A DNA stretch of 63,281 nucleotides from Candidatus Hydrogenedentota bacterium (GTDB lineage Bacteria; Hydrogenedentota; Hydrogenedentia; Hydrogenedentales; GCA-2746185), in NCBI GenBank assembly GCA_046583315.1, contig JAYGCN010000075.1:1-63281 (forward strand). Reading direction: 5' to 3'. Shown piece by piece: positions 1-63,281 of this stretch (positions are counted from its first letter, which is position 1; each line of letters starts with the position of its first letter). The notes under the pieces are model-generated. The model was given only the letters and a program-made list of their open reading frames with translations. It was not told the DNA's origin and ran no database searches. A program made the position numbers and the translations under genes.

Positions 1-97
1 AAAACGCAGGTGCAAAGACATATTCTAATTCCTTCTCTGTGACAGGTTAACGCCAATCAGTGTATCAAACGCTCCCGAAAACATTCCAATGATGAGG

Positions 98-126
98 TTG
101 AAGCACATGAATCGACACACTATACT
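98..126 (+). promoter_or_regulatory. Putative sigma70-type promoter for the GT2 gene
   Basis: TTGAAG (98-103), 17 nt spacer, TATACT (121-126), 21 nt upstream of ATG 148. Confidence 0.55.
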
Positions 127-147
127 AACGGTTTTCTGGACACCAAG

Positions 148-966
148 ATGACAAAACAACTTCATAGCGACCTGATACCGCTCACAAAGAACACGCTCCT
201 CTATTCAATTGTCATCCCTGCCTACAATGAATCGCGCAATATCGTCGAGACCGCCCCGAGACTCGCAGACGCTTTACGTGCCGAGGAAATCCCTTTCGAA
301 CTGGTTATCGTCAATGACAACAGCGTCGACAATACCGGTGAAACCGTCGACGAGTTGACCACCACCTATCCGGAAATCAAACTCGTTCATAATCTGATGC
401 CCGGCGGCATAGGACGCGCCATTCGCTGCGGCCTAAGCAATATTAGCGGGGATGCCGTTGCGGTCGTCATGGCCGATTTGTCCGATAGCCCCGAAGATGT
501 CGTGCGTTGTTACCGGAAACTCGAAGAAGGATGGGACTGCGTATTCGGCTCCCGATTCGCGAAGGGAAGCAACGTATCAAACTATCCACCGCTAAAACTG
601 ATTATCCAGCGCATCGTAAACAACGCAATTCGCCTGATGTTTTTTACTCCCTTCAACGACATGACCAACGCGTTCAAGGTCTACCGCCGTCACGTCATCG
701 ACGACATCAGCCCGCTCCATGCCGCCCATTTCAACATCACCATCGAACTCTCGCTCTCCGCACTCATCCGCCAGTATCAGATCGTCCAAATACCGATATC
801 CTGGGAAGGCCGAACATGGGGGCAATCGAACTTGAAATTGCGTGCCATGGGCAGGCGATACCTGGCTACCCTGCTCAAGATCTGGTTCGAGCGCTGGCTC
901 ATCGTCGACGATCTCGTCGTCGAAAGCGAGCACAAACGAAGTGATACTGATAAAATTAACAAATAG
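148..966 (+). CDS. Glycosyltransferase family 2 (polyprenol-phosphate glycosyltransferase/DPM1-like)
   Basis: SIVIPAYNE, VNDNSVD, MADLSDSP (DxD-like), VFGSRF, DMTNAFK motifs. Confidence 0.9.
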   Translation: MTKQLHSDLIPLTKNTLLYSIVIPAYNESRNIVETAPRLADALRAEEIPFELVIVNDNSVDNTGETVDELTTTYPEIKLVHNLMPGGIGRAIRCGLSNISGDAVAVVMADLSDSPEDVVRCYRKLEEGWDCVFGSRFAKGSNVSNYPPLKLIIQRIVNNAIRLMFFTPFNDMTNAFKVYRRHVIDDISPLHAAHFNITIELSLSALIRQYQIVQIPISWEGRTWGQSNLKLRAMGRRYLATLLKIWFERWLIVDDLVVESEHKRSDTDKINK

Positions 967-1063
967 TCTTCAATTTTACGCATTTTGGAAACGAAACACT
1001 CCGTTTCCTCCGACTATCGTGTTATAATCCGTTTCGAATACGGGTTCGGGGAAGGAAATTTCG

Positions 1064-3175
1064 TTGACCAATCAGCGCATAATCATCATTCTGCTTCTAT
1101 CCTGTTTCGCATGGATACCCACGAGTCACACGCAAGACGCCGTGGCTCCGGACAAAGACGAAGCAACAGATTTCCCATCCACGCGAACCTACTACTACAA
1201 CGGCAATTCACGGGTCACGGTGCAAATCGCCCTGGACGAGTTACACATCGAATCCAACGCGCCCGTCACCAACGTTCAGGTACTCGGCGATCTTCGACCG
1301 GTTGCGACGAATGCATCGAAGCTTAGGATGCGCACACCTTCGCGAACCCTGGACGACCTCAAGACCGTGGCGCGCGGCCTGTCCGTTGGAGCACAACGCG
1401 CACATGCCACGGCCTATGCACCCGGTATACTCGTGCGCGACGAAGCGGCTTCGCAAACCATCACCAATCGTATACATCTGAAGCCTGCCGAAGGAACAAC
1501 CGTCCAATCCCTCGCGAGCCGTCACGGATTCCGCATACTCCGTTCTATGGTATCGGACCCTGAAATCGTCGAAGTCGAAACGCTCTCACGCGAACTACTC
1601 GCGGGACTCGAATTGGCCAACACCCTTCACGAATCCGGTGACGTTGTTTTCGCGCAACCCGTCATCCAGCGAAGCATGGATCCGCGAATCATCATCAATG
1701 ACCCCCAATTTGAATTTCAATGGAACTTCCTCAACCAATACGACTCATCTCAGTTCACACCGGGCAACGATATCAACCTCGTCCCGGCATGGGATCGCTC
1801 CACAGGCACCGACATCAACATACTTATTGTGGATTCCGGCGTGCTGAATTCACACCCCGACCTCGCCCCAAACGCGCGCACCGATATCGATGTTGACTAC
1901 TTCGAAGGCGGCCAGGATTCCAGTGCAAACACCTTTCACGGTACCGGTGTTGCCGGTCTTGCTGCTGCAAAAGGAAACAACGCTGAGGGGATTGCCGGGG
2001 TTGCTTTCGATGCGGACATCGTCGGTGTTCGACTCATTGTTGGTGCCATCACCGACACGCAGATCGCCGATGCCCTCTCCCACATCGTCAGCGAACCTGT
2101 CGTAGCCAATCAATCTCAGATCAGCAACAACTCCTGGGGACCTTCCGACAGCAGCGCCGCCATAAAAGAGTTGTTACCACCCGTCGTCGAATTCGCCCTC
2201 GCAGATGGTGTCACGACCGGGCGCAACGGTAAAGGCGTGATCTACGTCTGGGCCGGCGGAAACGGTCGTAACAATAACCAAGATATTTCATTCGATGGCT
2301 ACGCCGCCAGTCGATATACCATCGCAGTCGGAGCCACGGGGGGTGCCGGCCTCTTCTCCTCCTATTCCGAACCCGGTGCTTCGCTACTGGTAAATGCCCC
2401 ATCCAGCTTTGACAACATCGGCGTTGTTACAACAACGATAAACGATGCCTACACAGACAGCTTCTCTGGCACATCCGCCTCTGCACCGACGGTGGCCGGT
2501 GTCGTCGCCCTCATGCTCGATGCCAATCCTGCACTGGGCTGGCGCGATGTTCAACACATTCTCGTCATCTCCTCTACCAAAACCAATATCGCTGATACCG
2601 GATGGCACCTGAACGGCGGAGGATTCCTCTTCCATCACGATTATGGATACGGCCGGGTAAACGCAAACATTGCTACCAAACTAGCCGCAACATGGTTTCC
2701 CGTACCAGCCCCCCTAGCAACGATATCCGGATCACAGAGTGCCCTCTCGCTTACCATCCCCGATGCCGACGCAACCGGAATCACAAGCACTATCGATGTC
2801 GTCCAGTCCACTCCCTTCGCGGCTGAGCATGTCGAGGTTGAACTGACCTTGAACCACACCTATCGGGGCGATCTCAACATCATATTGACCTCTCCAAGTG
2901 GCATGCAATCCGTCTTCACGACAACGCACAATGATTCCGCCGACGACTACATCAATTACCTCTTCACCTCCGTCGCGCACTGGGGCGAAGATCCCGACGG
3001 CATATGGGAGCTCACTATATTCGACGGAAACCCCGGAAACGTCGGCGCACTGCAGGATTGGACGCTCAATATTTACGGCGGCGTCCCCTTGTCCACCCTG
3101 AATCCAGCCGCTGCCATCCCCACACTCAAAGTCCCCTTCTTCGAGACGAAGGCTACCCAACCCGCCAAGAATTAA
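1064..3175 (+). CDS. Secreted S8 serine protease, kexin/furin-like (S8B) with prodomain and P-domain
   Basis: Signal peptide; triad LIVDSG, HGTGVAG, GTSASAP; oxyanion GGNG; SWGP, LGWRDVQH, YGYG; P-domain EHVEV..HTYRGDL. Confidence 0.92.
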   Translation: MTNQRIIIILLLSCFAWIPTSHTQDAVAPDKDEATDFPSTRTYYYNGNSRVTVQIALDELHIESNAPVTNVQVLGDLRPVATNASKLRMRTPSRTLDDLKTVARGLSVGAQRAHATAYAPGILVRDEAASQTITNRIHLKPAEGTTVQSLASRHGFRILRSMVSDPEIVEVETLSRELLAGLELANTLHESGDVVFAQPVIQRSMDPRIIINDPQFEFQWNFLNQYDSSQFTPGNDINLVPAWDRSTGTDINILIVDSGVLNSHPDLAPNARTDIDVDYFEGGQDSSANTFHGTGVAGLAAAKGNNAEGIAGVAFDADIVGVRLIVGAITDTQIADALSHIVSEPVVANQSQISNNSWGPSDSSAAIKELLPPVVEFALADGVTTGRNGKGVIYVWAGGNGRNNNQDISFDGYAASRYTIAVGATGGAGLFSSYSEPGASLLVNAPSSFDNIGVVTTTINDAYTDSFSGTSASAPTVAGVVALMLDANPALGWRDVQHILVISSTKTNIADTGWHLNGGGFLFHHDYGYGRVNANIATKLAATWFPVPAPLATISGSQSALSLTIPDADATGITSTIDVVQSTPFAAEHVEVELTLNHTYRGDLNIILTSPSGMQSVFTTTHNDSADDYINYLFTSVAHWGEDPDGIWELTIFDGNPGNVGALQDWTLNIYGGVPLSTLNPAAAIPTLKVPFFETKATQPAKN

Positions 3176-3238
3176 CTCACTACCCCCCGATTCTGCTACA
3201 ATATAGCCTATTCAAGACCGTAAAGAACCCAGAACCCT

Positions 3239-4435
3239 ATGAATTTTGCAGATTTCAAGGTCAACGCTTCCTGCGTTGAAGCCTTGACGAAACAGTCCAT
3301 TATCACTCCTACGCCGGTACAAGAGACCGCAATTCCCAAAATTCTTCAGGGAGCCGATCTTATCGCTGTTGCCCAGACCGGTACCGGAAAAACACTCGCC
3401 TACGCCCTGCCCAGCATCACCAAAATCGTCAATAATCCCGGCAAAGGTACACAGATGCTTATCCTTGTACCCACCCGCGAACTCTGTGTGCAGGTTTACA
3501 ACGTTGTTCGTGACATGGCCGAAGTCGCAGGACTCTCAGCCGCTCAGATATACGGCGGCGTCGGATACGACAACCAAACGAAAGCCCTCAAGAACGGTAC
3601 CCACATCATCATCGCTACACCGGGCCGCTTACTGGATCATATTGATCGCCGTAACGCCAACTTCAAGAACATCCAGTTTCTCGTGCTCGATGAAGCCGAC
3701 CGCATGCTCGACATGGGATTTCTCCCCGACGTAAAAGAGATCATCACCTACACCAACAAGAGTCGCCAAACGCTTATGTTCTCCGCGACCTTCCAAGATG
3801 CCATCGCACGCCTCGCGCAGAACATGATGACCGATCCCGAGAAAATTGTTATCGGTGTTATCGCAAAACCTGTCGATACAGTAACCCAGCGACTCTACCC
3901 GGTCCTCGATGAACGTAAACCACGCCTTATCGCTGACATCCTCACTGAAGAAGAACCGGCGTCTTGCATGATTTTCATGCGAACTAAAGTGAGAACCGAG
4001 CAGGTCGCAGCGATCCTCAAAAATAAAGGCTGGAAAGTTGCACAGTTACACGGTGATCGCTCCCAGGGACAGCGTCAACAGGCACTGGACGGATTCCGTA
4101 CTGGCAAATACAAAGTCCTCGTCGCAACAGACGTCGCATCTCGCGGAATCGATATCGACGGCGTCAGTCACGTCATCAATTACGACATTCCCCTCAACCC
4201 CGACGACTACATCCACCGAATCGGTCGTACCGCACGCGCCGATGCCAAAGGGGATGCCTATACCTTGGTCACCCCCGCTGAATTCCAGGCGCTCGGCTCC
4301 ATCGAGAAAACCCTCGGCTACAACATCCCCCGCAAAGAACGTGAAGGCGCTCCCCGTGTCCTCAGCGTATTCAATCCCAACGGCAAAAAAGTGAACAAGG
4401 CCCGTCGCGGAAGAAGCCTCCTGCGACGTCGGTAG
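3239..4435 (+). CDS. DEAD-box ATP-dependent RNA helicase (RhlE-like)
   Basis: Q motif, AQTGTGKT, PTREL, TPGRL, DEAD, SAT, HRIGRTAR; basic C-tail. Confidence 0.95.
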   Translation: MNFADFKVNASCVEALTKQSIITPTPVQETAIPKILQGADLIAVAQTGTGKTLAYALPSITKIVNNPGKGTQMLILVPTRELCVQVYNVVRDMAEVAGLSAAQIYGGVGYDNQTKALKNGTHIIIATPGRLLDHIDRRNANFKNIQFLVLDEADRMLDMGFLPDVKEIITYTNKSRQTLMFSATFQDAIARLAQNMMTDPEKIVIGVIAKPVDTVTQRLYPVLDERKPRLIADILTEEEPASCMIFMRTKVRTEQVAAILKNKGWKVAQLHGDRSQGQRQQALDGFRTGKYKVLVATDVASRGIDIDGVSHVINYDIPLNPDDYIHRIGRTARADAKGDAYTLVTPAEFQALGSIEKTLGYNIPRKEREGAPRVLSVFNPNGKKVNKARRGRSLLRRR

Positions 4436-4440
4436 AGTCG

Positions 4441-4926
4441 TTACTCCACCCCCACCTGATCCAGGTTGATCCGGATCTTCTCCATGATGCTGACCAGTTG
4501 ATCCAGTTCCGCATCATCCAGCACGCTCATGATCTCAGATATTTTTCCTCGATACACACCCGCGATATCGCTGTACATCTTTTCGCCGTGTTCGGTCAGT
4601 TCCACGATGTTATAGCGTCGATCATCCGGCACCGGTTTACGAACCACCAGGTCGGCTTTCTCCATCCGGTCGATGAGGGTCGTGATATTCGCGCGATTTA
4701 CCAGCATCATCCGGCTCAACTCTACCTGAGTCAATCCGCCGACATCCCCACTCTGATGTTTCAGCAATGAGATCACATTAAACTGAACGTCCGTGAGTCC
4801 TCGCAAGCGAAAAAACTCACCCGCCTTCTTCCGCGCACGCGACGCCGTGTAATAAATGCTCAATAAGGCTTCATGCGGAGGATAGTCAAAACCCTTACGC
4901 ATACCCAGTTCAATTTTAAGTGTCAT
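4441..4926 (-). CDS. MarR family transcriptional regulator
   Basis: LTQVELSRMMLVNRANITTLIDRMEKADLV..DRR..LTEHG winged-HTH pattern. Confidence 0.9.
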   Translation of the reverse strand: MTLKIELGMRKGFDYPPHEALLSIYYTASRARKKAGEFFRLRGLTDVQFNVISLLKHQSGDVGGLTQVELSRMMLVNRANITTLIDRMEKADLVVRKPVPDDRRYNIVELTEHGEKMYSDIAGVYRGKISEIMSVLDDAELDQLVSIMEKIRINLDQVGVE

Positions 4927-5157
4927 ACAGTACCCTTCTTAACAAAAACGAACTCTATCTATCACAAGTTAAATTACTCAATAACTGTTAATAAGGGAAC
5001 ATTATACACTTTAGATATAAAAATCAAATTCCAACCCGCCACTACCGATTCATTCACAGTTTTTTCACTTTTCCCACTCTCCTGCGCTTCAAATGCGCTC
5101 GTCACGCGACACCCAAGGAAATCAGCAAATAACCCAAAAAAAACAGGGGCCTTCACC

Positions 5158-5187
5158 TTGACTCCCAATGCGTCCGAATGGCACAGT
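5158..5187 (+). promoter_or_regulatory. Putative promoter of the gcv operon
   Basis: TTGACT (5158-5163) then TG-g-CACAGT extended -10-like element, just upstream of the riboswitch. Confidence 0.45.
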
Positions 5188-5196
5188 ATGGGCCTC

Positions 5197-5299
5197 AAAT
5201 CCAGCGTGTAACTGGCGAGGGTCAATACGACCTGATATGACGTGGAACCAACCACGGGGAAACGCGCTGGATTGTCCTCTACGCCGTACGCCTGGGCAC
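5197..5299 (+). ncRNA. ZMP/ZTP (pfl) riboswitch
   Basis: P1 AATCCAGCGTGT (5198-5209)/ACGCGCTGGATT (5262-5273); ACTGGCG in J1/2; P2 GTGG-AACCAA-CCAC then GGGGA; 3' hairpin GCC-GTA-CGCCTG-GGC whose CGCC can pseudoknot with GGCG; upstream of a one-carbon operon. Confidence 0.88.
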
Positions 5300-5409
5300 A
5301 CAGTGGACCTTGAGCTGCACGAATCTCGACATCGGGATTCGGAATTTGATTGTTGCGTTGTGCGATGCAGGGCTGCATTCATGACGAACGAAATCGGCTG
5401 GAGGCACTG

Positions 5410-6483
5410 ATGCAGAAGACCGCATTATTTGATGCGCACGAAAGACTCGGAGGCAAAGTCGTTGACTTCAACGGCTGGGCGCTACCCGTGCAATTCACCG
5501 GCATCGTCAAAGAACATAATCACACCCGCACCGCCGCCTCGCTCTTCGATTGCTCCCACATGGGCGAATACGTCGTCAAGGGCGAAGACGCGATTCGCAT
5601 ATACAACGACCAGATCATCTCCGACATTTCCAAGTTACCCATTGGTCGCTGTCGTTACGGCGCGCTACTCAACGACTCCGGCGGCATTCTCGACGACCTT
5701 ATCACCTTCCGCATGGCCGAAGATGAACTCTATGTCGTCACCAACGCCGGTCCGCTCGAACACGTAACCGAAATATTCTGCGCCGACAACCCCGGCATGG
5801 CCCACGTCTCCTACGAAACAGCGAAGATCGACATCCAGGGTCCCAACGCGCGCGACCATGCCCTCGCTGCCGGATTCAAAGATGTCGAAGCCCTCAAATA
5901 TTTCAACGCCCTCTGGACCACATGGGAAGGCCACCGCGTTCTATTGTCGCGCACGGGTTACACTGGCGAACTCGGCTATGAACTCTTCATGGACAACGAT
6001 CTCGCCGAGACGGTCTGGAATCGCTTCCACGAAATGGGCGGCGTAGAGCTGGCCGGGCTGGGCGCACGTGATACCTTGCGCACCGAAGTCGGCTACGGTC
6101 TTTCTGGCCAAGACTTCAATGATTCAATCACACCCTTGGAAGCCAACATGGCCCCCTTCATCGAATGGGACACGGACTTTATAGGTAAGCAGGCCCTCAT
6201 AAAGCAGCGCGACGACAATACATACTCCGTTCTGGTCCCAATCAAGACGGGCAGTCGCCGCGCCCCGCGACACGACTTCATTGTCGAACACGAAGACACC
6301 GAAATCGGCACAGTCACCACGGGCACCTTCGGCCCCAGCGTCGAACACGGCGTCGGTTATGCCCGCATCCCCCAACAATACGCCACACCCGGCACGAAAC
6401 TTACCGCCGGCCCAAAACAACTCGAAATCGAAGTTACCACGGCACCGTTTTATAAAGACGGAACCTGCCGGACAAAAATCTAA
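5410..6483 (+). CDS. gcvT: Glycine cleavage system aminomethyltransferase T
   Basis: FDCSHMGE, RTGYTGELGYE, GLGARDTLRTE; start moved to ATG 5410 behind GGAGG. Confidence 0.95.
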   Translation: MQKTALFDAHERLGGKVVDFNGWALPVQFTGIVKEHNHTRTAASLFDCSHMGEYVVKGEDAIRIYNDQIISDISKLPIGRCRYGALLNDSGGILDDLITFRMAEDELYVVTNAGPLEHVTEIFCADNPGMAHVSYETAKIDIQGPNARDHALAAGFKDVEALKYFNALWTTWEGHRVLLSRTGYTGELGYELFMDNDLAETVWNRFHEMGGVELAGLGARDTLRTEVGYGLSGQDFNDSITPLEANMAPFIEWDTDFIGKQALIKQRDDNTYSVLVPIKTGSRRAPRHDFIVEHEDTEIGTVTTGTFGPSVEHGVGYARIPQQYATPGTKLTAGPKQLEIEVTTAPFYKDGTCRTKI

Positions 6484-6508
6484 TCGATAAAACGGAGAAC
6501 ACAGCACT

Positions 6509-6895
6509 ATGTATCCAAGCGATGCCAAATACACGAAGGACCACGAATGGATTCGTCCGATCGGCGACGACTACGCGATTGGAATCACCTCCTTCGCCGC
6601 AGAACAACTCGGCGACATCACCTACGTTGAGTTGCCCGACACCGACACCGAATTCAACGCGGGCGATGAAGCAGCCACTGTTGAATCGGTCAAAGCGGCC
6701 AGTGATATCTACTCGCCGGTCGGGGGTACCGTATCATCGATAAACGACGCGCTCGAAGATGCCCCGGAACTCGTCAATGAAAGCCCCTTTGACGAAGGCT
6801 GGTTCTTCAAGCTTTCCGGGGTGGATGCCTCGGAACTAGAAGGACTCATGGATGCGAAAGCCTATGAAGCCTTTGCGAAGGAGCAGGAACATTGA
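6509..6895 (+). CDS. gcvH: Glycine cleavage system H protein
   Basis: YTKDHEW, LGDITYV, VESVKAASDIYSP lipoyl-lysine motif. Confidence 0.97.
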   Translation: MYPSDAKYTKDHEWIRPIGDDYAIGITSFAAEQLGDITYVELPDTDTEFNAGDEAATVESVKAASDIYSPVGGTVSSINDALEDAPELVNESPFDEGWFFKLSGVDASELEGLMDAKAYEAFAKEQEH

Positions 6896-8181
6896 GCTGG
6901 ACCTCCGCAACAGATGCCGACACCAAGGCCATGCTCGACACCATCGGCGTGAAAAGTATCGACGATCTATTCTCCACCATTCCCGACGATTTACGTCTGA
7001 AATCCTGGGACGTGCCAGAGGGTATCTCCGAGATGGCCACCCGCGCTGAACTCGACCGGCTCGCCAACAAGAATGATGTCGCACTCACCAGTTTCATGGG
7101 CGGCGGATTCTACGACCACTACATCCCCGCTGCCGTAGACGCTCTATCGCTTCGCAGCGAATTTTACACCGCCTACACCCCCTACCAACCCGAATGCGCC
7201 CAAGGCACCCTGCAGAGCATCTACGAATACCAGTCCGCCATCTGCCGACTGACCGAAATGGAATTCGCGAACGCATCTCTTTACGAAGGCGGCACCGCAG
7301 TTTTCGAAGCAGCCACCATGTCACTACGCTGCACCAAGAAACGAAACAAGATCGTGTGTCACCCCTCCATGAACCCCACCTACCGCTCCATGCTCGATAC
7401 GCACATGGCCAATCTCGACGTTGAAATCGTCGATGGTGACGACCCCACCGATGCCGCCTGCGTGATTGTGCAGAATCCTGCCTTCGGCGGCACCATCCAG
7501 GATTTCACAGCGCTCGGGGAAGCCTGCCACGAAGCCGGAGCACTACTGGTGGTCTCCTTCTACCCGATATCCCTCGGCCTCATGAAAACACCCGGTGCGA
7601 TGGGTGCCGATATCGCCATTGCCGAAGGGCAAAGCCTTGGCATCCCCCTCGCTTTCGGCGGCCCCTATCTCGGCATCCTCGCAACCCTCAAAAAACACGT
7701 ACGCAAAATGCCCGGACGCATTTGTGGCCAGACCACCGATACCGAAGGCCGTCGTGGATTTGTGCTCACCTTGCAGGCCCGCGAACAACACATCCGCCGC
7801 GGCAAGGCCATGTCCAATATCTGCTCCAATCAGGCACTCTGCGCCCTGCGCGCGTTGATTTACATGAGCCTGCTCGGAAAAGAAGGCTTCAAAGACGTGG
7901 CGACGCACTGCCATTCCAAATCGGAATACCTGAAATCCAAGCTGACTTTTGGCGAAATCCAGAACAACGGCCCAACGTTCAATGAATTCGTCATACGCCT
8001 TCCCAAAAATGCGAACACTGTTTCCACGGCCCTTTCCAAAGAAGGTTTCGCTGCTGGACTCGTGCTCAGTGAAATCACCAACGCCCACGAAAACGATTTA
8101 CTCATCGCCGTAACGGAACAACGAACCCGCGCCGAGCTCGACGCCTTCGCAACCGTACTGGAGACCGCATCATGCAACTAA
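6892..8181 (+). CDS. gcvPA: Glycine dehydrogenase (decarboxylating) subunit 1
   Basis: EFYTAYTPYQPE..QGTLQ, REQHIRR, SNICSNQAL; TTG start overlapping gcvH stop. Confidence 0.95.
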   Translation: MSWTSATDADTKAMLDTIGVKSIDDLFSTIPDDLRLKSWDVPEGISEMATRAELDRLANKNDVALTSFMGGGFYDHYIPAAVDALSLRSEFYTAYTPYQPECAQGTLQSIYEYQSAICRLTEMEFANASLYEGGTAVFEAATMSLRCTKKRNKIVCHPSMNPTYRSMLDTHMANLDVEIVDGDDPTDAACVIVQNPAFGGTIQDFTALGEACHEAGALLVVSFYPISLGLMKTPGAMGADIAIAEGQSLGIPLAFGGPYLGILATLKKHVRKMPGRICGQTTDTEGRRGFVLTLQAREQHIRRGKAMSNICSNQALCALRALIYMSLLGKEGFKDVATHCHSKSEYLKSKLTFGEIQNNGPTFNEFVIRLPKNANTVSTALSKEGFAAGLVLSEITNAHENDLLIAVTEQRTRAELDAFATVLETASCN

Positions 8182-9605
8182 TCTTCGAAAAATCGCACGA
8201 AGGCCGCCGCGGCATCACCCTGGACAAGCTCGATGTCCCTCTCGCGAATCTACCTGACGCTTTACAACGCGAAGAATCCGCTGCTCTTCCAGAAGTCAGC
8301 GAATTCGACGTGGTACGTCATTACACCGAACTTTCCAATCGCAATTATGGACTCGACTCTCATTTCTACCCACTCGGCTCCTGCACCATGAAATACAATC
8401 CGAAGATCGCCGAAGTCGTGGCGGCCTTGCCCGGTTTTGCCGGACTCCACCCCCACACCTCATCGTCCCCCCAGACCTGGAATCAATGCCAGGGCGCTTT
8501 CGAACTCATCTACGAATGCGAGCACGTACTCGCCGAAATTTCCGGCTTCAAAGAAGTCTCGCTCCAACCCATCGCGGGTGCTCACGGCGAGCTCGCCGGC
8601 ACTCTCTTAATCGCGGCCTATCATCGCGATCGCGGCAACAAAAAAACCAAAATCGTCGTACCCGATTCGGCACACGGCACCAACCCCGCCAGCGCGGCCA
8701 TCGCGGGCTACGATGTTGTCGAAGTGCCCTCCGACAAAGACGGCACCATCCACCTCGACGCGTTCAAAGAAGTGATGGATGACGAGGTTGCCGGTATAAT
8801 GCTCACCTGCCCCAATACCCACGGCCTCTTCGAATCCGACGTCAAAGCCATCGCCGAAATTGCGCACCAACACGACGCGTTACTCTACTACGACGGAGCC
8901 AACTTGAACGCTATCATGGGCGAATGCCGCCCCGGCGATCTCGGTTTCGATGTAATGCACTTCAACCTGCACAAAACATTCGCAACCCCACACGGTATGG
9001 GCGGACCAGGTTCCGGAGCCATCGGCGTCGGAGAGCGCTTACTCCCCTATATACCCGGACCGCGCGTTATCAAGAACGACGACCAGTTCACGCTGGAAAT
9101 GCCCGAAAAATCCGTTGGTCGCATGGCGCCCTTCTTCGGGAACTTCGGCATGGCGGTGCGCGCCTACGCCTACATACTGCATCTCGGAAACGAAGGCCTC
9201 AAAGAGGTCTCCCACATCTCCGTGCTCAACGCCAACTACATCCACGCGCGCCTGAAACACGCCTACACTTCCGCCTTCGACAACCAATTTATGCACGAGT
9301 GTATTTTTACGGCGAGTCCGCAAGCCGCCAAAGGCACCAACGCGCTCGACATTGCCAAGGCCCTGCTTGATTACGGCTATCACGCGCCCACGGTCTATTT
9401 CCCACTCACTGTTCCCGAAAGCATCATGATAGAGCCGACTGAGACCGAGTCCAAAGAAACGATGGATGGATTCTGCGATGCCATGCTTGCAATTGCCGAG
9501 CGCATCGAAAACGAAGAGTCCCCCTATAAATCTTCACCGACCACGCTACCCGTAAGTCGCCTCGACGAAGTACAAGCCGCAAAATCCCTCAACTGCTCCT
9601 GTTAG
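8172..9605 (+). CDS. gcvPB: Glycine dehydrogenase (decarboxylating) subunit 2
   Basis: PLGSCTMKYNP, SAHGTNPASA, NLHKTF (PLP lysine), IEPTETES. Confidence 0.96.
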   Translation: MQLIFEKSHEGRRGITLDKLDVPLANLPDALQREESAALPEVSEFDVVRHYTELSNRNYGLDSHFYPLGSCTMKYNPKIAEVVAALPGFAGLHPHTSSSPQTWNQCQGAFELIYECEHVLAEISGFKEVSLQPIAGAHGELAGTLLIAAYHRDRGNKKTKIVVPDSAHGTNPASAAIAGYDVVEVPSDKDGTIHLDAFKEVMDDEVAGIMLTCPNTHGLFESDVKAIAEIAHQHDALLYYDGANLNAIMGECRPGDLGFDVMHFNLHKTFATPHGMGGPGSGAIGVGERLLPYIPGPRVIKNDDQFTLEMPEKSVGRMAPFFGNFGMAVRAYAYILHLGNEGLKEVSHISVLNANYIHARLKHAYTSAFDNQFMHECIFTASPQAAKGTNALDIAKALLDYGYHAPTVYFPLTVPESIMIEPTETESKETMDGFCDAMLAIAERIENEESPYKSSPTTLPVSRLDEVQAAKSLNCSC

Positions 9606-9611
9606 CCCGTC

Positions 9612-10331
9612 ATGATCGCGTTGGATTACACCTTCGAAAATCCCAACGCGAATCTCGCCTTCGATGAAGTGTTGCTCCGTGATGCAGAGCGCGAATCCAG
9701 TGACGACGTGTTGCGCTTCTGGGAGAGTACCACGCCATTCGTTGTGCTTGGACTCACCCAGCGCATCAACGACGTGGTGTACGTCGACCGGTGCACAGAG
9801 GACGCCATTCCTATCACCCGTCGTTGTTCCGCGGGCGGCTGCGTACTACAGGGACCCGGCTGCCTCAACTTCACCTTGATACTCGCCAAGAATCGCCATC
9901 CTCAAATCATTTCCATCCAGAATTCCTACGACTATATTTTGAATCGGATAATTGATGCCCTGCCGGAATACGACCTGAATCGCGCGGGGATCTCGGATAT
10001 CGCCCTCGGAGATCTCAAAGTCTCTGGGAACGCCCAACGACGCCATAAAAATTACATCCTTCACCATGGAACCATCCTGTACGATACCGATATTCAACAA
10101 GTATCGCGTTACTTGAAGGAGCCCAAAGATCGACCGGACTATCGCGGAACACGATCACACGAAAAATTCGTATCAAACCTTGCAACCTCTCGGGAATCTC
10201 TAATGGAGACAATCCGCACCATTTTTGAATGTGAAGCAGCGACGAACTCCCCGCGTCGGGATATTTTGAAAGAAGCCGCCGAACTCGCTCAGACGAAATA
10301 CGACAAACAGGCATGGATATACCGAAAATAG
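9612..10331 (+). CDS. Lipoate-protein ligase / octanoyltransferase family (catalytic domain only)
   Basis: NLAFDE, RRCSAGGCV, KVSGNAQ, HHGT; follows gcvPB. Confidence 0.85.
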   Translation: MIALDYTFENPNANLAFDEVLLRDAERESSDDVLRFWESTTPFVVLGLTQRINDVVYVDRCTEDAIPITRRCSAGGCVLQGPGCLNFTLILAKNRHPQIISIQNSYDYILNRIIDALPEYDLNRAGISDIALGDLKVSGNAQRRHKNYILHHGTILYDTDIQQVSRYLKEPKDRPDYRGTRSHEKFVSNLATSRESLMETIRTIFECEAATNSPRRDILKEAAELAQTKYDKQAWIYRK

Positions 10332-10358
10332 AGTGCCGAAAACAATCAATTTGGGCTA

Positions 10359-10387
10359 TTGACGTAAAATATACAGTAAGGTAGAAT
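10359..10387 (+). promoter_or_regulatory. Sigma70-type promoter, probably giving a leaderless mRNA
   Basis: TTGACG (10359-10364), 17 nt spacer, TAGAAT (10382-10387); GTG start 6 nt after the -10 box. Confidence 0.7.
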
Positions 10388-10393
10388 AAACCT

Positions 10394-11056
10394 GTGAGAA
10401 ACACTTCGCAGAACCGGGCACTGCCCGTCGCGATAATTATTGCACTGACTGCGCTCGGGGGATTAGCAATCTGGTATTGGGGAGCTCCCTCTGCGACTTT
10501 TTTCGCCGCACAAGAGTTGAATCGAGCCAAGAAGGAAGCTGAAAATGCCGGCAACGCCCCCCCTATTTCGTTGGGACAGGCGACACAGGAGTCCCTCGTT
10601 CACCGTTATATCACCGCGTATCAATCACGAAATTGTGCGGAAATTACGGCCTGTACGGAGTGGATACAAGAGCGCTTGAACCCCCTTGGAAACGACGGGA
10701 TTACGCAATTCAATGCTGCTCAGAAGAAACTATGCAGCGAGCTACTGAGCCGGAAATCGGGGGAGAATCAAGTTGAGATATTGGGTATTCGAGACATCTA
10801 CCTGATGCCGACGACCGTGACTTATAAAGTGATGGGGGCCGACCCGGGACGACAGGATCTTGTGCTCCCTGTTGTGGAACGCGTCTGGATCGCTTTTGAA
10901 TATCCAAATCAGGCGACCGCTCCGCAAACCCCATCGGGAAAAACGATTCGGAGCCTGCGCGCCGGAATAAACATATCGACAGATAACACGATCCTTAAAG
11001 GGTCGATAATTGGAAATTGGGAAATTGATCGAGATTCAATAAGAGTTCGCGAATAG
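10394..11056 (+). CDS. Hypothetical membrane-anchored/exported protein
   Basis: 220 aa ORF with N-terminal hydrophobic helix; own promoter. Confidence 0.65.
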   Translation: MRNTSQNRALPVAIIIALTALGGLAIWYWGAPSATFFAAQELNRAKKEAENAGNAPPISLGQATQESLVHRYITAYQSRNCAEITACTEWIQERLNPLGNDGITQFNAAQKKLCSELLSRKSGENQVEILGIRDIYLMPTTVTYKVMGADPGRQDLVLPVVERVWIAFEYPNQATAPQTPSGKTIRSLRAGINISTDNTILKGSIIGNWEIDRDSIRVRE

Positions 11057-11074
11057 AAAAGGAGAATCAATTCG

Positions 11075-11491
11075 ATGCCACTCGCAAAATCTAAACGCTG
11101 CGATACATTGTTCAACAAAAATGAAGAGCCTATCTGCGGCGAATGCGAACCGCTTGAACGGGCCGATCACGAAACCGTAAGGGATTACCTCATTGAACAT
11201 CCCAACGAGACATCTGAACACATTTCTGAAAACATGGATGTTGACGTTAAATGCATTCTGCGGCTCGTTGATACAGGCGCGATAGCCAGTGTGGACTTGG
11301 GCGGCGATGCACAGTGCGGACAATGCGGTGCGCCAGCGATCAGCGTATCCAAACGACTCTGCACCGCGTGTCTCGACAAGCTGGAGAAAAAGATGACCGA
11401 CGTCCAGAGAAGCATCCAGCAAACCCACGAAACCAAACGAACTGCTGAGAGACTACGGGTTCATGACGCATTGGAAGAAAAACGCCGTTAG
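11075..11491 (+). CDS. YvyF-like (flagellar operon) zinc-finger/HTH protein
   Basis: LAKSKRC..LF..ICGEC..E..VRDYL..HP..I..GAI..CGQCG..LCTAC resembles Bacillus YvyF; AGGAG RBS. Confidence 0.7.
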   Translation: MPLAKSKRCDTLFNKNEEPICGECEPLERADHETVRDYLIEHPNETSEHISENMDVDVKCILRLVDTGAIASVDLGGDAQCGQCGAPAISVSKRLCTACLDKLEKKMTDVQRSIQQTHETKRTAERLRVHDALEEKRR

Positions 11492-11535
11492 CCCCTAACT
11501 CATCAACCTCGTGCGACACAAAAAGGCGACCGACC

Positions 11536-11697
11536 ATGACAACTAAAGAGAGAAACGGCGCAATCCTGCTAGTCGCAATTTTCTGTTTATTGGGCATTCT
11601 CCTCTTCTTTACTGTGGAACGCCCAACGGGCGAACTGCGTTCTATTGAGAACAACGTCATTATCGAGCAGCGCATGAAGAGTCGCGGCTTGAACTAG
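11536..11697 (+). CDS. Small single-pass membrane protein (53 aa), missing from the ORF track
   Basis: MTTKERNGAILLVAIFCLLGILLFFTVERPTGELRSIENNVIIEQRMKSRGLN; AAAAGG upstream; fills the gap co-directionally. Confidence 0.55.
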   Translation: MTTKERNGAILLVAIFCLLGILLFFTVERPTGELRSIENNVIIEQRMKSRGLN

Positions 11698-11716
11698 TCC
11701 TAAGAAAGGCAATTCC

Positions 11717-12898
11717 TTGCTCACCCACACAAAACGGACAGCCATTCTTATCGGGTGCTGTATAGCGCTTGGACTGAACATAAACCTGTCCGCGCAGGTA
11801 GCGGCGTTTCGCGAATACGGCGCACCACCCTCCGAGACACTCCAACTTCCTGTTTCAGCTCGGGCAAACGATATCCCCTATGTATCACTGCTCGACCTCA
11901 TCAACAACCTTGGTGGCGCAACCACCATCACGCCGAACCGGATGCGCATCGATCTCAACAGCACTACGGCCTGGGTAGGTCTCAATGATAACCGTGTAAA
12001 CGCCCTGAGTATATTCACCCTTGGCCACAACATCATCTCGGATGACTCCGGCGTTTATATCGCCGTCGCTGATTGCCAATCATTCTTCAAGAAATCATTC
12101 CGCCTAAACCTCGGTGTCGAGACCAAAACCAACCCGACCCCGAATCCGTCGCGTACAACCCAGTCAGAATTCGATCCGACGCGAGAATTATTCGAAGATA
12201 CCTCCTCCGTTACGACAGCACCCGCCCGTAATCGCGCCATTCGCACGATAGTAATCAACGCCGGGCATGGCGGATTCGAGAGCGGTGTCGAAGGCCCCAC
12301 CGGCGCACTCGAAAAAGACATCACACTTCTTATCGCGCAACAGGTGAACGATATACTTGCCGGAACTAAGGATGCCACCATTCATCTCATCCGCGACAGC
12401 GATACAGACGTCACGATTCAGCAACGCTCCGTCATGGTGCAATCCGCCCGCGCCGACCTCCTGATCAGTTTACACCTCGGAGGTTCATTTTCCCCGGAAA
12501 CCGCCGGGCTCGCCGCCTTCTACCCCGAACAAGGCAGTCAGCGCGGCTCCAAAGGCCTCTCACTACGCTGGCGAGCAAGTGATATCGCAACCGCCAGTCG
12601 TGGCGCCGCAGAAATACTTCTATCCACCTTAGAAACCGAACTGGGACTGCCTACACGCGGAATTCACCCCATCACAAACCCCCTTTTCAAATCGATCAGC
12701 GGCCCCGCAGTGCTCATCGAGCTGGGTTGCCTGACCAACCCGGACGAAGAAACCCGCCTGCGGGATCCTGATTATCAGCACAAACTCGCAACCGCTCTAG
12801 CGACCAGCATACGCCAACTCATCACCGAATCGGGGAAACCTGCCCCCGTCCAAAAGTTCGACAACGAATCCATCCTTGAGGCACAACGAAACCAATGA
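11717..12898 (+). CDS. N-acetylmuramoyl-L-alanine amidase (Amidase_3)
   Basis: Signal peptide; IVINAGHGG, LEKDITL, ISLH, VLIELG zinc/catalytic residues. Confidence 0.9.
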   Translation: MLTHTKRTAILIGCCIALGLNINLSAQVAAFREYGAPPSETLQLPVSARANDIPYVSLLDLINNLGGATTITPNRMRIDLNSTTAWVGLNDNRVNALSIFTLGHNIISDDSGVYIAVADCQSFFKKSFRLNLGVETKTNPTPNPSRTTQSEFDPTRELFEDTSSVTTAPARNRAIRTIVINAGHGGFESGVEGPTGALEKDITLLIAQQVNDILAGTKDATIHLIRDSDTDVTIQQRSVMVQSARADLLISLHLGGSFSPETAGLAAFYPEQGSQRGSKGLSLRWRASDIATASRGAAEILLSTLETELGLPTRGIHPITNPLFKSISGPAVLIELGCLTNPDEETRLRDPDYQHKLATALATSIRQLITESGKPAPVQKFDNESILEAQRNQ

Positions 12899-13554
12899 AC
12901 GATACGCCTAAACCACGCAACATTCTGCGTTCAGCACTCTTGAGCCTGTGGGGCCTGCTCACCTTGATCCTGGTGTTCACCCTTGGCATGATCCTCTACG
13001 AACAATATCAGGAAGGACAGAATCCACTGGCCTTCGCCATTCGCGAAACACCCACTTCGGTACCAACTCCCGCCCAACCCGTGGAGATCATCGAAACAAC
13101 GGACGTGCGCATCTTTTTCGCGACACCCAACTCGATTTACGTGCGTCCGGAGACCCATCGCCTCCCTCTGGGTAGCAGCACCGTGCGCAATTGCCAGGCC
13201 GCACTCAATCAGATTATCGACGGCCCCAAATCAAGCGATCTTATCCCCGTCATCTCCAATCGCACAACCATTCGTGCCATGTACTTACTGGAGAACGGTG
13301 AACTCGTGGTCGATTTCTCCCGTACGCTCGAAGCTGGACACATCAAAAGCACCACGGCCGAATTACTAATGGTTCGCAGCATCACACGCACACTCTTTCA
13401 ACGCGAACTTCGCGGCCCAAACGACCTCGCAGTGAAATCCCTCCGATTTCTCTTCGAAGGCGCGCCCTATCAACAGACCTTTCCAGCACACATTGACCTA
13501 AGCGACCCTATCCGCAACACCACATTGCCTGGAGCCTCCATTGAATCCGTCTAA
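12895..13554 (+). CDS. GerMN domain protein
   Basis: N-terminal TM; VRIFF, ALNQIIDGP, VVDFS, ELLMVRSITRTL, HIDLSDP; amidase-GerMN-murI context. Confidence 0.8.
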   Translation: MNDTPKPRNILRSALLSLWGLLTLILVFTLGMILYEQYQEGQNPLAFAIRETPTSVPTPAQPVEIIETTDVRIFFATPNSIYVRPETHRLPLGSSTVRNCQAALNQIIDGPKSSDLIPVISNRTTIRAMYLLENGELVVDFSRTLEAGHIKSTTAELLMVRSITRTLFQRELRGPNDLAVKSLRFLFEGAPYQQTFPAHIDLSDPIRNTTLPGASIESV

Positions 13555-14350
13555 CGGCGACGGTGCCATCGGCATATTTGATTCCGGGTTCGGCGGACTA
13601 ACCGTCGCGCGCCAGATCATGGAACGCATGCCCAACGAATCCATCATCTACCTCGGCGACACCGCCCGCCTGCCCTACGGAACGAAATCCCCCGCCACCG
13701 TTATCCGATACGCGCAGGCCTGCTCCGAAATCCTGACACAACGCGGCATCAAACTGCTCGTTGTGGCTTGCAATACCGCTTCCGCACACGCTATCCCGGC
13801 ATTACAAACTGCCAACTCCATCCCCGTCATCGGTGTGGTGGATCCCGGAGCACATTGCGCCGTAAACGCCACCAAAAAGGGTCCTATCGGTATTATCGGC
13901 ACACAAGGCACCATCAACAGCCAGGTCTATCGCGATGCCATCCATGCGCTGACCCCCGAAGCCGAGGTCGTATCCGTGCCATGCCCCCTCTTTGTGCCGT
14001 TGGCCGAAGAAGGCTGGACCACAGGCTCAGTCCCCACCCAAATCGCACATCACTACCTCGATGCCATCATGCAACATGAGATAGACACCCTCGTACTCGG
14101 ATGCACCCACTACCCGCTCCTCGCCGAAACGATTCAACAAGTCGTATCGGATCGTGTTACACTGGTCGACAGTGCCAGTTCCACTTCGGGGGCCGTCGAA
14201 GAAGTACTGCGGGGACTCAATCAACTAGCACTACCCGAAGAACATGCGATACACGAATATCTGGTCAGTGATGACCCAGAGAAATTTCGCCAACTCGGAG
14301 AACAGTTCTTGGGACAACCAATTGACTCAGTGGAGTGGTTAGACTTCTGA
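13541..14350 (+). CDS. murI: Glutamate racemase
   Basis: FDSGFGGL, PYGTKS, ACNTAS, LGCTHYP. Confidence 0.97.
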   Translation: MNPSNGDGAIGIFDSGFGGLTVARQIMERMPNESIIYLGDTARLPYGTKSPATVIRYAQACSEILTQRGIKLLVVACNTASAHAIPALQTANSIPVIGVVDPGAHCAVNATKKGPIGIIGTQGTINSQVYRDAIHALTPEAEVVSVPCPLFVPLAEEGWTTGSVPTQIAHHYLDAIMQHEIDTLVLGCTHYPLLAETIQQVVSDRVTLVDSASSTSGAVEEVLRGLNQLALPEEHAIHEYLVSDDPEKFRQLGEQFLGQPIDSVEWLDF

Positions 14351-14352
14351 AT

Positions 14353-15837
14353 ATGCCAGACGACATCAAAGAAAATGAAGAAGAACCAACCACTGATGGC
14401 CAGGAAGAAACGGTTTCAGAAGAAGCGATCGAAATCCCTAACCCCTGGCGCACGATTATCAGGGGCGGAATCTCTTTCACCATACTACTCATCGTTTCGC
14501 TCGCGCTCATGTTTCAATACATCACCAGCCGACCCTACGATCTCCTCCCGATTTCTGTGCAGACGGCAACGTCCATCGAAAATTTTCTCAGCAACCACCA
14601 TATCGTACCTTCCCAAATTACCATCACCGATCCACTACTAATCACATCGCCCAAAGCGCACTACTATCAACGCGACTACATCGTCCACCTTCCTTCCCAC
14701 ACCAATCGCGCACTGATCGAAGCCACTTTCGAACGAAAGATGCGAAACAACAACCTGATTGTGGCCGATTCACAACGCGATGAGTCCAGGCAAGAGATGG
14801 CGATTTCCTACGGTGAATATGTTTTCGCCAATGTGCGTTTTCTACAATCCCGAACTCGAAGGGTTATCGAACCACGCCGCGCAATCGACACAGCCCGATA
14901 TACACCAGCACCAGTTAAGCCAAAACGGACACCATCACTTTCGATACCGGATTCGGTTGATAAATCCGCCGACAAGCCCATCGAAACTTCACAAATTGAG
15001 CCTGCCCAAACGCTATCCCTGGAGTCCATCAAGAAAGACTACGATGGTTGGAGCCCTCAACAAATCACGAAAACGACACCCGGCGAACCGTCTCCCCCCA
15101 ATGAAACCGACGATATCATCCTGGCCGCCGTGCCCGAAGAAGTGCTCAATGCTTTTCCGATCGAGCCCGTCATAAATGGCTCCGCCAGACTCGCCATCAT
15201 CGTCGACGATGGCGGATACGGCGGCGCACTCACCGACACCATCCTCTCGCTCGATACGCGATTGACTCTCGCCATTCTGCCCAATACACCACACGGTTCA
15301 GCCATTGCAGAGAAAGCACACGGCTTGGGTTTCGAGATTATGCTGCACATGCCCATGGAGAACACCGACCCTGAACTCCTCCATCCTGGCCAGATCAATA
15401 TTGAAATGGACCCGGAAGAAATTACCCTGCTCACGCTCGAGGCCCTGACCCAAATTCCGCAAGCCATCGGCGTCAATAATCACACCGGCTCAAAATACAC
15501 AACCGACCCCATCGCCATGGCACACTTTATGGATGCCATCAAGGGCCGCGATCTGTTCTTCGTAGACAGTCGCACCACAACACATACCACCGCCTACGAA
15601 GTGTCAAAATCATACGGATTCCCATCCGCCCAACGCGATCTCTTTCTCGATCACGATAACGACGAGAGCGAAATACGCAAACGTTTTGCCGAAGTGATCG
15701 AAGTCGCCAAGACCAAAGGCCAAGCCATCGCTATCTGCCATTTTCGACCAACCACGGCACGACTACTCAAGGAAATTCTCCCAACACTCGAAGAGCAGGG
15801 TGTCACGCTCGTCAAGGTATCGGAACTGGTGCAATGA
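14353..15837 (+). CDS. Divergent polysaccharide deacetylase family protein (YibQ-like) with long N-terminal region
   Basis: AIIVDDGG, MLHMPME, GVNNHTGS, FVDSRT, RDLFLDH, AICH; N-terminal TM; ATG 14353 chosen. Confidence 0.88.
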   Translation: MPDDIKENEEEPTTDGQEETVSEEAIEIPNPWRTIIRGGISFTILLIVSLALMFQYITSRPYDLLPISVQTATSIENFLSNHHIVPSQITITDPLLITSPKAHYYQRDYIVHLPSHTNRALIEATFERKMRNNNLIVADSQRDESRQEMAISYGEYVFANVRFLQSRTRRVIEPRRAIDTARYTPAPVKPKRTPSLSIPDSVDKSADKPIETSQIEPAQTLSLESIKKDYDGWSPQQITKTTPGEPSPPNETDDIILAAVPEEVLNAFPIEPVINGSARLAIIVDDGGYGGALTDTILSLDTRLTLAILPNTPHGSAIAEKAHGLGFEIMLHMPMENTDPELLHPGQINIEMDPEEITLLTLEALTQIPQAIGVNNHTGSKYTTDPIAMAHFMDAIKGRDLFFVDSRTTTHTTAYEVSKSYGFPSAQRDLFLDHDNDESEIRKRFAEVIEVAKTKGQAIAICHFRPTTARLLKEILPTLEEQGVTLVKVSELVQ

Positions 15838-16808
15838 CAACCATTCTCGGCATCGAAAGCTCCTGCGACGATACAGGAATAGGCATCGTTCGCGACGGCT
15901 GTAACGTGCTTGTCAACGACGTCTCCTCCCAAGTCGACGTACACGCCACATTCGGAGGCGTCGTACCCGAGATTGCCTCCCGAATGCACGTCGAAGTCAT
16001 TACACAGATGGTTGAGACCGCGCTTGACAAACTCAGCGATCCAATCGATGCCGTGGCCTACACAAACGGACCAGGACTCATGGGCTCCCTGCTCGTCGGC
16101 ACCAATTTCGCCAAAGCCTTCGCCTATGCACGCGGTATTCCATCCATTCCCGTGCATCACATCGAAGGCCATATTTTTTCCGCATTCCTCCAAGGTTCCC
16201 CCCCCGAATTCCCCTGCCTCGTGCTCATCGTCAGCGGCGGCCATACCCAACTCATCCACGGCCACGCCGCACACGAATACACCCTACTCGGCTCAACGCG
16301 CGATGATGCCGTCGGCGAATCCTTCGACAAAGTCGCTCGTATGCTCGGACTACCCTACCCAGGCGGACCCAGCATCCAAAACACCGCGAAGGACGGTGAT
16401 CCCGACGCCATCAAATTCCCACGAGCCTTCGCCAAAACCGACAACCTCGAATTCAGTTACAGCGGACTTAAAACCGCCGTACTCTACGAAACGCAGCGTA
16501 ATCCCGACCGACCCATCGCCGATATCGCCGCCAGCTTTCAAGCCGCCGCCATCGACATCCTCCTCATCAAGACCAAACAGGCCCTCACACAGACAAAGGC
16601 CCCAAAACTCATTCTCGCCGGAGGCGTGGCCGCGAACAAGCTCCTGCGAGAGCGACTCACCTCCGAGCTCGATGTACCCGTGTGCATGCCCGCGTTCAGC
16701 GTCTGCATGGATAACGGGGCTATGATAGCCGCAGCCGGTCACTCTCGATTCATGCGCGGCGAATACGGCGACCTCACAACCATCCCGATCCCCTCCATAT
16801 CCCTTTGA
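15834..16808 (+). CDS. tsaD: tRNA N6-adenosine threonylcarbamoyltransferase
   Basis: GIESSCDD, GGVVPEIASR, HHIEGH, VSGGHT, DNGAMIA. Confidence 0.97.
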   Translation: MTTILGIESSCDDTGIGIVRDGCNVLVNDVSSQVDVHATFGGVVPEIASRMHVEVITQMVETALDKLSDPIDAVAYTNGPGLMGSLLVGTNFAKAFAYARGIPSIPVHHIEGHIFSAFLQGSPPEFPCLVLIVSGGHTQLIHGHAAHEYTLLGSTRDDAVGESFDKVARMLGLPYPGGPSIQNTAKDGDPDAIKFPRAFAKTDNLEFSYSGLKTAVLYETQRNPDRPIADIAASFQAAAIDILLIKTKQALTQTKAPKLILAGGVAANKLLRERLTSELDVPVCMPAFSVCMDNGAMIAAAGHSRFMRGEYGDLTTIPIPSISL

Positions 16809-16822
16809 TTTAATGCTCAATA

Positions 16823-16831
16823 TGATATAAT
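16823..16831 (+). promoter_or_regulatory. Extended -10 promoter for pilT
   Basis: TGaTATAAT upstream of AGGGGG RBS and ATG 16855. Confidence 0.55.
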
Positions 16832-16854
16832 ATGTCCTCAAGGGGGGATTTTAA

Positions 16855-17925
16855 ATGGAACATATGGACGAACTGCTTACGTTGGCAGTGGAAAAGAACG
16901 CTTCCGATATTCATCTGAAAACCGATAACCCACCTGTAATGCGCATAGACGGAACACTAAGGCGCGTCGGAGATGAAGTACTCGACAATGATCAGGTCGA
17001 AAGATTACTCGCCGACATTGTCTCAACCAAAGACATGGCCAAGTTCACCAAACTCATGGAACTCGATGCCTCCTACACCCTGAAAGGCAAAGCCCGCTTC
17101 CGTATCAACGCGTGCCTCGACGACGGAGACTGTCGTGTCGTACTCCGCATCATTCCCGTCAAAATCTTAACGCTCGACGAGCTACAACTACCCGAAGTAT
17201 TAAAACCGCTCACGCAACACAAAAACGGCCTGGTGCTTGTGACCGGCCCCACCGGTAGCGGGAAATCGACATCCCTTGCGGCCATGATAAACCACATCAA
17301 CACCTCGCGGCCTGAACATATCATTACCGTCGAAGATCCCCTGGAATTTCTTCACCAAGACGAGCAATCCATCATCACTCAACGCGCTGTTGGTCATGAC
17401 ACGCTCTCATTCGCCAATGCCCTGCGCGGCGCATTACGACAGGATCCCGACATTATCCTCATCGGGGAAATGCGTGATGAGGAAACCGTCGGCACCGCAC
17501 TTTCATCTGCGGAAACCGGGCACCTCGTGTTTTCCACCCTTCACACCGTGAGCGCATCCGAAACCATTCACCGTGTGATCGACTTTTTCGAGCCGCACCA
17601 ACAAGAACAAGTACGCAAACAGCTCGGTACCGTCATACGCGGCATCCTATCCCAGCGTATCCTCCCCCTCAAAAACGGTGGCGGGCGTTGCGTCGCAATG
17701 GAAATCATGATAGGCACCCGTACCATTCGCGACTATATCATCGATGGCAAAAGTCTCAAAGACGTCACACGCCTCATCGAAGAAGGCTACGATCAATACG
17801 GCATGCAAACCTTCGACCAAGCACTCTACGATCACCATGAAAATGAAACCATCACCACCGAAGTCGCTCTGGCTAATGCAACAAGCCCCAAAGACCTCAA
17901 ACTTCGATTCCAGGGACTCAACTAA
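16855..17925 (+). CDS. pilT: Type IV pilus retraction ATPase, PilT/PilU family
   Basis: ASDIHL, GPTGSGKST, EDPLEF, LRQDPD, GEMRD, AETGHLVFSTLHT, GMQTFDQ. Confidence 0.92.
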   Translation: MEHMDELLTLAVEKNASDIHLKTDNPPVMRIDGTLRRVGDEVLDNDQVERLLADIVSTKDMAKFTKLMELDASYTLKGKARFRINACLDDGDCRVVLRIIPVKILTLDELQLPEVLKPLTQHKNGLVLVTGPTGSGKSTSLAAMINHINTSRPEHIITVEDPLEFLHQDEQSIITQRAVGHDTLSFANALRGALRQDPDIILIGEMRDEETVGTALSSAETGHLVFSTLHTVSASETIHRVIDFFEPHQQEQVRKQLGTVIRGILSQRILPLKNGGGRCVAMEIMIGTRTIRDYIIDGKSLKDVTRLIEEGYDQYGMQTFDQALYDHHENETITTEVALANATSPKDLKLRFQGLN

Positions 17926-17946
17926 CCCCGTAGGGAACACCTCCAA

Positions 17947-18813
17947 TTGCTCACCCTACCGTTCATAGTACGCCCCAATATCCTCACAGGATGGATCGCC
18001 ACAACCGTCTCCCTGCTTTTGTCGATAGCAGCCCTGGGCGAGAACCTGCTCGCCAATCCCGGATTCGACTCCCTGCAGCTCAACGGCATACCACACGGCT
18101 GGAGTTTGTTCATCATGCCAGGCAATGAGGCCTTCGGGGACACCGACCGAATCGCGCACGACGGCGACTACTCGGTCATGCTGGCGACACTCTCCCCCTA
18201 TGCAAGAGAGCCCGTGAATAACTGGAGTCAGCCTATTTTCGATGATCTCACAGACACTACGCTTACCATAACAGCATCCATACGAACCGAGAACGCGGGA
18301 AACGCCGGACTCTGGATTCAATGCTTTCGAAGGGGACAGTCACAGACATTATCCGAAGCAACAACCATTCAAACCACACCACTCTCCGGCACCCACGGAT
18401 GGTCAAAAGTTTCGACTTCCATCGACCCACCCGCAGATACCGACTTTGTAATGGTCCGCTGTATATTGCTGGGTACCGGAAAAGCATGGTTCGACTCACT
18501 CGAGGCCCTTGCAGCACCCACCCAATCAGAACAAGATGCAATCGCGGAACAATGGGAAGAACTCACTCCCATCACGCCCGAAGCGCAAGCCCCTTCCAAA
18601 GCTCCAATCCAATCCGAGGATATCCTGTACGTGAGTGCTGCCATTCAAGCAACCATTCGCAATCTGGAACAATCCAACGCTGAATTGATAGAGCGCATCG
18701 CGTCCATACAGGAAAATCTCGATACCTACAGAGACGAACTGCAGACACTCGCGCACGAAGAAATGGTCCACCCGCTCATCCCATACGATCACACCCAAGA
18801 CGAGGCTCTTTGA
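17947..18813 (+). CDS. Exported protein with galactose-binding/CBM4_9-like domain and C-terminal coiled coil
   Basis: Signal-like N-terminus, NLLANPGF, GTHGW, GKAWFD; helical acidic C-terminus; start uncertain. Confidence 0.6.
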   Translation: MLTLPFIVRPNILTGWIATTVSLLLSIAALGENLLANPGFDSLQLNGIPHGWSLFIMPGNEAFGDTDRIAHDGDYSVMLATLSPYAREPVNNWSQPIFDDLTDTTLTITASIRTENAGNAGLWIQCFRRGQSQTLSEATTIQTTPLSGTHGWSKVSTSIDPPADTDFVMVRCILLGTGKAWFDSLEALAAPTQSEQDAIAEQWEELTPITPEAQAPSKAPIQSEDILYVSAAIQATIRNLEQSNAELIERIASIQENLDTYRDELQTLAHEEMVHPLIPYDHTQDEAL

Positions 18814-19041
18814 ATGAACACATTGCGAATTCTACTCCTCGCCCTTCTCGCTGGCACAGCAAGCGCCGGTTGCGTCTGGTATCTATGGGGCATGGCCGAA
18901 AATTTCAGTGTTCTCCGAAACACTCCCGCAAGCGACGACGGTGAAGACGCAGAAGAAGTCACCGTAGACGAATCTGCAGAAGATACCCCCGATGGCCGGA
19001 CGAAGGATGCGAAAGTCGATGATGCCACAGAGGTCGCTTAA
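18814..19041 (+). CDS. Small membrane protein with acidic tail
   Basis: ATG abuts upstream stop; hydrophobic N-terminus then D/E-rich tail. Confidence 0.55.
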   Translation: MNTLRILLLALLAGTASAGCVWYLWGMAENFSVLRNTPASDDGEDAEEVTVDESAEDTPDGRTKDAKVDDATEVA

Positions 19042-19098
19042 CAAAACTAAGGAGTATTCAGCAACTGGACAGTGACTCTGGCCCCAGGGAATCCCGTT

Positions 19099-19350
19099 CT
19101 ACGAAGTAGATTCCACTGGCGAAACATTCGCGGCCTGCAAACCTTTTGGACTTTTCATCAAATCGTAAATGACCACGTCGCCCTCATGCAAGGTGCGGAA
19201 TCCCTCCATCTTGATAGCCGAATGATGCACGAAAATATCCGAATCATCATTGCTCAAAATGAAACCGTAGCCCTTCGGGTCACTAAACCACTTCACCCTA
19301 CCCTCAAAACGCCCTACATGCTCATCATCGGTCTGCTCGGTATCGCTCAC
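19099..19350 (-). CDS. Cold-shock domain protein
   Basis: GRVKWF, KGYGFI (RNP1), IFVHHS (RNP2), KGLQAANV. Confidence 0.93.
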   Translation of the reverse strand: MSDTEQTDDEHVGRFEGRVKWFSDPKGYGFILSNDDSDIFVHHSAIKMEGFRTLHEGDVVIYDLMKSPKGLQAANVSPVESTS

Positions 19351-19430
19351 AATACTACCTCCTGGATCTCCCAGTGGAGACCACCAGTCAATTCGACAAC
19401 AAAGTGCGCATACTGCGCAATTATCGTATC

Positions 19431-19459
19431 ACTGTAGCCCAGATGCCCTCAGATGTCAA
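19431..19459 (-). promoter_or_regulatory. Sigma70-type promoter of the cold-shock gene
   Basis: Minus strand TTGACA, 17 nt spacer, TACAGT. Confidence 0.7.
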
Positions 19460-19528
19460 TACCGATTTCCTCCCACGATAGAGCACCGTGATATCCGCGA
19501 AACACCCATACACGCGCACACCCGCTAA

Positions 19529-21253
19529 CTAATTGCTGGGCTTGAAGTTATCCTCAAGATAATTAATGAAATCGTCAATGCGCGAAGGGGCCATATAGTC
19601 GTTATCAATCTTAACCCACCCATTCTCGCCCTCGACATCACCCGTTTGCACGATCCCATTTGCAAAAATAGGACTCGTCATTGCCAGCACCTCTCGCAAC
19701 CCAAAACCCATTTCTTCCGGATCGTCCACAATCCGAATCTTGGAGACCGCAAGATGCCCAGGATTCAGCACATAACTGAATACCCAATCATCCATAAGTA
19801 TCGAGACCGAACGTGACGTTATCCCATTCGATACAACCTCAAGCTTACAGTCCTTGGCACCCTGTACGCGGACCCAATAGCGGGTCGGGTAATCCAGAGG
19901 CACCGTCCCCCCCATACTCACGTCGATACTATCATCATCAAAGATATCGCCCACCCACTCAATCTTCGGCCCCTTCAAGCCCTTCGACACATAAGTGCGT
20001 CCCAATCGCAACCCCTCCATAATACCCGAGAGTGACTTCTCTTTGGCATAAACATACGTAACCGGCTCCGCCATCGGAACCTTCGGGGATCCCGATTGAC
20101 TACCCCCGATCAACGTCAATTGACGTCCATTGCGCATCTCAAAATCCCAATACGCGCTCGCCTGCCCATTGGCCGATAAACCCGGCAAGACTGACACACG
20201 CGCCAACGAAGAGACATACCGACCATCCTTCCTCAAACGATTATGCTCATGCACAAGACCAATTCCCATCGGTGGCATCGCACGCCAGTTCATGCACCAC
20301 GCCTGAACACCATTGAGGTTCTCGGCGCTCCAATTCCACGGCGAGGTCGGATAACACGGATGGGCCGCGAACACCAAACCACCCTGAGCCTGGACCAGAC
20401 GCGTAAAGACAGACATTTCCTCCTCCGAACGGGGCAACGAAGGCATACTCCCCGGCGTATACACCAAGGCAACACCCGATTCTTTTGTTCCCCACTCCAT
20501 CCCCGGAATCATAATCAAACGATTTGAACGATACGACTCATCCAATGCAGGCGCCAGCGTATTTCGATCCAGTATCGACAAAAAATCCAGATTTAGCTTT
20601 TCCGCACGAGCGATTACCTTGGAGACAGATTCCGTCCCGACCCCGTATGAGGAGTGCGCGTGCAACTCACCACGCAACCAACCTTCTTCACTACCCAGAA
20701 CTTGTTCCGGCCACCGAAAAGGTGTTGCCCCCGGCCTGGACACAGCATCATGGGGATCGGTACCCTGCTCAACCTCGACCACGTCAATGATCAAATCGCC
20801 ATCCTGGTCAAACTCGCTCAAGCTTCTTCCTCCGGCAACTCCTAACAATAATTCATAAGCGATTTCGGTTTTTTCTCCCTCAACAATTTCAACAGACTGT
20901 ATAGAAACTACCAATGGAATCGATGCGTCATAGACCTCTATATGTGCCGAATAAGTGCCAACATCAACGATTCCTTGCCCGATGCCCGCCGGTGCCAAAA
21001 TTCGCTGTAATTCCTCGCCTGCTAAATTCCTTAAAATCACCCGCGCTTCGCGATGCTCACCCAATATATCCTTAACAACGACTGCTAATATCCCAGTTGG
21101 GCTAATGACAAGACTTCCGGTGCTAATCTCCTTGACGGAGGTTGGAGAAATCGTTTCAGAGATTGGACCTCCACCACATCCAGCCACTAGCAGGCTAGTG
21201 GCCACAATAATCGTGTAAAACGGTCTACTCATGTCATAAATCCTTTGATTCAT
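19529..21253 (-). CDS. Lipoprotein with CehA/McbA-like PHP-fold domain
   Basis: Lipobox LVAGC; WLRGELHAHS, PGMEW, AAHP, GLRLGRTYVS; DQDGD Ca-binding-like repeat. Confidence 0.75.
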   Translation of the reverse strand: MNQRIYDMSRPFYTIIVATSLLVAGCGGGPISETISPTSVKEISTGSLVISPTGILAVVVKDILGEHREARVILRNLAGEELQRILAPAGIGQGIVDVGTYSAHIEVYDASIPLVVSIQSVEIVEGEKTEIAYELLLGVAGGRSLSEFDQDGDLIIDVVEVEQGTDPHDAVSRPGATPFRWPEQVLGSEEGWLRGELHAHSSYGVGTESVSKVIARAEKLNLDFLSILDRNTLAPALDESYRSNRLIMIPGMEWGTKESGVALVYTPGSMPSLPRSEEEMSVFTRLVQAQGGLVFAAHPCYPTSPWNWSAENLNGVQAWCMNWRAMPPMGIGLVHEHNRLRKDGRYVSSLARVSVLPGLSANGQASAYWDFEMRNGRQLTLIGGSQSGSPKVPMAEPVTYVYAKEKSLSGIMEGLRLGRTYVSKGLKGPKIEWVGDIFDDDSIDVSMGGTVPLDYPTRYWVRVQGAKDCKLEVVSNGITSRSVSILMDDWVFSYVLNPGHLAVSKIRIVDDPEEMGFGLREVLAMTSPIFANGIVQTGDVEGENGWVKIDNDYMAPSRIDDFINYLEDNFKPSN

Positions 21254-21403
21254 CTATCCTAGCGATGTATACTAACCACGTTGAGTCAGATGTTCAATTT
21301 CTGAACACCCAAAAGCATCTATAGAAGCCAAGACACAACAACCCCATTATAGCTCGCCCATAACGGAAAATGTGAAGAAAAACACAATACAAGGAATCAC
21401 GCC

Positions 21404-21838
21404 ATGTTAACCAGTGTCGATATTCGAAGTAGCGTAGCGGTCTACCTCCAGATCGAAAATCACGTACAATTCGCGATTGCCTCAGGAAAGCTCACAGCAG
21501 GCGATCAACTTCCCTCGGTGCGTGAACTTTCCGAACGACTTAGCGTGAACCCCAATACGGTTGCAAAATCCTATCGGGATCTCGAAGTCATGGGGCTTCT
21601 CTATACCCGTCGAGGAATGGGCGTTTTTATCAACAAAAACGTTGAATCCAAATGCCGTGAAGAGTGCCGCCGCCGCATTATTAACCGTTTGCACGAAGTT
21701 ACTTCTGAAGCGAAATCCGCTGGAATGCCCAAAAAGGACATCGCCGAAATCATCGACAAAAGTTTCTCTCTGGATTCCACGTTATACGGCGAAACACCCA
21801 CTGCCCTACTCACACTTGCTAAAAAGAAGCGCAAGTAG
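21404..21838 (+). CDS. GntR family regulator, YtrA subfamily
   Basis: VYLQI, GDQLPSVRELS, VNPNTVAKSY, RRGMGVF; short C-domain. Confidence 0.92.
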   Translation: MLTSVDIRSSVAVYLQIENHVQFAIASGKLTAGDQLPSVRELSERLSVNPNTVAKSYRDLEVMGLLYTRRGMGVFINKNVESKCREECRRRIINRLHEVTSEAKSAGMPKKDIAEIIDKSFSLDSTLYGETPTALLTLAKKKRK

Positions 21839-21859
21839 CATTAATCTCATCTGTAAACT

Positions 21860-21900
21860 AAAAACCCGATCACAGACATCTGTCTGTAATCGGGTTTTTT
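21860..21900 (+). terminator. Intrinsic terminator, potentially bidirectional
   Basis: AAAAACCCGATCACAGACA / TGTCTGTAATCGGGTTTTTT inverted repeat flanked by A and T tracts. Confidence 0.85.
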
Positions 21901-22010
21901 CGTTGAAAATTCCATAACTATTCCTAAAATACACTGAAAATACGTAGAAATTGAAATTAGTAGAATTGTCCACGTTTCTCAATTTTTACAGATATTTCTC
22001 CCGAAAACTA

Positions 22011-22039
22011 TTGACATCCGCGCGTATTTATCGTAAGGT
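22011..22039 (+). promoter_or_regulatory. Sigma70-type promoter upstream of the recombinase-domain gene
   Basis: TTGACA (22011-22016), 17 nt spacer, TAAGGT (22034-22039); AT-rich upstream region. Confidence 0.65.
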
Positions 22040-22188
22040 AGAAGTAGAGTTCGGGCTGCAACCAGAATACCGTTCTATTTTACACTGGGCAAGAATGTGA
22101 CTCCCACAATCAGATTTTCGAACTCAAACCTGAAATCGTGGGTGTTCATCTTCAAGATAAGAGAATATTCAGAAAGCGGTGGAATATA

Positions 22189-22674
22189 ATGAAACAGGTG
22201 GAAGATTCAACACTGGTATCCGGGAACGCAGGAGAGAATTCCCCCTCTTCGCACGGCTCCAAAGTTAAACGCGGTCAGCTCAATGCGGTACAGCGCGGCC
22301 GATACGGTACCGGACCCGCGCCCTACGGATATCGGCGCGGTAGTGTAGGCGAACGTCCGCTTGAAATTGACGATCGAGAAGCGGAAGTTGTGCGCATCAT
22401 TTTTCGCGAATATTTGCGTACACGCAGTACCGGAAAAGTTGTGCTCTACCTCAAATCAAGAAACATCATGACCCGCAAAGACAACAACTGGTCCAGACAA
22501 GCCATCGCAATCATACTCTCAAACCGTACCTACCGCGGACGGGTCAGCTACGGTGATATCGAAACCCAAGGACTCCACCCTGCCATAATCGAACCTGCGC
22601 TATATTACAAAGCCAATTCGATCCGTAAACGTAAACAACGCAAGAAGAGTGACGACCCGGCGGAAGGTAGTTAA
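22189..22674 (+). CDS. Stand-alone large-serine-recombinase DNA-binding ('Recombinase') domain protein, no catalytic domain
   Basis: GPAPYGY, EAEVVRIIF, W.RQAI..ILSNRTYRG, HPAII; ATG 22189 (the track uses GTG 22138). Confidence 0.8.
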   Translation: MKQVEDSTLVSGNAGENSPSSHGSKVKRGQLNAVQRGRYGTGPAPYGYRRGSVGERPLEIDDREAEVVRIIFREYLRTRSTGKVVLYLKSRNIMTRKDNNWSRQAIAIILSNRTYRGRVSYGDIETQGLHPAIIEPALYYKANSIRKRKQRKKSDDPAEGS

Positions 22675-22761
22675 TCATCTGCGTCGTTCTCGTCATTTAC
22701 GGTAATCGTTTCATCCCTCCTTCACAATTAAGAGCCTCCGTACCCCGAAAAGGATATACCT

Positions 22762-23694
22762 GTGCCTAAAGAATTTCGTATAGCCATCATTGGACAGGCC
22801 GCCTTTGGTGAAAGCGTGCTCAAGAAATTACTTGAACAAGGCGAACAAATCGTTGGCGTATTCTGTGCCCCGGATAAAGAAGGACGTCCCCACGACCCCA
22901 TCAAGACTCTCGCACTCAAAAACGGAATTGATGTCTCTCAGTTCAAACGCATGCGGTCGCCCGAAGCGATCAAAGCCTTTATTGAATTGAACGTCGACCT
23001 TTGCGTGATGGCATTCGTGACCGACATCGTACCCATGGAAATCCTTGAAGCACCTAAACAAGGCACCATCCAGTACCACCCCTCCTTACTGCCAAAACAC
23101 CGCGGACCCAGCAGCATCAACTGGCCCATCATTCAGGGCGAAACCAATACCGGACTCAGCATATTCTGGCCCGATGACGGTCTCGACACTGGCCCCATAT
23201 TGCTGCAAAAAGAAGTCGCCATCGGACCGGACGATACCCTTGGTTCCGTGTACTTCGATAACCTTTTCCCCATCGGCGTGGATGCCATGATCGAATCGGT
23301 GCAGCTCGTCAAGGCGGGTACGGCACCCAGAATTGTGCAGGAGGACAGCGAGAAGACCTACGAAGGCTGGTGCAAAACCGAGGATACCGTCATCGATTGG
23401 GGACGTTCCATTGACGACATCTATAACCTAGTGCGCGGCGCCGACCCCAGCCCAGGAGCGGGTACCACCATTGGCGGTACCGGGATCCAATTCTACAACG
23501 CCCGCAAACGTAACGAGGTTCACGATACCGTGCCTGGCACGATCACAAAAGTAAGCGACGCGGGAATCGAGATCGCGGCCGAAGGCGGGCTGCTCATCGT
23601 AAGCCGTGTTAAATCTGCGGGAGAAGCGAAACTGTCAGCCACCGACTGGGTTGCGCAAGGCGACGACAAAATTAATCAACGATTCGGATCTTAG
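22762..23694 (+). CDS. Formyltransferase family protein resembling the 10-formyl-THF hydrolase domain of ALDH1L1
   Basis: IAIIGQ..FG, VGVF..PDKEG, YHPSLLPKHRG.S.INW, SIFW.DDGLDTG, TYEG. Confidence 0.85.
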   Translation: MPKEFRIAIIGQAAFGESVLKKLLEQGEQIVGVFCAPDKEGRPHDPIKTLALKNGIDVSQFKRMRSPEAIKAFIELNVDLCVMAFVTDIVPMEILEAPKQGTIQYHPSLLPKHRGPSSINWPIIQGETNTGLSIFWPDDGLDTGPILLQKEVAIGPDDTLGSVYFDNLFPIGVDAMIESVQLVKAGTAPRIVQEDSEKTYEGWCKTEDTVIDWGRSIDDIYNLVRGADPSPGAGTTIGGTGIQFYNARKRNEVHDTVPGTITKVSDAGIEIAAEGGLLIVSRVKSAGEAKLSATDWVAQGDDKINQRFGS

Positions 23695-24278
23695 CCGTCC
23701 AGACGCTCCGGGTCGCTCGTGTCGACCACTTCTTCACGCCCCTCATATCCACCCGTCATCTGAAAATCATCCTCACGCTCTGGGACAGATTCCGACTCCA
23801 CGGCTTCATCATCCGCGATGGATTCCGATGTTTCTGATTCATACGGTACAGCTTCACCAGCATGTTCCTGCGCGGAATCTTCGTCGGAGTCCGTCGCCTC
23901 ATCCGCCCTATCCGCTGTCTCATCGTCACCCGGCATGATTTCGTTCAATTCCTCCGGATACCAATCATCGATCACACTGGCATCCGGCTCAAGATTGATC
24001 GACCCATCATCATCGTCATCCATATCCTCATCCGTGCCATCACTAATGAGATCATCCACATAGCTCTCTACGTCGATCTTCTTCAACCCATCAAGTTCCT
24101 GCTTCAACGGATTCAATTCAGACGCGATGTCCCGTTGCGCGTCACTCATATACTTGCGAATATCCCGCATGGTGCGCATACTAATTTTTGCAAACTCAGG
24201 AAACTTGTCCGGGCCCAGAATCATCAAGGCCAGACCCGCAATAAGCACAATTTCGAATACTCCTATGCTCCCGAACAT
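23691..24278 (-). CDS. tatB: Twin-arginine translocase subunit TatB (TatA/B family) with long acidic tail
   Basis: FGSIGVFEIV..LGPDKFP TM/amphipathic hinge; adjacent to tatC. Confidence 0.8.
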   Translation of the reverse strand: MFGSIGVFEIVLIAGLALMILGPDKFPEFAKISMRTMRDIRKYMSDAQRDIASELNPLKQELDGLKKIDVESYVDDLISDGTDEDMDDDDDGSINLEPDASVIDDWYPEELNEIMPGDDETADRADEATDSDEDSAQEHAGEAVPYESETSESIADDEAVESESVPEREDDFQMTGGYEGREEVVDTSDPERLDG

Positions 24279-24280
24279 TG

Positions 24281-25084
24281 TTATGCATCCTCCTCTGCAG
24301 ACTTACGACGTAGTATGAAATAGGAGACCCATATACTGAATTCATAGAGCACGACAAGCGGTAATGCCAGTAAGAGTAGGGAGATTGGATCCGGGGGTGT
24401 TAGCAACGCGCCAACAATGAATATCCCTATAATAGCCACGCGCCGATATTCCTTCATCGTTTCCGGCGTCAATACCCCCATATAAACCAGCACAAAAACC
24501 ACCATCGGGAACTGAAAGGCTACGGCAAAACCCATCACACCTTTAAAAATAATCGACATCGTATCGCTCAAGCGCAGCTGATTCGTCACAAAATCTGGCG
24601 TAAGCCTCATCAAATAAGGGAGAATTAACGGAAATACCCCGAAAAATGCAATCGCGACACCCGATGTTGCCAATACTGAGGAGCCTGCCAAGGAAATTTT
24701 GACGATCCTCTTCTCTTTAGGGCGTAGACCAGGAAATACGAAAGCGCAAATGTTGTAAACGATATACGGCAACCCGACAACCAACGCCGCATACATGGCA
24801 AACCGCATTTTGACCAATACTGGCTCAATAGGCGACAGCGTCACCCATTCCACATTCGCATTCTGAAGAGGGCGCGATATCGCAACGATAATCGGCGTGG
24901 AGGCTGCATATCCCAAAAGAAAAAATACAAAAAGAACCACACAACACTTGACCATACGCGTGCGCAACTCTCCCAGATGCCCTGTAAAGGTCATTCGGGC
25001 AGCGTCAACGTCCGGGATTTCGTCTTTATCTGCCAGTTCTTCATTCATTATTGAGTAAAACCATTCCTCATCACTGGAAATCAC
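24281..25084 (-). CDS. tatC: Twin-arginine translocase subunit TatC
   Basis: HLGELRTR, FVFPGL..EK, FQFP, LTPPD, LYE; start may be ATG 25048. Confidence 0.95.
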   Translation of the reverse strand: MISSDEEWFYSIMNEELADKDEIPDVDAARMTFTGHLGELRTRMVKCCVVLFVFFLLGYAASTPIIVAISRPLQNANVEWVTLSPIEPVLVKMRFAMYAALVVGLPYIVYNICAFVFPGLRPKEKRIVKISLAGSSVLATSGVAIAFFGVFPLILPYLMRLTPDFVTNQLRLSDTMSIIFKGVMGFAVAFQFPMVVFVLVYMGVLTPETMKEYRRVAIIGIFIVGALLTPPDPISLLLLALPLVVLYEFSIWVSYFILRRKSAEEDA

Positions 25085-25166
25085 ACACTCGGCGCAACAT
25101 CCCCCATGATATCACACAAAAGGCAAGGAATTCAGGAGCATGGAGGCATTCCGCCTGGCCCACTTG

Positions 25167-25607
25167 TTAGAACAGGCTTTGTTGGTCCGAGCCGGAATCC
25201 GATAGTTGTGATGAGGACTCCATAGGAGTCTCGTTTACTTCCTGCGCCACCACGAGTGCATTGGTCGAACCGTTCTGTTTACCCGCACTCGTTTCATCAG
25301 ATTTGAACAGGGATTCCGGACGCGCTTCGGATCCATTCTGAACCCAGTCTTTGAGAACCTTGCCCGGCCGGAAGGAGGCGACTCGTTTGGCCGGAATGGG
25401 GACTTCTTCGCCAGTTCGCGGATTTCGACCGATACGCGCGTCACGGGATTTGACTTCAAACACGCCAAAATTTCGGATCTCGAGGCGATCACCCTGCACC
25501 AGCGTCTCCGTCACAGTGTCAAACATGGTCTGCACCACATCCGAGACTTCATTCTGCGTCATCCCCAGCCGATTCGCAACCTGAATCACCAATTCCCGTT
25601 TCGTCAA
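25167..25607 (-). CDS. HU/IHF family DNA-binding protein with C-terminal extension
   Basis: MTKREL, EIRNFGVF, GRNPRTGEEV, FRPGK; about 57 aa tail ending QQSLF. Confidence 0.93.
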   Translation of the reverse strand: MTKRELVIQVANRLGMTQNEVSDVVQTMFDTVTETLVQGDRLEIRNFGVFEVKSRDARIGRNPRTGEEVPIPAKRVASFRPGKVLKDWVQNGSEARPESLFKSDETSAGKQNGSTNALVVAQEVNETPMESSSQLSDSGSDQQSLF

Positions 25608-25655
25608 CGCCCAACTCCTCCAAAATGCCGACTTATCGTCGACATGTAATCGACA

Positions 25656-26231
25656 CTATTCGAATAACGACTTCACCATCTCTATATACGTCTCACCGAA
25701 CGGGGAATAAAGAAATCCCGCGATTGCGGCGATAACCACAACTGCGATCAACATATTCTTTTTTGCACCCCCAGACATACCACCACTAGTCGGTATCCCT
25801 ACCGCACTACCGTCCAGTGAAATTTTTTCTCCCGATTCAGCACGCGCTTTCTTGTCTTCAATTTGCCCCAGAGTTTCGTTAATCGAAATAAAGGAACGGT
25901 GCCATTCCCCCTGAAGTTTCTTTACGGCCACTTCCGATTGCGAATATATCGTCTCAAGGTTCGTCGCACCTGAAACAATCTGCATCGTATTGGAATCGAT
26001 GAGGTAATCTATACTGATCGCATCCTTTAACACATTGTGTTCGCGCGCGAGTTTACTCTTGATTTTCAGAAACTGATTCTCAAGTTGCGCTTTGTTCACG
26101 CCGGGACTCGGATAGGCCGACAGGATCTGGTTGAACAACAACCAATCATTCATAAACTCACGAACCATATTTACACGACGAGTCATCTCGTCGATAAGCC
26201 CTTGCTGTTTCTTATTGATCTTTGCAGCCAC
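25656..26231 (-). CDS. Hypothetical helical protein with C-terminal membrane anchor
   Basis: 191 aa; GGAG RBS; amphipathic helices, Gly linker, C-terminal TM. Confidence 0.7.
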   Translation of the reverse strand: MAAKINKKQQGLIDEMTRRVNMVREFMNDWLLFNQILSAYPSPGVNKAQLENQFLKIKSKLAREHNVLKDAISIDYLIDSNTMQIVSGATNLETIYSQSEVAVKKLQGEWHRSFISINETLGQIEDKKARAESGEKISLDGSAVGIPTSGGMSGGAKKNMLIAVVVIAAIAGFLYSPFGETYIEMVKSLFE

Positions 26232-26280
26232 AATCAGGGGTGCTCCTTCAGTGATAAGACAAACCGTCCCAAGTGATGTT

Positions 26281-26309
26281 AATGTAGCATACGGTCAAGG
26301 GCATGTCAA
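26281..26309 (-). promoter_or_regulatory. Sigma70-type promoter for hypothetical-HU-tatCB genes
   Basis: Minus strand TTGACA, 17 nt spacer ending TGc, TACATT. Confidence 0.65.
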
Positions 26310-26383
26310 ACTGGAATCGTCCTAAGTGCCCACTGCCCGTGCGTTTACACGACGCACGAAGACAATGTTTTGGCGACAGGCCC

Positions 26384-26965
26384 TTAGGTCTTTGTCCTCC
26401 TGCACGCGTCAACGAAATTCGATATCAATTGTTTGCCACACCCCGTCAGGATGCTTTCTGGATGGAACTGAAGCCCCCACACAGGCAATTCGCGATGGGC
26501 CACTGCCATGATCTCGCCCTCGGACGTTTCGGCCGTTACTTCGAGAACCTCGGGACAACTCTCTCGCTCAATAATCAGCGAGTGATAACGTGTCGCTTCA
26601 AACTCGTCGGGTACACCTTCAAATAAAGCATTCGCGGTATGCGTCATGGCGCTGACCTTGCCATGCATAATGCGATCCGCGCGAATCACGTTGCCACCAA
26701 ACACCGCACCGATACTCTGGTGCCCAAGACAGACACCAAGAATCGGAACCTCGCCGGCTAGCGCCTCGATAATCGCACACGAATTTCCCGCTTCGTTCGG
26801 CGTACACGGCCCCGGAGAAATCACCACGCCATCAGGCTTCAACGCGCACACACCGTCTTCATCGATTTTGTCATTTCTGAATACACGAATATCCGTATCG
26901 AATTCGCCAATATATTGCACCAGATTATAGGTAAACGAATCGTAATTATCGATGAGCACTATCAT
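26384..26965 (-). CDS. trpG: Anthranilate synthase component II (glutamine amidotransferase)
   Basis: [29 protein letters not shown]; coupled to trpE. Confidence 0.9.
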
Positions 26966-28440
26966 GATTCAAGTCCATTCTCGGCAAACTCCACCGCTTG
27001 AAACATCGCCCTCGCTTTGTTCTGCGTTTCCTCATACTCGCGCGCCGGGTCGCTGTCGTACACAATACCTGCGCCAGCCTGAAGATAGGCCACCGAGTCC
27101 TTCACAATCATCGTGCGAATCAGAATACAGGTGTCCATATCACCGGAAAAACTGATGTATCCGCAGCCGCCGCTGTACGGACCCCGCCGAAGCGTCTCAA
27201 GTTCATCAATGATCTCCATCGCGCGAATTTTCGGCGCGCCACTTACTGTGCCCATCGGAAATGTTGCCGCCAATGCATCGAAGGCATCCTGATCGTCCCG
27301 CAATTCGCCCTCAACCTGACTCACGATATGCATGACATGGGAATAGCGTTCAACCGTCTTCAATCGGGTCGGCTCCACCGTGCCAATCTTGCTGACACGA
27401 CCTATGTCATTCCGCCCCAGATCCACCAGCATGATATGCTCCGCCAGCTCCTTCTCATCGGACATCAGATCGACTTCGAAATCGTGATCTTCCTGAGGAT
27501 TCTTGCCGCGCGGTCGGGTTCCCGCGATGGGACGCACCATACACCGCGTCCCGGTTACCTGCGTCATCACTTCTGGACTCGAGCCCACGATGCTGAACTC
27601 CGGTAGCTCCAGGAGAATCATGTAGGGCGACGGATTCACACAGCGAAGCGCGCGATACAAATTTAATGGGGAGGAATGGACGGTGCGTTCGAATCGTTGA
27701 GACAGCACTACCTGAAAGATATCGCCCGCGCGAATATATTCCTTGGCTTTCTCTACGATCTCGCAATATTCATCTTCGGAAAAGTTTGACCGTATCGCGG
27801 TATCCACTTCGCCAGAATGCAATCGTTCATTCTTGACGATTAGCGGTTGACGCAAGACCAATTCAAGCGCGTCAATCTTCTCGACCGCTTCGCGATAGGC
27901 AGCGTCGACATCGCCCTGAATATGAGCATTCGAGACAATCATCAACTTGTTACGCACATGGTCAAAAATCAATATCGTGTCGGTAATCAGAAAATACATA
28001 TCAGGCAGGTTCAGCGGATCTGGGTTTTCATCCGGCAAGGTCTCAAAAAAACGTACCTGGTCATAACTCATATACCCTACCGCGCCACCGTGAAACGACG
28101 GGATGCCCTGGACTTCCACGGGCTCATAGACCGACATCAATTCGCGCAGATCGTACAAGGCGTTATCGGACTCATAAGTCTCGACTCCACCATTGCGCGT
28201 GATCGTAACCTGCTTGCCTTTTGACTTGAAAATAATCGAAGGGTTTCCGCCCAGAAAACTGTAGCGTCCGATCTCCCCCTGCTCAACACTTTCCAAGAGA
28301 AAGGTATGCTGCTGATCGCGCGATAGTTTCATGTAGGCCGAAACCGGTGTCTCAAGATCCGCAACGATTTCACGGTATACCGGAACCAGTGTTCCATCAC
28401 CCGCTATCGCGCGAAATCCCTCTAGTGTGGGATGATTCAT
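26962..28440 (-). CDS. trpE: Anthranilate synthase component I
   Basis: [41 protein letters not shown]. Confidence 0.92.
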
Positions 28441-28452
28441 CTCAGTACCCGA

Positions 28453-28821
28453 TCATTCTGTTGCCACGCCATCGCCCGCCAACGCGAGGCCACCCTTGGC
28501 ATCAACGGTGCGGTAAAAACAGCTGGTCTCGTTGGTGTGACACGTAGGACCCTCAGGCTCACACTGCAGAATCAGTGCATCCGCATCGCAATCGACCCTG
28601 ATTTCCTTCACGTTCAGCATGTTCCCGGAAGTCTCTCCTTTTAGCCATAGTTCCTGACGCGATCGCGACCAGAAACAAGCCTTCTGTTTTTCAAGCGTGA
28701 TTCGCATAGATTCGTCGTTCATATAACCGAGCATCAGAACCTGGCCGGTTGTAGCATCTTGAATGATGGCCGCAACCAGGCCATTCTCATCACGCTTCAC
28801 AATATCAAACAAATTTTTCAA
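28453..28821 (-). CDS. hisI: Phosphoribosyl-AMP cyclohydrolase
   Basis: WSRSRQELWLKGETSG, DCDAD, CHT..SCF. Confidence 0.95.
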   Translation of the reverse strand: MKNLFDIVKRDENGLVAAIIQDATTGQVLMLGYMNDESMRITLEKQKACFWSRSRQELWLKGETSGNMLNVKEIRVDCDADALILQCEPEGPTCHTNETSCFYRTVDAKGGLALAGDGVATE

Positions 28822-28935
28822 TGGGATTCTCCCCTAAAGTATTTCAATAAGAACTCGAAAGCAGCAGAATGCAGCGCGAAATGATCAAAATTTACCGAAG
28901 CCATCGACAAGCTTGATGTCGAAAATGAAACCGCA

Positions 28936-29745
28936 TCATTGGGGACTCCCGCCAGCCGCATGCATCAGCGACGGATGCACCGTACGGACATGTACGCCAT
29001 GTTGCGCCAAATATTCCCGCGCCTCGTGCATGGTGTACTCTTGGAAGTGAAAAATGGAGGCCGCCAGTGCCGCATCAGCCCCACCCTCATCTAACGCCGC
29101 ACGCATATGCTCAAGGTTTCCCGCGCCACCACTCGCGATCACCGGAATACTCACGGCATCGGCGACCTTTCTGGTCTTTTCGATGTTGTAGCCATCTTTC
29201 GTGCCGTCGTTGTCCATGCACGTAAGGAGAATTTCTCCTGCACCGCGATCTTCCACTTCTTTGGCCCATTCGATAGGGTCCAATTCGGTCGCGCGTCCCC
29301 CATCCCGTCCACCGTGACTCTTCACGATGAATCCATGATCCGTTTTTTTGGCGTCTATCGCTACCACAATGCACTGTGAACCGAATCGCGTCGAAGCCTC
29401 GTTCACAAACTGTGGATTTTCAATCGCCGGAGTATTAATGCTGACCTTATCCGCACCAGCGGCGAGCAGTCGACGAATGTCTTCCGTTGTGCGGATGCCA
29501 CCGCCCACACACAAGGGCATGAACACTTCCTCGGCGGTATGGTAAACGACATCGAGCATCGTGTCCCGATTGTCCGTTGAGGCCTGAATATCGAGGAAAA
29601 CGATCTCGTCAGCGCCTTCCGCGTCATAACGCCGTGCGACCTCAACAGGATCGCCTGCATCCCGAAGGCCCACAAATTGTACGCCCTTAACAACGCGGCC
29701 ATTGGCCACATCCAGGCAGGGTATGATTCGTTTTGCCAGCATCAC
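28936..29745 (-). CDS. hisF: Imidazole glycerol phosphate synthase cyclase subunit
   Basis: [45 protein letters not shown]. Confidence 0.97.
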
Positions 29746-29765
29746 TCAACTCAATGTTGTTTCAC

Positions 29766-30491
29766 TTAGAACTTGCTAATTTCGCCGCCTGCGCCTCTGT
29801 CCAACTCAACCGAATTCGTAGTCTCGACAGGCACCTCCGCTACTGGTGGTGTTGGAATATGCGTACTTTGCGCATTCACGACGGTCGTCGCGCTTTCATT
29901 GGTCGATTCCAGCAAGAGTGGCTCCGGCTTGACCGTCTTCATGCGCATATTCCATCGAGTCACGGTCAATTTGGTTTCGACATCCTGCAACCCTACGATT
30001 TTCCGGGTGTGAATCTGTAGAAAGTTCTGCACACGTGCCGTGACCATCCGGGCGTCGTCATCCGCGCTCTTTTCGAGTATCGCGACCGCTTCGACCTTGA
30101 TTCGCCCATTGCCTTCAAGGGGTCGCAAGGTGATGGACATATTCTTTACTTCAGGTAGTTTCATCGCCACGCGTTGAAGCGTTGCTTCGACAGGCTCGAG
30201 CTCGATGGTCACTTCGCCATGGGTACCGACAAAGGACACGGATCGCCGTCTGCGTTTAGGAACAATGACCATCCAGAGCAGAAGCGCCCCGAACAAAGCC
30301 ATGGCTACACCGAAGACCTGGCGGTACGTCACCCCTTCAATCGGAATTGGTGTCGCTACGTCCAGGAATTCCATATATACATCATGAGCCCGTGCCACCA
30401 GTTCCTCGAGATCATACATGACAAACAATACGCCGATGGAAATAATGACAATGGCCGCACAAAATCGAATAAGACCGCGTATAAAACCCAT
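29766..30491 (-). CDS. AmaP-like membrane protein with Asp23-like domain
   Basis: Two N-terminal TMs, then GEVTIE..VE..L; downstream of accBC where Asp23-family genes often lie. Confidence 0.6.
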   Translation of the reverse strand: MGFIRGLIRFCAAIVIISIGVLFVMYDLEELVARAHDVYMEFLDVATPIPIEGVTYRQVFGVAMALFGALLLWMVIVPKRRRRSVSFVGTHGEVTIELEPVEATLQRVAMKLPEVKNMSITLRPLEGNGRIKVEAVAILEKSADDDARMVTARVQNFLQIHTRKIVGLQDVETKLTVTRWNMRMKTVKPEPLLLESTNESATTVVNAQSTHIPTPPVAEVPVETTNSVELDRGAGGEISKF

Positions 30492-30592
30492 GATGGAAAT
30501 CCCTTATGTACTCAGCACACCTAACAGAAAATAGCCCTGACGACACTGAAGGTCATCGCCCTTGAGTGTAGCATCAGAATACCCCTTAGCCT

Positions 30593-31945
30593 CTAAGTAT
30601 TCAACTTATTCTGCATAAACTGCTCAACGAAATTGACCGATATATCGCCACGGCGAAACCGACCGCTGCGTAATATCTTGGCACACAAACCAGCCGTCGT
30701 CTCGATACCCTGCACCCGAAATTCATCACAGGCACCGGCCAGACGCTCAATGGCCTGATCCCGCGTCTCTCCCCACGCCACGATCTTCGCCAATAAGGAG
30801 TCATAATACATCGGCACCGTATACCCTGCGCGAATGTGTGTATCCACACGAATACCAGGCCCCCCCGGCAAATACAATTGGTTCAATGTGCCCGGCGTGG
30901 GCTGGAAATCACGAGCGGGATCTTCCGCGTTGATACGCGCCTCAATCGAATGTCCGCGCGGTTTTAGTGAATTGTAGCCCAGCGGTTCGCCTGACGCGAT
31001 ACGAATCTGTTCAACGACCAGATCCTTCTGGATGACCTCTTCGGTGACCGGATGCTCGACCTGAATACGTGCATTAAACTCAATAAAATAGAAATTGCTT
31101 GTATCGTCATCGTAGAGAAATTCGACCGTACCGGCATTGCTGTATTTCACGGCCTTCGCGATCTTAATGGCCGCTTTCATCATCTTGGAACGCACCGAAG
31201 GCGTTATCGCTATCGAAGGGGTTTCTTCAATCAGCTTCTGATGCCGGCGCTGAATGCTGCATTCCCGTTCCCCCAGAGAAATCACCTTGCCATGCTGATC
31301 GGCCAATATTTGTACTTCAATGTGGCGTGCATTCTCGATGTATTTCTCAAGATACATACTGCCGTCACCGAAATTCGCCTCGGCCTCTGCAGTGGCTACC
31401 GAAAATGCTGATAGTAACGCGACATCGTTATGCGCAATACGCATCCCCTTGCCACCACCGCCTGCCGAAGCTTTTACCAGAACTGGAAAACCGATTTCAT
31501 TGGCAACTTCGCGCGCTTCTTCAGCGTCATGAATGAGCCCGTCGCTACCGGGCACTACAGGAACACCGACTGCCTTGACGATGTCCCGACACACAGACTT
31601 ATCGCCACTCATCGCAATCGCATCAGGACTTGGCCCGATGAAACCGATATGATGGTCCTCGCAAATCTGCGCGAACTTCGCGTTCTCCGAGAGAAACCCG
31701 TAACCCGGATGAATCGCCTGCGTATCACAAATTTCCGCCGCCGCGATGATGCCGGGAATATGGAGGTAACTTTCCGTGGGCGATGCAGGACCTATACAAA
31801 TACTCTCATCCGCAAGAGCCACATGCATGCTATCCGCATCGGCATCCGAATATACGGCAATGGAGGTGATACCCATCTGGCGACAGGCGCGAATGATACG
31901 AACTGCGATTTCGCCACGATTGGCAATCAATAAACGTCGGAACAT
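30593..31945 (-). CDS. accC: Acetyl-CoA carboxylase biotin carboxylase
   Basis: IANRGEIA, HPGYGFLSEN, GGGGKGM, ECSIQRRHQK, RIQVEHPVTE. Confidence 0.96.
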   Translation of the reverse strand: MFRRLLIANRGEIAVRIIRACRQMGITSIAVYSDADADSMHVALADESICIGPASPTESYLHIPGIIAAAEICDTQAIHPGYGFLSENAKFAQICEDHHIGFIGPSPDAIAMSGDKSVCRDIVKAVGVPVVPGSDGLIHDAEEAREVANEIGFPVLVKASAGGGGKGMRIAHNDVALLSAFSVATAEAEANFGDGSMYLEKYIENARHIEVQILADQHGKVISLGERECSIQRRHQKLIEETPSIAITPSVRSKMMKAAIKIAKAVKYSNAGTVEFLYDDDTSNFYFIEFNARIQVEHPVTEEVIQKDLVVEQIRIASGEPLGYNSLKPRGHSIEARINAEDPARDFQPTPGTLNQLYLPGGPGIRVDTHIRAGYTVPMYYDSLLAKIVAWGETRDQAIERLAGACDEFRVQGIETTAGLCAKILRSGRFRRGDISVNFVEQFMQNKLNT

Positions 31946-31971
31946 GAGATATGCTGAAACCTTCCGGGAAG

Positions 31972-32439
31972 TTAGGCAATATTACGAATGGCAAAGAGGG
32001 GCTGACCGAATTCAACGGGTTGAGCATTCTCCACCAGAATCTTCTCAATAATACAATTGGATTTGGCGGAAACTTCATTCATCAATTTCATCGCCTCAAC
32101 GATACAAATGGTCTGGCCTACTGCGATCTGATCGCCTTCCTGAACGAACAGGGGTTCACCGGGAGATGGTGCTGCATAAAAAGTCCCTACCATCGGCGAA
32201 TTGATCGTGTTCGCATAGGTTTCTTCTTCCGGTTCATCCGGAGGAGTACTCGTAACCGCTTTAGGCGTTGATACTTCACCAGTAACCGCGGGAGCCTGCG
32301 GAATGTACATCGGAACCGCAGCCCCACCAGCAATGTTCTTCTGCAAGCGCATCCGATGACCATCTTCTTCCAATTCCAGTTCAGTCAGATCGGAATTTTC
32401 GAAAACAGCGATGAGTTCTTTCAGTTCTTTCATATCCAC
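31972..32439 (-). CDS. accB: Biotin carboxyl carrier protein
   Basis: SPMVGTFY, EAMKLMNE biotinylation motif. Confidence 0.96.
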   Translation of the reverse strand: MDMKELKELIAVFENSDLTELELEEDGHRMRLQKNIAGGAAVPMYIPQAPAVTGEVSTPKAVTSTPPDEPEEETYANTINSPMVGTFYAAPSPGEPLFVQEGDQIAVGQTICIVEAMKLMNEVSAKSNCIIEKILVENAQPVEFGQPLFAIRNIA

Positions 32440-32472
32440 TATATGTTCCTCCGAATAGGAAAACTTCGACCC

Positions 32473-33033
32473 CTAATTAGCACGCTCGAGATAATCACCG
32501 GTCCGCGTATCAACCTTCACGGACTCACCTTCACTTATGAATAGCGGGACATTTACCGACGCACCCGTTTCAAGTTTGGCCGGCTTCGTCCCCCCCTGTG
32601 CACGATCACCTCTTTCACCGGGATCCGTCTGTGCAATCTCCAGCACAATTGTATTCGGCAGTTTGATCGCAATAACCTTTGAATCGTGGAACAACAGGCC
32701 CACGTTCGTATTCTCCTTGAGCCACAATTTCTTGTCACCCACCACTTCTTGCCCCACACCAACCTGCTCAAAGGTCTCGTTGTGCATGAAGTGATAAATA
32801 TCACCGTCGTTGTACAAATACTGGTGTTCTTCTTCGACGACACGCGCTTCTTCCATGCGCTCGCCAGAGCGGAAGGTCTTGTCCAGCACCTTGCCTGTCA
32901 AAATATTTTTGAGTTTCGACCGCACAAATGCGCCACCCTTACCCGGATTAACATGTTGAAATTCAACAAGTTCCATCAATGCGTTATTCTGAATCACAAC
33001 GATACCGTTGCGAAAATCTGCCGTTGAAATCAT
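32473..33033 (-). CDS. efp: Elongation factor P
   Basis: PGKGGAFVR, KPAKLETG, VPLFI, DTRTG.Y. Confidence 0.97.
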   Translation of the reverse strand: MISTADFRNGIVVIQNNALMELVEFQHVNPGKGGAFVRSKLKNILTGKVLDKTFRSGERMEEARVVEEEHQYLYNDGDIYHFMHNETFEQVGVGQEVVGDKKLWLKENTNVGLLFHDSKVIAIKLPNTIVLEIAQTDPGERGDRAQGGTKPAKLETGASVNVPLFISEGESVKVDTRTGDYLERAN

Positions 33034-33102
33034 CTTCGTATTCTATCCTTTATTCGTCCAAAATAGCGCGTAACTATATCCGTTTCGAGCGTAATAAAAC
33101 AA

Positions 33103-34185
33103 CTATAAACCCAAAACAGTCAACTCTTTAGGCATGGAGGTCAATAATTCGCAGCCGCCCTCGCGCACGACCACCAAATCCTCAATTCGCACGCCCCCTT
33201 TACCCGGCAAATAAATCCCCGGCTCAACCGTCACGATCATACCCGCTTCCATCATCGTCTCCGAATGCGCGTTCAGTCGCGGTGCCTCGTGAATTTCAAT
33301 CCCTACCCCATGCCCCAAACCATGACCAAAATACTCTCCGTAGCCCGCTTCCGAAATGATGTCCCGCGCGATCGCGTCAATCTCTCGACCCGTCCTGCCC
33401 GGCATCACTGCATCCAGCGCCTGCAACTGCGCATCCAGTGTCACCGCGTATATCTCATCAAACCAATCCCCTGGCGATTCCTGAAAGACATAGGTACGTG
33501 TCATGTCCGAGCAATACCCGCCTAACCGACAACCGAAATCAAAAAGCATCACATCACCCTTCGCCAATTGTTTCGCACCCGGTTCACCGTGCGGCAAGGA
33601 ACTCTTCGGACCGAACAACGCTATCGTGTCGAACGACGCGCTCGAGGCCCCACGTTTCTTGAATTCATATTCGAATTGCGCTGCCACTTCCCGTTCGGGA
33701 ATACCAGCCTCCAAAGTAGGAATCACATCGACCAGTACACCCTCTGCCAGACTTGATGCCTCACGTAGAAGATCAATTTCGCTTTCGTCTTTGACCAGCC
33801 GCATCCCGTTTGCAAGTGTACCGTTCGCGACCAGTGCCCCGTCAAACGCCTCATCCAATCGGCCATACTCGTCGTGCGTCACGCCCGAGGGATCAAACGC
33901 GACTCGATTCGCGCCAATCTTGTTAAGGTGTTCACCCGATCGGATCACAATGTCACCAGTAATCTCCTCGATCTCGAAACCCTTCACCTCTTCACGCGCT
34001 TGTTCCGTATACCGAAAGTCACACATGAAATGGGCCTCCGCCTGCGAAACCATGATCGATGACGAAATTTCCATGAAACCCGTGCTCAACCCGGAAAAAT
34101 ATTGATTCGTCGGGCCGGATACGCTTACAAATGCATCGCAACCGCTTCCTCCCAAGGCCTCGCGTAATTTCTCCAACCTACCCAT
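33103..34185 (-). CDS. Xaa-Pro aminopeptidase (M24B)
   Basis: [40 protein letters not shown]. Confidence 0.93.
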
Positions 34186-34618
34186 TCGCGTTCTCCAGAT
34201 TCATCGCGGCATGCAAGGCCATGCTGTACCCCTGCGCGCCGAATCCGATGATCTGCCCAACCGTTACCGCAGAAATATACGAATGGTGACGAAATTTTTC
34301 GCGCGCATGGACATTCGAAAGATGAATTTCAATCGTCGGAATATCCACCCCCGCAATCGCATCACGCAAGGCAATGCTAGTATGCGTATAGGCACCCGGA
34401 TTAATCACAATCGCGTCCGCCCAGCCGCGCGCATCGTGAATGGCATCGATCAGCGCCCCCTCGGAATTCGACTGAAACGAACGCGCCACAGACCCAGCAG
34501 CCTCAGCCTGTTTCGCGAGCATTGCGTCAATTTCCGCCAGCGTTAGATGTCCGTACACCTCTAGCTCACGCTCTCCCAGCAGGTTCAGATTTGGGCCATG
34601 AATAATTTGAATGTTCAT
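34178..34618 (-). CDS. aroQ: Type II 3-dehydroquinate dehydratase
   Basis: [33 protein letters not shown]. Confidence 0.97.
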
Positions 34619-34682
34619 CTGTTATCCTTTACGTTTCCATCAAGGGTTTGCGTTGCCGTCAGATATGCATACTCTGCGAATC

Positions 34683-37460
34683 TCATCGTAAATTCAATAC
34701 ATCGTGTTTGTACCGCACAAGCCAGTCCCGCGTCTTGTACGCATCACGCGATTTCCTCATAAAGACCTCCCCTTCAGCGCCCAGCGACTTGGCTATCGCA
34801 GTATTCGGTTTCGCTCTTTTGGAAGCGACCAGAAACGCGTTACCAATCACCGACATCGATTCGGCGTATTGCTGCTGCATGGACGAAGAGGTCGGGTAGA
34901 GTTCCAACGCCTTTTCATACACCGCCGCACCATCACGGAAATAGTCCAACTGTTTAGGCGTCGGGTCTGCCTGACCTCGCGCCCAAAGAGCAGCACACAA
35001 CTCAATCTGCGCTTCCGGATCATAGGGGCTGCGTTCCGTGCGTTTTCGGGCCCACGCAAGACATTCTTGACTGTATCGTAACTGCTTGTTTTTGTCCGTC
35101 GTCGCTTTAAATTTGGCACGCGCCCAACGAAATCCAAGTCGTGGCACCATTGTGCCATGCGGATACAATTTCTCCAGTTCCTCAAACTCTGTCAAGCGTG
35201 TCTCTGTCGTACGCATAACCAAAGCACGCGCCTGTCCCGCATTGTTCACGAAAACACCCGCGTTTCCGGGAATCGCCTCACCGTCCGCCAGTTCCCGAGT
35301 CGCAAAATTGCCCTTGGGCGTACGAACACCGGTAGGCACACGAACCATTCCTATCGCAAGAATATCTTCGTCGTTGCCTACCAACGTTCTCAGTTTAGTA
35401 ACCTCCAGGTATGGTGGCGGTCCCTCCCCTTTATACTGCTGCACTTCGGCGCTCACCAGGAATTCAAGCACATCGCCCGGCATATCTACTGTGAAGCGAT
35501 TTCCGATATCGTTCGCCTTGGCCAAACCCTCGCCCACGGTCCACCCGAAATCGTATCGAAACTGCCGCAAACTCGCGGAAGCTACCGCAATAGCCAGAAT
35601 CACGCCCAAAACAGCTACTATCCGCACAATCGGGACACTGAGGTTCCCCACTTTAGGCGCGGTCTCACCATTGGTATCAACCAATGCCGACCGCGCAAAG
35701 AAGATACCCGTCAACAGGTAAAGCGTCATCGCCAGCGACGGGTTCTGAAAGTCAAAATCGAAGAAGGTGTGCGCCAGAAAGGAGACGATTCCGGCATAAA
35801 GGCCACCAAGAATAAACTTCTCGCGCCAATCCCTTTCCTTCAAAATACGCGACGCCCCCCAGACCATAAAATAGATCCAGAATGCCATGAACAATATGAA
35901 TCCGAATACGCCCGTCTCAGTGAATATTTGAAGATAATCATTGTGTGCGGTCTTGACATCATGCGCGTCCAGAAATTGATACACCCCATACACAGTCCCG
36001 AAATTTCCCAAGCCAACCCCGGTAAAAAAGTTGTCTTCCACGATGAGCATACCTACGCGCCAATACGTCATTCGAAAGGATAACGACTGCGCGCTGACAA
36101 TTTCTTCAAGGCCTACTTCCCTACCCTCGACCCGTAATTCGGAAGCGTCATAACTGATGCCCTTGGGGCGAAAATCAACCTTCGTGTCTGGCAACATGAA
36201 ACCGTCATCCTCCAAGTCCAGCGCGTGTACCGCTGGAACCAGGGTCATCGCCACGACCAACAAAATTGCCGCCAATTCCGCCCAGCGACGGCCAAAGCCA
36301 TACAAACGCGGAATGCGCGGCGTTGAGAAGAATAAAAGCAGGGCGAGCAGGGCGCACCCAAACATCAATCCCAGCATCGCCGCCCTCGAATAGGTTTGCC
36401 ACAGGCAGTAGACCTGCATACCCGCCGTGAGAAACAGCAATACCGTTCCCAGGATGCGACCGTATCCGAGTGCACCCTTCAGGTGAACCAGATAGCCACT
36501 AACCAAGCCAAACGCGCACGGAAGAATACCCAGGTAAAACACCGAGCGCGCGGTGCCCTGAATTAACGGAATGGCACCCAATGTATGGCTCAGCAACAGC
36601 GCATTCAGACTGTACATATAGAAAAACATAAAAAAGGCCGCCAATGCGCCGACCAGCAACGTCGCGAAACTGGAATTGAGCCAGCCAAGCGTCGGTTTAT
36701 CGCGATCCACGATGTCTTTCATCCTTGACGCACTTGCAATGGCCCAACCGGTCATCAACGGAATACACAACACCAAAAAAGCTGCAAGCGCATTCGGGTG
36801 CAAAAACGTACCGAAAGCTCGAGCCATTTCAAGCCGATGTTTCAACTCCGGTGTCAGAGTCGTCGTGCCGAAATATTGCATAAGCAACGAGGGCTGTCGA
36901 GCAATGCTCTCGCGGACGAATGGCAATACAAATTCCGCATGCACCAACGCCCACACAGCGCTCAGCAGCGACGTGACCACCAGCGTTCCCAGAACGATCC
37001 CTATCCCGAAACGTGTACGCAGGCCCTGTGAAGCCATCAGGAATATAAATAAGTAGGAAGTATAGAGGAGGAATTGCCGCAACGAAACATCGTAATTCAC
37101 ACCGGACAATGCCGTTCCATACGCGACCGCCAAAAACGCACCGAATAAAGCAATCGGAACCCGAGAACGAATGGCACGCCCACGATAGACCATGTACGAC
37201 AAAAAGCACACGGCCAGCACAGCGATGTACCCCACGAAGTAAACGTTAAAATAGGGATAGGTCATCCCGTCACGCCACGGACGTACCGCGATCAGGATTG
37301 CAAGACCCAGCGCAACCGGCTCATTGAGCAACGATTTCCAATTGAAACCGACGACATCCGATGCCGCCGGTTCATCCCCCACAGTCTCGACCTCAGAGAC
37401 CACAGCCGTCACACTCTGGGTCACCGATTTCTTCTTCTTTTTCTTCTTCGATTTGGCCAA
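34683..37460 (-). CDS. O-antigen ligase/Wzy_C-family polytopic membrane protein with C-terminal TPR-like region
   Basis: RAFGTFLHPNALA, TYSRAA, R..YW, GVGLGNF, AHNDYLQ..E.G; many TMs. Confidence 0.85.
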   Translation of the reverse strand: MAKSKKKKKKKSVTQSVTAVVSEVETVGDEPAASDVVGFNWKSLLNEPVALGLAILIAVRPWRDGMTYPYFNVYFVGYIAVLAVCFLSYMVYRGRAIRSRVPIALFGAFLAVAYGTALSGVNYDVSLRQFLLYTSYLFIFLMASQGLRTRFGIGIVLGTLVVTSLLSAVWALVHAEFVLPFVRESIARQPSLLMQYFGTTTLTPELKHRLEMARAFGTFLHPNALAAFLVLCIPLMTGWAIASASRMKDIVDRDKPTLGWLNSSFATLLVGALAAFFMFFYMYSLNALLLSHTLGAIPLIQGTARSVFYLGILPCAFGLVSGYLVHLKGALGYGRILGTVLLFLTAGMQVYCLWQTYSRAAMLGLMFGCALLALLLFFSTPRIPRLYGFGRRWAELAAILLVVAMTLVPAVHALDLEDDGFMLPDTKVDFRPKGISYDASELRVEGREVGLEEIVSAQSLSFRMTYWRVGMLIVEDNFFTGVGLGNFGTVYGVYQFLDAHDVKTAHNDYLQIFTETGVFGFILFMAFWIYFMVWGASRILKERDWREKFILGGLYAGIVSFLAHTFFDFDFQNPSLAMTLYLLTGIFFARSALVDTNGETAPKVGNLSVPIVRIVAVLGVILAIAVASASLRQFRYDFGWTVGEGLAKANDIGNRFTVDMPGDVLEFLVSAEVQQYKGEGPPPYLEVTKLRTLVGNDEDILAIGMVRVPTGVRTPKGNFATRELADGEAIPGNAGVFVNNAGQARALVMRTTETRLTEFEELEKLYPHGTMVPRLGFRWARAKFKATTDKNKQLRYSQECLAWARKRTERSPYDPEAQIELCAALWARGQADPTPKQLDYFRDGAAVYEKALELYPTSSSMQQQYAESMSVIGNAFLVASKRAKPNTAIAKSLGAEGEVFMRKSRDAYKTRDWLVRYKHDVLNLR

Positions 37461-37479
37461 AACTGACTCTCTACTCTTC

Positions 37480-38619
37480 CTAACGTTTCGCGTTCATCAG
37501 CAACACGATCAACAGAAAAATCCCGACTATCTGCGCTAATATTACCGCCGTTCCGATCACATTCACGCGCAACAACAACGCGCCTCCCAGCCCGTTGATT
37601 GCCGCGACCAGAAAGATAAACTCCACCGCCTGACGCGGAGTCATGCCCAGCTCGACCAGACGATGCGAAAAGTGACGTTTATCGCCCTTCATAATCGACT
37701 CCCCGTTTCGCCAACGAATATAGACCACGCTCAGTGTATCAAATATGGGAACGCTTAACGCCAACAGGGGTGCAACAATCGCCGCCCTCGAAGAAATCGA
37801 TTCTGTGTAGAACGTACCCAACACGGCCACCGTCGCCAATATGTAGCCGCAGAACATCGAACCGGAATCACCCATAAAAATCTTCGCCGGGCTGAAATTA
37901 TGAAACAAGAAACCACACACCGATCCTGTGAACACCATCAGCATCGCACAAATGAAGTATTCCTCGTGAGGCAGGATGCAGATGAAAAAGCTCAATGCGG
38001 CAATCGCCGCCACACCCCCTGCAAGCCCGTCCATGTTATCCAGAAAATTCATCGAATTGATCATCATAATGACCCAGAACATCGTCAGACCGGATGAAAC
38101 TACAACACCAATCATCGACAGTGTCTCAGTATCAAAACCACCGACCACGGGAAGCTGCAACAGCAAAGGCTCGATAAACACATCCAGCCGTATCCCCGAA
38201 AGCACTAGCACTGACGCCGCAACGATCTGTCCGACTAACTTCTTCTCAGGCGACAGCGCACGAAGATCATCGACCACCCCCAGTACGAAAATGATGAAGC
38301 CACCCGCCACGACACCCAGTAGCGGTCGCCACGTGGTCGCATTCAAATAGCCCGACACGTGATCCTGAACCCAGCTGAACCCAAGTTGTCCGGCCCACTC
38401 CAGCAACAGCAGATTGCCCAAAATCACCAGATTGAATGTCAGATATATGGCCACGCCCCCCAGCACTGGCACGGCGTGCTCGTGAATCTTTCGTTCCCCG
38501 GGATGATCCACAAAGGCCCAGCGATGCGACACCCAGCGCATCAGCCCCGTCAGCATCAGCGAAACAATAAATGCTTCCACCAACGCCCCCGCAAATATGA
38601 GATACCAATTACTTATCAT
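37480..38619 (-). CDS. WecA/TagO-like undecaprenyl-phosphate sugar-1-phosphate transferase (MraY family)
   Basis: RKIH, GVVDD, NFLDNMDGL, FMGDSGS, HFSHRL. Confidence 0.92.
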   Translation of the reverse strand: MISNWYLIFAGALVEAFIVSLMLTGLMRWVSHRWAFVDHPGERKIHEHAVPVLGGVAIYLTFNLVILGNLLLLEWAGQLGFSWVQDHVSGYLNATTWRPLLGVVAGGFIIFVLGVVDDLRALSPEKKLVGQIVAASVLVLSGIRLDVFIEPLLLQLPVVGGFDTETLSMIGVVVSSGLTMFWVIMMINSMNFLDNMDGLAGGVAAIAALSFFICILPHEEYFICAMLMVFTGSVCGFLFHNFSPAKIFMGDSGSMFCGYILATVAVLGTFYTESISSRAAIVAPLLALSVPIFDTLSVVYIRWRNGESIMKGDKRHFSHRLVELGMTPRQAVEFIFLVAAINGLGGALLLRVNVIGTAVILAQIVGIFLLIVLLMNAKR

Positions 38620-39721
38620 CGACCAGTCCCCGAACCAGTTCGTATTCTAATCGCGCGACATGACGCGCATCAAACTGTTCAATAATTCGATCGCGGGCAT
38701 GCTCGCCGTATCCAAGTCGCAATTCGTCATTTTGCATCAAACGATTGACGGCATCCGCAAAGGCCCGCGCATCACCAACCGGCACGTTCAGCCCCGTCTC
38801 TGCATCCACATTGATAAACTCGACCCCCGTGCCCAGTTTCGTGGCCACAACGGGTTTCCTGCACACATGCGCCTCCATGATCGAGATTCCGAAAGCCTCA
38901 CTACGTTCTATGGAAGGGAACGCGACGAGCGAACACGCATGCAAATGCGCCACCATCTCCTCATCCGACAGCGTACCCGGAAAATGCACCTTCACACCCA
39001 AATCCCGTGTCTGCTTTTCAAGCCTTTCGCGCTCCGGACCATCCCCGGCAATCACGATCGGCATATCAATCCTCTGCGCCGCCTCCACCAGCACATGCAG
39101 CCCCTTATAATAACGATGACGCCCTCCAAAAAACACGAATCGCTCGCCATAACGAGTTCTATACTCCGAGACAAGGTCTTCCCGCGGCGACTCAAAATCT
39201 TCCGGCAAAATTCCCAGCGAAATCACCTCACACTTATCCCGAAACGGCGCGAGTGACTCCGACGTATCCAGATAATTCTGCGAGGTAGGAATGATCACAT
39301 CTGCCCTAGCCAACAACGCCTGCTGGAATGGTCGATAGATTTTCATCGCCGCCGCCTGACGAATCACGTCACTATGATATCGCACGACCAACTTTCCCCT
39401 TGGCCGCGTCATCAACCATCCCAGTTCCGCCGTCGGATTCGGAACATGCACCATCATCACATCCGCTTTCATCTTGCGCATGTAGAACGGAAATAAGGGT
39501 GATGCCGGAGCACTCTGAAAACGTCCCAACTCCCCCACTTCAGTGACCTGCGTGCCATCCCTGTCCACCACGCGCGTTCCAAACTTGCGACTACACGTCA
39601 ACGCCTCCACATCCGCCCACTCCCGCTGAAAGCGACACATCAGCGCGATATGCCGTTCCATACCCCCATGAATCGGCGGCTCAAAATCCTTGTACACATG
39701 CAGTATTTTCAGTCTAGACAT
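38609..39721 (-). CDS. Glycosyltransferase family 4
   Basis: GGME, YHSD, YKG, SEAFGISIMEA. Confidence 0.9.
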   Translation of the reverse strand: MSRLKILHVYKDFEPPIHGGMERHIALMCRFQREWADVEALTCSRKFGTRVVDRDGTQVTEVGELGRFQSAPASPLFPFYMRKMKADVMMVHVPNPTAELGWLMTRPRGKLVVRYHSDVIRQAAAMKIYRPFQQALLARADVIIPTSQNYLDTSESLAPFRDKCEVISLGILPEDFESPREDLVSEYRTRYGERFVFFGGRHRYYKGLHVLVEAAQRIDMPIVIAGDGPERERLEKQTRDLGVKVHFPGTLSDEEMVAHLHACSLVAFPSIERSEAFGISIMEAHVCRKPVVATKLGTGVEFINVDAETGLNVPVGDARAFADAVNRLMQNDELRLGYGEHARDRIIEQFDARHVARLEYELVRGLVDDK

Positions 39722-40838
39722 TCAAGGCCCGTTCATACACGTCATAGGTCATCTTCACGCACAAATCCCACGGGAACTTCGACGCGCGGTTGAACCCGCT
39801 ATTCCGCAACCCCTTACACACAGACTCATCCGTAGCCAGCGTCAACATGCCCCGAGCAATGAGATCTATGTCAAATGGATCGACACTAATTGCTGCGCGA
39901 CCGACTACTTCAGGTAAACTCGACATGTCAGACGTCAATACAGGAGTGCCGCAAGCCATCGCCTCAAGCGGCGGCAACCCGAATCCCTCCCAAAGGCTCG
40001 GCCACACAAACGCGTGTGCGCACGATAACAGCGCTGGCAAATCTTCCTGCCCAATAAATCCCGGCAGGTGAATCCGATCGCTCACAGCCGACTTTTTGAT
40101 CGCCTTACGAATCGGTTTCACCTTCCACCCATCACGACCCGCTATCACCAAATCGTGCGGCACTTTACTCGCAATCGACGAAAAGGCCTCCACGATTCCT
40201 TCGATATTTTTGCGCGGTTCAATCGTGCCCACATACAAAAAGAATTCGTCCGGCAAATTGTATTTCTCGCGCACCCGCCGCTCATCACTCTCTTCGACTG
40301 GCTTATACTGCTCATCCACGCCCAGCGGCACGACATCAATAATATCTTCCGATACCTCAAGGAAAAGCATCAAATCATCCGCCGTCGCACACGAATCCGC
40401 GATTATCCGATCCGCATACTCAACGGTCTTTTTGATTTTCTTCTTATAGTAAACCGCGCGGTCCTTCTTGAACCACTCCGGGTTGCGCAAGAACGCCAGA
40501 TCATGAACCGTCACCACCACCTTGCTCGTATCCCACTTGCGCCGTTTCGCCTGACTCCCAATCGTCGCCGTGTAATGCACGATATCCGGCGCGATTCGCT
40601 TGATGTCTTTCAACACAAGTTTGTCCCGATAGCGACTCCCCCCTAGTAAGCGATCCGTATCCACCAATATTGACTTCTCAGCATCCACTGAAAGAATCGA
40701 TCGATCCAGATTCGACGGCACAAAAGGAAAGAGCTCAAGACGCTCGTCGACACTGGGTAAACCCTTCAACAATTCTTCCGTATAGCGCCCCGTACCACTT
40801 CTATTCCCCGCCTGCAAGGCATCCAAGAGTATTTTCAC
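39714..40838 (-). CDS. Glycosyltransferase family 4
   Basis: GTGRY, TVHDL, VGTIEPRKN, EGFGLPPLEA. Confidence 0.92.
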   Translation of the reverse strand: MKILLDALQAGNRSGTGRYTEELLKGLPSVDERLELFPFVPSNLDRSILSVDAEKSILVDTDRLLGGSRYRDKLVLKDIKRIAPDIVHYTATIGSQAKRRKWDTSKVVVTVHDLAFLRNPEWFKKDRAVYYKKKIKKTVEYADRIIADSCATADDLMLFLEVSEDIIDVVPLGVDEQYKPVEESDERRVREKYNLPDEFFLYVGTIEPRKNIEGIVEAFSSIASKVPHDLVIAGRDGWKVKPIRKAIKKSAVSDRIHLPGFIGQEDLPALLSCAHAFVWPSLWEGFGLPPLEAMACGTPVLTSDMSSLPEVVGRAAISVDPFDIDLIARGMLTLATDESVCKGLRNSGFNRASKFPWDLCVKMTYDVYERALNV

Positions 40839-41950
40839 GCCAGCACACTCCTGTACACGTCAACCGTCTCGCGGGCCGTTTCTGACCAATCAAAAAGACG
40901 CATCCGTTCATGCCCTCTACGCCCCAAGTCACGTGCATAATCCGTGTCACCGATCACTGCTTCGATCCCTCGCGCGATGTCCAATACCTCCATCGGATCA
41001 ACATACTCAACCACGTCGCCGCCCACTTCCGGCAGCGAGGTCGTATTCGAGGTTATAACCGGGCACCCACATGCGAAAGCCTCCAGCACCGGAAAACCGA
41101 AACCCTCATACAGTGACGGGAACACGAATGCATCGGCCGCTTTGTACAACGCAGACAAATCTTCGTGAGGAATATACCCCGGTAACAAAACGCGATCCGA
41201 CAACTTCAAATCCTCGATGAGCTGCGTCAAGGATGTGGACATCCATCCTTCGTTCCCTACCAACACCAATCGATGCGGATAGTTCTCAAGTAGGGCGAAC
41301 GCTTCCAACATTCGACGGATATTTTTCCGCTCTTCAATCGTTCCCACGTATAGAACATACGCTCCTTGAATGCCCAATTCAGCGACACGCGCCTTCGCCG
41401 CCTCATCACCGAACCGACACCAATCCGATCGGATCCCGTGCGGCGTAACATGAATCTTGTCCGGCTCGGTCTCGTAGTGCGAAACCATCTCCGCTTTCGT
41501 AAATTCAGAGAATGTAATGATCCCGTCCGCTTCATCACAAAATTCTTCTATCTGTGACGCATAGGGACTGACTACGCGCTGGTTGACCCACTCCGGATGT
41601 ACCTCGAAGGATATATCATGAACCGAAATAATGCGTTTCGCACGACGCGTTTCCGGCAAATAAAAATTCGTGCCATGCACCACATCCAAATCACGACCAA
41701 GCAGGAATTCCACCGACGGATGACGAAAATACCGCCAACACTTGTAGAGCACCGATGTCGGGATATGTACCTGCCGATACGCCATCGGATGCGACATCCC
41801 CGAAACGTCAACGGCCCGCCGTCCAGTCGCGTAGCCATGAAGCTCGAACTCTGAATCGATTCGTAAAAGAGCACAACCCAGCTCAAACACGTAATTCCCC
41901 ACGCCGGTTCGGGCGGGTGTCAGGGACGATATATCGAAACCAAGCTGCAT
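40835..41950 (-). CDS. Glycosyltransferase family 4
   Basis: TGVGNY, SVHD, VGTIEERKN, EGFGFPVLEA. Confidence 0.92.
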   Translation of the reverse strand: MQLGFDISSLTPARTGVGNYVFELGCALLRIDSEFELHGYATGRRAVDVSGMSHPMAYRQVHIPTSVLYKCWRYFRHPSVEFLLGRDLDVVHGTNFYLPETRRAKRIISVHDISFEVHPEWVNQRVVSPYASQIEEFCDEADGIITFSEFTKAEMVSHYETEPDKIHVTPHGIRSDWCRFGDEAAKARVAELGIQGAYVLYVGTIEERKNIRRMLEAFALLENYPHRLVLVGNEGWMSTSLTQLIEDLKLSDRVLLPGYIPHEDLSALYKAADAFVFPSLYEGFGFPVLEAFACGCPVITSNTTSLPEVGGDVVEYVDPMEVLDIARGIEAVIGDTDYARDLGRRGHERMRLFDWSETARETVDVYRSVLA

Positions 41951-42142
41951 AAATGACTATATCCGTTGAACTTATAAGGGTTTGATCATAGCGAATCAGC
42001 GAGAGAATTACCAAGATTCTCTCCAAATACCGATTATTACCAGGCAAGACCAAGTATAAACCCTTTATTTTCAGGTATTTAGCCAAAATTTAGAATCAAT
42101 CCCGGCTACAGACAATCAATTCCGGCCCTTCTCCCGGTTAAT

Positions 42143-42172
42143 TTGACACAAAAATTAGGCCTGTGTTACACT
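42143..42172 (+). promoter_or_regulatory. Promoter of the hrcA-dnaK operon
   Basis: TTGACA (42143-42148), 18 nt spacer with TG, TACACT (42167-42172). Confidence 0.75.
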
Positions 42173-42182
42173 TTCGCCACTG

Positions 42183-42209
42183 TTAGCACTCATTCGGATT
42201 GAGTGCTAA
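42183..42209 (+). promoter_or_regulatory. CIRCE element (HrcA operator)
   Basis: Exact TTAGCACTC-N9-GAGTGCTAA directly upstream of hrcA. Confidence 0.97.
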
Positions 42210-42226
42210 GGCCTGAGGAATGCTTC

Positions 42227-43273
42227 ATGCCCGATACGACTCTAAAGGAACGCGAAGAACTAATCCTCCAGGCCATTGTTCACCTGTACATTACCGATGC
42301 AGAGCCCGTCGGATCGCGAGCCGTTGTAAAACGCTTCGATCTCGATATCAGCCCCGCCACGGTACGCAACGTGATGGCCGATCTGGAAGAAGCGGGCTTC
42401 ATCAATCAGGTGCACACCAGCTCCGGACGGGTTCCCACCGATAAAGGGTACCGATACTACGTCGATTATCTCATGCGCGTACAGAAAGTGACCAGCACTG
42501 AACGCACGCGTATCGAAAGCGATATGACCGAACAGTTGAATAACGCAGATACGATTCTGAAGCAAACAAGTAACCTGCTCGCCATGATCTCGCATCAGAC
42601 CGGCATCGTGGAAGTACCGAATCCCCACGTTGCACTCGTCAATCGAATCGAGCTCATGTTGATGGATGATCGGCAGACCGCCATGCTCATTGCCGACAAT
42701 TTTGGCCGTGCGCGCACATTGGTGTTGCCCTGGACTCCTTCGGATGATGTGGATTTGTTAATCCCGTTGAATAATTTTCTCAACGAGCAACTCAAAGGCA
42801 CATCGATCGATTCTCTCTCCAGTAGCTTGCGTAGCGCCATTGAACGCTATACGAACGAACAGCACAGACTCGCGGAACAGGCAAGCCAGCTGCTCAATCA
42901 CATCCCTGGTGCGGCACCCGGAAAGCTCTACCTCAAGGGGGCAACCCAGCTATTCGAGCAACCTGAATTTCACGATGTCGAACGCGCGCGCGAAGTATTC
43001 GGATTGCTTGAAGAAAATGATCGGGTCGTCGAGTTGATGCGGAACGGCATCGCTCGAAATGAGGATGCTTCGCGCGTGACCATCGGCTCCGAAGACCTCG
43101 AACACGGACTCGAAGACGTGAGTGTTGTATCTGCACCGTATAAAGTAAATGACGAAGAGGTCGGCATGATCGGTGTCCTCGGACCCAGACGAATGCCCTA
43201 CTCAAGGCTGACCGGCATTGTCGAATACACTGCCGACAGACTCGGGGCCATGCTGACACGCATCTCCCGTTAA
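42227..43273 (+). CDS. hrcA: Heat-inducible transcription repressor
   Basis: EPVGS, SPATVRNVM, HTSSGRVPTDKGYR, GPRRM.Y; ATG 42227 after GAGGA (the track's start lies inside CIRCE). Confidence 0.96.
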   Translation: MPDTTLKEREELILQAIVHLYITDAEPVGSRAVVKRFDLDISPATVRNVMADLEEAGFINQVHTSSGRVPTDKGYRYYVDYLMRVQKVTSTERTRIESDMTEQLNNADTILKQTSNLLAMISHQTGIVEVPNPHVALVNRIELMLMDDRQTAMLIADNFGRARTLVLPWTPSDDVDLLIPLNNFLNEQLKGTSIDSLSSSLRSAIERYTNEQHRLAEQASQLLNHIPGAAPGKLYLKGATQLFEQPEFHDVERAREVFGLLEENDRVVELMRNGIARNEDASRVTIGSEDLEHGLEDVSVVSAPYKVNDEEVGMIGVLGPRRMPYSRLTGIVEYTADRLGAMLTRISR

Positions 43274-43302
43274 TCCAAATACCAAAGGAAAATGATTCAC
43301 GA

Positions 43303-43929
43303 ATGAGCGATACAGACAACACAGAAACGCCCAGCCAGGACGAGGCGATCCTCGATGAGGATTCCCCTTCAGAGGACCTTGCTGAAGAGGCACAGGAGGA
43401 AGCCGAAACAGAGCCAATTCTGACCCCGGAGGAAGCCCTGCAGTTCGAGCTCGCCGAAGCCAAGGATCAGGCACTACGATCCCGCGCCGATTTCGACAAC
43501 TACCGCAAACGCATGGCCCGTGAAATGGAGCGTGTGCGCAAGATAGCGGCTGAAACCCTCATACACGACATTCTACCCGCTATAGACAATCTCGATCTGG
43601 CCTTGCAGCATGCCGGCAGTGAATCCAATGCCCTGTCTCAAGGCGTTGAAATGGTCTTCAAGCAACTCCAGGACGTTCTCGGTAACCACGGCCTCACGCC
43701 CATCGAGGCACTCGGGCAGACGTTCGATCCGAACATCCACGAAGCCGTGTCCCAGGTCGCGTCGGATGATATAGAAAAAGACAACATCGTTCAGGTATTC
43801 CAGAGCGGTTATAAACTTGGTGATATGATTCTTCGTCCCGCAAAGGTCGTCATCAGCACCGGCCCCGATGTGCCCGCCGAAGAATCAACCGACGAATCAA
43901 CACCAGAAAAATCGGCTACAACCGAATAG
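43303..43929 (+). CDS. grpE: Nucleotide exchange factor GrpE
   Basis: ADFDNYRKR, FDPNIHEA, GY....LRPAKV. Confidence 0.96.
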   Translation: MSDTDNTETPSQDEAILDEDSPSEDLAEEAQEEAETEPILTPEEALQFELAEAKDQALRSRADFDNYRKRMAREMERVRKIAAETLIHDILPAIDNLDLALQHAGSESNALSQGVEMVFKQLQDVLGNHGLTPIEALGQTFDPNIHEAVSQVASDDIEKDNIVQVFQSGYKLGDMILRPAKVVISTGPDVPAEESTDESTPEKSATTE

Positions 43930-43983
43930 CATTTTTACTAAACACACAACCCATCACACACCGAATTTGGAGGAACTATTAGA

Positions 43984-45915
43984 ATGGGCAAGGTTATAGG
44001 CATCGACCTCGGAACGACCAACTCATGCGTCGCAGTCATGGAAGGCGGCGAACCAATCGTTATCGCAAACGCAGAAGGCAATCGCACCACACCCTCATGC
44101 GTGGCATTCACGAAAGACGGCGAACGTCTCATCGGCGCAGTAGCAAAACGCCAGGCTGTCACCAATCCGGAGAATACCGTTTTCTCGATCAAACGTTTCA
44201 TGGGTCATCAATTCAGCGAAATCTCCAGCGAAAAAGAACTCGTTCCTTACAAGCTATCCGCTACGTCAAGCGGTGATTGCCAAGTGGAAATTCAAGGCAA
44301 AACCTATCGTCCCCCCGAAGTTTCCGCGATGATCCTCCAGAAAATGAAGGAAACCGCAGAGGCCTACCTCGGCGAAACGGTTACCCAGGCCATCGTCACT
44401 GTGCCGGCCTACTTCAACGATGCGCAACGCCAGGCCACCAAAGACGCCGGCACCATCGCAGGTCTCGAAGTACTCCGGATCATCAACGAACCCACCGCAG
44501 CAGCGCTTGCCTACGGACTCGACAAGAAGAAAAACGAAAAAGTCGCCGTATACGATCTCGGCGGCGGTACCTTTGACGTCTCCATCTTGGCCATCGGCGA
44601 CGACAGCTTCGAAGTGCTCAGCACCAATGGCGACACCGCCCTCGGCGGCGACGATTTCGACGAAACCATCATCCACTTCCTCGCCGAAGAGTTCCTGCGC
44701 GATCAGGGCATCGACTTGCGCAAAGATGTCATGGCCCTCCAACGGCTCAAAGAAGGTGCAGAAAAAGCCAAATGCGAACTTTCCAGCGCCATGTCCACCG
44801 ACGTGAATCTCCCCTTCATCACCGCCGACGCGTCCGGCCCAAAGCACCTGAACGTAACGATCACCCGTGCCAAACTCGAGCAACTCTGTGATGAATTGCT
44901 TCAACGCACGAAAAATCCCTGCCGTCAGGCACTTGAAGACGCGGGACTTTCTGCAAGCGACATCGACGAGGTCATCCTCGTAGGCGGCATGACCCGCATG
45001 CCCGCGGTTGGTGAAATCGTCAAGAGTGTCTTCAACAAAGAACCCCACCGTGGCGTGAATCCAGACGAAGTCGTTGCGCTCGGCGCGGCAATCCAGGGCG
45101 GCGTGCTTGCCGGCGACGTGAAAGACGTGCTCCTCCTTGATGTCACCCCGCTTTCCCTCGGCATCGAAACACTGGGCGGTATTTGCACCAAACTCATCGA
45201 TCGCAATACCACCATTCCGGTCAACAAGCGCCAGGTATTCTCTACAGCGGCCGACAACCAGACTGCTGTAACCATCCATGTGCTCCAGGGAGAACGCGAA
45301 CTATCCAACGACAACCGAACCCTTGGGAATTTTAACCTCGAAGGCATCATGCCTGCCCCACGCGGCGTCCCGCAAATCGAAGTCTCCTTCGACATCGACG
45401 TGAACGGCATCGTACACGTTTCCGCAAAAGACATGGCCACGGGCAAAGAACAGAAAATCCGTATCGAATCTTCCAGCGGACTTTCCGATGACGAGATCGA
45501 CAAGATGGTCAACGAAGCCGAAGCCAATGCCGCAAGCGATCAGGATCGCAAGAAATCGATCGAAACACGCAACAATGCGGATTCACTCCTGTATCAGACC
45601 GAAAAATCTGTATCGGAACACAGCGACAAGATTTCCGACGAAGAAAAGGCCGCTATCGAGTCTGCTTCCGCTGAACTCAACACCGCTCTCGAATCCGACG
45701 ACTCCGATGCCATCGAAGCCGCGACCAACAAACTGACCGAAGCCTCGCATAAACTCGCGGAAGCCATGTATGCCGCCGCCGCTGCCGACGAAGCCGGAGC
45801 GCAAGGCGATCCCGCTGCGGAAGGTGCCCCTGGTGCCGATGCCGGAGCAGCCGAGGAAGAGGACAATACGGTCGACGCTGATTTCACCGTGGTCGACGAC
45901 GAAACGAAAGAGTAA
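43984..45915 (+). CDS. dnaK: Chaperone DnaK
   Basis: [33 protein letters not shown]. Confidence 0.99.
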
Positions 45916-45926
45916 TCACACTCCAC

Positions 45927-45960
45927 CGAAGCCGTCGGCCCTCAACAACCGGCGGCTTCG
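45927..45960 (+). terminator. Stem-loop between dnaK and dnaJ (partial terminator or stabiliser)
   Basis: CGAAGCCGTCGG / CCGGCGGCTTCG inverted repeat with only a short T run. Confidence 0.55.
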
Positions 45961-45990
45961 TTGCGACTGAAATAACCCAGGACACTTTGA

Positions 45991-47094
45991 ATGGCCAGAG
46001 ATTTCTACGAAATATTGGGCGTTGCCCGCGGCTCGAGCGAGGACGAAATTCGGTCTTCGTACCGCAAACTCGCGCATAAATATCACCCGGATAAAACGGG
46101 TGGCGACAAAGCGGCCGAAGAAAAGCTCAAAGAGATCAACGAAGCCTACGGTGTTCTGAAAAACAAAGAGAAACGTTCCAACTACGATCAATACGGCACC
46201 GAAAATCCCCAGCAAGGTTTCGGCGGCGGTGGTGGATCCCAGGGCGGCTCTCCCTTTGAAGACATTTTCGAATCCTTCTTCGGCGGTGGTGGCGGCGGGC
46301 GTGGGCGCAGTGGACCCTCACGCGGCGATGACCTCGAGTACCACACACGCATCACGCTGAAAGAAGCGGCCTTCGGTGTCAAGAAAAACATCGAATTCAA
46401 TCGCCTCGAAAACTGTAACGAATGCGAAGGCTCAGGAGCAGCCAAAGGCTCCAAACCCGAAACCTGCCCTCAATGCGGCGGCCAGGGTCAAGTCCGCATG
46501 TCCCAGGGCTTCTTCTCCGTCACCCGCACCTGCCCCCAATGCCGGGGCGGCGGTACCATCGTCTCCAACCCCTGTAAAAGCTGTAGCGGTCAAGGCATGC
46601 TCAAAACCAGACGCGAACTCGCCATCGATATTCCTGGCGGCGTTGACTCCGGCTCACGACTCCGAGTACCCGGTGAAGGCGAACCCGGGCGCAATCGTGG
46701 CCCTCGCGGCGACCTCTACGTGCGCATCGATGTCGAATCCGATCCCATCTTTGAACGCGAAGAAACCAACCTCTACTGCTCCATCCCCATCAGCTTCACC
46801 GACGCGATACTCGGCGCGACCATCACCGTGCCCACGCTCAAAGGGGAAGCCGAACTCAAAGTCCCCCACGGCACACAGTCCGGCACCGTATTCAAACTGC
46901 GCGGCCTCGGCATGCCCGACCTGCGTGGCTACCGACAAGGCGACCAACTCGTCACCATCCAGGTCGAAACCCCCACAAAACTCAACAAAGAACAAAAAGA
47001 ACTCATCAAAAAGTTCGCCGAACTCAGCACCGCCAAAACCTACCCCCTCCACAAACGCTTCATGGACAAATTCAAAGACGCCATCGGCAAATAA
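45991..47094 (+). CDS. dnaJ: Chaperone DnaJ
   Basis: J domain HPD, G/F region, four CxxCxGxG repeats. Confidence 0.98.
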   Translation: MARDFYEILGVARGSSEDEIRSSYRKLAHKYHPDKTGGDKAAEEKLKEINEAYGVLKNKEKRSNYDQYGTENPQQGFGGGGGSQGGSPFEDIFESFFGGGGGGRGRSGPSRGDDLEYHTRITLKEAAFGVKKNIEFNRLENCNECEGSGAAKGSKPETCPQCGGQGQVRMSQGFFSVTRTCPQCRGGGTIVSNPCKSCSGQGMLKTRRELAIDIPGGVDSGSRLRVPGEGEPGRNRGPRGDLYVRIDVESDPIFEREETNLYCSIPISFTDAILGATITVPTLKGEAELKVPHGTQSGTVFKLRGLGMPDLRGYRQGDQLVTIQVETPTKLNKEQKELIKKFAELSTAKTYPLHKRFMDKFKDAIGK

Positions 47095-47162
47095 GGTCCT
47101 GCCGGACGGCATGGATGAACCGCAACTCTACTGCGAAGTGCTTTAGCACAAAGGGAACAAGA

Positions 47163-47996
47163 TCACTCATCTTCCCCTCCGGAAATGATCGCCTCGAAAC
47201 TCTTCAGCATCCCCCCTGTAATGTCCTCTTCCTCATCGCCATCCGCAATGTCCAACACGAAATCCGTATCGCCAATTTCTGCATCAAATTGAATCTTGTA
47301 GAAAACAATTGAGGTCGAGCCGGAAACCATTTTTCGTACGATGCCATCTTTCACACCGATATAGGCCTTTTGCTCAACATCCAGCATGCCTTCGAAATCA
47401 GCGATACTCTTATAGCTCTTCAAGGTTTTCGGCTTCATGGTCGACGTGACGGCAAACACATCCTCACCGTTGAACGATTCCTTGCCGATCAATTTCAGAT
47501 CGTAGAACTCCTCCAACACGTCCAGTATCGTCGAAGGATTCAGCAACAGCCCCGCAGCCAGATCGCCGCTACCCAAGGCGGCAGCGGGTATGCCAATCGG
47601 CAAGCCCGTCTTCTTCCTGAGTGCTGCCAAGGCTCCCGTATCCATTTTCGAAGGCGGCACCACGGTCGTGGGCGTTTTCAAGCGCATGTGCATGACTGAT
47701 TCCGCGTCCATCACGCAGTCGTATATTAAGTTCAGTGCGGAATTGTCTGCCGACAATACATGCGCCAGTTTCATCCGCATTTCCGCGCCACGGACGGTAA
47801 TGAATCCGCCAACCGCGCCACCCTCAGGCGAGTCAACGGTCGATTCGTCAGGGTGTATCGAAAATTCCGCCCGGTACGAACCGTTCTCGCCGGAGACAGA
47901 AGCGAAATGCGCCTTCAGTTCTTCAATCGACTTCGGCTCAGCAGCGATCGCCGTAACACCAACGAGCAACACCATTACAAAACTAAAAAAACGCAT
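47163..47996 (-). CDS. Exported hypothetical protein, LolA-like fold suspected
   Basis: Start reassigned to ATG 47996 behind GGAGG, giving signal peptide MRFFSFVMVLLVGVTAIA; beta-rich C-half. Confidence 0.6.
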   Translation of the reverse strand: MRFFSFVMVLLVGVTAIAAEPKSIEELKAHFASVSGENGSYRAEFSIHPDESTVDSPEGGAVGGFITVRGAEMRMKLAHVLSADNSALNLIYDCVMDAESVMHMRLKTPTTVVPPSKMDTGALAALRKKTGLPIGIPAAALGSGDLAAGLLLNPSTILDVLEEFYDLKLIGKESFNGEDVFAVTSTMKPKTLKSYKSIADFEGMLDVEQKAYIGVKDGIVRKMVSGSTSIVFYKIQFDAEIGDTDFVLDIADGDEEEDITGGMLKSFEAIISGGEDE

Positions 47997-48024
47997 TTGC
48001 ACCCTCCATAAAAACCAACTCTGA

Positions 48025-48558
48025 CTATTTCTCTTTCTGCAACTCAGCGACTTCTTCAATAATTTTCTCGACCAACTTCGGCTCCACCTTTTTCTTGGCA
48101 ATTTTGTGTATCACGTTGCCTTTCGCATCAAAGAGCACGATATTCGCGGTGCCCGGTTTCAGGCCGTAGGCCTTGGTGAATTTCGACTCCCAGTCGAGCA
48201 ACAACCACCGTTCGGCATCCTTGGCGATAAATTTTTTCACTGTACCGCGCATCAATTTCGGCACGCTGCCCAATTGCGGTGCTGGAATCACCTCAACCGG
48301 TTCGGCATCTTCGTGTTCGTCCAGGCCTTTCTGAATCGCCATTATCCAGGCCTTCGTATATTCGCTACCCTCTTTATCCGCCCCAATGAGCATAACAATC
48401 TTGCCCATGAGGTCCTTGTGGGTGCGTTTCTTGCCATCCTGATCCTCCATTTCGAAGATCATGATACGTTTCAGATCCGCCGCATCCACATCCCCAACAC
48501 TCAGGAATAGTCCAATCAGCCCCGCCATCACAAAGCCAAACACCCTATACTGATTCAT
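48025..48558 (-). CDS. Exported thioredoxin-like/YtfJ-like protein without CxxC
   Basis: Signal peptide; EDQDGK, LLDW, IVLFDAKG.V redoxin-like pattern; no Cys. Confidence 0.6.
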   Translation of the reverse strand: MNQYRVFGFVMAGLIGLFLSVGDVDAADLKRIMIFEMEDQDGKKRTHKDLMGKIVMLIGADKEGSEYTKAWIMAIQKGLDEHEDAEPVEVIPAPQLGSVPKLMRGTVKKFIAKDAERWLLLDWESKFTKAYGLKPGTANIVLFDAKGNVIHKIAKKKVEPKLVEKIIEEVAELQKEK

Positions 48559-48648
48559 TCCTCTATATCTCCCTGTTCAAGCGCGTAAACTGGTATTTTC
48601 GACATGAATTCCGGTAGCATAAACCCTTCGAGACTGAGGGGAACACAC

Positions 48649-49707
48649 GTGCCGACACCAACCGTGACATGGGAGAATAACGAACTCCACATCATCGATC
48701 AGACCCTACTCCCGACCGAATACCGCGTGATCACTCTCTCCACCATACAAGACGTGTGGGACGCGATCAAACAGCTCCAAGTCCGGGGCGCACCGGCGAT
48801 TGGCGTATGCGCCGCACTCGGAATTATTGTTGGTATAAATGAGAAACCGCCTCAATCTCACACAGATCTCGCCGAAACCGTAAAATCCGCGTCCGATTTC
48901 CTGGCAACATCCCGTCCAACGGCTGTGAACCTCTTCTGGGCACTCGACCGCATGCGAGCGTGTCATGGGACCTTATCACCCGAGTCATCTGTGCAAGATG
49001 CTGTCAAAAAACTTACTACCGAAGCCCTGCAGATTCTGGATGACGACAAACAGATCTGCCGCAGCATGGGCCAACACGGAGCCAGCCTCATCAATGAAGG
49101 AGACGGTCTACTCACGCACTGCAACGCCGGAGCACTCGCCACGGCAGATTACGGTACCGCCCTCGCGGTCATGTACTCGGCGCATGATTCCGGCAGAAAA
49201 TTCTCCGTGTATGCGGACGAAACCCGCCCACTCCTCCAGGGCTCACGTCTTACTGCGTGGGAACTCGACCATGCCGGCATCGATGTCACGGTCATCTGCG
49301 ACAGCATGGCCGCGCAAGTCATGCGTGAAGGTAAAATCCAGAAAGTATTCGTCGGCTCAGACCGCATCGCTGCCAACGGTGACACGGCGAACAAAATCGG
49401 CACCTACGGCGTGGCACTTCTTGCCAAGGCACATAACATCCCCTTCTATGTCGTCGCGCCGACCTCCACCATCGATCCCGAGATTGCCCACGGCGACGAC
49501 ATTCCCATCGAAATCCGCGATCCCGACGAAATCATAAACGGCTTCGGAAAACAAACCGTTCCCCACAATATCAAGGTATACAATCCCGCCTTTGATGTCA
49601 CTCCGAATGAACTCATTACCGGCATTATCACCGAACACGGCATACACACCGCGCCGTACACTCAATCATTACCGATTCACTGCAACTCAGAAACGAAACC
49701 CACATGA
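48649..49707 (+). CDS. mtnA: Methylthioribose-1-phosphate isomerase
   Basis: VRGAPAIG, RPTAVNL, THCNAG.LAT, ETRPLLQG.RLT, NKIGTY, NPAFDVTP; GTG 48649 after GAGGGG. Confidence 0.95.
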   Translation: MPTPTVTWENNELHIIDQTLLPTEYRVITLSTIQDVWDAIKQLQVRGAPAIGVCAALGIIVGINEKPPQSHTDLAETVKSASDFLATSRPTAVNLFWALDRMRACHGTLSPESSVQDAVKKLTTEALQILDDDKQICRSMGQHGASLINEGDGLLTHCNAGALATADYGTALAVMYSAHDSGRKFSVYADETRPLLQGSRLTAWELDHAGIDVTVICDSMAAQVMREGKIQKVFVGSDRIAANGDTANKIGTYGVALLAKAHNIPFYVVAPTSTIDPEIAHGDDIPIEIRDPDEIINGFGKQTVPHNIKVYNPAFDVTPNELITGIITEHGIHTAPYTQSLPIHCNSETKPT

Positions 49708-50381
49708 ACGATGCACTCACTGATATCCTCACCATCGACGGCCCGGCCGGTTCAGGGAAAAGCACCCTCGCCAAACGTCTCGCACGTCGACTCGGATACG
49801 CCTTCCTCGACTCCGGGGCCATGTACCGCGCCGCGACATGGCGAGCGATGCACACTGACATCGACATGACCGATAAGATCGCGCTGGCTCAATCCACAAC
49901 GGATATGGAACTCGAAATGAGCGAATCCAACGGCGTGCTCACCGTGCTTGTTGATGACTACGATGTTTCCGACGCCATTCGCACACCCGAGGTCACCAAC
50001 GCCATCAAAGCTCTCGACGGCATTCAAGCGGTACGCGACACGATGATCGTGCTGCAACAAAAAATTGCCTCAGCAAAACCCACCGTTGCCGAAGGCCGCG
50101 ATATGGGCACCGTCGTTTTTCCGAATGCACGCTGGAAAGTCTTCCTCGAAGCCAGTCTCGAAGAACGAACCCGACGTCGCGCCGAGGAACTGACAAACAA
50201 AGGCGTACCTTTCGACCTCGATCAGCTTCAGGACGACATCCATGCGCGCGACGAGAACGATCGCAACCGGGATATCGCGCCTCTTCGTCCCGCGGACGAT
50301 GCCTGGACGCTAGACACATCCGAAATGACACTGGACGAGGTCGAAGCGGCCATCCTCCAGCACGTGGAGCAAGCATCATGA
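49704..50381 (+). CDS. cmk: Cytidylate kinase
   Basis: IDGPAGSGKST, DSGAMYR, EGRDMGTVVFP. Confidence 0.96.
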   Translation: MNDALTDILTIDGPAGSGKSTLAKRLARRLGYAFLDSGAMYRAATWRAMHTDIDMTDKIALAQSTTDMELEMSESNGVLTVLVDDYDVSDAIRTPEVTNAIKALDGIQAVRDTMIVLQQKIASAKPTVAEGRDMGTVVFPNARWKVFLEASLEERTRRRAEELTNKGVPFDLDQLQDDIHARDENDRNRDIAPLRPADDAWTLDTSEMTLDEVEAAILQHVEQAS

Positions 50382-52102
50382 GCGATACCCCTATAACCAC
50401 CCGGTGGTACCTTCCAGAAACCCCACCCGACAAACTCCATGAATTCTTTGCTCAGAATGAGCTCTCCGGCGTACTCGGCGAACTCCTCTACACCCGCGAT
50501 TCAGGTTCGGGCGACGCACTGGTCGACTTTCTAAATCCAACACAGACGCCACTCCGTGACCCTTTCCTGCTCACGGACATGCAAGCCGCCGTGGATCGCA
50601 TAACGACTGCCCTCGACAAACAAGAACATGTCCGGATCATCGGCGACTACGACGTAGATGGCATCTCCGCCACTGCGTTGCTCTACCGGGGACTACGACG
50701 CTTCGGCATCGAAAACGTCTCGTACGCACTGCCGGATCGTCTCGGCGATGGCTACGGACTGAACGTGCGGCTCATCGACGAAGCGATCAACGACAGCGTG
50801 AAGCTCCTCATCACTGTCGATAACGGTGTTATGGCGAACGATGAAGCCGCACACGCGCATGAAAACGGGCTTGACCTCGTCATCACCGACCACCACACGC
50901 TGGGAGACTCCTTACCAGTAGCGACAGCCGTCATCAACCCAAAACGCGACCCGGAAGACTCACCCTTCGCCAATATATGCGGTACGGCAGTGGCCTTTGA
51001 ACTCTGTTCGGCCTTAAATGGCCACAACGACGATGTCGCACTGGTCGCCATCGCCACCATCGCAGATGTGATGCCGCTCACGGGCGAAAATCGACAGCTT
51101 ACGGCGCGTGGACTCGAAGAAATTCAGCGCCGACAGCAACCGGGCATTCAGGCCCTACTGCGGGTAGCGCGACTTCAACCCAATACCACCCGCGCTCAGG
51201 ACATCGCCTTCCAGGTTGCCCCGCGCATCAACGCGAGTGGTCGCTTGGGCAATGGCAGTACCGCGCTTCAGTTGCTACTCACCGATGATTCGGACGAAGC
51301 CAACTATCTCGCGGACGAACTAAACCGGATCAATGAAGAACGTAAACAGGTCGAACAGCTCATCACCGAACAAGCACTCGAACAACTGACGAGCAACGGT
51401 CTCGCAGACAAGCGCACGATTATTCTCGCCAGCCGCGAATGGCACCCGGGGGTCATCGGAATCGTCGCGTCCAAACTCCAACACCGCCACCACAAACCCG
51501 TAGTACTCATTGCTATCGACGAAGACGGTGTCGGTCGCGGTTCCGGTCGTTCCAACGATCACTTCAGTCTCATAGATGCTTTCACGCATTGTAGCGATCA
51601 TTTCGTTAAATATGGTGGACACCGAAACGCAGCAGGCATGACCATCAATGAATCAGAAATTGAATCGCTACGAGAGGCCTTTGAGCAATTCGCCGAGTCG
51701 CAGGACGCCCCAACATCCCCCGTGCGAACCATTCACATCGACGCGTTGCTACCCTTTACGGAGATAGGACCCGATCTGCTGAGCGACTTGGATCGCCTGG
51801 AGCCGCTCGGACACGCAAATCATCCGCCACTCTTTGCAACCTTTGGCGCACAACTTCTTCCCGGCAGTCTACGCGCACTCAACGGCGGACATCTCCAGTG
51901 CAGCATTCAACAAGACAACCGAACCTTCAAGGCTATCGGCTTCAATATGGCGGATCGCATCGACATGGATAGTCCACCGAAAAAGGTCGATATTTCCTTC
52001 GTGCCCAAATACAACGAATGGAAAGGCAACACCACGATCCAGCTCCACCTGACTGATATCAAAGACTCAAAAAATAACCCCATTTCCACTGATTCCGTCT
52101 GA
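50378..52102 (+). CDS. recJ: Single-stranded-DNA exonuclease RecJ
   Basis: GDYDVDG, TVDNG, TDHH, PRINASGR, GGHRNAAG. Confidence 0.95.
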   Translation: MSDTPITTRWYLPETPPDKLHEFFAQNELSGVLGELLYTRDSGSGDALVDFLNPTQTPLRDPFLLTDMQAAVDRITTALDKQEHVRIIGDYDVDGISATALLYRGLRRFGIENVSYALPDRLGDGYGLNVRLIDEAINDSVKLLITVDNGVMANDEAAHAHENGLDLVITDHHTLGDSLPVATAVINPKRDPEDSPFANICGTAVAFELCSALNGHNDDVALVAIATIADVMPLTGENRQLTARGLEEIQRRQQPGIQALLRVARLQPNTTRAQDIAFQVAPRINASGRLGNGSTALQLLLTDDSDEANYLADELNRINEERKQVEQLITEQALEQLTSNGLADKRTIILASREWHPGVIGIVASKLQHRHHKPVVLIAIDEDGVGRGSGRSNDHFSLIDAFTHCSDHFVKYGGHRNAAGMTINESEIESLREAFEQFAESQDAPTSPVRTIHIDALLPFTEIGPDLLSDLDRLEPLGHANHPPLFATFGAQLLPGSLRALNGGHLQCSIQQDNRTFKAIGFNMADRIDMDSPPKKVDISFVPKYNEWKGNTTIQLHLTDIKDSKNNPISTDSV

Positions 52103-52135
52103 CAATACACAGAGCCACATGATACCATCTCACTC

Positions 52136-53035
52136 ATGCCACCTTGCATCCAGATAAAGCAACTCAGGAAGAAATACGGGCCCAACGTAGCGGTCAACGA
52201 TCTCACGCTCGACATCGAACAAGGGGAGGTCTTTGGCTTACTCGGGCCCAACGGTGCCGGCAAAAGCACGACTCTCTACATGCTCATGAATCTGGTACGA
52301 CCCACTTCCGGCGAAGTCCTTATTTTCGGCAAGAACATCCGCACCAATTTCATCGAGATCGCTTCGCGCATGGGCGTACTCGTTGAGCGCCCCACTTTCT
52401 ACGAGCACCTCACGGTCTCCAAGAATTTGAAACTCACAGCCAGACTGGCCCGCAAAGAGGTCACCATCAGCCGCGCGCTCGACCTCGCCGGACTGCTGCA
52501 TCTTTCGAACGAACGCGTCTCGACACTTTCACACGGCATACGGCAGCGACTCGGGCTCGCCCTGGCCTTCCTCACAGAACCCGAGCTTCTCATTCTCGAT
52601 GAACCAACGAGCGGCCTCGACGTCGAACACACCCAGGAAATTCTGCATACCCTTCGTCATCTCGCAGACGAGGCCAATGTCACCATCGTCATCTCCAGTC
52701 ACATGATGCACGAAGTCGAATCCCTATGCGATCGCGTCGCGATTATCAACCAGGGAAACCTGCTTTCCTGCGACAACACCGACGTGTTGCTCTCCTACGA
52801 CAAAGCCCTCATCGAAGTTCATCTGGACGCACCCGAAGCAGCGGCCAAACGGCTCAACGACGAAACCTGGGTAGAAGTAGCAGAGGCCCATCAAGGCAAA
52901 ATTATTGTCCACCTTACCGAACCGAACCCGCATCACCTCATTACCTACCTCGTCAGCAACGGATACCAAATTTCCGCCGTGATTCCGCGCCGACGTACCC
53001 TGCAAGAATATTTCCTCAAGGTCCTGAACTCATGA
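52136..53035 (+). CDS. ABC transporter ATP-binding protein (BcrA/ABC-2 type)
   Basis: GPNGAGKS, LSHGIRQR signature variant, ILDEP, SSH. Confidence 0.93.
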   Translation: MPPCIQIKQLRKKYGPNVAVNDLTLDIEQGEVFGLLGPNGAGKSTTLYMLMNLVRPTSGEVLIFGKNIRTNFIEIASRMGVLVERPTFYEHLTVSKNLKLTARLARKEVTISRALDLAGLLHLSNERVSTLSHGIRQRLGLALAFLTEPELLILDEPTSGLDVEHTQEILHTLRHLADEANVTIVISSHMMHEVESLCDRVAIINQGNLLSCDNTDVLLSYDKALIEVHLDAPEAAAKRLNDETWVEVAEAHQGKIIVHLTEPNPHHLITYLVSNGYQISAVIPRRRTLQEYFLKVLNS

Positions 53036-53823
53036 TCGGTCGGATTCTAAACGCCTACTCCATCGAAATCTCCAAGGTAATCAGACTTCGCTCAACATTT
53101 CTCGGGCCGTTATTGATCATCATCATTGTGCTCCTGGCACCCTTCGGCTATCCGATCCAACAAGACAACGACAGCGACTACGATTTTCTGGCCTACGTTC
53201 TCCCACTCGCGATCAATGTGTTTGGCCACTTCATGGTGCTCATCTATTCCGCGACGCTTATCTCCACCGAACTCAGCAACGGCTCCATCCGAATGATGTT
53301 AACGCGCCCGCTTCGTCGTCGTGAATACCTCATGGCAAAATTGCTCCACGGAATTTCATACGCCCTGGTGCTCAACGTCATCGCCGTAGCAACGGCCTTC
53401 GTGGTCGTACGCGTTCTCGGCAATCTCTCCGGCATCTATTTCGGTGACGATCTCATATACACCGACAAAGAAATGTTGACCACGCTCGCCTATACCATCG
53501 CACTCACGGCATTACCCCAATTCGCCAGCGTCAGCTTTGCCCTGTTACTCTCCACGGCCACGCGAAATTCAGCCGCATCCGTCGGCGGCGCACTGGCTGT
53601 ATGGATAGGCCTGGAAACCCTTAAACATCCACTCGGAATTCAACGCTACCTCTTCTCCACCTACGCCGAAAATCCCTGGGCCGTTTTCAGCGATCGCTGC
53701 AACGCCTTTCCAGCATCATTCGTGCCCGATGCCTATTGGGGAATTGCTGTGCCCGTGCTCTACATCGTAATTTTCTCAGGACTCACCCTGTACATCATTG
53801 GCCGCAGGAATCTCGTAGCATGA
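53032..53823 (+). CDS. ABC-2 type permease
   Basis: ATGA overlap; E..NGSIRMMLTRPLRRREYLMAK motif; about 6 TMs. Confidence 0.88.
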   Translation: MIGRILNAYSIEISKVIRLRSTFLGPLLIIIIVLLAPFGYPIQQDNDSDYDFLAYVLPLAINVFGHFMVLIYSATLISTELSNGSIRMMLTRPLRRREYLMAKLLHGISYALVLNVIAVATAFVVVRVLGNLSGIYFGDDLIYTDKEMLTTLAYTIALTALPQFASVSFALLLSTATRNSAASVGGALAVWIGLETLKHPLGIQRYLFSTYAENPWAVFSDRCNAFPASFVPDAYWGIAVPVLYIVIFSGLTLYIIGRRNLVA

Positions 53824-55319
53824 TTGAGTACATCATCCCCCTTATTGCGACCTTTGCTGCGCCGCCGCACTATACGGAGATTGAAATCAACGACTTGCAC
53901 GTCAGCAGCATCAATACCCTCAACGGAAAATCGACCCTCAATGCACGCCGGATCGATATCAATCAAGACGGCCTCAGCGATTTAGTCTTTCCGGATCGCG
54001 TTTTGCTCCAGGAAAATGGGACCTTCAATGAAGAGAACGCCATAAGCCTGCCGCAAACCGACCTCGGCCCGGCCATCGACTTTTTCAATCACACCCTCTA
54101 TCTACGCTTCTCCGACTCACTAAAAACGTACACCTTCACCGACCAGGCATGGGCAATCGGCCTTGACATTGAAATGACCTGGCCTCATGAAGCAACGGCT
54201 GACCCCGCTGATGAAACACAGCCCTTACGAACATCCCTCTTCGAGCAATACCTTCACGACATCGACGGGGATTCCGTTCCCGAACTCCTTTTTCCTCTGC
54301 AAGACGGGCTGCATATCTACCGACTCGATGGAAACCGATATCACGCCACGCCCACGCTCGATGTATTCCCTGAATCCAAACTCATGCCTCTTGATTCCGC
54401 GCTATCGGTGGCCGGAATCACCCGACAGGTCGCGTTTCCCGACCAACACGTCTCGTTTCAATGCGCCATTGAACATCAGACCTTATCGATACTCACCCGA
54501 ATAAACCATTCACCCGAAACCATTCGCTATCAGACGAAACACTACTCGCTTAGCTACTCCGATACTGCTTACCACGCCGCGCTCGTTACACCGGTGCTCA
54601 CTTCGCCACCCCTTGCCCCCTTCATGCAACCGATTCGCCTAAGCCCCGATTCCGAACTCGCATACGCGGGCGGCCGACTCGACTACGCATCCACCCTGGC
54701 CATCCTCAACCCGCAGTACATCACGACCTTGCAACTACCCGACAAACCACAAACCCGCTATCGCACCAAGTCCTTCGCGCCCCATACCCTGTTTACCGAT
54801 ATGAACCATGACGGCAAATCCGATCTCGTGCTCGAAACAACCCACATTACCGATGGCAGCCTGCGCCGAACACTCACCCGCTTTACAACACAGAAAAAGT
54901 TCACCCATACAATCAACATACACTTGAACGACGATTCCGGGACCTTCGACAGCGAACCCGACTACTCCAAAACGATTACGATCAAACTCGATCAGACCCC
55001 GATACGTCTCAGCACCATGTTCGAACGCTACCAGGCCGGCAAACTCATCAATTGCACTGGCGATTTCAATCGGGATGGCAAAAACGACCTCATGGTCCAG
55101 ACCCGTGTCGACACCTTGTCCCTTTATCTTTCAACGGCCGATGGTTTCGAACGTCACCCGGCTCTAACGATACCCATCAACGAATTCGAGACCTTCCACG
55201 TCATTGATATCAACGGCGATTCAATTTCCGATCTGCTCTTTGAAGGGATTTCGATTGATGCCATCCAAACGCGACCCCCTACGCGCGCGCTCCTCTTTCA
55301 CGTGGGGACACATCAATGA
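53820..55319 (+). CDS. Exported FG-GAP/VCBS-repeat protein
   Basis: ATGA overlap; DINQDG, DIDGDS, DMNHDG, DFNRDG, DINGDS Ca-binding repeats. Confidence 0.8.
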   Translation: MIEYIIPLIATFAAPPHYTEIEINDLHVSSINTLNGKSTLNARRIDINQDGLSDLVFPDRVLLQENGTFNEENAISLPQTDLGPAIDFFNHTLYLRFSDSLKTYTFTDQAWAIGLDIEMTWPHEATADPADETQPLRTSLFEQYLHDIDGDSVPELLFPLQDGLHIYRLDGNRYHATPTLDVFPESKLMPLDSALSVAGITRQVAFPDQHVSFQCAIEHQTLSILTRINHSPETIRYQTKHYSLSYSDTAYHAALVTPVLTSPPLAPFMQPIRLSPDSELAYAGGRLDYASTLAILNPQYITTLQLPDKPQTRYRTKSFAPHTLFTDMNHDGKSDLVLETTHITDGSLRRTLTRFTTQKKFTHTINIHLNDDSGTFDSEPDYSKTITIKLDQTPIRLSTMFERYQAGKLINCTGDFNRDGKNDLMVQTRVDTLSLYLSTADGFERHPALTIPINEFETFHVIDINGDSISDLLFEGISIDAIQTRPPTRALLFHVGTHQ

Positions 55320-56695
55320 CCTCGACGCTGCTCACCCTAGTGCTCACCCTGACCCACGCCGCAACCGTCCCCTATCAGGTATTCCCCTACAGTGCCACTT
55401 CCGAGAACGCCGCGCTCTACGTCTTGCCCGGATCACATCCCGCCACCTCCAACATCGTCATTCTCGACGGTACCGAACTCACTGTTTACCCCAGCAATGC
55501 GACCCACCCGAGCTTGCGTCACCAAATCGATCCCAATACGCTACTCTTCGATCTCTTTGACACCAACGACGACGACATCCCTGAACTCTTCACCTTACTT
55601 CCCGATGCACTTTTTCATTACCCTGAACCCAACAATCAGACCAAGATTACACTCTTCGGCATAACCCCCTCCCTGCCCTGGCTCGTTACCCAACCTTTCA
55701 TCCACCCCATCATCCTGTCCTACGACAACGCCCATCTGGCGGCCATCCCCTATCAAAACAACATCACTCTCAAAACATTCGAAGGAAAAACACTCAGCAC
55801 CCTGCCCAAAATACTCTCGGACACCCACTCCCTGTTCACCATACCCGTCTCTCCCAACCAAATCGGCTCCCCCGACGCTTTTGAGTTCAAAGTTGACACC
55901 CTCCTGACCACCGCAATCAACATTCCACGCGAACTGCGCCCCGCGCCGAGTATTCCCGGCCCCACCTTCACCACCCCACGCCTCCTGCGCGAATCTGAAC
56001 AGCGCGACCTTGACCTTTGGCCAGCTTTCCCCTTGACAGACAGCCCTGACAACAACGAGCGCGTCATTTTTGCAAGTTACGCACCCGAACATGTTCACAC
56101 CATCATTCGCATCAAGCGCGACCGCCCGACTTCGGCCTTCACACAAACGGAGTTGCAGACCTATACCCCCGAACGCATCTACCCGGGCACCATCGCCACC
56201 TCCCAATCCGGGTATCCCGATTTTAACGCGGACGGCTACCATGACCTCGTCATGTGGAGAATGGCGCTACCCGGCCGCTCGATAAATACCATGATCAACA
56301 GCCTGCGTTCCCAGACCTGGCCTATCGAACTTACCGTACATCTCTACGATCGCAATAAACGCAGGTATACCGCACGGCCCACCGCACGCATCAAAACCAC
56401 CGTCGCCATCCAGTTTATCCTCATGCGACAAAACCAGTCCCCCCTACGCAACCTGAGCTTTGCCGATCTCAACAACGATGGTGCGTCTGACCTTACTCTG
56501 TCCCCACAACCCGACACACTTGAAACATGGGTTTTCGAGAACGGATTCGAGCCCAAGCCGAACTTCCGCTCACGCTTTCAGAATCCCGTCGAGCTGATTT
56601 CCCCCCTTCGCCAAGAGACCAATGCCTCAACAGCTACGCTCTTGCTACGCGACAAGACCACCATTTATCGCGTGAACGCCCCGTCGGATAATTAG
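55316..56695 (+). CDS. Exported FG-GAP/VCBS-repeat protein
   Basis: ATGA overlap; signal peptide; DTNDDD, DFNADG, DLNNDG repeats. Confidence 0.75.
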   Translation: MTSTLLTLVLTLTHAATVPYQVFPYSATSENAALYVLPGSHPATSNIVILDGTELTVYPSNATHPSLRHQIDPNTLLFDLFDTNDDDIPELFTLLPDALFHYPEPNNQTKITLFGITPSLPWLVTQPFIHPIILSYDNAHLAAIPYQNNITLKTFEGKTLSTLPKILSDTHSLFTIPVSPNQIGSPDAFEFKVDTLLTTAINIPRELRPAPSIPGPTFTTPRLLRESEQRDLDLWPAFPLTDSPDNNERVIFASYAPEHVHTIIRIKRDRPTSAFTQTELQTYTPERIYPGTIATSQSGYPDFNADGYHDLVMWRMALPGRSINTMINSLRSQTWPIELTVHLYDRNKRRYTARPTARIKTTVAIQFILMRQNQSPLRNLSFADLNNDGASDLTLSPQPDTLETWVFENGFEPKPNFRSRFQNPVELISPLRQETNASTATLLLRDKTTIYRVNAPSDN

Positions 56696-57543
56696 AAGTC
56701 GAGATTCCGCCTCACATCAAGCGTAACACGATCCGCGTCGGCATCATGACCCTGTTTGCGAAGTAAGGTAGTCAGATTCAGGCCCGCCTGACGATACACA
56801 TTCGCCGCCCCGGGATGCTGCTCCAACGCAACGGCCTGCCCACGCGCCAGCACCGACTCGTAAGCCTTCCGGGCATCGTCAGGTTTCCCAACACCCTCGT
56901 AAGCCACCCCTTCCATCACGCCAAGTTCAAGTAGACGTGTAGAATTTGGGAGCGCCTCTTCCGCGATGCGGTTCCGGGTCTTCAAAACCGATTCAAAATC
57001 ACCACGAGACAAGTCATAGGCCGATTGAGTGTGCGCCGTCTCCAATATCTCCGTCGGTGTACTCGCATGTTTCCAGGCAAGCCGAAGCGCTTTTTCGGCC
57101 TCATCATACATCGGAGGTTCGAGCTGTGGATAGAGCGTCGCCAAGGTCGCATAAATCAGTCCGCGCTGATCCGCATTCTCAGAAACCTGCAAGCGACTCA
57201 AGAGCAAACGCACACCGTCTTCCCTAGACTCCGCCCAACGCGCTTCGGTAATCACCAATTCCGTTTTGGTCGATGCACGTTCCGCCGTCGATTGTTCAAG
57301 GCTCCCCCAGACATCGATATGTTTACTACTGGAACTTTCTTCCGCCGACGGCCGCGAACTTACCAGTGCTCTCACATTTTCCCGTTCCGTACCCGACTTC
57401 GCGCGAAATTTTTTCGTCGGTGCCTGACTGGTACTCGCAGCGAGTGTCTCGGAATCCTGTTGCCCGAAGTAAAAAGCACCCCCAAACATAAGCACCAGGA
57501 GAACCAACATGATCGAAATGATTAGGCCAGGTCGTTCTTCCAT
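56692..57543 (-). CDS. Membrane-anchored TPR-like protein
   Basis: N-terminal TM; helical repeats such as GVAYEGVGKPDDARKAYESVL. Confidence 0.65.
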   Translation of the reverse strand: MEERPGLIISIMLVLLVLMFGGAFYFGQQDSETLAASTSQAPTKKFRAKSGTERENVRALVSSRPSAEESSSSKHIDVWGSLEQSTAERASTKTELVITEARWAESREDGVRLLLSRLQVSENADQRGLIYATLATLYPQLEPPMYDEAEKALRLAWKHASTPTEILETAHTQSAYDLSRGDFESVLKTRNRIAEEALPNSTRLLELGVMEGVAYEGVGKPDDARKAYESVLARGQAVALEQHPGAANVYRQAGLNLTTLLRKQGHDADADRVTLDVRRNLDF

Positions 57544-57607
57544 TGCATTCAGCCCCCTCGATTACACAAGAAACAGAAATCATCCAATTGGTGCGTAACC
57601 AACTCCT

Positions 57608-58564
57608 CTAGCGCGGTTCGTCCGAGAAAAGCGGTGCATTCGGGTCGCCAAACACATCAGCCCTCGGCGCCTGCGTGGGCGACAGCAGTTCCAGCGGCTC
57701 CGCTTCCAGGGGCTCAATGAGCGCATCGCCTTCAAAGGGTTCAAGCGGCTCGATACCCATCGGTTCGGGCAATACCGAATACACACTTATGTCATTACGA
57801 ACATGTTTCACGCCACGCGTATTCATAGCCACCTGCGCAGCCAATTGACGTTCCTCGTCCGAATTGACGATACCGGTCAAGTAACAAACACCGTCATCCA
57901 CCTCAACATCGATAGTGCGCACGCTCAGGTGTCGGTTCAGCACGATACTTTTTTCCACCCGCTTTTCCACGAACTCGTCAGAGACCTCACGACCAATATT
58001 GCGGAATGTCGACAAATCCTCTTTCGTACGTACCGTTAGGTTGTTCACGACACGTTTCACACCCTTCGTCTGGAACGCGACATACTCCGCCTGTTCTTTC
58101 TGAAAATCCGAATCCACGATTCCCGTCAAGGTCACCACACCCACTTCAGTGTTGGCCTTTATCTTTTCACCGCGCAGGGTTTTGCGATACATCAGACGCG
58201 TACGAACCGATACCGAAATCGTTCGATCATCCACCTTGGTGCGCCACGAACGGTAGGGCTTATCCGGCGGGCTATCCGGCATGATCATAATCTGATTGTC
58301 GACAGACGTGACTCCCCTGACCGATGCCGCGATATCACCCGCGAGTTCGCGCTGCAACTCAGCGTTCACGCCGCCCATCAGAGTCACCGCACCGTTTTCC
58401 GTGACCGTATCGATATTATACGGATTGAGATGCTCGTTGAACGTAAAGGTAGTTTCAATGCGCGCGGTGATGGCCGAATCCGTGACAACCCCCCGAGCCT
58501 TGTCCAACTGGCCCGGCGCCACAAGCGTTGCCGCCACCAACAGTGATACGATACTCATCTTCAA
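57608..58564 (-). CDS. Periplasmic protein with three BON domains (OsmY-like)
   Basis: Three repeats of D..I...V..G.V.L.G.V....A......GV..V.N.I. Confidence 0.88.
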   Translation of the reverse strand: MKMSIVSLLVAATLVAPGQLDKARGVVTDSAITARIETTFTFNEHLNPYNIDTVTENGAVTLMGGVNAELQRELAGDIAASVRGVTSVDNQIMIMPDSPPDKPYRSWRTKVDDRTISVSVRTRLMYRKTLRGEKIKANTEVGVVTLTGIVDSDFQKEQAEYVAFQTKGVKRVVNNLTVRTKEDLSTFRNIGREVSDEFVEKRVEKSIVLNRHLSVRTIDVEVDDGVCYLTGIVNSDEERQLAAQVAMNTRGVKHVRNDISVYSVLPEPMGIEPLEPFEGDALIEPLEAEPLELLSPTQAPRADVFGDPNAPLFSDEPR

Positions 58565-58618
58565 ATCCCCCTGTACCGGCCCACCACAGACCGGTCACTT
58601 GATATCGGGAATATCGTC

Positions 58619-59569
58619 CTACAATACCCCCACTTCCTTCAAACCATCGATACCTTGACGAACTTCGTCAGCCGATTTATGCAACTCAGCCGACTGCGCA
58701 TCCGTCAGATCGAGTTCAATGACCCGTTCCACGCCATCTTTTCCAAGAACACACGGAACACCGATGCACACGTCCGAAAGGCCGTACTGACCTTCCAAGA
58801 GTGTAGCACAAGGCAAAAGCTGTTTTTCATCGCGCACGATCGCCTGTGCCATACGGGCCGCACTGGCCCCCGGAGCATAATAGGCACTTCCCGTTTTCAG
58901 CAAGGCAACAATCTCACCGCCGCCTTTACGTGTGCGTTCCACCAACGCATCAACACGATCCGCAGACATTAACTTCGTAATCGGAATACCCGAAACCGTC
59001 GTATACTCAGGCAACGGAACCATGTCGTCCCCATGCGAACCCAGCACCATCGTATCAATATTTTTCATATTGATGTTCAATTCCATCGCCACGAAGGCAC
59101 GCAAACGCGCACTGTCAAGACAACCCGCCATGCCTACGACGCGTTCTTTCGGAAATCCGAGCTTCTGAAACGCGACATAGGTCATTACGTCCAGCGGATT
59201 CGTGACAACAATCACCGTGCAATCCGGCGCGTGTTTCGCGATATTCTCTGCGATACCGGATATAATATTCCCGTTTTTCTCAAGCAGATCAAGACGTGTC
59301 ATGCCCGGTTTGCGCGCCAGCCCTGCCGTCACGATACAAACATCCGCCCCTTCGATATCTTTGTAATCATTCGTGCCCGTGACCATCGATCCATAACCAC
59401 GAATCGGCCCGGCTTCACTCAAATCAAGCGCCTTGCCCTGAGGAAGACCCTCCATGATATCCGTCAAAACGATATCGCCCAAATCCATCTCCGCACAATA
59501 TTGCGCGGCCGAAGCGCCTACATTACCAGCGCCAACACATGCTATTTTAAACCTTCTACCCGATGCCAT
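58619..59569 (-). CDS. mdh: Malate dehydrogenase (LDH-like)
   Basis: GAGNVG, GKALD, AGLARKPGMTR (Arg specifying malate), NPLD, LDSAR, GSHG. Confidence 0.95.
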   Translation of the reverse strand: MASGRRFKIACVGAGNVGASAAQYCAEMDLGDIVLTDIMEGLPQGKALDLSEAGPIRGYGSMVTGTNDYKDIEGADVCIVTAGLARKPGMTRLDLLEKNGNIISGIAENIAKHAPDCTVIVVTNPLDVMTYVAFQKLGFPKERVVGMAGCLDSARLRAFVAMELNINMKNIDTMVLGSHGDDMVPLPEYTTVSGIPITKLMSADRVDALVERTRKGGGEIVALLKTGSAYYAPGASAARMAQAIVRDEKQLLPCATLLEGQYGLSDVCIGVPCVLGKDGVERVIELDLTDAQSAELHKSADEVRQGIDGLKEVGVL

Positions 59570-59647
59570 CGATTTTCTCCAGTCAGAATTGTTGAGGGTT
59601 GCTCAGAAAACGACAGTATACCCCAGCCCGCCCCAAAAATTAAACTC

Positions 59648-60682
59648 TTAATGGCCTGTTAATGACTTCCGGAACGCCGATAAGGTCTTGCTCGCGCAGT
59701 TATCCCAGGTATGGTCTATCAACTGCTGTTTACCCTCTTGTACGCGCCGCCGAGTCTCCGAAGCATCCACGCCGATCGCACGTTTCAGTACCCCTATCAT
59801 CGAATCCACGCTCTCCGGGTTAAAATAGATGGGGGCATTCCCACCCACCTCAGCAATTCCCCCGACCTTGGCCGCGCACACCAAGGCCTGACCGGCGAAT
59901 GCCTCCAACACGGTGATGCCTGCGCCTTCATAGAGCGACGGGCACACATAGAAATCACAATGTTGATACAAACCCGCCAGCTGCGTCGTGCCCAATCGAT
60001 CAATGCGGAACACCTTATCGCCCCACGACTTTGGCTCGCGATCGCCCGGTTGCCCGACAATGACGAGCGTATGCTCAATATCGTCCTTGATACTATCAAA
60101 CGCATCACGCAATCGCTCAAGATTCTTGCGCGGACTCACCTTGCCCACCGCCAAGATATACGGCTGCTCGACGATGCACCGTTGCTCCTCAAAAAAACAG
60201 GCGTCGACACCCATAGGCGCCACCGTGACTTTATTGAGCGGCACGGTATACAAATGCAACAGCTCACGTTTGATAAACTCCGACGACACAAGCAGCATCG
60301 TCGCTTCTTCAGAAAGCTCCCGAAGTCCGCGTTGAGGATTTCCCTTAGCCCAGAATTTCCTCTTCGATACGCCTGATTCCGCCTCATACAAATCCATCAC
60401 GAGTACGACCAGGGGAACCGGCAGACGATGCGGCGCGTTGGCAACGGGACTGAACACAAGGTCAAGCTCTTCATCGGCCACGACTTTCGAAATCTGTTTC
60501 GCAGACTTCAACCTCGCACGCTCATACGGCGAATACGAATCGTGATTCAACGAATCCGTCAACACCAGAACGTCCGCACTGCTCTCCTGCGCAGCGATGG
60601 CTTCGAGAACTTTACGCAGGAAAATTTCCTCGCCGCCACCGAAACCGGGTGCCATGCCCAGTGTATTGAAACCTATTCGCAT
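59648..60682 (-). CDS. Glycosyltransferase family 4
   Basis: GGGEE, VGKVSPRKN, PSLYEGAGITVLEA. Confidence 0.88.
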   Translation of the reverse strand: MRIGFNTLGMAPGFGGGEEIFLRKVLEAIAAQESSADVLVLTDSLNHDSYSPYERARLKSAKQISKVVADEELDLVFSPVANAPHRLPVPLVVLVMDLYEAESGVSKRKFWAKGNPQRGLRELSEEATMLLVSSEFIKRELLHLYTVPLNKVTVAPMGVDACFFEEQRCIVEQPYILAVGKVSPRKNLERLRDAFDSIKDDIEHTLVIVGQPGDREPKSWGDKVFRIDRLGTTQLAGLYQHCDFYVCPSLYEGAGITVLEAFAGQALVCAAKVGGIAEVGGNAPIYFNPESVDSMIGVLKRAIGVDASETRRRVQEGKQQLIDHTWDNCASKTLSAFRKSLTGH

Positions 60683-60697
60683 CGTTTTATAGAACCA

Positions 60698-62104
60698 TCA
60701 CCCGTCCAGTAAAGGGTTGCCTTGCATCCCGGGAGAAACCGGCAAACCCATCCAATTCAAAACCGTTGGAGCAATATCGAAGAGCGAAGCATCGGACAAT
60801 TCTTCCCCGTCACCGTCACTCAAAATCACGATTCCCTCCATCGCATGATTCGCGTCGTCAGGACCCCGATCATTTGTCTCCGCATAAATCGAGGAGGCCC
60901 CGACCTCGCCCAGCGACCGCCAATGCAAGTCACCAAAATATACCAGTAACTCCGGCGCAATACCATGAACCTGCGGATAAAGGTCTGCGGGACGAAGCGC
61001 ACGATTGCCAAGCGATAAGCCATCCGGACCCGGCATCGCCTCCAGTTCAGATTTGAGTCGTGACACTGTCGAGTCCAATTCTTCCGGCGCGACGGTCCCC
61101 TCAGGTTCGCGATCCCTGACATTCACGAATACGCGACCATAATACCCGCCCTCACCCCAGGCTACCGTTCGTGACCAGTCAACCTTTTCGACATCGAAGG
61201 GCTCGCTCGCGTCAAGTGGCCGTTTCAGGCTCAGATACCCCCTGTCCATAAGCCACTGATTGATGCGAATCCCGCCGTGCATCGCCTTCGCACCATGATC
61301 CGACACGACCGCAACTTTCACGTCCTCGCCCGCAAGTGCCAATAACTCCCCAATATGCCGATCCATCTGTTCGTAATAGCGCTTCACATGCCAGCGAAAC
61401 GGATTCGACTCCTCAAACTTCGGGTGCGAAGGATCCGCAAATCGCCAGAAGGCATGATGAAGCCTATCCAACCCCATTTCGACCATCATGAAAAAATCCC
61501 AGGGTTTGTTCTTCATCAAATAGCCGGAAACCGCAAATCGGTTCTCCATAAAGGAGACTATCCGTTCAAACAAGTTTTCCTTGTCCTCCGTACGGAAGTC
61601 GTTGACATCAAACTGAATGGAGCCAAGCGCATCAATCAATTCTTCCCGAAGCGTGGACGGATAGGTACAAGCGGCCTCCTGATCCAGTGTTAATAAACCC
61701 GAAACAAGACAACCATTCACAGTCTTTACCGGAAAGGTCTGAGGCACCCCCACCACACACACGTTCCTTCCAGCATCCCCCGCAATATCCCATATTCGCG
61801 ATTCTCTTACGGACCGCGAAGTGGCTATTCCGAAATCCCCGTATCGATCACGCGAACGCGGGTTCCTGAAGCCATAAATTCCCAATGCACCCGGATCGCG
61901 CCCACTCGTCATACACGACCATGCCGGAACCGTAATGGGAGGATCACAACTTCGAAGCGACCCCCATGCGCCACGATCCATCAGCGCATGCAAATTGGGC
62001 AAATCATAATCGGGATGTCGAAATACAAACTCGGGAGCGGCACAGTCCAGTCCGATCACCAGTACCCGCTGCCCCGAATTATCCCCATCCCTACGAATCG
62101 ACAT
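60698..62104 (-). CDS. Alkaline phosphatase superfamily, type I phosphodiesterase/nucleotide pyrophosphatase family
   Basis: VIGLDCA, PPITVPAW, DRLHH, VSDHG, DDANH. Confidence 0.88.
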   Translation of the reverse strand: MSIRRDGDNSGQRVLVIGLDCAAPEFVFRHPDYDLPNLHALMDRGAWGSLRSCDPPITVPAWSCMTSGRDPGALGIYGFRNPRSRDRYGDFGIATSRSVRESRIWDIAGDAGRNVCVVGVPQTFPVKTVNGCLVSGLLTLDQEAACTYPSTLREELIDALGSIQFDVNDFRTEDKENLFERIVSFMENRFAVSGYLMKNKPWDFFMMVEMGLDRLHHAFWRFADPSHPKFEESNPFRWHVKRYYEQMDRHIGELLALAGEDVKVAVVSDHGAKAMHGGIRINQWLMDRGYLSLKRPLDASEPFDVEKVDWSRTVAWGEGGYYGRVFVNVRDREPEGTVAPEELDSTVSRLKSELEAMPGPDGLSLGNRALRPADLYPQVHGIAPELLVYFGDLHWRSLGEVGASSIYAETNDRGPDDANHAMEGIVILSDGDGEELSDASLFDIAPTVLNWMGLPVSPGMQGNPLLDG

Positions 62105-62113
62105 AAGCCGCCG

Positions 62114-62563
62114 TTAACGGCCATCCATTTCCCGGATCATCGTATTGGCATCGGTCAGTTTTTTCGCTAGATTACGACTGATATTAAGCAGAATCCGGAC
62201 CGCAACGCGTTTTGTCAGCAGTTTTTGAAAGATGCGCTCATCCAAAGCAAAGAGTTTCGAATCTTCCAGCGCACGCAACGTCGCCGAGCGGGGTTCGTCA
62301 CACAACAGCGACATCTCGCCGAATGACTCACCCGCGTTAATCGTGGCGATCTGTCTCTCGCCGTCAAACACGCCAAGCTTGCCCCCCATCAGAACAAACA
62401 TGTTATTCCCCACAGTACCCTTCTGAAAAATCAACTGTCCCTTCGGAGCTGCAACCGTCATCCCCTTGCTGAAAATCTTGTAGACATCTTCAGTCTTGAG
62501 CCCACGGAACAAGTCAATTTTGTTCACCATTTCAATGAACTGAGGATCATCAGGGGACAACAT
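62114..62563 (-). CDS. Stand-alone cyclic-nucleotide-binding domain protein
   Basis: LF.GL, IFQKG..G, GESFGEMSLL..EPRSAT; no HTH. Confidence 0.88.
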   Translation of the reverse strand: MLSPDDPQFIEMVNKIDLFRGLKTEDVYKIFSKGMTVAAPKGQLIFQKGTVGNNMFVLMGGKLGVFDGERQIATINAGESFGEMSLLCDEPRSATLRALEDSKLFALDERIFQKLLTKRVAVRILLNISRNLAKKLTDANTMIREMDGR

Positions 62564-62584
62564 GGCTGGACACTCCCGTAGAAA

Positions 62585-63281
62585 CTAGACGACGTAGATA
62601 TAGCGACTGCAATTCACGCAGGTATGAATGTGGTTGATGTCGTTGCGTACTTCCTGAACAAATTTCGACGGCAGACGCATGAAACAACCCTGGCAGGTAT
62701 CGCCTTCAACCGGAACCATCGCCGGCGCACGCCCCTTGGCCAACTTCTCGTAATGCCGCAGAATTCGAGGGTCCACCATCGCGCGGATGCCTGCGATGCG
62801 TTCCTTGATCTTGTTCTTGCCCGATTTTGCCGTGGCCAGCATCTCCTCATGCAACTGCAAGCGCGCCAGCAAACGAATATCCGCGTGACCATCCCTCAGC
62901 TTTCCAATTTCCGGGTCCGCCTGGAACGCAGTAATCTTCTCTTCCTCTTTCGTATTGAAAATTTCGGAGACCTCTTCAAGGACACCATATATTCCCTCGG
63001 CCGAATCCGCATTCACTAAGGCCTGAAAATGCTCTTCATCGTTCAACAGGCTCGCCACGGTCGCCACAAAATTCAGATACGTCGTTTGTTGTACAGGGGG
63101 ATAACAAATCAGAAAAATAAGTTTCACCGGCTGGCGATCCACCGCCATGAAATCAAGACCCTCAGGAACGCGACCCACCGCGCAGGCCAAGCCCTTCATC
63201 CCCGGTACGCGCGCATGCGGAACCGCTATTCCGTTTCCGATCCCCGTACTCTCCGTTGCCTCACGAGCCACCACCTGATCC
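62585..63281 (-). CDS. PTS EIIA (Ntr/Fru-type) domain fused to a C4 zinc ribbon (CT398/HP0958-like); 5' end beyond window
   Basis: RE..ESTGIGNGIAVPHAR (phospho-His), D..PVKLIFL; C-terminal YEKL..CQGCFMRLP..CVNCSRYIY; frame open to window edge. Confidence 0.85.
   Translation of the reverse strand, partial: DQVVAREATESTGIGNGIAVPHARVPGMKGLACAVGRVPEGLDFMAVDRQPVKLIFLICYPPVQQTTYLNFVATVASLLNDEEHFQALVNADSAEGIYGVLEEVSEIFNTKEEEKITAFQADPEIGKLRDGHADIRLLARLQLHEEMLATAKSGKNKIKERIAGIRAMVDPRILRHYEKLAKGRAPAMVPVEGDTCQGCFMRLPSKFVQEVRNDINHIHTCVNCSRYIYVV

Follow-up and report, generated by a model that had tools for sequence, protein, structure and literature searches.

The ZMP/ZTP (pfl motif) riboswitch (RF01750) is known from Clostridium beijerinckii (pfl), Thermosinus carboxydivorans and Fusobacterium ulcerans, and the element described here belongs to the same aptamer class. 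Its architecture consists of P1, J1/2 and P2, a variable linker, P3 and a pseudoknot (as outlined in passages of PMC10085676). The examples studied in the literature searched are mostly terminator-based, and in natural tug-of-war ZTP switches, the spacer is mostly shorter than 5 nt and the terminator below -15 kcal/mol (passages of bioRxiv 10.64898/2026.06.17.733018). The glycine riboswitch (gcvT motif, RF00504), present for example in Bacillus subtilis, has the same target genes and the same leader position as the present element, and is a predicted ON switch at gcvT operons (passages of PMC7266159); it senses the substrate, whereas a ZTP riboswitch at this position would sense the shortage of a product. 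The tandem ZTP/glycine riboswitches of Bacillus and Oceanobacillus, which include a glycine OFF aptamer, control the enzyme that opens the route from 3-phosphoglycerate to serine (passages of PMC9481103). These tandems likewise link ZTP, glycine and one-carbon supply, whereas in Hydrogenedentota a single ZTP aptamer precedes the glycine cleavage genes. In Escherichia coli, gcvTHP is under the control of GcvA/GcvR and PurR, transcription factors reading glycine and purines, which likewise tie glycine cleavage to purine and one-carbon demand, but not via a ZMP-reading RNA. Glycine cleavage was not found as a ZTP target in the literature searched, which did not take in Kim, Nelson and Breaker 2015 or the full gene lists of Weinberg 2010; the main text of Sun 2013 contains neither "pfl" nor "gcv".

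In the window, that is, the whole stretch of 63,281 nt analyzed, the only Rfam match obtained with cmscan was RF01750 (E 2.2e-06), which covers model positions 1-86 of 86. The earlier note had recognized a ZTP aptamer by its hallmarks about 110 nt upstream of gcvT and had proposed a check with the Rfam covariance model: a well-scored, full-length match was obtained, exceeding the gathering score of 39, the motifs were located (Table 1), including GGGGA and GCC..CGCCUGGGC (5283-5297), and the distance between the end of P3 at 5297 and the gcvT ATG at 5410 was found to be 112 nt. The match lies in the same-strand 5' leader of a one-carbon folate gene, downstream of a promoter-like box. By class membership, the element is a standard ZMP/ZTP riboswitch, belonging to a class already known and not to a new kind of element, and its response to ZMP may be expected from this membership.

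Table 1. Features of the ZMP/ZTP aptamer, the gcvT leader and the downstream operon (positions in the window).
Feature	Position	Strand	Evidence or remarks
Predicted sigma-70-type promoter	5158..5187	+	By eye; conserved in family alignment
ZMP/ZTP aptamer	5198..5304	+	RF01750 55.9 bits; pairs mapped; P1 covariation, 13-sequence alignment
Aptamer P1	5200-5209/5262-5271	+	Mapped pairs
Aptamer J1/2 ACUGGCG	5211-5217	+	Mapped pairs
Aptamer inserted hairpin	~5219-5233	+	
Aptamer P2 (GUGG/CCAC)	5242-5245/5252-5255	+	Mapped pairs
Predicted P3 extension	5274..5308	+	Constrained folds of family members; state energies
Aptamer P3	5283-5285/5295-5297	+	Mapped pairs
Pseudoknot GGCG with CGCC	5214-5217 with 5289-5292	+	Mapped pairs
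Two leader hairpins	5320-5341, 5350-5391	+	Place post-P3 strand beside SD; first weakly terminator-like
gcvT ribosome-binding region	5395..5412	+	SD GGAGG 5400-5404, then C; start codon 5410
gcvT, aminomethyltransferase (T protein)	5410..6483	+	NF001567 337.8 bits (cut-off 300); TIGR00528 297.5 (235.85)
gcvH, lipoyl carrier (H protein)	6509..6895	+	TIGR00527 159.3 bits (cut-off 115.85)
gcvPA, glycine decarboxylase subunit 1	6892..8181	+	NF001696 563.6 bits (cut-off 364)
gcvPB, glycine decarboxylase subunit 2	8172..9605	+	NF003346 691.8 bits (cut-off 441)
lplA-like, lipoate-protein ligase/lipoyltransferase family, putative	9612..10331	+	PF21948 139 bits (cut-off 27)

The pairs of P1, P2 and the core of P3 are all standard in the window, and the two outer P3 pairs of the model are non-standard. 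In an alignment of 13 family sequences, with the window's Rfam alignment as the source of the structure, 89% of the aptamer cells pair, both partners change in 10 P1 pairs, and the covariation score was reached by none of 500 shuffles. The pseudoknot forms four Watson-Crick pairs in the window and is paired in 96% of the cells of the family alignment, where its positions are nearly invariant and give it no covariation support.

The predicted promoter includes a -35 box TTGACT (5158-5163), an 18-nt spacer and an extended -10 box TGnCACAGT (5179-5187), which would place the start of the transcript a few nt 5' of P1. It remained under the threshold of a simple promoter scan; a -35-like box is present at the same distance in 67/94 ZTP-gcvT loci, versus 7/94 in a control window. 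The aptamer is followed by a split-P glycine cleavage operon, in which gcvT, gcvH, gcvPA and gcvPB each score over the NCBIfam cut-offs. All the genes are on one strand, with a gap of 25 nt, two overlaps (the TTG start of gcvPA overlaps the gcvH stop) and a gap of 6 nt at the successive junctions. The lplA-like gene encodes a protein of 239 aa with the catalytic domain only; among solved structures, lipoate ligases come closest to it (E 1e-17), and its TIGR00545 score stays under the cut-off. The operon probably ends with this gene; the one after it has a promoter-like site of its own at 10359-10387.

The closest relatives belong to Ca. Hydrogenedentota. Among 80 loci picked by the gcvT protein, 70 carry RF01750 just upstream on the same strand, and three of the ten negative loci have no upstream DNA; throughout the phylum, matches are present in 121/135 genomes. 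When the riboswitch was taken as the starting point, 43 RF01750 matches were found in 37 of 41 genomes. The tally of downstream genes that the earlier note had suggested gives gcvT in 31 cases, a purH-like AICAR transformylase in 11 (the identity was checked in three, the others being assigned by their shared N-terminus), and one match is cut by a contig end. Degenerate or lost aptamers occur among the relatives (L086, L149, L160), and no match at E up to 1 was obtained in seven aptamer-negative gcvT loci and one gcvT-like locus of another family, nor in the glyA, folD and lipA loci of the source genome. The glycine riboswitch, whose motifs the earlier note had not found, was not detected by cmscan in the window, nor among the 150 of 423 candidates scored in the source genome (96.7% complete); RF00504 was detected at none of the 80 gcvT loci and was over the cut-off in 0/135 genomes of the phylum (28 candidates scored per genome, a control giving a signal in 2/14). 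A glycine riboswitch at gcvT was rejected, none having been found in these scans.

The ribosome-binding region of gcvT carries an AGGC motif complementary to the pseudoknot loop. AGGC occurs within the 16 nt before the start codon in 45/81 gcvT, 4/75 gcvH and 5/78 gcvPA genes, and in 0/11 purH-like leaders. Since the 16S tail is ACCUCCUU, the C following GGAGG is of no help to SD pairing. When the duplexes between L3 and the ribosome-binding site (RBS) were compared between matched and mismatched leaders, z was -5.3 (n=96) and the signal was confined to the windows at -15 and -10 (z -3.9 and -4.2), in permutation tests which count kin as independent; a tree-based test, underpowered with only three independent pairs, gave p ~1, and inside the source genome's family the covariation is absent (z -0.4). 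The complementarity is non-random; at least two loci showing no aptamer match (L070, L203) still have AGGCG in front of gcvT, however, so that part of the signal may reflect inheritance. The control of gcvT is probably translational. Among the other candidates considered as phylum-wide mechanisms, a competitor strand located some 45 nt within gcvT was rejected, the shuffled modules dipping almost equally (raw dip at +27 to +33; matched versus mismatched at +25 to +45, z -0.1 to -0.9), as was a pairing between the linker and the RBS (z -0.7, no covariation). A first comparison of opening energies (mean 2.0 kcal/mol; 39/70 above 1) was dropped because removing the aptamer itself removes pairing partners.

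Unlike the known ZTP examples, the source genome's family has an added hairpin in J1/2 and a predicted extension of P3, in which the anti-SD-like linker GUCCUCU (5274-5280) pairs with AGUGGAC (5302-5308). Both strands can alternatively pair with the RBS, and the gcvT ribosome-binding region is paired in 1999/2000 sampled ligand-free structures. With the extended P3 locked, the predicted cost of opening the RBS falls from 12.0 to 8.4 kcal/mol in the window and from 10.7 to 5.0 kcal/mol in a same-genus genome, whereas locking P3 and the pseudoknot without the extension leaves it unchanged in the window (11.3 vs 11.3; 12.0 vs 12.0): switching is predicted there only if the bound state includes the extension. 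The ON model of the window still needs 8.4 kcal/mol to open the RBS, and in 6/13 family leaders the extension reduces the cost by at most 1.2 kcal/mol or raises it. Inside the family, the covariation between linker and RBS is weak and post hoc (z -1.8, p 0.037, n=16) and that between linker and decoy is not significant (z -1.2). Pairing of the SD probably faces competition from the extended P3 helix in this family. The two leader hairpins downstream show no sequence conservation among relatives.

The class membership, position and phylum-wide conservation of the aptamer, together with the complementarity of its loop, lead us to favor, with some confidence, a ZMP/ZTP ON switch acting on gcvT translation at the predicted 5' end of a gcvT-gcvH-gcvPA-gcvPB-lplA-like transcript, the ON direction being one that we infer. 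The glycine cleavage system makes 5,10-methylene-THF, which FolD converts into the 10-formyl-THF needed by PurH. A shortage of 10-formyl-THF would cause ZMP/ZTP to build up; since ZMP accrues only once glycine is in the purine ring, this signal would mean that glycine is sufficient and formyl units are short. Binding would lock the pseudoknot and P3 and free an RBS otherwise predicted to be paired. In most of the phylum, L3 (CGCCU) would pair with the AGGCG beside the SD in the unbound state; in the family of the source genome, the strand just 3' of P3 and the anti-SD-like linker would pair with each other in the ON state (extended P3) and with the SD in the OFF state. The genes further downstream would then be controlled through translational coupling and Rho polarity. 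The formyl-THF supply logic is the same as in the known ZTP examples, and a purH-like co-target is present in this phylum; unlike these examples, the target is a glycine cleavage operon, there is no overlapping intrinsic terminator and control is probably exerted at the RBS. Since the switch probably acts on gcvT translation, control of the downstream genes, including that of the lipoylation enzyme put forward by the earlier note, would require polarity (Rho is present), and the lplA-like gene comes after gcvPB in only 14 of the 22 relatives' loci having DNA past gcvPB.

The same ZTP-ON logic might be exerted on transcription, the 5320-5341 hairpin and its U-rich tail, or Rho loading, stopping the RNA polymerase unless the bound aptamer interferes (tug-of-war). 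This would directly account for the control of the whole operon, and classical terminators overlap P3 in some purH-like leaders of the phylum (L035, L046). The single terminator-like site in the leader (-10.6 kcal/mol) is matched, however, by the 0.9 sites that shuffles yield by chance; its tail, AUUUGAUU, is a poor U tract, and at about 20 nt from P3 it falls outside the range of natural tug-of-war switches, in which the terminator is mostly under -15 kcal/mol and within ~5 nt of P3 without overlapping it. Such elements occur in only 14/96 gcvT leaders, and none in the same-genus leader: an intrinsic terminator in the gcvT leader was rejected as weak and not conserved, and we regard transcriptional control as unlikely. 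It is more doubtful still that a real aptamer has become uncoupled in the source genome, the operon being set by a protein such as the product of the divergent MarR-family gene (4441-4926) or a glycine-sensing factor. The equilibrium model does predict little switching without the P3 extension, relatives with degenerate or lost aptamers exist, and the MarR gene adjoins the locus in the source genome and two family members; but all core nucleotides are intact in the window, as are the four pseudoknot pairs, the same-genus genome keeps the leader pairings despite its diverged leader, the loci of other families gave no match to the MarR neighbor, and a protein could act additionally without inactivating the RNA.

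An OFF-type switch, in which ZMP binding keeps or makes the RBS closed, for instance to spare glycine or because the system works toward glycine synthesis at the expense of one-carbon units, appears very improbable. The strand 5299-5317 still pairs with the SD and AUG when P3 and the pseudoknot are locked, with compensatory changes visible by inspection in the same-genus leader; in one relative (L159), the SD overlaps the 3' strand of P3, and OFF-type ZTP switches have been predicted at moeA (passages of PMC9481103). The covariation between L3 and the RBS implies on the contrary a pairing of the RBS with the pseudoknot strand, which would be withdrawn upon ligand binding, and the purH-like and folD co-targets suit an ON logic. 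Fhs is needed for the formate-fed reductive route, and fhs was not found in the source genome (96.7% complete), which carries glyA, folD, lipA and rho.

With translational ON control as the preferred reading, a shortage of one-carbon units would likely lead the cells to turn on the breakdown of glycine. The proposal that the operon responds to one-carbon demand rather than to glycine excess is strengthened by the phylum-wide conservation, and the purH-like co-target and the presence of folD 3' of gcvPB in the same operon in two relatives' loci are what one-carbon demand predicts; its glycine part holds for riboswitches only, and a glycine input via a protein regulator is possible. The ZTP regulon thereby gains glycine cleavage, its most frequent target among the genomes sampled in this uncultured phylum. 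This indicates the direction in which the system probably runs there, toward making one-carbon units, and provides a clean case of one riboswitch class standing in place of another at the same genes. To a specialist, this metabolic logic will seem sensible rather than startling. More tentatively, and with greater doubt than belief, it could be proposed that the whole phylum has moved the control of glycine cleavage from sensing the substrate to sensing folate stress, with gcv as the main ZTP target and, on a translational platform, L3 masking and co-evolving with the SD region, and that in the source genome's family the J1/3 linker, elsewhere mostly without features, has become the switching strand and toggles between a decoy SD after P3 and the real SD, as an undescribed ZTP platform. 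With about 100 non-redundant leaders in which loop and ribosome-binding site co-vary, translational ZTP control can be tested directly.

The RF01750 ZMP-ZTP aptamer was the sole Rfam match in the scan of the full window, with a score of 55.9 bits (cut-off 39) over the full length of the model. The earlier note had placed a ZMP/ZTP riboswitch rather than a glycine riboswitch ahead of the glycine cleavage operon, and this assignment is real and correct. P1 and P2 consist of standard pairs, as do the P3 core (three pairs) and the pseudoknot (four pairs), and J1/2 holds an additional hairpin. This aptamer was the single ZTP match in the genome-wide search, and no glycine riboswitch was found in the genome.

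The gcvT, gcvH, gcvPA and gcvPB products each scored above the NCBIfam cut-offs, and the fifth gene encodes a catalytic domain assigned to the lipoate-ligase family. Since the gene located 3' of this lplA-like gene has a promoter-like site of its own, the operon probably terminates where the table indicates. Since conserved promoter boxes lie directly 5' of P1, the aptamer is probably the first element of the transcript, judging from these sequence elements; a -35-like box was found at the same distance in 67 of 94 loci, whereas a control window gave 7 of 94.

Features of the window, its genome (G000) and loci from relatives (L numbers); bare coordinates refer to the window
Feature	Position	Strand	Remarks
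ORF, 703 aa	1064-3175	+	by eye resembles a secreted protease of the subtilisin family that ends in a P-domain-like region
DEAD-box RNA helicase	3239-4435	+	converges on MarR gene; below subfamily cut-offs
MarR-family regulator	4441-4926	-	transcribed away from gcv promoter
Imperfect inverted repeats	4913-4923/5006-5016; 4925-4944/4986-5005		AT-rich region upstream of MarR gene
Predicted promoter	5158-5187	+	TTGACT and extended -10; just 5' of P1; kept in family
RF01750 aptamer	5198-5304	+
Pseudoknot pairs	5214-5217 with 5289-5292
J1/3 linker GUCCUCU	5274-5280
Decoy AGUGGAC	5302-5308
Terminator candidate	5320-5341
Shine-Dalgarno (SD) GGAGG	5400-5404
gcvT start	5410		112 nt from P3 end
Probable operon end	10331
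ORF, 138 aa	11075-11491	+	weak YvyF flagellar-region family match, below cut-off
Distant gcvT paralogue	G000:C135:3252-4229		27% identity
Eroded ZTP-like leader	L086:1170-1500		no Rfam match
L159 leader	before 701		very short; SD and P3 3' strand overlap; may be broken or of OFF type
Inserted ORFs or repeats between gcvT and gcvH	L050:1593-2186; L053:1559-2032; L052:1526-2045		L052: tandem repeat
Acido-Lenti-1 RNA matches near gcvT	L080:1163-1208; L120:661-709

Most of the nearest relatives of gcvT belong to records with the title Ca. Hydrogenedentota, and the ZTP-gcv arrangement is conserved across this phylum. In a survey based on the gene, RF01750 was present directly upstream on the same strand in 70 of the best 80 gcvT loci, the others having either no upstream DNA (three) or no RF01750 (seven), and a glycine riboswitch was found at none of the 80. 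A survey based on the RNA, which shares genomes with the previous one, kin not being independent, gave 43 RF01750 matches in 37 of 41 related genomes: 31 precede gcvT, 11 precede a purH-like gene and one is cut off. The purH-like protein (372 aa; L031, L032, L034-L037, L041, L044-L046, L020) matches PurH over the AICAR transformylase portion alone; in the three of the 11 checked, the NCBIfam PurH match was below the full-length cut-off, and one target passed the PF01808 cut-off. ZTP matches were detected in 121 of the 135 genomes of the phylum and glycine riboswitches over the cut-off in none; since the glycine search scored only 28 candidates per genome and gave a match in 2 of 14 control genomes, the scans at locus level are the stronger test. 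The two genomes outside the order gave neither a ZTP match nor a close gcvT match. By a simple motif test, the aptamer was present in 56 of 76 metagenome loci with upstream DNA and absent from the seven most distant gcvT loci (38-40% identity). The lplA-like gene follows gcvPB in 14 of the 22 loci having enough DNA, and folD does so in 2 of the other 8. Leaders eroded in core motifs yet still located before gcvT (L086, L173, L149, L160, and L164) are apparent cases of riboswitch decay.

Intrinsic termination is unlikely in the window leader: the single terminator candidate is weak and at chance level, and among 96 non-redundant leaders of gcvT only 14 have a similar element. Classical terminators overlap P3 in some purH-like leaders (L035, L046), so that one phylum may employ both ZTP platform types. 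At the level of the phylum, the best reading is translational ON control. Of 71 gcvT leaders examined, 35 carry GGAGG, and in 33 of these the next base is C, versus 31 of 165 for other long ORFs of the window's genome; AGGC occurs in the ribosome-binding site (RBS) of gcvT at 45 of 81 loci, gcvH at 4 of 75 and gcvPA at 5 of 78, and in none of the 11 purH-like leaders. AGGCG is complementary to CGCCU, the L3 pseudoknot strand, and is retained in two loci where no aptamer was matched. In analyses ignoring kinship, the variable L3 bases co-vary with those that follow AGGCG (at +2, 19 Watson-Crick pairs versus 11.4 expected, p 0.003, 35 leaders), matched L3-RBS duplexes were better than mismatched ones (permutation, z -5.3, n=96), and the signal occurred only at -15 and -10 when sliding from -45 to +95. 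A tree-based test of this covariation comprised three independent pairs and had no power.

In the window leader itself, translational ON control is plausible, though less secure than for the phylum. The L3-RBS signal is absent from this family (z -0.4). Its anti-SD-like linker is predicted to be able to pair with the decoy just 3' of P3, extending P3; this pairing averages -11.5 kcal/mol in 15 family leaders versus -7.5 in 78 others, and matched and mismatched linker-decoy pairs did not differ significantly. In 2000 predicted ligand-free structures the SD is paired in 1999, with the linker/P3 strand in 649 and the post-P3 strand in 1350, and the extended P3 is incompatible with either pairing. 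Locking P3 and the pseudoknot alone left the predicted RBS opening cost of the window leader unchanged; with the extension also locked, predicted costs fell from 12.0 to 8.4 kcal/mol in the window, from 10.7 to 5.0 in a same-genus genome and from 10.1 to 6.5 in a third. Of 13 family leaders, 7 had a predicted drop of at least 2 kcal/mol, and the other 6 showed a drop of at most 1.2 or a rise. With a translational switch, the downstream genes would be controlled solely via coupling and Rho polarity.

Glycine cleavage yields methylene-THF, from which FolD leads to formyl-THF. The window's genome contains glyA, folD, lipA, and rho, and no ZTP aptamer was matched at its purH-like gene; since fhs was not found in this genome, serine and glycine would supply the one-carbon units of the organism. 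According to the available part of PMC9481103, ZMP/ZTP build up when 10-formyl-THF is short, and tandem ZTP/glycine switches precede a serine-synthesis gene and not gcv. The available parts of PMC7266159, PMC7264889, PMC9943018, PMC10085676, PMC10117056, PMC7337938, PMC7484762, and PMC3766115, and the abstract and sections 8 and 15 of the tug-of-war preprint, mention no ZTP switch before gcv genes. The riboswitch class is already known; in the literature searched, we found no description linking ZTP/ZMP to glycine cleavage or gcvT, although gcv may appear among the minor targets in the gene tables of the defining 2015 paper, and none joining "Hydrogenedent" with "riboswitch". The proposed translational platform is testable.

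Glycine input to the operon may occur via a protein. The inverted repeats upstream of the MarR gene could be the operator of this regulator. The MarR gene adjoins the operon only in the window and two other family members. In E. coli, gcv is under PurR/GcvA control.
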